DNA from: Catajapyx aquilonaris
Lineage: Eukaryota
Reading direction: 5' to 3'
Assembly: GCA_000934665.2 (NCBI GenBank)
Contig: JYFJ02004289.1
Span: 1 to 33,313 of the forward strand
DNA length: 33,313 nt
Under the pieces are notes generated by a model that searched no databases, was not told where the DNA came from, and saw nothing but the letters and a program-made list of their open reading frames with translations. A program made the position numbers and the translations under genes. Below, one piece after another: positions 1 through 33,313 of the stretch (its first letter is position 1; every line of letters starts with the position of its first letter).

Positions 1-97
1 AGAAAACCACGGTCAAGGTTGCCGGCCCCGGGATTCGAACCCAGGACCTCCCGATTAGCAGTCGGACGCCTTATCCACTATGCCAACCTGCTTCGGT
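1..97 (-). mobile_element. tRNA-derived SINE, 5' head (continues off the window edge)
   Basis: The reverse complement reads accgaagcaggt-TGGCATAGTGG (A box, 75-85)...tccga-ctgctaa-tcggg (anticodon-like arm)...GGTTCGAATCC (B box, 31-41)...ggccggcaacc...gtggttttct. It is colinear with the full copy at 8080-8360. Confidence 0.9.
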
Positions 98-441
98 TGA
101 ACCGTCAGCGTCAGTCTGAACACAGTAGGCCCTAATATGAATTAGGGATTAAAAGGTACATATTTTGCCGTTATTTCGTTTACGAGTGGAAAAATATGAA
201 ATATTTGCAAGTTGCTAACAAAAATTAGACTATTTCCACACAAGATGCAAAAAAAATCATTGACCAATGAATGTGTTCTAAAAAGTTTTAGTCTGACTAA
301 ATATATCCATTGAAAACTTTAGGTAGGACCTACCGGTACTCCAAGATGCGCTTTTTTGCAAAAACAAATATTTCTCAAGAATTTGGCAAGCTTTCTTTCC
401 TAGAAGATTTTGTTACCTGAGCTTATAATGATTTTATTAAT

Positions 442-446
<5 letters not shown>

Positions 447-493
<47 letters not shown>

Positions 494-508
494 TAATTAA
501 TTAATTAA
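447..508. repeat. (TTA)n microsatellite grading into (TTAA)n
   Basis: Directly visible tandem repeat. Confidence 0.95.
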
Positions 509-537
509 TGGATTACTATATGGAATTACTATTTCTC

Positions 538-614
538 GGCGCGGCGCCCCCCTGACCCACGGTGCCCGGGTCACCCGCCCCCCCACNCCCCCCCCCCCCC
601 AAGTTGCGGCCCTG
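538..614 (+). mobile_element. Probable 3' end fragment of a hAT-like MITE
   Basis: GC-rich ggcgccc/ggtgcccggg subterminal motifs, a poly-C run and the terminus ...agttgcggccctg (reverse complement CAGGGCCGCAACT), a common hAT-MITE end. No partner TIR was found. Confidence 0.45.
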
Positions 615-1261
615 CATGCAATAACAGTAGAACATGCCAAGAACGAGGCTGAAATCAGCAGGAAATTGCTGGGATTGAGGATTTCGTAACAACACCAGAA
701 CATGGAATTAACGACCTACCTTTGTATTGGGTATTGCTCACTATACTGTATGTTATAATTTGCAGGTGTAATAACTATGCTTTTACTCCTCTTTTAAGCT
801 GTTTCATGTGTAGACAATGACACTTGTGATTCTTCTTTACGTAAAAAATTGACAGTCGGCCAACATATCGTGTGGCATTCACATTTATACTATAACATCT
901 CAAAGGGGCAGATTTTCCATATTCCAGAATCACCATCGATCATGGTTCGATTCAGTCTTGGATCTGCTGATGGTAAACGATGTGTTGCTCAGGATGTTTT
1001 TAAATCCAGTTATTTAAAATGTATAACATGTCCAAAATTGAAAAATGCTGACTTTTTCTAAGTGTGCACATCAATTTTGACTTTGAATATTGATAGCATA
1101 GATATTAAATGGCTGGAGTATTTAAGTTATTTGAGTAGGACTATCGAATAAAACGCTGTGACGCTAATATAAGACAGTATTCTACATTCTTCCGACAAGC
1201 TAATTTGGGTATTTACGGTATCGGTACTTCATAAAAGGACGGAAAGGCCAAGCAGTGTATC

Positions 1262-1395
1262 CAAGGGGGTAATCACTTCGGTACTCCGGTGTAGACCTGC
1301 GAGTGTACTCCCTGGTACTCCTCTTTATTACTCCTTAGTACTCCTTGAATTTGGTACTCCAGTGTACACTTTTCAGTCGAGTGATTACCCCATTG
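1262..1395. mobile_element. 134-bp MITE with 8-bp TSD (P- or hAT-superfamily-like)
   Basis: TIRs caagggggtaatcact / agtgattaccccattg (15 of 16 match). Perfect direct repeat agtgtatc at 1254-1261 and 1396-1403. The interior carries about six (g)tactcc motifs. Confidence 0.85.
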
Positions 1396-1420
1396 AGTGT
1401 ATCTGACCCAAAATACGTAC

Positions 1421-2540
1421 TCAACACTTCAAAAAGAATTGTCCCGTCGAGCGGGTTACAGTCTGGCCAGGATAACCTTATTATTAGCCTTACTCTTATT
1501 AGCCTTACTTATTATTAGCCTTGCTCGTTTACCTGGGCTACTCTTGCCTGGCTGAGTCACGTGGTGGTATGGGGGAGAGGGGGGGGGAGAGGGGGGGGGA
1601 GGAAACAACATGCGATGCTGATAACAGCCACTTCTGGAAATTGAAAGAAGTCTGGCGTGACCTTCAACCCGGTGGCCCTGCCTTCGGTTTGTCTCTTTTC
1701 CAAAGCCTACAGTATATTTGCGGATCTGGAGTGGAGCTGGAAAAGGTCCGTTGTGGGTAAGCTCTGTGGGTTACAAGTAGCAATAATTGTAATGGCCACG
1801 TCTCTGCCTAACAGATTCCAAGGCCTGGGAAAAAAAATTTGTCATCAACGTTTACCCCCGCTCCCCCCTCCCCACATCCCGTTTGCACATTTTAATGAGC
1901 AATAACTGTTAATGGCGCTCAATTACAGCGACTGCACTGCCCCTGCAATGCATTGCAAAGGGCAATTAAGAGGTATGCCAAAATGTCTGTGATTTCTTCC
2001 ATATGGTGAAATAAACGGAGCTGTATATAACAGGGTCCCCTACATGGTTGCCTCCCCCACCCTAACCAGGGTATTGTCTCCACGTAGTCCTTATGGGGCG
2101 TCCATATTGGAGCTAGATTGCATGCTGGAGGATAGGAAATTGGCAAGCGTCCAATTTTTTTTTTCAAGGACATTTTTTCACAGCATGCAGATCCAATCTG
2201 ATTTAGGTCCAATATGTCGGAGAGACAATACCCTGTCTAGGTGGGGGAGGCACTCATGGAGGTTACCCTGGTATATAATACATATATGTAATCCGGACCG
2301 ACACTTGATTCAAATGCGGGTGTATGGTGCACGACCTTGAAGGTCACGCCAGACTTCTTTCAATTTCCAGAAGTGGCTGTTATCAGCATCGCATGTTGTT
2401 TCCCCCCTCTCCCACCCCCTCTCCCCCATACCACCACGTGACTCAGCCAGGCAAGAGTAGCCCAGGTAAACGACCAAGGTTAAGGTTATCCTGTCCAGAC
2501 TGTAACCCGCTCGACGGGACAATTCTTTTTGAAGTGTTGA
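1421..2540. mobile_element. 1.12-kb non-autonomous foldback-type DNA element with ~200-bp TIRs
   Basis: 1421-1667 is the near-perfect reverse complement of 2337-2540 (tcaacacttcaaaaagaattgtcccgtcgagcgggttacagtctgg...gtctggcgtgaccttcaa). Candidate 3-bp TSD tac at 1418-1420 and 2541-2543. No recognisable coding sequence inside. Confidence 0.88.
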
Positions 2541-3299
2541 TACATCAGCAGCAGCGCAGTAAGTGATTAAAGCCTGTCATTTTAAAGTTAAAAGGCACTG
2601 GTGTCCAATAAATAGTATTATGGCCATTTCATTTTTTTGCGCATTTGCTGTGTCAATGTAGAAAAAAATAATATTAATAACTGTGACCAATCCTGCCAGT
2701 CATTTTTCATTTACGTGAAAGAGACATTCATATGTGTTCATTTGATATCAAAAACATGGATCTTGAATACATTCAGTCATAAGTAACTAAATAAAAAATG
2801 ATGAAAAGTGTATGGAAATGAGGTGAAGCCGATGGCAAGATTAGTCCTTTGTGAATTTCATACAGCTGTGTCAGTACCCGGATTTTTGAACCCAAATTTT
2901 TTACGCTTGTTATCATTGGATACCCCAAAGTTTATACATATCATTGTCATTTAACATATAACTAAATTTTACAAATAATTTAAGCATGTGAAGCGTGACA
3001 CCGTCACACTCTGTTACCATCTGACTGGCACCCTTGTAGGAACTTGTGAAATAGCTCAAAATAGGGCAGTAAAATGCCCAAGAGTAGCATATAGATTCAG
3101 TCGCGATGGAATCATTTGTCAGTTGGAAGATGAGTGCTGGACAAGGAGGAGGCGGGCCCTGTTTTCTCTCAAGGTTGCTGCGTATTTTTTCTGCCTGTCA
3201 CGTATGTTACCTTCTTAAATCCTATTTCACTGCATGTAATTGTCAAAGCTGAATTGAGCTTGTTGCATACTAAGGTCCCACCTCTTCAGGTACTTAGTC

Positions 3300-6125
3300 A
3301 GATATTAACGGGGTTATTCCAGACCATGTAGGTCCTTTAACCCCGGGCCGCACATAGGGCCTATATCATCACTCTAAGTCCCTTTCATCGTGGTCCGCCA
3401 GGGGCGGACCACCCGTTCGCTTCCGAATCGAACCCAAGCCGTCATAGGGTCGACACTCGACCATCGGGACGACTCCACAGAGGAGCCGTCCGTCCCACGA
3501 TCGAGTCCCGAACCCGTAAGGTCCGGAGCTCGCCCCAATCCCGTCCGACAGGCCTCTTGACTTCTGCCTGGTCACCCAGGCCTCCGTCGAGCCCCAAAGG
3601 GAAAGGTCCCGTCGGAGAAATCGGGGCCCGCTCCGGACCCCCGTCATGTCCCACCTGTGGGACCCCAGCCACAGTCTGTCATCGCCTCTGCGTCTCACTC
3701 CTTCTCCTACTTTATCCTCGGCTCCGACCCGCGTAACTTTCATCGTCCCCGGTGTTCCCCGCGACGACCGCCGCCCCGACCACCGGCAACACCCACTCTG
3801 TCGTCGTTGACACTCGCCAAGTGCCGTATGACTGCCTGGCAGAACCTGTTGAACTCGTCCGGCAGACAAGACAACAGCACCTCCCCGGAGCAAGGCCAGC
3901 CGCACCCGCTGCAGACTGCGTCCCTCAAAAGGGCCGCCCGCGCCTGCTCCACCTCCGGTAGCAGACAGTCCAGCAGGACGTGCGATGCGTCCTGACAACC
4001 CCCACCGCACGGACATGCGCCGCACCCGTCCGACAGCAGATGAAACCTCTCCAAGTAGGCCCGGAAGGGGCCGTGGTTCACCAGGATCTGGGCGACGTGT
4101 CCTCTCCAAGTCCGGCCGACGACCACGTTCGGGAGAAACTCCCTCGTCCACGTACTACCTTCCCGCTCCCATTCCTCCTGCCAAAGCCGAATGCCCTCCA
4201 GATGCCAATGTGCAGCGATGCCCCGCCGGTGCTCCCCCAAATAGAGGTGCCCAGTCTGCCGCTCAGTCGCAGCCTTAGCCGCCTGGTCCGCCAACTCGTT
4301 TCCGAGTGTCCCGACATGCGCTCGGACCCAGCCCAGGCGGACATGGGAGCCCCGGGGACCCCGCAGCGCACTCTGAGCGCGATCCACCCCCGGCTGCAAG
4401 GCCCAAGGACTGGCAATGGCCTGCAGTGCCGAAGCTGAGTCCGAGAAGACCCAGGTACGGCCGTCGCCGATCGGTCCCTCCCTAACCGCCGCCTCCACCG
4501 CTCGCACCACCATCTCCAGCTCAATATCAAAAATACACGTGCCTCGGACGAAAGGGAGGCTCTCCACCGCCACCACCTCCTGGGGACCCACCATCCTCAC
4601 CATCGCTCCTCCTGCCCCATGGCTCATGACGGATCCATCAGTGAAAATCACCATCCCAGCGTCGACTGGCCACCCTTCCCACGTCGGGACGTTCATCCTC
4701 TGCCAAGTCCAAGGCGCCGGAAGCGCCCCAGGGGCCACCGGACGGGGTGTCGTGCCGTCCTCCAACTGTCTGAGAAGTTGCTGCCTCGCCTCCCAGGCGG
4801 TCCGCGCCAGGATATCCGGAGGAACCACGCCCGCCAGAACGAAGAGAGCGTTCGTCGGTGTTGTCCGGTAAGTGCTGGTCATGGCGAGCAGAAAAGGACG
4901 CAAGGCCCTCCGCAGATGTTTTTGGACGCCCAGAGCCGAGGCACCTCTGCCCCACACCTCCGAACCGAACAACAGCATCGGCAAGATCGCCGCTTTCAGG
5001 ATAACCCCCCTGCTCCTAGGCGACAGTCCCCAGTTGGCTCCGGCCACCCGCCACACCCCAGCGGCGACTCTCCTGACCACAGACGACACCCGCCGAGCAT
5101 GGGGCGCCCAGCTAAGGACCGAGTCTACCTGCACCCCCAGGACCCTCACATTGGTGGAGAATTTGACGACCCTGCCGCAGAGCTTGATCCACGGGGGTTG
5201 AGGAACTTTCCGCCCTGGCGTCCGTGGATGGACCATCACCCCTGCTGTCTTTCCGGCGTTATACTCCAAGCCGAGGTCCGTCGCCCAGGCAGGTAATCGG
5301 TGTTCCAACTGCTCCCAGAGCCTCTTCAACTCCGCCGGTGTGGCCCCCTCCAAGACCACCACCTGGTCATCCGCATAGGCCTGTGGATGGTACCGAGTAA
5401 CGTCCAAGTCTCGGAACAGGTTGAACCAGCAGTCCATGGCCACTATCCACAACGTGGGTCCAAGGCTGCTACCTTGCGGACAACCCCGATCCATGGTGTA
5501 CCGCCTCCCATGCAGCAAGATGTCCCTCGGCCCCAGGAAACCACGGATGATGCGCTCCAGCCTGGGTGGGCAGGCTCGCTCCCTCAGAGCGGAGACGATC
5601 CGTCCGTGCAAGACGCTGTTGAAGGCGTTCCGGACGTCCAAGGTGAGGACCAACGCCAGTTGACCTCTTGCCACCACCGAGTGCAACCTCCCCACCAAGC
5701 ATTCCAACGCCTCCACCACTCCGCGTTGCCTCCTGAAGCCGAACTGACGTTCATCCAACCACCCATCCCGCTCCATGACGTAGGCCAGTCTGTTGTTAAC
5801 GATCCTGTCTAGGACCCGTCCCAGGGCCGGAGCCAAACAGATTGGTCGAACGCCTCCATCCTGTCCCTTGGGGATCCAGGCCAGCCGGCACCTCTTCCAC
5901 GACGACGGGAAGACTCCCTCGTCGTACAGGCGTCGCAGCAGTTCCAGCCAGTACTCCGGAACAGCGTCCAGAATCTGCTCCAGACAGACCAGCGGCAAGT
6001 TCTCAGGCCCAGGCGCCTTGTGCGGAGACATCCCCCTCACCACCTCGTGCAGCTCGGCGACGGCAAGCGGAGGCTCCAAGTCCCTCGACGAGAGAAGGCA
6101 CCCGCCTTCCTCGATGGTCTGCGAG
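3300..6125 (-). mobile_element. 5'-truncated non-LTR retrotransposon (R1/LOA-like clade, RNase H-containing)
   Basis: Abrupt GC-rich block in AT-rich flanks. It contains the RT-RNH-CCHC ORF plus a GC-rich 3' UTR of roughly 400-450 nt. There is no APE endonuclease or ORF1. The 3' boundary is approximate, and no poly(A) or TSD was seen. Confidence 0.88.
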
Positions 6126-6145
6126 GAAAAAATTACTACATTCAA
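3740..6145 (-). CDS. Retrotransposon ORF2 fragment: reverse transcriptase + RNase H + CCHC zinc knuckle
   Basis: 801-aa open frame with KAPGPE, RPICL, QFGFR, LDVRNAFN, GCPQGSSLGP and YADD (5366-5377). R1-type NWGL...GSEVW and YRTTPTNALFVLAG follow. RNase H motifs: FTDGS (4631-4645), FSDS, WVRAHVG.GNELAD. Knuckle CPC-x8-H-x4-C at 3965-4015. The first ~7 codons are probably flanking DNA, so the start codon is not genuine. Confidence 0.95.
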   Translation of the reverse strand: MNVVIFSSQTIEEGGCLLSSRDLEPPLAVAELHEVVRGMSPHKAPGPENLPLVCLEQILDAVPEYWLELLRRLYDEGVFPSSWKRCRLAWIPKGQDGGVRPICLAPALGRVLDRIVNNRLAYVMERDGWLDERQFGFRRQRGVVEALECLVGRLHSVVARGQLALVLTLDVRNAFNSVLHGRIVSALRERACPPRLERIIRGFLGPRDILLHGRRYTMDRGCPQGSSLGPTLWIVAMDCWFNLFRDLDVTRYHPQAYADDQVVVLEGATPAELKRLWEQLEHRLPAWATDLGLEYNAGKTAGVMVHPRTPGRKVPQPPWIKLCGRVVKFSTNVRVLGVQVDSVLSWAPHARRVSSVVRRVAAGVWRVAGANWGLSPRSRGVILKAAILPMLLFGSEVWGRGASALGVQKHLRRALRPFLLAMTSTYRTTPTNALFVLAGVVPPDILARTAWEARQQLLRQLEDGTTPRPVAPGALPAPWTWQRMNVPTWEGWPVDAGMVIFTDGSVMSHGAGGAMVRMVGPQEVVAVESLPFVRGTCIFDIELEMVVRAVEAAVREGPIGDGRTWVFSDSASALQAIASPWALQPGVDRAQSALRGPRGSHVRLGWVRAHVGTLGNELADQAAKAATERQTGHLYLGEHRRGIAAHWHLEGIRLWQEEWEREGSTWTREFLPNVVVGRTWRGHVAQILVNHGPFRAYLERFHLLSDGCGACPCGGGCQDASHVLLDCLLPEVEQARAALLRDAVCSGCGWPCSGEVLLSCLPDEFNRFCQAVIRHLASVNDDRVGVAGGRGGGRRGEHRGR

Positions 6146-6470
6146 TTTGTCACGTAACTATGTTATCTACCATAGAGTAACATATGTGACGGGCTTGGTA
6201 ACAAATGTGAATGATGACACCTATTATGCCATAAGGCAGAACAGCCTAACATCTGTTTGATTTCATCATCGCAGCCGCATATTCGTAAGTACCCATGACT
6301 GTTCCCTATTATTGTCACCAACAATAAGCAACAGCTATGGTTGTGATGGATGTTATATATGGTGCTTAATAATACGCCAAAGTCGTGGGCCGTGCGTGTG
6401 AGTATGTTTTCCCAACAGCAGATACTATGTATGGCATCAAATAGAAGTTAGGCTGTTCAGCCTATAATAT

Positions 6471-6546
6471 GAAGGGCTCCATGGAAGAAGGAGGTAACTA
6501 GATGGGAATTCCCATCTACTTACCCCCTTCTTCCATGGAGCCCTTC
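6471..6546. repeat. 76-bp near-perfect palindrome (hairpin MITE or pre-miRNA-sized foldback)
   Basis: gaagggctccatggaagaaggaggtaactagatgggaa|ttcccatctacttacccccttcttccatggagcccttc, with two mismatches. It is flanked by tat on both sides. Confidence 0.85.
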
Positions 6547-6599
6547 TATTGTATTTAGATCATAATCACATTGCTCTCATTAATGGTGCCATATCACAT

Positions 6600-7018
6600 T
6601 GTGACCCGAGCGGTTGGATCACACGGAAGAATAACGCAGTGGGTATGTTCAAGTAGAGTATTTTATTTGGCTCGTGAGGCGATAGATACGAAACCGAAAA
6701 GGGTGAATGGTAACGGAAAGAGAGTGAGGAATGTCCAGAGTAGCGGAGCGACCAAGTGCCTGGATATTCTCCTGGGCACTGGCCTCGAGTGCTCACTTGT
6801 CAGCCTCAGCCCATGGTTATAGAAGGCTCAGCCGCACCCGCTTATAAGGCGGAGGCCGCAAGGCAGGATGGGAGCGGGCCGGATAGGAGGCACGTGGTGC
6901 GCGTCAGGATGGAGGGAGATTAGAGTGGGCGATGGTCACGTGATATCTCGGGTACAGTCATGCCAAAATTAGTTGATACAGTGACACTGTTACATATGGC
7001 CGGACGAATCTGGTCACA
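6600..7018 (-). mobile_element. Probable solo LTR (419 bp)
   Basis: TG...CA ends with a 7-bp terminal IR tgtgacc/ggtcaca. TATA-like cttataag at 6841-6848. AATAAA on the minus strand (6662-6667), about 60 nt before the 3' end. Flanks acat/atat are a 3-of-4 match to a 4-bp TSD. Confidence 0.65.
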
Positions 7019-8079
7019 ATATTCATCATTTCTTGAAATGAGGAGTTGTCACATCTGTTACTAAATGTCACATCTGTTACCCAGGTGAGTCTTTACCATA
7101 GCATTAGAGTGGTATGAGGTACTGTTAATTAAAGTATAATAAGTGAAAGCTTCCCAGATGCCTTACATATTTAAAAATATTACACCTATGTGCATGAGCT
7201 TCATAACTTTGAGTCGTAAGTGAAACCTTGTGAAATTTTAATAATTCTCGTTACCAGCCATTCCTATCCACAACAATTGAGCCGAATTTCATGTTTCCTG
7301 TAAATAAAAAATAATACTCTCACGAGAGTGGTGCTCTCCGCTGTATGGGAGCATTACAACTTCAAGATTACGTACACAGTGCAGTGGTTTAAAAAAAAAC
7401 ATCCACACGATGGTAACAGAAGTGACAAAGGAAGCCACTATCCACTGTTAAATATGTAATATCAATTAAACTTCTCCGACCATACCATGTCCAACATGGG
7501 ATTAAAATACTACAGATGATTCCAAATCATGTGGTATAAGTAAAAACTATGACGTTTAGATATTTCACAAACAAATAATATCTGGATTTGCGCAAAAAAA
7601 TGAAAATCACCCATTAACTATCTGCTCCTGCATCATTACTAGAGAAAATGTGACGGCAAGCAGATGTTATAATAAGTCACTTGGCAATAGAGGTACTATT
7701 ACCAAAACGTTGCGTAATAGGCAATAATGTAGGCTACTTGTCGAATGATATTTGTATTTAGTCTAATAAGTACGGTATGTTGTTGTATACGGGCCATGCA
7801 CCGGCCATTGGCGGACTGAAGGGGTGGACGCTGTAAGTGTAAGGTACAGACCGTGGAACAGTGCAGACATGCTTTCATTCGAGCTGTGAACCAATAAAAA
7901 GATAGTCTGACGAGGTGGTTACAGAGCTGCATCCCGGGCTTCTTGATGGGCATGACGGAGTGGTATGGGGTTATCCAGACTCGTTGCGTTGGCAGGGGTT
8001 CATTTATTATTTTTATTATTACAATAGATAATATACCGGTAATACTATATTACAATATAATTATATATAATGAGCTATT

Positions 8080-8360
8080 GACCGAAGCAGTGGTGGCGGA
8101 GGGGATATGGTATCCGACTGCTAATCGGGAGGTCCTGGGTTCGATCCCCGGGGCCGGCAACCCTAAATGTGGTTTTCTGTGGTTTCCCACGGTCCCTCCA
8201 GGTAAATGCCGGGGTTGTTTCCTAAAATAATAGGCCACAGCCGCTTCCTTCCGTCCCTATCCTATCCCCAAAAGCGAAGTAAAAATGCAAAGAAAGAGTT
8301 CCAGTCAAAACAAAACTCCCCCCTAAAGAGCCGCCGGCTGATAACGGGGTATGATGTTAT
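8080..8360 (+). mobile_element. Full-length tRNA-derived SINE (281 bp) with 14-bp TSD
   Basis: Degenerate A box tggcggagggg and B box ggttcgatccc. The central domain ggttttctgtggtttccc...ccaggtaaatgccgggg...aggccacagccgcttccttcc resembles conserved insect SINE bodies. Perfect TSD tataatgagctatt at 8066-8079 and 8361-8374. Confidence 0.93.
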
Positions 8361-9712
8361 TATAATGAGCTATTCACGGGTTTTAATGAACGACTGTACA
8401 TACTGTATTATACTTTAAATAATATTTAATCAAAATTAGAAAAATTTCCAAGATTTTTAGTTCGTCTTCTGGAAAAAGTCTGTTATATTTCTTTCTTTGA
8501 GAAAAATTGGAATTTTTCCGGACTTTTCACTGTTTTAGCCATGCACGGATAATCGGGAGTACAGTGTGTATTTCATTTCATTTTCATTTTTATTTAAAAA
8601 TTTTGTCCACCCTACTTGGATGACGTATCAGTTGGAACCAGTAAAACCAGCGATTTTTTTCGAGAGGCCTACTTGGTGCAGGGTTTTTCAAATTCTACGT
8701 AACAACAAGATGTGGACTAGAGAAGACAAAATGCCAGTTCATGCAAAATCAGGTTGATTTTATAGTATTCAGGGTATCTAAAGAGGAAAATAGTACGTGG
8801 GATTTACAGTGTGATTGCAACAAAAATATTATACTGTAGGAACTTGATCACTCTTGTGATCACTACTTATGCAATACTTTATGTATCACCGTAATAACAT
8901 TTTAACTGAATTAACATAGGCTACATGAGCATTTCAGTAGGATTAGGATGTACGATTAAAACATTGATTCGAATGGAGAAGAATGCTATTAGAAACTTTT
9001 CCTCGTGATAACTCATGCAGACATACTTGCAGGTTTCATCTACACAGCATTATCAACAGTAGTTACCGACTTACCGTTCAACCGAAATTCGATAAAAAGT
9101 TAGAGAGGATGGGGCTCGGGACATGAAGGAAGGGAAGCATGAAATCATGGGATTGGTATTTTTTGGGTAAATTTAAAAACTCTGCATTTCTTTCACGTAT
9201 ATGTGTGAAAAAATCGGTAGCGGGTGTGAGCATTTCGGAATCGGGAAAAACGTCCAGTGCGAACGCAACTGTATGTTTTAAACCTACCTGAATGATTTAT
9301 GGGACAACCGGAAATCTGACCGCTTTTTACGATAGTGATGAAGCTGGCGATGATGACAGAACTTGGAAGAACTGCTGGAACTGCAACTGCAAGCTCCTAG
9401 AAGGAAATTATCATCCCATTTGCCCTTTCATGCTCCTAAGTAGTGACGACATTGTCCACGAGATGGCGAAACCTTTGCCTCCCCCCTCAAATTGACGATA
9501 ATATCCGGGGTCTTGATTCGCCGGGATTGCCGGCACCCTTCAAACTACAAAAACACTATAGAGAAAACTTTTTACAGATCCACTATGCCGCGAAGGTATA
9601 CTGCAAACATTTCCCCATCTTTCCCATTTCTGGACTTGCAGTATCAAAGGCGTGGCCCTTGACGTCACACACGGTTGGCTTATACCAAACGTTTGATTAC
9701 AAGTAATGAAAC

Positions 9713-10417
9713 TGTTGCCCAGATAAGGGTAATCTCCAATATTCTCTGACGGCTTTATGAATTTTCCCTCTCAGAATGGTAGGGCTTCCAGCGCCATTCT
9801 GTATAGGATGCCCACATCCCCGCATATGATGCCTCCCATGGTATGGCGAATGGGGCATGCGCCAGATGAGGCCGCCAGATCGGTCGGAAGAGGAAGAAGC
9901 AGCAGCCAGCATTCGGAAGGGAGCATTCGAACCAGCAAGCCGTTGCTATGACGAGTCCACCGGACTATCCGGGTACCAGACCCGGAAATATTATATAACA
10001 TTAACCCCGGCTCCTTTCTTCGAAGAAACTCATAGCATAGACCTTCTGCGGCACCGTCATGTTGGACGACGAGGAAGACGAGGAAAGACGAAGGCGATGG
10101 TGGACCAGGCGGAGGATGACCTCGGCTGACCTAGGGTTCTAAGCGAGCGATGCCCGGATTGGTGGCTTTTCGGCGGCGCTGGAGCGTCGGGAGCGACGAC
10201 CTGGTGGTGCCCGGGCTCTTCCTGTGTGTTCTGCACATTATCTGGTCTGTATACTTCTGTAGACCGTGGCATAACAATATTGCTACTATTTTCAGAACCA
10301 CTGTTCCATTTTTCTTTCCATGGTTTGTGTCGCATTGTATTCGGGGAGTGTTCTTCCAAATATTGTAGTGTCATGTACTATATTTAATACCTGTCTGAAT
10401 CAAGGTTTTTCTTAACA
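9713..10417 (+). mobile_element. Possible degenerate solo LTR or other repeat
   Basis: GC-elevated block with tgtt...aaca ends, ttatataa at 9991-9998 and a T-rich 3' part. No TSD or AATAAA. Confidence 0.25.
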
Positions 10418-11682
10418 TCCTGACTAGCGAAACCGTGCAAATTTGTATATGAATAGAGTAGCTTTACCAAGCTAACACATACAGTATCATTCGGAAGTGT
10501 TTGCATAGCAGTTCCACTCTCAAATATTCTCACATTCCGTGGGAATTAGAGCAGTTTGGGGGGGATTCGCTGAGTTATGTGCACTTCCGCCACGTTAATT
10601 TTGTGGACAAAGTCTGTAAACTGCGATAACACTGTGCTTTGCAGTAGTCTATTGTACCCTCTGTATTCATTATTGTTCGGGTCTTTTATGTGAGAGTAGA
10701 TTACTGACTAATAAATGAAGAACTTTAAATGCAGAAGATGACAGTCACATTTTGGTCAAAATTGAGGCATTGAATCCTCAAAGGAGACTCTGATATTATT
10801 CATAATTATAATAGAGAAATGACACCGTTCTAGAGAAGAATTTGAATAAAATTCAACCTATAAGAAGAAATGGAAGTAACCCTCATATTTCAAAATATGT
10901 GAATTTGTTCGCTCTGCATTTCAGGTCTTCATGTGTACTCTAACAGCTACTGCCTCATATAATTTTCAATTTCATATTTTGACTCCTCTATGATCATATG
11001 AAGAGAAGAGCCAAGAAAAAATAATCAAAAATGCGATAGTAATACGCATCCATCTTACTCAAAAAGATGACTAATGCTTCCCAAAAGTTGTGAGATTCAC
11101 GAATGGGCTACTGTTATACGTAGTTTTGCCGAGTTCGCAAACTCGGGACTCACTGATATGACGGGAAGATTTATTTATGGATAATCGATGGCTTCATTTG
11201 TGGAGTGGTGTTTATTTCGAGTACCCGACATTTGGCAGTGCACGTGCTGCGAGGTACATACTCGACCGACAGTTGCATTCGATACAGTAAAATACACGAG
11301 CAGTCTCGGACACTTTCGAAAAGGGTCAAGGAGATGATCGATTCACCGTATCAGTGATGCAATTGACAGGAAATTAATTCCATTCCGTTTCGCATATGCC
11401 GTGTCGGACCTGGTCATTTCAGCAAAAGTATGATAGGCATTGATTTAATTTTAGCAGTCAATTAAGCGGAGCAGTTACGCCCTAGGAATAATCTATGATG
11501 ATCCTGTCAACGTTTTGACATGCAATTTCTTGTTCTGCTTGATTTGATGCCAATTGAATTATAGATCCACGCATTAATTGCTATTGATCTGACGGTGAAG
11601 TTCCGACAATCACATAATGAGCTTCTTTTCCGACAAATTTGTTCAAAAAATAATTGTTGTATGCAGTCATTTAAGCGCAAGA

Positions 11683-11807
11683 ACGATCTGACGTCACACC
11701 AGTCGTTTTTTCTGAGCATGCGCAGTAGTATGCTTGCAGAGCGATTCGAGGACGTGATAGGAGGGAAGAGCTGGGTGGAGACGAGGCTAAACGTGACGTC
11801 AGAGCGT
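11683..11807. repeat. Inverted repeat built on TGACGTCA motifs (possible Kolobok-type MITE core)
   Basis: aacgatctgacgtcac (11682-11697) is inverted to gtgacgtcagagcgtt (11793-11808), 15 of 16 match. It encloses gcatgcgca. Outer ends were not found. Confidence 0.45.
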
Positions 11808-12014
11808 TTTTTGGTTTCACTACAAAAGTTTTGAGATACTGTACGCAAATTATATTCTCTAAAAAAATATTCGCGTAAAATAATCACCACCACATTCTGT
11901 AAATTATTGCGTTCTAGTAAACCGTACGGACTTTAGCTTGAATCGTTCTGCCAATCCGGTCTTCAGATATAAACTCTAGCTTTATGATACTTCACATACA
12001 CATATGCAAATTAA

Positions 12015-12270
12015 CCCTCAGTATGAAACCTCATTTAGCCATGCTTAACTTGAAACGCGGGGTCCTTGTTAGACCCCAAGGCGACTCGTGCGCGTTTTAA
12101 TGACAATAACTAGCTTAAAAAAATTTTTCGTCGCGCATAATTTTTTCTCAGGTATGAAAGAGTATATTATTTTGAGGAATACAGTTGTTCGATTTTTCAT
12201 TTTGACAAACGCTTGGTGACATATAAGTATACCATTGGTCCAAAAAGGACCTCACGTTTCAAGTTAAGGG
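12015..12270. mobile_element. piggyBac-like MITE
   Basis: TTAA (12011-12014)-CCCT...AGGG-TTAA (12271-12274). TIR core cttaacttgaaacgcggggtccttgttagacc (12044-12075) is inverted to 12237-12268. The left end is interrupted by about 25 bp of extra sequence. Confidence 0.7.
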
Positions 12271-15200
12271 TTAAATTGGTCGCCAAAATATTACACATCT
12301 TGTATAGTAATGATCGTGCATGTTTTTCAAAGTATGAATAGTGTATTTTCTGTAATACTAACATCTCTCCGTATACGCATGCGTGAGGCTTCCGCTTATC
12401 ACTGTCAAGTTTACAGCGGTTTATTTTATGCTATCTATAACCTACACCAATGTCCATCCGTAGATTGCATATAGGCTAAGCCTTCCGCAATTGCCAAAGA
12501 GGCATCAACAAATAACTTGAGTCACAAAAAAACCGGGCTGTATATACCCATCTAAGCAAATGGGAGCAAAAAAGTTTGAAAAATGCTTTCTGCGTACTGT
12601 ACGGCTCGGATTTGATCATGACAGCATGACAGTCACACACACCCATGAAGATAATGCGCCAGTCCTCCATTCACTGAGTAAAAGCCTAGCCTTTAGCTAC
12701 TAAACGATGCGATTTGCTTGAAAAATGTCCCAAATTAAGCTGACGTCAAGACCACTCAAGATCCGGGAAGCTCGTTCATTTATTTGGCATTTAGATGACG
12801 CATCCGCATTTATAACGGAGGCCCTGCTACACACGTATCGTTTGGAAGGGGAACACCCAGTAGAAGAGGGGGGCGCATCTTCTTCAAAAGGCCGAAAAGT
12901 GTTTCGGAGCCCTTATCTAAAACCCTGAATTTCCTCCTTGTCTTATCTCGGCCACCAGTTGGTTCCATTAAACACAGGAGGGTTTTTGCACCCCACCGTC
13001 CTCCATGTGTTTGCTAGGTTTTCACTTTGAACCAGCAGCCTCGATATTTAATATTGGAAGCTCTATTCACGTCAGAGTTGTGGCTTGTCATTACCTCATT
13101 AGGTATTTTCAAATGAGTGAAAGTGGGTGGAAGTAAATATTTTCAGTCTAGCTTTGGGCTTATTTTATTAGGAATGTGTATGTTGGCGAAAGGAGGATTC
13201 CTGGTTTTACGTGGCCGTAACATATACGCATATGTGCAGAGGACCATCAAGGAAGGTATTACTGGCTCCTAAGCATGACGGGGGTTGCGGGGAAGCCTTT
13301 TAGAACTTTCTATCCCCGATCAGTAAGTTATGGCCTTTCCTTGCGGACGTGATGGGATATCGAGATCTAGTCTATATGCTGGGATTTTCGGTAGTCTGGG
13401 TTCTCAAATGTTATTGGTGCTCATCTACGGATTTTGAACACCGTACTCTTACAGTGCATTGTAAAGCTCACATACTTGCGGCAGGCATGTGTGACAGTAT
13501 GTTTGATGCAAATATATTGCCTATTGTATTGAATGGACTAATAATAATTATGGCGATTCAATGAAGCCTACTGTATGAAGAACGCAGAATCAATCCATTT
13601 TCTGGTACAAAAAAGATGATATGGATTCAAAAAGGAAAGCCTGTTCAATATTGTACGGGATTCAGGTGATATATCTCACAGTCACCACTTCGTGTGCAGG
13701 CGAATCATAATTATTAAACGACTAGTAATTGTTACAATACGCGGAAGAATACTAGTTCTCAATTCGGAGAATTCAAGTGCAGTATATGGATTAATCGCCT
13801 TCCTCCTATTTAAACCGCTCAACATTTTTTTCCTGAGAAGATCGTCCACATTTCCTTGAAACTCGTTTTCTGCAACCAGCAGGTAAAACCGGGGTAAAAC
13901 CTGAGATCGATATTTGAAGAGGTATTTTTTTTTGCTTTTAACTCCTTCAAATAAGGAATCTTATTTAGGTGCAGAACTGTGAGAGTTTAACTTCGATTAA
14001 AACTTTCTCGAATGAAATAAGTCTCCTTCTGAATGTCGGAAGAATATGTTGCTGCAGCTGTCACTCACGCAAGACTGTTAGTAGACCCACATTTCGCTCA
14101 TAGAACAGGCCAGGACAAGGTGTTGATGCATGACGTGCTTTGGCGTCAGACCATCGCATCGTAATGAGTATGGCAAATCTTCAACGTGGCTGCTGGGAGC
14201 AATAATAGATGGAATCGACACATTTGGTGCCCAATTTGGCACGTTTCTTCTATAGACCCCCTATAAGTCCTTATGGCCAAAGTATCAAATTGAGCCTGTC
14301 TTTCACTGGCTGAGGGCGACATTTCTTTGGAAAACTTCCAGACGGACATTTCGATCCGTAGTTTTGAAGGAATCCACAGCCTTCGATTTACCACAGACAC
14401 AAACACCGAACTTTCGACATGCAAAACAAATGTCCTAATTAGATTCAAGCCGCACTTCAAATGATCCCAACCCTCTTCGGTAAGCTTAAATGTCCGCAAT
14501 AATCACCTTGGGACCCTCTCCAATAAATTCCCGGAAATGCAATACACGCACACACCATGTCACATCAGCCGTACATCACACATCTTGTTACCTCACCCCC
14601 AACCATTTCCAAGCACCCTTTGCATTCCATGAATGAAACCACAGGGTGCGTGCAAAATAAATTGGGTTGTCCCCTATACTTGAATGTGCAATGAGAGGTG
14701 TAGGACAATTTGAAGGCAACAGAGGTGCGCTAATTGCAACTAGGGAAGCCTTACAATGTAGTCGCCTGAATAATTTATTGGTTCCGAACATGCCCCCACA
14801 ATTTATCCGGGTTCAGGTTGCGACTCTTTACAGGAATTACTCGAGGCAAGACCTTTTCACAGAGAGGTATGAAATGATTCAAAATGTTCAGAGTCATTAT
14901 AATCGCTCATTGGCAATACTAATGAGACGGGGGCAGGGAGTCAAAGGAACCGATATTGGTGACGGAGGTAGGTAAAAACAGTAACGGGTTTGAACTACAA
15001 AAATAAGGCGCATTATTTCAAAGCGTTTCTGTAGCTATACCTTGTCATCTCCGAGCTTTTGTGCGCTTTCAAAAGCTTTGTTATGCCAAGTGCAATATTG
15101 ATTTTTCCTTCCCGCCTCTTTGGAATGAAATTTGAACAACTCCGAAGATGTCAGCTTTAGCACGGTAAAAGGAATGAGTCCGAGGTTTTTTTTGAAGCTC

Positions 15201-15758
15201 TTTGCAAAGCAACTTTGAAATGCATTAAGAAAATTTTCTGAAATACAGTGCAGAAGGCGGGATTTTTATCCGAAATTACAACTAGTGTCCCTACTGAAAA
15301 ATAATGGTAAGTTTTTAACTATGATTATACCAACATCAACTCTGTATTAACACGAAATAAAATTTAATAACAATGATGAATGAAACAGCAACAAAAAATG
15401 GGTTATTGATTGTATACTGTGTGGACAACCACACTAGTCACCATTAGTAATAGCTACATTCCTACATATTATTGCATATTAAACATTCATATCATCGGTA
15501 TATGCAAGATAAATCCACCAAGTCCACAATCATAACCAGTGATAATCGAAATCAAAGATTTGACCTTGCACTTGTTTACATGCTTGTGAAGACAGAAAAT
15601 CCTGTCTTACTGGCCCATTATGGACTAGTTATTACTTAATTGACTTACCAGGTGATAGAACATAAAAATGCTGCTTTGTGGTGTAAATAACTCAAAATCG
15701 CCAAAATTGGTCTTGGTGGATTTCACTTGGATGCTGCCGACGGTGTATTACCGGTATT

Positions 15759-15821
15759 TATTATTATTTTTTTATTATTTATTTAATACCCTTTACTGGC
15801 CTACTTGGCCTTAAGGGGAAT
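15759..15821 (-). mobile_element. 63-bp retroposed 3' tail of a LINE/SINE with 13-bp TSD
   Basis: Direct repeat tattaccggtatt at 15746-15758 and 15822-15834. The minus strand reads ccccttaaggcc-aagta-ggccagtaaaggg (stem-loop) followed by a taaataaataataaa... tail. Confidence 0.75.
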
Positions 15822-18295
15822 TATTACCGGTATTAATAAAGTAATAGACTATAGGCCTACTATAAAAATTTATATGCAGGAATGTGGGTTACAATATATT
15901 TTATTGGTCTCTACGTGGTTTTAGCACTATAGTCACGCATATAGTATATACGGTATGCGCTACAATAAGTATTGTCCGTCTTTCACCGGCTTATACCTGA
16001 ATGCCACCCACTCCAGAACGCCCACCACAATAACGGAGTGCAATAATATAAGGGTCGGAAAGACTTGTTATACCTCGCGTAATTTCCGAGACTGCTGTGT
16101 ACGTGCCTCCTGTCATATGCATGACATATGACAACTGCGGATCTTGTCGAGATTCTAATCGACCTCAGTTATCGCGATCCGAAGTGGATGGAATTCATAT
16201 ACGACGGTGAATGGGAGCTGCCTTTGCAAGAAAGATGTACAGTAGGTTATACCAGTTTTGAAACAAAGTAATTCATAGTAATGCAAAGCGTGCATTACAC
16301 CGTAGAAATTTGTCTAACGACAGTCTACGCTGCGACTAAATAAAAAATATTTCACAAGCCTTGTCGAGCGTATCAACACGACACGAAAGGATTGACTAAT
16401 ATTACATCGTTTCAGGAATAGGCCTACATTGTATCACATAATCCTTCATGTAGATAAAATTCTCCTCCATTTAAAGTAGCTTTTAGTTAAAAGCAAATCC
16501 GACGGGCTAATGAATTTTTGCCATTTTAATTGGACACTGACATCTTGTTTGAGCCCATGTGGGAATTACCCAATGAGATAAATAGAATGGGGAGGTTGAC
16601 GGCAGCTGCTTTTGGGGGGTCCAAACGCCGTCCTTCCTCCGCCGCCAGTATCGATTTTGGCCTTCCTATGCGTATTCTATCCTCCCTCCCTCCCTCCCTT
16701 CCTCCCCCTCTTCAACTCCCAATTCACCCCACCCACCCCTGTTCTCTCGCACAGCAACACCGGACGCACATTCCGGGCCTGGCAAGAGAATTCTCAATAA
16801 GCCCAGCAATTTGCCCCATCCGGCAACACCGCAAGACCTGAGCAATATGGCCGCCGCAAAACCCACAGCTTACCCGTCTTGGGACTTATCTACGGTCGCT
16901 TTGAGGTTAGACAAGTTTGGCAAGGTGGTCATTACCATAACTAGAGGCTCATAGAGTGGCACTAAATGACCAAATACCCTAAAGTGATATAAAGCATGTA
17001 GTAAATGTCAAAAGAGCCAAGTATTATTGGAGCCTGGTAACTGGGGCACAAATGTAACGTTACTCCACTTGGGAGATGCAGGACACACAGCGACACACTT
17101 TAATTATTAGGTGGTAGGTGTCCTGGCGAATCTCATTTACGGGTAGTGCTCTCGGGCTGTATTTATGGCTATGGAGGCTATAGATCTTCCTTTGTCGTCA
17201 TGGGAACTATGGTCGAGGGGGGGGGGGGGGNNGGGGCGTGGTCAAATGGGTATCCCTTGGGGATCAAAATGTCCCTTTCTATGTGACTCGCGGGTGGTAT
17301 TTTGTTGGTAGGAGGGCGAACTAAAAGTTGTGTCTCTTCATTGGAGTCTATTGTGATATGCGCATAATCGCATGGCTTTAATAGGCGGGGGTGCTTTTTT
17401 TGACGCCCTTGTCGCTCCGTGTTGGCAAATCAGTCGTGCCCAGCTGTTAGCTTTCCACGCTAATGATCGTTTTTAATATCGCGATTTTGCCACAGTTGGG
17501 CTAAATTATCTTGTTTCGTGCCCCCCCAGGTTCCGCGAACATGTGGCTACTACTATTTTATACGGAGATGCTGCGCGTCATGTTTAGAAACTCATAAAAA
17601 TGGAAGTCACGACCTGAGAGAAGCTGGGGAAAAGGATCCAAAAATAAGATTGGTTGCGGCTGAAACTTTCCTATTTTCTCGTTTACCGGACCACAAAGCG
17701 AGAAAAAACTCCAGATTGTGCACCTTGCATCTTTGATAGCCCCATGTCACTCTTGCTAAATTGCTGTGAAATATTTGATGCCAACAGCCGCTCTCTCTTT
17801 TCGAGCTTCAGGGAGGATACAATACTTCTAGTGTCCTTGGCTGGGAATTCCTAAAATGCAGCAACTGAAAATAGTGCATCCCTATATGATGTAACAACCA
17901 GGGTTGCGGTGGGGACATTGAGCAAATAGTGGCACAGCCTGCTTTCGTGTGTTCCTTCGATGCAATTGGTGCAATGGGACTACTTGTGGCCATGTTGGCA
18001 AAGGGCACCTATGGCTCCAGGAAGAGCTGCTTCGGGACACTGAATAAATAAGAAACGCTCTCCTGCAACAACGGACTACTCAGGGAGCTGGTTGCATAAA
18101 TCAATGCATTATCCAGTTGCAGCGGAGGCGAATGGTATTTATTTTTCGCTCTTAGAGCAAACTAAGAATTTAGAGGCCCAAAATAGCTTTGGTTTTCAGG
18201 AACGTAGCGACTGAAAAGCCTGTGTCAATCATGATGTCGAGTCCATGTTACTGGCAGTAAGTCGACGTAAATGGTCGCAGGAGCACAAATCAAGG

Positions 18296-18659
18296 CACGG
18301 TCATATAAGTAAGGTCTGGTCACTCCCACCCACCCCCTGCCGGGGCGTTTTGCATCGGGCGCTCACCTGAGAGCGCCATGAGACATCTCGAGGCCACGAT
18401 AAGTGGCGACCCTACCGGACTATAGGCTGAACTTTATACATACGAAGGGGAGGGCTACATTGGGGTGCCCAACATGGCCGCCGGCGGCCATGTTGGGCCA
18501 GCATGTAGCCCTCCCCTTTCGTACCTATAAAGTTCAGCCTAATCCGGTAGGGTCGCCACTTATCGTGGCCTCCGAAATGTCTCATGGCGGCTCAGGCGAG
18601 CACCCGCTGCAAAATGCCTCGGCAGGCGATAACGCCAGAACGTAGTATAAGTGTCCGTG
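18296..18659. mobile_element. 364-bp almost fully palindromic element with CACGG...CCGTG termini
   Basis: Arms pair from cctgccgggg (18336) to ggcagg (18626) around the loopless centre catggccgcc|ggcggccatg (18482/18483). Outer imperfect TIR: cacggtcatataagtaaggtctgg / ccagaacgtagtataagtgtccgtg. aatcaagg occurs at 18288-18295 and 18665-18672. Confidence 0.85.
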
Positions 18660-18893
18660 GGCTGAATCAAGGCATAAAATTTTCATGGCGGTTATGGGTA
18701 ACAAGTAAGTAAAGGAACTTCGCGCGGTAAAATCAGTTGTTGCTTACACTCTGGAGTGACAGTCATATGCACATATGTGGTGTTAATGTCATGATAAATA
18801 TTCGGAGCAACGCCATATCAAAGCCACATTTGATCAGAATCATCAAAATGGTCAAAATGGTAACAATATTATGAGATACTCAGAGGTCTAAGC

Positions 18894-19106
18894 CAGTGGT
18901 TCACAACCTTTTTCGGGTCGCGACCCCCTTTTATGATAGTCAAGTAACCTGCGACCCCCCCTCCNCGAGTGTTAGAAGGCGTTGAAAAAACCTTCGCGGT
19001 TAAATTTCCTGTATATATTTTTTTGATTTCTTTTAAAATTTTAGTAATTTTATAATTTATAAAAAATTACCTCGGCCACGCGCGACCCCCAGGTTGGGAA
19101 CCACTG
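18894..19106. mobile_element. hAT-Charlie-type MITE (213 bp)
   Basis: TIRs cagtggttcacaacct / aggttgggaaccactg, subterminal gcgacccc motifs, and a perfect 8-bp TSD gtctaagc (18886-18893, 19107-19114). Confidence 0.92.
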
Positions 19107-19114
19107 GTCTAAGC

Positions 19115-19575
19115 CATGGTCCTTAGGATAGTAAGGTCTGGACACTCCCTCTCTTATCGCCTTAGGCTTAGGAGCCTGATGGGGTGGTTTGCGGCAGGTA
19201 GTCGCGTGATAGCGCTTTTTAGGCGCGAATTGACATTTGCGACCCTACCGGACTGCTCTGAATTAGTAGAAAAGAAGTGCTTCTCTTCTACCTAAGTTCA
19301 GAGCAGTCCGGTAGGGTCGCCAAATGTGATAGCGCTTTTCAGGCGCAGATTGACATTTGGCGACCCTACCGGACCGGGTGAGCCTTAGACCATGGACTTA
19401 GAATAGTACGGTCCGGTCACTCCCCTCGTAACGCCTTAGGGGCCTGACGGGGTTTTCGGCAGGTGGCCGTCTTAAAAGCCGAAACCTGCCGAAAACCACC
19501 CCGTCAGGCCCATAAGGCGTTAAGAGGGGAGTGACCGGACCGTACTATTCTAAGTCCATGGTCTAAGGCTCACCC
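19115..19575. mobile_element. Composite multi-hairpin element with CATGG...CCATG termini, related to 18296-18659
   Basis: 19115-19199 is inverted to 19484-19560 and direct to 19391-19464. Hairpins at 19233-19327, 19306-19374 and 19376-19575. Flanks are gtctaagc (19107-19114) and gtctaagg (19561-19568). Confidence 0.8.
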
Positions 19576-19652
19576 ACGAGGGGAGTTACCGGTTAACCCC
19601 CTTCCCCGAGAGAAAAAACGATGAAAAAAACGGGGGGAAACCCTCTAGATAA

Positions 19653-19720
19653 CAGTGCTTTCCAAACTGTGGGTCGCGACCCCAAATGGGGTGGCGAATA
19701 TAATATTTGGGGTCGTGAGG
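19653..19720 (+). mobile_element. 5' end fragment of a second hAT-Charlie-like element
   Basis: cagtgctttccaaactgtgggtcgcgacccc...tggggtggcg...tggggtcgtg. No matching 3' TIR was found. Confidence 0.65.
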
Positions 19721-20065
19721 GAGGGTAACTAGTTATTTTTTAGAAATAACATTATTGATTTTATCTCTCTGGAAAAATTTGCCCGTAAACGAGATCGAAG
19801 AACCGCTAATGATGGCAACATTGAGGAATTGTTTGTGAACATGCAGCGAAAAAACCTAAGCAGAACGCCTTTCAAGTGTGCATGCAGATCTGAAATTGTT
19901 ATTAATCTTCATGTCCTGCAGTAAGCTTTCATGCTATCCCTTCTGTTGTGTATTGTCCAGATTAATGATAATACGTGCGTTCATTAAGGAAATATCTGCA
20001 AACAGTCCATTATTTGGGCCTGTACCTGGTAGTCAAAACAGTAGTGCATCTTAGGGACTCAAGAA

Positions 20066-20890
20066 ATGCAAAAGAGTGCTGAAGATACTTTCTCTGCTGC
20101 TTTCAAAAGTGCCAGTAAGGATGCTTTGAAACTTGAGATTCCAATAATAAAACCAAGAACAACCAGCAGTCAGACCATGCTGAGCAAAATTCCTGCAAAC
20201 AGCATAGAGGACTACTATACAAGAGATCATTATACACTATATACGGTATAGTATACACTATACAGTATATCCCTTTCCTCAATGCTTCAATTTCCTCATT
20301 TCAATCAAAATTTACAAAAATTAAAAATACCTTACAGCCATTTCAATATCTCCTTTCCGATGAAGCTGGCAGAAGATAGAATGTTGTTGATTCTTTTAAA
20401 AATCTTGCATATTTTAAAGGCCTGAGTGGCAGAATCGAAGGTGAGCTAAAGCCTTGCCATCAAAGTTTGTCTTCGGCTTCAGTTAAGCCGAAGAGTGGCA
20501 CAAAAGCCATTCCAATGCAACGATAAATATTGTTCCCAGTCATCAGTATAGGCTAAGCTTCTCCAAATAATGGCAACACTGCCAGTAACAACTTGTAGGG
20601 TACTGCAGAAAGGTCTTTCTCAACTCTATAAAAGTGCTCAAAACTTAGGAATAGTAGGCCTAATAGTAGCCCTACCGGCGAGGAAAGACCCAATAGACTG
20701 GCGCTGATGTGCTATATCACTCAAAAAGATAAAGACGATTTTCACCATTTTGCATTTGATTTCAATGCAAAATAATTGCTTCCATCGTTTTCAGCGAAAC
20801 AGTACAATCATTGTAACCTATACACTTACGGTATGTAATGAAGAAGTGCTAGATGATCTGGCCGACTAACCAAGGAAGCTAGACAGTAGA
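20066..20890 (+). pseudogene. Decayed hAT transposase C-terminal half with hATC dimerisation domain (THAP12/P52rIPK-like lineage)
   Basis: Reconstructed across frameshifts: QKSAEDTFSAAF...IKPRTTSSQT...PANSIEDYYKRSLYIPFLN...EGELK...LFPVISKLLQIMATLPVTTCTAERSFSTLKVLKT...STGEERPNRLALM...EEVLDDLA. It has several stops and frameshifts. Confidence 0.88.
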
Positions 20891-21126
20891 CATAAGACTT
20901 GAGTAATTAAAATGTAGTAGAAATGTCAAGTAAACCTGCTGCGTGTTCTGGTATTTCATTTAGGCCTACTTATTAATTTATGAAACATTTCACTACTTTA
21001 TATTATAGTCTACTTATTAACGATACGTATATATCCATCATTTATTGATGACTCCGACAAGAAGTAACTTAATATAATTTTCATATTCAACTAGATACGG
21101 CCATAATGGTTCTGACGTCTGACAAC

Positions 21127-21166
21127 TCCCCCCCNCCCCCCAACGAAACTTCTGCGTGCTTCATTG
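21127..21166 (+). mobile_element. Probable 3' terminus of the decayed hAT element
   Basis: Poly-C followed by gaaacttctgcgtgcttcattg, which resembles the ...ccccc-gaaatttctgcgtacgccactg end typical of such hAT elements. It lies about 270 bp after the transposase end. Confidence 0.5.
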
Positions 21167-21743
21167 AGCAACTTAAGAAAAATCTCAGATAATATGTAGA
21201 TATTCACATAATCAGACACAATCAGAGATGTCTTCCTCAATTTGTGTTATACAACCAGGCCCTAAACGAGACATGTTTATATATAGTTCCCCAGGGCCTT
21301 TGATATGGATGTTTATTGGACTTATTGCAGCAGGGAACTAGAGAAGATAACACGTTAGAAACTTGTTTAATTAATTGTATCCTGTGGCGGTTGACAAAAA
21401 AGCTTTGTGCGAAAATCACATTTCCCCATTGCACACATTCAGCCCTGCTGTACTGCTGCAGGAAGCTCATTGTTAAGATTACGTGGCATAATATGGCATG
21501 ATTTTGAGTACCGGTAACGGAAACTCCAGGAGCATGGCTAATGTAAGCAGGAAAGGCACGGGTAATCGTTTCTAATCACTTTTTTCCTGTCGATAATGGT
21601 TGCAATAGTTATAAGACAGAAGTACGAGTTCCACCTACAAATTCCACGTTTATACCAATTGAAGCCACTTCGTGCTAACCGAGAGAGGGAAGATACAATT
21701 ATTCTTCCTTACCAATTTCGACTCTTGGTGCTTTTTGGGAAGG

Positions 21744-21900
21744 ACTTTCGCAATGGGAGACCGAATGTGGCAGGGATAGAGGCACGTTGCACAAACCTCA
21801 CCCATGACCTAACCTTCCTTACCAGCGGACCACGTCTATCCTTCAGCCGACCCACGCATAAGAAAGTAGGTAAAAGTGCGTGGTCTCCCGATACGAAAGC
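21744..21900 (+). mobile_element. ~160-bp MITE, copy 1
   Basis: Imperfect TIR actttcgcaatgggagacc / ggtctcccgatacgaaagc. It is colinear over its whole length with 32846-33003. Confidence 0.8.
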
Positions 21901-24795
21901 ATAGCCGGTTTTTGGTGATTTTGGAATAATATTATAAGGGTTTGTGGATTACTCTCAGTAATTTGTGAGATTTTCTATGATTGTGTGTCATTTACTGTAT
22001 GATTGAATATTACTGGGGTAGATAGTATAGTTTATTGTAGCAAACTGATGGCCGCTTTTTAAATTTGTAGGCTCATTACAATATTATCTGTAAGAGACAA
22101 TTTCTTTTGGGAATCACACCAATTTACCTTTCCTTAAAGCTTCCAAGCGCAAATTCCTCTGCATACCCGTTACATTATCTAAAATATAGGCTTTCAATGG
22201 GTTCTATAAGGATATTTTCAACTCAAAGGGTTGGTTGCGAGATTGACATTAATACTGTCGTTAATCAAGAGTACGTGGGCGATCCTTGTTAGGGCCTCGG
22301 CGCTGGCATTCCATCACGTCTGTAAATCCGAGCGCAAAAATTCAGGAGTGTACACTGCTGGATTTCCCCTGACATAAATCTGAGCCGACTTTTGGGACAC
22401 ATGCATATTGTCCCCTATTGTCCTCTCGTATTGATCTCTGTACCCTCAAAATCACCCGATCCCTGATAACTGCGCTTACACAAGTTGATCAGGGATCCCT
22501 CTCCCCTACACCCAGCCTCCCGCCTGACACCTTTCGCATTTTGAAGTTTTTCTCGGGGTATGCTTCTGAAATGTCAAGGATCACGTCTGATTGTCCTACC
22601 CATCACAATAATGTATAAAGGGAACTTACATGCTGGCTTGCTTCGAAACCAAATTAAATGTACAGCATTGATGACACATTTATGTAGGTTTAATTCGGTA
22701 TTAAAAACTCGAATCCCGATAAGATGGGATTATGTAAACTAGTCTAGACGTGTTACTTAATGGGGCGATGACCGTTTTACGTGAGGGAAGCTCGCGAAAT
22801 TGCCTGGCCGTGCCCACCCTTTACTTCATTACTGTATACTGTACGTAAGCAATTCAGTAAAGGCCCTTGATTACGGGAAACGTCAACAGGTACGAACAAA
22901 TCCACGAGAATTAATGTGGCTAAGTCGGAGCAAAGAGATTAATATGAATGTTTTAGATTGTGAAATACTTCAGGTGAATATTGATGGCGTATGACTTGCA
23001 ACTATTGGAATGAGGTGGAGTGTAGGCGATTGTGTGGGGTTGTTGAGGATTTATCTTTTATGTCATTTTTCTTGAAAGAATACGCCAGGTTTTTACCATC
23101 AGGTCACGCACTTTGGTGATAGCCGCCATTCGAGATATTCTGGTTATAAGTCACCTTGTATAACCCTGTTACACTCCTATTCACATAAGTCTGAACCATT
23201 TTTGGATATCCATACGCCTGAAAGTAGTGCCCCCCCATGTCGCTGTCGGGGCCTATCGCTCCTCACAACAAAATGTGCAGTTTGTGTAGCGCTGCAGCTA
23301 CCGCGCGGGCTACCCATGATAATTAGGCATTCGAATGACACGTACCAGCACGGTTTCTTCGAGAAAGCCAGCGATACCGGGGACTAATTTTGCGGCGGCT
23401 CACCCCCCGGTCGTATGTATATCCAAAAAGGTCCACTCTTATGTGAATCGGAGAGTAATTAATAAGCTGCGGAAGTTACCCGAGATATTAACTAGTCTCT
23501 CACTTTTTGAGAAGCCTGACTGACACTGGTTAGCAAAAATTAATGAACGGTGCTGTTACTGAAACTTTGCATTTCTCNCCCCCCCCCCCACAAGGTCACA
23601 CTTTTAAATATTGCAATAATGTGTCATTTTGTACGTTAAGTGTCACCTCTTCATCGCTGACGCGCTCTTTAGGGAAATGTGGAAGATTGATATTGAAGTT
23701 GTGCATAACCCTGTCACTTCACAGTAATTACTGCAATTACAATCAACATTATTTGTACAACTAACCCGCGCCTCCTCTTTCCAGCCTGACTTAATAGGAT
23801 AATCATGTTCATACCAGGGCAATTTTCCAAGGTCCAGTGTTGCCACTTGTTGAGAAGTACCATACAGTAGATTGTAGATTGATGAAGCGTATGATGCAGT
23901 GGGCGGGGTTGGGGACTGGGGACATCGGGCAGGGAAAGAGTGAGGCAGAGGGAAGCGGTGAATAATTTCGTTCGTCCTTTTACATCATGCCCTGGCTTAG
24001 GTTGGAAAGACAGGCAGTGGCTTTCACAAGCCATCGACTCCGACAAGGAAGCTTATCCTCCGCTCTTTGAACAAAGGAGTATTGATGTATGGACACTATG
24101 TATGTATAGCTAGGCGGAAGATCGAACTCGTCAAGGGTGATGGCTATACTCATTAATAATGATAATATGATTCTTCTGCAATAATAGCTTGGCAACTGAA
24201 ACCAAACAAAACTGTCATTTAAGTAGAATTAAATTACACGGGGCTTGTACTAATGTGTCTATTAATAACGTGTAATTACTACGTAAATGAGACACAATCC
24301 TGATAGAAGATGAGGAGGAAGATGTTGTAAATGGACTTTTTTAGAGTCGGTAAATTCTCTCGCATGTTAATTTATCTGGATATGACATCAGGAGGGGTTA
24401 ATGCATGTTTTATATAGTTCATAACTTCAAAATGATATGTCAATTTATGGACAAAATAAAGTGGAATTTGATGTTCATGATAATGTACTGTGGCACTGTT
24501 GACATTAGCGGTTAAGGGGAGCCGCAGAATAATTTATTTATACCGAAGATGTTACACTGTACCCATGCAGTATCTGGTAAATGAAAGCTGGTTCTCTTTC
24601 AAAAGGGTGGCAATCCGCAATATACAGTAAATACTTCGGGTTTATAAGTGTAAACCTATATTATACTGAATGTTGCAGAAGATTATGAGATTATTTCAGT
24701 AGCCTATCTAATGGATGAAAAATGTTACACGTCATTATAAAAGGGGAACTGGAAAAATGAGAAACATTTCTAGAGCTCATAATACATTCATGCAA

Positions 24796-24844
<49 letters not shown>

Positions 24845-24864
24845 GTAGTAGTAATAATAATAAT
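24796..24864. repeat. (AAT)n microsatellite with AGT interruptions
   Basis: Directly visible tandem repeat. Confidence 0.95.
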
Positions 24865-24890
24865 TCACTGTATTTTGAAGATGTCATATT

Positions 24891-24942
24891 TATTTATTTA
24901 TTTATTCATTATTTTATCATACCCCGTGCTATAGAGCCTTAG
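24891..24942 (-). mobile_element. 52-bp retroposed LINE/SINE 3' tail with 16-bp TSD
   Basis: ttgaagatgtcatatt (24875-24890) and ttgaagatgtaatatt (24943-24958) flank it. The minus strand reads ctaaggctctatagcacggggtatgataaaataatgaa followed by (taaa)n. Confidence 0.78.
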
Positions 24943-25143
24943 TTGAAGATGTAATATTAGGCCTACGTGATTAAAGCAAACATTATAAATAAGCGTCCAT
25001 GCATGTAAATATCAACACATGCATATTAATTCCAACTACCGCCGGGATAGGTATGAAGTGGCACAAATGAGCTTTTTCCAACGATATTATTTATAACCAC
25101 AATGCTAATACATGTACTCTCAAGATTCTTTCCATGCTGAATC

Positions 25144-25209
<66 letters not shown>
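25144..25209. repeat. (TAT)n microsatellite
   Basis: Directly visible tandem repeat. Confidence 0.95.
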
Positions 25210-25210
<1 letters not shown>

Positions 25211-28200
25211 AGACAAGAGCCTCTTTTGTTCGACATGCATCTCAATTAACAGGGGTAAAGGTCGTGGAGCACGAGCCTGTGGTTAAGTAACCATCCAGGA
25301 TGAGGCACTGATGGAACCAAAATGTCAACTTTCTAGGTTTTTCCTTCCCTTCTCTCCCGCTTTTTCTCGCCCTGCAATAGTTCCTGTCAGAAGGCCAAGT
25401 GAAAAATGGGCGCCTGTGCCTGGAAGCCCGGTTCCCCTTTGTTCTATTCTACCCATTTCACTCCGCTATTATCACACTGGCCCCCTACAAAAATGATGGA
25501 CCGCTCCAAAAGAGGTAATGGCACGAAACGTAAAATGGATTACATCTGCAGTTTTTTCTTTATCCCCAAAGCTCCTCCCTCCTGCCCAAAACAGCACGAA
25601 GGCGGCTATTTGAAAATAGAAAAAAAGTGTAAGTTTTTTGACCTTAGACCTGGTCGTGAATAACATTTCTTCATCTGAACTTTTTCCTCTCCAAATGAGC
25701 GCTGACATGAATGAATACACCTTTTTTTTCCACCACAGGATGTAAAAGTTTTGCGGGTTATTAGAGGCGAGGTGTGCGAGCGGATGAATAATTAGGCGAG
25801 GTGTGGTAGGTATATATTTGCATGGGGAGTCCCAGGCAGCCGATGATCAGATGGAGCGAGCGATGCGTTAGGAATAAATAATTGAATAACACCTGTGCGT
25901 CGGTGGCGTGCATTTTCTGGCTTCGATATTGCTTAATAAGGCATGGGACCAAACCGCCAAGGATTCAAAACAACATGCTTGCATTAAATTAAAAGCCTGG
26001 AACCGCAAGCCGCGGTTCGACAATGAGCAAACATAGTGCGCTAATGGTTTCAGCGAGAGGAAATTGCCCATATAGTCATGCGGCCAAATAGTTATGGGCA
26101 TTACATTTACCGATTTTTATGGTATTGCAAACAGGAGAGCTTCCTTCTAGGAGTTTACAGTGGATTGTGTTCACATTGCGAGGGATTTTACAACTGCAGT
26201 GGAATAGAAAAGTTTACCTCCTTTTGATATGGTGGGGCAGTTACAGAGTAGTCTAGTTGGGAGTTTCAGCCTAGTTCCTTTGTTGTTAACGGCGTCACTA
26301 CCGCCATTTTGATGAACCTGCCGGATACACAAAAACTCGTCACTCGGGGGAAAGAGTGGGTATTTATCACTGCTTTTATATGAATGGCAAATGCGTTGTC
26401 AAATTTTATTAATAATTTCGTTGCTTATAACCAAGGATTTGGTGTGCATTTGGGGGCGAAAGTGTTCCGCAGTACTCGGTGCAAATTCAGCTGAAATGCA
26501 TTTTAGTAGGATACATATAGGCCGTTACAGTGAGAGAACGTAGACATTTTGGCGTCCCTTTGTTCGCATAATTCCTGTAATATAGGCCTACGCAAAGAGC
26601 TTATACTAGGAAGAGTGGAAAAAACGGTTTCCAAGCGTCGCTACTTTTTGGCCAGTTGTTTGGCCAACGTGTTTTGCTGTTAGCTCACTACGCGGCGCCA
26701 CGGTCGAGTGCTGTCGAGAAGAATTTCAATAAAATGTGTGTATTTAATATCAAGAGGCACATAATTAAGAGTTATAAATCTAAAAACTGACCAATATGAG
26801 GTCGTATGGGGTTAAGGAACTAATTTTGGACCCGAAACTGATATTCGACGCAGCTTGCCACCCTGCACCTAACAATCCAAATAATCACCTCGTTGCTTAG
26901 AAATCACGTTCGAATTTTGAAATGGAACCAGTTCCAAGGCCGGCATAGTGGGGCGTAGACGATCGGGGGTTGGGTGCCGAGTGCTACTACTGCTGTTCGC
27001 GCACGGGGTCTCGGATCGCATTATTTTTATTACCAAAGGACCCTCCACGGCTCTCGAGTTCACGGTATAGAAGAACAAGCCCGTCCCGCCACAAGATGGA
27101 CATAGCAGCGGGGGGTACATCTTCCTGTCATGACCATGTTCAGCATCATGACCAGTGTGTACAGTAGCCTACCGTGGTGTGTATTGTATAGCGCAGAGTG
27201 TGGGATTATTGTAGTGGCAATAAACTTCTGGCAAACAATTTGCTTTTCGTGATGGTATTCTATTCACAGGTCTTATACATCGTGTTTTGTCGTCAATTTT
27301 TACACCAACGAGAGTATACGAGTGCTTATAGCTTATTTCCAACCTCTGGGGCTTTTATTGCCATATTTCCGGCACTGCCTCGATCTACCGTATTGTACAA
27401 TACAGTATCGAGTTTCGCTGTCGACTCGCCAGGTGGCAGGTCAGTCGATTGGCGACACGGTTGCTATGCTACCAGCTGTTTTTTCCACTCTTCCTAGTAT
27501 AAGCTCTTTGGGCCTACGTATATAAGCTTGCTTAAATACATCAGCTTTTCCATGGGCGACTGGTTGACAAGTTCCAATAAGGTGGAGTTACAAGAATAAT
27601 GTGTTCACTCTGAAAACGTTTTCAGTTATAGGAAAATAATATATTATAAGATTAATGCAATGTACATTTAAGTTAAAATGCTTTTATTTTATTTTTCATT
27701 TTCAATAAAACATTGCGTGTCCTCGTACGTTCAGTCTTCGTCTAACAGGATTAATAAAACACGAGCAAATAAACCACACAAAGCGACCAGTCAGTGGGCC
27801 GTACAGATTCTGCCAAGCCCAATAGAAAGAGTAAAATAAAACAAAGTCACAAGATGATTCAAAACTTTTTTTTGCCAATTCTGAATGAAGAAGATGACTC
27901 GATAGAAAGAATCAGATATTTTTCTCAAAAACATTACGACAACCAGTGTTTAGAAGCCCTAGTACTGTATATAAGTAGGCATGCGTATGCATGTGCCTGT
28001 AGTATGTTCCTATAAAGTATATTATGCCTATCCCAACATTGAAGAGATAGACGTTATTCCCAGATTTCTTGAACACGTACAAAGTATCGGTAACGTTTTG
28101 TGCTTTCAACGTCTTCACTCGCATTACAATGTATAAATACAATAACAACAGACTTTAAACAGTAAAAACGTTGAAGTCATTGAGCCAGCGAGAGAGAGAG

Positions 28201-28218
28201 AGCATGGCTAGGCTACTC

Positions 28219-29069
28219 TGTGAACACGAAATATTTCCCCAGGCAGTTTTTCATTGTCTATTCCATTTTTGCCTCAGCCCTAGGGCTTCCTTCCTAACGA
28301 TAAATGGCTCCCCTGAGTGGTAGCAGCCACTTTGCGGACCAATTGGAAATATGGCCATGGAACCAAGCTGCATAGGATGCTCCAAGTCCAGGCGGTTTCT
28401 CCCCTATCACCCATCCATCCATCCATCGCTTGGTCAGGACCAGACAGAGAGATGGTGATGCTGGTGAGGGAGAAACGCGATCTGCGGCTTCCTATAAATA
28501 ACAGAATGCTAAGGGTGAAAAGGAATGGCTAAGGGTCGAAGAAATGGCCCTTTGGTGAGTGGTCCGTCTCCGTTTACAAAGGAGACTCTGCACTGTAGAG
28601 TGGAGGCATCGCATTGACACGATTTACAACTCCATTTGGCAACTTCGTGGGCTATTCACGGGGATCACGTCCTACACGTTCACGCTATACAGGTGTAAAT
28701 TCTGGACAAGTGTTTACTCCATCCTTTGTGGTGAGATGGTAGGAAAACAATGCGGGATCGAGACCTCTAGAAGTCGAGATATGAGGTGGAGTCGGTAATG
28801 GCCAAGATTGTCTAAGTAGATTGTGGTCATTGATGCTGCTTTATGTTTATTATACTTATATGTGCACACCATAAGCAAGCTGCTACAGTAGAAGTTATGT
28901 TCCGACTTGGGAGACAGGGCTTATTTGTCTTTCTGGTGGCCCTGCTTGACTACGGGACGTTATGTGAACATCTGACCTTTTCCAGGCATTGAATAAAGGT
29001 CGTGAGATGCCACGATTGCATTTGGGTTTGTTTTCGAGATAAGGACTTCATATGCCGACATTATTCACA
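28219..29069 (+). mobile_element. Possible solo LTR (~850 bp)
   Basis: tgtgaa...ttcaca 6-bp terminal IR, tataaata at 28493-28500, and AATAAA at 28992-28997 about 70 nt before the end. No convincing TSD. Confidence 0.4.
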
Positions 29070-30292
29070 TAATATGCCACCTCATCCGTGGTTAGCAATG
29101 TTTTTGGCACTCAGCTACATACTAGCAGTTGCAGTATTTTGAATCATCTACTTTACATGTTGTCAAATGTTCTCACACAATATGGAATTATGTCAAAAAG
29201 TTTTACCAAGATTGTACGAATTTTAGAGAATACCTTAATACCAAATATTTTTCAGCAAACATAAAAGCTCGACGCACATCGCCTTATGTAACACCAAACC
29301 TTGAACAGTCACTCTCGGATCCAAATCCCATTACGCAACTGACCGACAACCTCTTATGAGAGCTGACAGCGGTGACATTTATACAATCTATCGACAACTA
29401 TATAATTCACCATACCTATACAAACCACCGACATGTGGGGCTTGGACACATCCCTCGTTGCCTCGTCCAATCTGTCACTCTTCTCATACCCATGGAATGG
29501 GCTTATTCAACACGGTGCGCGACATGTGGTGACTATACATTCCCGAGGGCTGGACTGCTGGGAGGGGTGGGACAGGCGGGGAAGGGAATGAGTGTCCGTG
29601 TTGAAAAACACAGAGTAGAAATCGCGTGTGATTGCGGAAAGGGGACAGAGGTGGGGGCGGGATGAAGCCCTTGTTGATTCGGAAATGTTTGTAGCGGCTG
29701 GAAATGTGTTGACTCTAGGTAATTGGAGGGGGTTTAGACGACGATGATGAAATGGCTAACCCGTCGCTATGGTCATGTCAAACGGCACGTACTCAGTTGG
29801 ACCGAAGAATATTTTGTGTATTGTATACCAGTGACCAAATCCAGAAACATAAGCGTGGATTGTGAAATAGTAAATCAATGGACCTAAAATAGCAGCTAGG
29901 TTAATTTTAGGCCCCTTGCGATAGATTGCTTCTCATTTGGTGCTAAATGCATAATTTGAACTGCATCCGGCCATCGCTCGTCTCTTTGTCAGAATCGAGC
30001 CAGGGTCATGCCATTAATCAGGACTTGGTGCCTTTTGCTGACATGGAGTAATCCGATCCGCCAGTACCAAGGGGGCAAAAAACTAGATGATCAATACGAC
30101 CATAGAATCTCCCAGCAAAACTTGCAATAAAGGGGCTAAGAGCTGAGTAAGTTATTGGCAGAAAATGGTGAGGAAGAAAATATTTTGACTGACAAGTTCT
30201 GGTTGCAAGGTTGCATGTATGGGGAGCTTGTTACTCTAATCACATATGGGTATAGACCTTTTTGATTAAAAATGACAATATTCGTTGTGCTG

Positions 30293-30413
30293 TGTATGGA
30301 ATACGTGTATCCATAATAATTATGGATACACGTATTCTATACAATTTGTCAACAAAAAAGTATTTTGTCCGTATAATTATTATACGGACAAAATACTTTT
30401 TTGTTAACAAATT
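30293..30413. repeat. Two abutting near-perfect palindromes (51 bp and 71 bp)
   Basis: 30293-30343 is centred on 30318 and 30343-30413 on 30378. Each has a single mismatch and a 1-nt centre. Confidence 0.92.
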
Positions 30414-31511
30414 AATACGTTCATTAAAGGTACATCAACTGGAGTGATCAATCATTTCCATGGGAAACGTGGAAAGTAACTTCGTTGCGGAACAGATTTC
30501 TTGGCCTTCGGATTCCATTTCGGAAAGAGCAATTTGCCTGGGCTAGTTAAGTCCAAATGTGAGTCATTCAAGAGAATCGGCGGAATAATAAGTGGCAATA
30601 AGTGCACTGGGATAATCGATGAGTCTCCCGGCCAGCTCACGCCAGTCTTTTGCATTCGAGGAGGAGTATTAAAAAAGGAACCTATTTTTCCCATTAGTTA
30701 AGCGGGGATAATTATGTTTCTGTCGTTGACAGCCTGCGTCCGAAAGTTTGAAGGAGCTTCGCTGCTCTGCTCTTATGATGCTGTTGTCAAGACCACACTC
30801 ATTATAACTGGTAATTTTAGCTGAAGCAATGTATAACTACAGGTTATCGCTGGTAATACTTTGAGACTACAACATGGGTTGGTATTCAGTATATTGTGAT
30901 CATTCTAATTAAAATTAGGAAGGCTTTCACATACTGTACAGGACGCATATTGAGATAATTTGTGTGTAACTGAATTAAATCACTGCATGCGAAACCATCA
31001 AAATGGGAAATCAGTGCGTCACTTCTTGGTCACCAACTTAATGAATTAATGAGGCAGCGAAATGGGGGCACTACATGAGTAAGAGAACCTTTTGTTCGGT
31101 TCTTCCCCTCTCCTTTTCTCCCCTCCCTCCTGAAACTGCCTTCAGATAATCATATTCTTGTCCTAGTGGCTCCCCAAAAAAACCCTGCACATTCAGTATC
31201 AAATCTCTCCAACATTGCAATTATCAAAAAAAAAGGGTTGATCAAACTAGTTGGATGCTCGTAATTTAAAAACAGTGTTGTTCCATTATCGGGCTTGTTG
31301 CGAGCCCCGTTAGTAAACAATGGCATCCATCACACCGCAGTTAGTTATTCATGTGCAAGTATGCAGCAAGCGCCAAATTATCACGTACGTATGATCATAT
31401 TTTCTCTCACTAATTTAGCAACAAACATGGATCCAACTTATCGACTTTTTCATTTCGTTTTTTTGATTCACGTGTGGGGGTAAAGTGCTGAGTGTCCGGT
31501 GAGTCATCATC

Positions 31512-31647
31512 TGCTTCCGCATGCATGAGATGCGAACCCACCCTCTAAACATCCAGAGATCGATTCTTGCGAAGGAAAAGATCCGGTCGTTTTAGAGACT
31601 TAGGTTTAGACGGGTACGGGTTCTACATGCAAAAGATGCGAAATGCA
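31512..31647. repeat. Degenerate inverted repeat (old hairpin MITE)
   Basis: gaacccaccctctaaac (31534-31550) is inverted to gtttagacgggtacgggttc (31604-31623), with weaker pairing outward. Confidence 0.45.
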
Positions 31648-32845
31648 ACTATGTGAAGAAAGAAAAAAAACAGAAATCGATTCGTTTTATGACGATGGCA
31701 AAGCTGGATTAAAAGCAAGGGATGGGGATGACACATGGAGCATTCGCTCGACTCTGATGACCGCGGTGGATGGAGTCATCTGGCAACTTTGATCGACTTT
31801 GGTGGAGGCGCAGTGGGGACAGAACCTGAGGGGGGGGGGGGGGGGGGNGGGGGGGATAAAAACTAGTTATTGTTCTAAATGCTGGAACACACGTGACCTA
31901 AATATCAGGCTACTGCAATTTTCTGCACCTGTGGCCATGTCTTGATTACAGTTTTATGGTTCGTCTGCAACAGAGGGCTGCACAACTCATTTACTAATGT
32001 TGGATATGACGCGATTTAATCAACAAGGCGGATTCAGGGAGTTTAGCAGTTGAAACGAAGATACGATCTTTCTGACATAAAATTACCAGAAATCGTCACT
32101 TTCGATACGTCTGATTGCAACTTGCAGTATAATTATCTTATTATGATTACTGTATCATGACTTAGACCAAAAGTTAATAAATACTTGCTAACAAACTAAC
32201 AGCAACACAAACGTATTGTACGAAAAATTCACAGAAAAGTCTACGCAACATAATATTAGTATCTAATACTTTAGAAAACCTTCAAACGTAACTACACAAA
32301 AATAACTGCGTATTAAGCAGCTTAGTGCCAAAATTGATAACTAAACAACTGGAACACAAAATGTTAGTCTTTCTGCAAGATTTCATTTAACTCATTCGGT
32401 ATTTTAAGGAGCACTTGGTAATAACTTTCGGCAAGATGCAAACATGGAACAATCGGGGTCATATATGATCTGGGGATGACTAAAGTAAGCTGAATCCTCC
32501 CTGCAAATTCCTGCCATGTGGTAGGCGGTAGCCATTCATGCAGATGAATTTCCAAGGCAAACTACCATTCTAATCACTCAGAAAGGAGGCGACAGCTTTT
32601 AATTAACGCTCCTTTATTGCATAAAATTAAGCTCGAAACTATCTCAACTACAGTTCTGTAGGCTACAATTGCGACAGGTGTAACTGGCAGCCTTTCTCAA
32701 ATTCCGAACCTCCCTTCTTGCGCCTGCGTGTTATGCCGTGTTTGATACAAGGGTGAGGTTGCATAAGAAGTCAGGATGAAATGCGACCAATGATACCCAA
32801 ACCAAGCAGAATATCAACAAAAAGCTATAGACTAAATGCGGAAAT

Positions 32846-33003
32846 ACTTTCTTATCATGAGACCGAATGTGGGACTGGTAGGGGCACGCTGTACCAAACT
32901 ACCCCATGACCTAACTTTTCTTCCCGGCGGATCCACGCATATCTTTCAGCAGGTACAAGACTAGGAAAGTAGGTAAAAGTGCGGGGTCTCCCGATACGAA
33001 AGC
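32846..33003 (+). mobile_element. ~160-bp MITE, copy 2
   Basis: Shares gagaccgaatgtgg, cccatgacctaac and gaaagtaggtaaaagtgcg.ggtctcccgatacgaaagc with 21744-21900. Confidence 0.8.
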
Positions 33004-33220
33004 GTAGTCGACTAATTCTAGTTGTGCGCATGTACTCAGGGTCAAAGCATTCCACGTAAGAGATATACAAGTTATACTGTAATCCGCACAAGTCTAACTC
33101 TACATAATTAAATAGGGGCAGTCCGAGCTCATGCTAATTGCGCTTATACAGAAACAACTCCCTCTACACTTAGGGGAGGCGAAGTGGTTCTGCGGTAATG
33201 TATGCGCCCACGGATGTTAA

Positions 33221-33313
33221 AGGGACACTCCACTCAAAATGCAAGTTGGACTCTAAAAATCGGGCAAGAAATCCTGATTCCGAGTGTATAAGCAGTTTTT
33301 CTGAGAGACGAAC
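33221..33313 (+). mobile_element. Probable 5' end of a Kolobok-like element (runs off the window)
   Basis: TTAA (33217-33220) followed by AGGGACACTCCACTCAAAA, matching the TTAA-RR terminal pattern of Kolobok elements. The second end is not visible. Confidence 0.5.

Follow-up and report, generated by a model that had tools for sequence, protein, structure and literature searches.

Does a decayed coding sequence in the genome of Catajapyx aquilonaris keep a log of successive transposon visits, or have its many small inserts arisen by local duplication? The question is raised by positions 20045-20709 of the window, by which we mean the whole 33,313-nt stretch of DNA analysed here (assembly GCA_000934665.2, contig JYFJ02004289.1, positions 1 to 33,313, forward strand). 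The earlier note had read this locus as a dead hAT transposase gene marked by repeated insertions and excisions of several TA-targeting families, whose scars create new targets and stack upon one another. If true, dead repeats could be read as tallies of transposon visits, and the stacking of footprints would be a form of small-step genome growth.

A protein-like reading interrupted by six short inserts

On the + strand, 20045-20709 contains six protein-like segments (S1 to S6, with coordinates worked out by hand) that lie in changing frames, and six short inserts are indeed found at the places where the earlier note had put them (Table 1). All six have a TA directly before them and another at their end, the two dinucleotide ones after sliding within TATA, a regularity that speaks for the serial history outlined above. 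TA makes up 7.0% of the dinucleotides of the window and 7.8% of those of the region.

The proposal that removal of these inserts is all that is needed to restore the frame did not hold up. After scripted removal of the six, S1-S5 can be read through in one frame, which S6 does not join, and two stop codons are left. Another shift, of +1 (or -2), has to be assumed at about 20643-20646; the last codon of S5 shares 2 nt with the first codon of S6, an extra frameshift that is absent from the earlier listing. This frameshift and the two stop codons would be the result of plain decay.

The window yielded no other copy of the fragment: with the region as query, blastn and tblastx returned only self matches, and a local alignment of 19730-20040 with 20480-20780 reached a score of 26, as against 23.3 ± 3.4 for shuffles.

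Table 1. Segments of the protein-like reading, stop codons and inserts at the locus (positions in the window)
Feature	Position	Strand	Description
S1	20045-20215	+	57 codons; longest unbroken open piece of the protein-like reading
First +TA	TATA 20216-20219	+	+2 shift from S1 to S2; TA-to-TATA step
S2	20221-20547	+	second frame; includes the 33-bp insert and two stops, all in frame
33-bp insert	20235-20267	+	in-frame; TA-rich quasi-palindrome in which a neighbouring flank word is copied directly and inverted
S2 stops	TAG 20377-20379; TAA 20524-20526	+	in-frame
+7 insert	20549-20555	+	TA-bounded; includes TA-GGC-TA; slides by 2 nt
S3	20555-20596	+	14 codons; first frame
+5 insert	20598-20602	+	TA-GGG-TA; TA + 3 nt + TA footprint architecture
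S4	20602-20628	+	9 codons; ER-x-FS-type motif
Second +TA	TATA 20627-20630	+	+2 shift from S4 to S5; TA-to-TATA step
S5	20631-20645	+	5 codons; third frame
S6	20644-20709	+	last conserved-looking block; contains the 18-bp insert
12-bp tandem duplication	20650-20661, 20662-20673	+	11/12 identical; repeat family D19
18-bp insert	20657-20674	+	mostly 12-bp tandem duplication

Identity of the fragment

In hAT transposases, a hydrophobic-Pro strand is followed about six residues on by an ER-x-FS-type motif and then by a Leu-rich helix. Once the six inserts are taken out, a motif order of this kind is seen by eye in S3-S6. We take the ER-x-FS-type motif of S4 to be the hAT dimerisation-domain signature, and the order of S3-S6 to be that of the hAT C-terminal dimerisation domain. 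By this resemblance, the fragment is probably a hAT transposase. The expected spacing of the domain, which stands in for a family consensus, presumably makes each shift an insertion rather than a deletion and sets its limits; both the hAT identity and the polarity of every indel are what we infer on this basis.

The description of the fragment as a conserved hAT protein found no backing in Pfam, in two protein databases, in PDB or in the Atlas. No Pfam hAT family was retrieved with the six pieces of the region, with 88 + strand ORFs (at least 35 aa, from 13-23 kb) or with two read-through frames at E values up to 10. S1, at 57 aa, had no family match in Pfam or the Atlas, and a Pfam batch of 113 further ORFs of at least 62 aa, from which 28 ORFs overlapping the reverse-transcriptase region were omitted, yielded nothing relevant, including no Tc1/mariner transposase domain. 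Word-index protein searches with pieces of 92 and 52 aa produced 154 candidates and then 1, none of which scored, and PDB returned 0 chains. For the 92-aa part of S2, an exhaustive search by HMMER gave four matches to long unrelated repeat proteins, in 4-9 stretches each, which we judged spurious; the best Atlas match, a peptide-hormone cluster with a score of 0.80, was treated as noise. A complete hAT element would have a catalytic DDE/RNase-H-like core upstream of this domain, an 8-bp target-site duplication and short TIRs. Upstream, the protein-like reading ends at a cluster of nested palindromic elements (18890-19720), and no domain was found in any + strand ORF there.

The reverse-transcriptase ORF of the same window retrieved 18 relatives from the protein database, some of them from beetles and a spider. 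Animal transposon proteins are therefore contained in this database, and the failed searches are taken to reflect how far the domain is broken up, each frame holding conserved blocks of 5-14 residues. A Pfam failure is weak evidence against hAT, because it is expected when the domain is cut into pieces of that size.

These results bear on whether the premise itself is off, that is, whether some or all of the "inserted" bases are ancestral, deletions lie behind some of the shifts, or the hAT assignment is mistaken. This would agree with a protein that no search recognised, with a spacing argument that was not computed, and with an incomplete reconstruction in which the last block is out of frame after six removals. 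We consider it very improbable, however: five consecutive segments join in one frame, in the order of the hAT C-terminal domain; chance open pieces would not align in this way; and failed searches are to be expected with blocks so short.

The two large inserts and the TATA steps

The 33-bp insert is covered by a TRF array at 20231-20269 with periods of 14 and 7. An exact 8-nt word is found at 20231 and again at 20252, in a repeat that reaches 11 nt by eye, and inverted arms at 20239-20252 and 20257-20270, of 14 nt, are 93% complementary. The corresponding DNA hairpin (-8 kcal/mol, z -4.27) was equalled by 1 of 200 shuffles and extends 3 nt past the insert into the flank. The 8-nt word at 20214-20221, in the upstream flank, recurs directly at 20257, and its overlapping neighbour at 20213-20220 recurs reverse-complemented at 20246. 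Words of six or more nucleotides from flanks of ±60 bp cover 25 of the 33 nt of the insert, single flank matches being marginal (P 0.09 direct and 0.10 reverse, from 2000 random windows). A resemblance of the left half of the insert to 20819-20838 was discarded as not significant, with a score of 26 against 20 ± 2.6 for shuffles, whose maximum was 31.

The same block parses completely into TA-core-TA units, one of which is a canonical TACAGTA, and this speaks for a serial accumulation of scars. Palindromic footprints of TA-core-TA form, stacked in a TA-rich target that is itself palindromic, would look equally repetitive and hairpin-forming, and the repeat and hairpin structure is for this reason compatible with serial footprints. 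Against such a history, about 10 events would have to fall in 9 bp of original sequence, compared with about 5 in the other 650 bp. Moreover, two identical, non-canonical TA-CAC-TA scars would have to lie side by side; on the + strand of the window TA-CAC-TA occurs in only two places, both inside the 33-bp insert, which favours one duplication of about 21 bp over two identical independent scars, and that single event suffices.

The 12-bp tandem copy within the 18-bp insert is unmistakable and also argues against serial scarring. It lies at 20650-20673, where TRF reports a period of 12, 2.1 copies and 92% identity, and it covers 12 of the 18 inserted bases, the other 6 bp reading as TA + 4 nt + TA; the match of the insert to a local template had a P of 0.065. 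As for the dinucleotide inserts, the step at 20216-20219 is indistinguishable from dinucleotide slippage.

Counted together, about 37 of the 67 inserted bases (21 + 12 + 2 + 2) come from local duplication. The earlier note had itself named simple tandem duplication of adjacent sequence as an alternative to its log: this alternative is borne out for both of the large supposed stacks and fails for the +5 and +7 inserts.

We therefore lean, tentatively and at a little under an even chance, towards an old C-terminal transposase remnant that is decaying neutrally, with inserts derived mostly from local copying and perhaps two or three scars of TA-elements. The remnant, of about 220 codons at 20045-20709, would come from an old, probably hAT-type transposase gene. 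The two +TA inserts would be slippage from TA to TATA, and the 18-bp insert would stem largely from the 12-bp tandem duplication. The 33-bp block may have been built from a neighbouring 8-nt word, rich in TA, that was copied both directly and in inverted form by fold-back or template switching, and copying in both orientations would make the block at once tandemly repeated and hairpin-forming. Excision scars of TA-targeting cut-and-paste elements may account for the +5 and +7 inserts, and perhaps for what seeded the 18-bp and 33-bp blocks.

The 37 demonstrably duplicated bases are also what would be expected if transposons had no part at all, and slippage, template switching and end-joining errors in an AT-rich pseudogene had produced every insert, with TA borders derived from context or microhomology. 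We rate this explanation as somewhat unlikely, for reasons that lie mainly in the two inserts considered below and in the footprint words of the window.

The +5 and +7 inserts

A tandem duplication satisfies the TA rule whenever its unit contains TA, and so only the +5 and +7 inserts are informative in this respect; for the other four, which are duplications or TATA steps, the TA-border test is trivial. By hand arithmetic, the chance of TA borders is about 0.078 squared for each of the two. Their borders are thus suggestive: not decisive, and not easily put down to pure chance.

Neither insert has a local template within 100 bp, the flank matches being of at most 3-5 nt (P 0.30-1.0); for the +7 insert the best were 4 nt direct (P 0.81) and 5 nt reverse (P 0.30). 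Both thus combine untemplated sequence with an exact TA at each border, which is difficult for an origin without transposons. Their architecture is that of Tc1/mariner excision scars, and we infer a footprint origin for them. The word TA-GGG-TA of the +5 insert is itself not enriched, with 2 sites in the window against 2.8 expected.

Footprint words across the window

TACWGTA, which comprises the canonical scars TACAGTA and TACTGTA, has 23 sites in the window, each in a unique context, against 5.4 expected under an order-3 model and 8.5 under an order-4 model, an excess of 2.7- to 4.3-fold that narrows under an order-5 model (23 versus 17.5). It ranks fifth of all 7-mers, and the only words ahead of it are (AAT)n-derived or poly-C. 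An A stands directly before TACWGTA in 24 of 46 flanks, compared with 32% at all TA sites, and a pyrimidine two bases before it in 33 of 46, compared with 49%. These flanks agree with the published Tc1/Sleeping Beauty target consensus, CAYATATRTG (PMC2577343). Over-representation together with Tc1-like flanks indicates that Tc1-type excision scars probably exist in this genome. The top non-simple 7-mer of the window, in unique contexts and with such flanks, also tells against an explanation of the locus that dispenses with transposons.

Other TA-bounded words gave a mixed picture. TAGGCCTA is enriched (6 sites versus about 0.4 expected); all six sites have an identical ninth base, on one side only, which is unlike a symmetric scar. 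Enrichment was also found for TACCGGTA (5 sites versus about 0.35), for TA-GSC-TA, which covers the TA-GGC-TA of the +7 insert and its reverse complement (8 versus 2.3), and for TA-CSG-TA (6 versus 2.1), and with control borders other than TA there was no outlier of similar size in the window. TACGTA is mildly enriched (10 versus 5.5), and the published non-canonical forms TACATA, TACTA and TATA are not enriched in the window. In TA-core-TA form, the cores CAC and GGG are not enriched and fit no canonical footprint rule, as would be expected if no transposon were involved.

Three further candidates were set aside. One CpG-containing 8-mer had five + strand sites, and alignment of its flanks shows no common family. 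Hairpin (P-nucleotide) scars of the hAT type were dropped, non-TA control flanks being without comparable palindromic excess, and internal eliminated sequences of the Paramecium type were dropped in view of the animal-type composition and repeat content and of units that are too short.

Stacks of TA-core-TA units

Further stacks of TA-core-TA units are found in the window, for instance at 22830-22847 and 8397-8407, and they could be taken as signs of the same serial process. With a core set assembled post hoc, 9 stacks were counted against 1.2 (order 3) or 3.8 (order 5) expected, a number reached in 0 of 200 simulations under each model. This result, which would favour the serial log, is circular, because the cores had been picked with the data in view. 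A set fixed beforehand, that of the published Sleeping Beauty cores, gave 3 stacks against 0.44 (reached by 1 of 300 simulations) or, under order 5, 1.4 (55 of 300), the latter being a frequency in keeping with an origin free of transposons, and none of the 3 falls in the transposase-fragment region. Stacking of footprints is thus not established.

Donor elements and indels between copies in the window

No resident element with a TA target site duplication and tips matching the cores was found in the 33-kb window, a result that weighs against the serial log and is in line with the explanation without transposons. TA-flanked inverted pairs with tips CAG (1457/2504), CCG (19246/19313) and GAC (19386/19565) were rejected as element ends because their inverted repeats continue outside those TAs. 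A large inverted repeat (1421-1667 / 2337-2540) ends beside TA, with other tips, and a 918-bp element at 26593-27510 has an 8-bp flanking direct repeat, as in hAT-type elements.

Indels between copies within the window served as internal controls. The arms 1421-1667 and 2337-2540 differ by a 37-bp tandem-repeat expansion and a 6-bp low-complexity step; the half-copies 19100-19210 and 19372-19480, by a 6-bp tandem duplication and a 3-bp step; and the arms at 18370-18595, by steps of 1, 2 and 4 bp, the 2-bp step lying beside TATA. No TA + 3 nt + TA insert occurs among the indels of the copy pairs compared within the window. That arm-versus-arm indels elsewhere are tandem duplications again fits an origin by slippage and copying errors alone.

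Comparison with known systems

TA-element excision scars, which may be the origin of the +5 and +7 inserts, are a known phenomenon. Sleeping Beauty/Tc1 scars comprise the canonical TACAGTA and TACTGTA together with six shorter forms bounded by TA, all of them TA duplications that enclose 0-3 nucleotides of the element tip, for a net gain of 2-5 bp (10.1101/659086). The locus is like this system in the TACAGTA of the 33-bp insert and the TA + 3 nt + TA of the +5 insert, and in its two +TA steps, which equal the empty-core form TATA described there. It differs in that most of its cores (CAC, CGG, GGG, GGC and GGCC) are not CAG/CTG-derived, and in that most inserted bases duplicate neighbouring sequence.

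This last feature recalls the micro-tandem duplications of flies and primates, in which most short insertions were found to be simple or complex tandem duplications, sometimes with the reverse strand as template (Tanay and Siggia 2008, PMC2374710). That pattern is matched by the tandem copy of 12 bp and by the direct and reverse-complement 8-nt copies in the 33-bp insert, whereas the +5 and +7 inserts differ from it in their lack of a template within 100 bp.

For the reuse of one site there is a precedent in the Triticeae, where a Stowaway MITE, which targets TA, is described as having inserted and excised repeatedly at one intron site (Mason-Gamer 2007, PMC1925063). The use of one TA site several times, with differing putative footprints, makes that case a precedent for a reused hot spot and a point in favour of the serial log. 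The published case rests on a phylogeny of filled and empty alleles, whereas the locus here is a single sequence, in which the scars would moreover have accumulated next to one another within one lineage.

In rice, the scars left by excision of DNA transposons have been surveyed across the genome (Roffler and Wicker 2015, PMC4423477; PMC5023962), and these studies likewise treat excision repair as a measurable source of small indels and diversity. They differ in using polarisation by two genomes and describe complex patterns, deletions and filler DNA; self-feeding stacks are not reported in them.

Taken as a whole, the observation of the earlier note holds in part, and its interpretation finds partial support at best. 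We find the serial log that it proposed, which would amount to about 15 events, very unlikely, and the data can be accounted for without a serial, self-feeding process. The evidence supports a familiar combination of slippage with tandem and fold-back duplication, plus a few known-type scars at most.

A dense layer of scars could nevertheless be envisaged, in which excision recreates the palindromic, TA-rich targets that such elements prefer; scars would then pile up at hot spots (20231-20270 and 22830-22847, for example) and lengthen neutral DNA by 2-5 bp at a time, with local duplication following. We consider this unlikely. The k-mer excess of TACWGTA with Tc1-like flanks suggests that scars could be counted directly from whole-genome k-mer statistics, which would be a cheap test. 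In the window, this excess amounts to about 15 sites in 33 kb, or roughly one per 2 kb.

The canonical scar word is over-represented across the window

The word TACAGTA/TACTGTA, the canonical scar left by Tc1/Sleeping Beauty excision, occurs at 23 sites throughout the window, compared with the 5.4–8.5 expected under Markov background models of order 3–4, and it ranks first among the 7-mers of the window once microsatellite and poly-C words are set aside. All 23 sites lie in unique contexts, and their flanks show an excess of pyrimidine-A on the 5' side and of T-purine on the 3' side. The head-to-tail copies followed by TA-CG-TA (see table) stem from one of two processes, tandem duplication of 7 bp or the stacking of scars. 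A pair resembling this arrangement is found at 8397-8407.

By eye, we also observed an exact 12-nt word common to 12468-12479 and to 20545-20556, which comprises the TA-bounded 7-bp insert of the decayed transposase fragment and its immediate flanks. The partner site lies 8 kb upstream, and around 0.004 chance matches would be expected in the window for any given 12-mer.

Other over-represented words

The palindromic 8-mer TAGGCCTA appears six times in the window, against ca. 0.4 expected. A ninth base, on one side, is identical at six out of six sites and, therefore, the true unit is a directional 9-mer. Likewise, TACCGGTA occurs five times (ca. 0.35 expected) in the window, and a CpG-containing 8-mer, consisting of TA-CGG-TA plus one base, was found five times on the forward strand and never on the reverse strand; comparison of the flanks of these five sites revealed no common family. 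The palindrome TGACGTCA, the cAMP-response-element word, is present in four copies inside 3 kb, with 0.4 expected.

Table. Positions of repeated words, mobile elements and other features
Feature	Position	Strand	Details
TAGGCCTA	15852, 16419, 20655, 20961, 24958, 26583
TACCGGTA	331, 8034, 15749, 15825, 21509
CpG-containing 8-mer	1214, 7771, 15949, 20242, 20827	+
TGACGTCA	9660, 11689, 11794, 12741
Canonical scar words	22830-22847		two head-to-tail, then TA-CG-TA with a TA in common
918-bp element	within 26585-27518		terminal inverted repeats of ca. 33 nt; 8-bp direct repeat on each side
Large inverted repeat	1421-2540		TA at borders; arms of ca. 250 nt, 92–98% identical
Palindromic cluster	18890-19720		nested miniature elements, directly upstream of the transposase fragment
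Intact ORF	3743-6157	-	805 codons; reverse-transcriptase and RNase H domains
tRNA gene	20-91	-	Rfam, 39.7 bits
(AAT)n and (TAT)n microsatellites	24796-24864, 25144-25209		mutually inverted, 280 bp between

Mobile elements in the window

The 918-bp element is a non-autonomous hAT-type element; it is bordered by the direct repeats 26585-26592 and 27511-27518, and its insertion site itself contains the TAGGCCTA word. The palindromic cluster, in which one near-perfect palindrome spans 200 bp and has arms (19376-19453, 19498-19575) matching at 97%, probably truncated the N-terminal part of the transposase gene. The intact ORF, located in a GC island (57–65% GC), belongs to a non-LTR retrotransposon, and its closest database relative shows only 34% identity. 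Lastly, the left arm of the large inverted repeat contains a 37-bp tandem-repeat expansion that is absent from the right arm.
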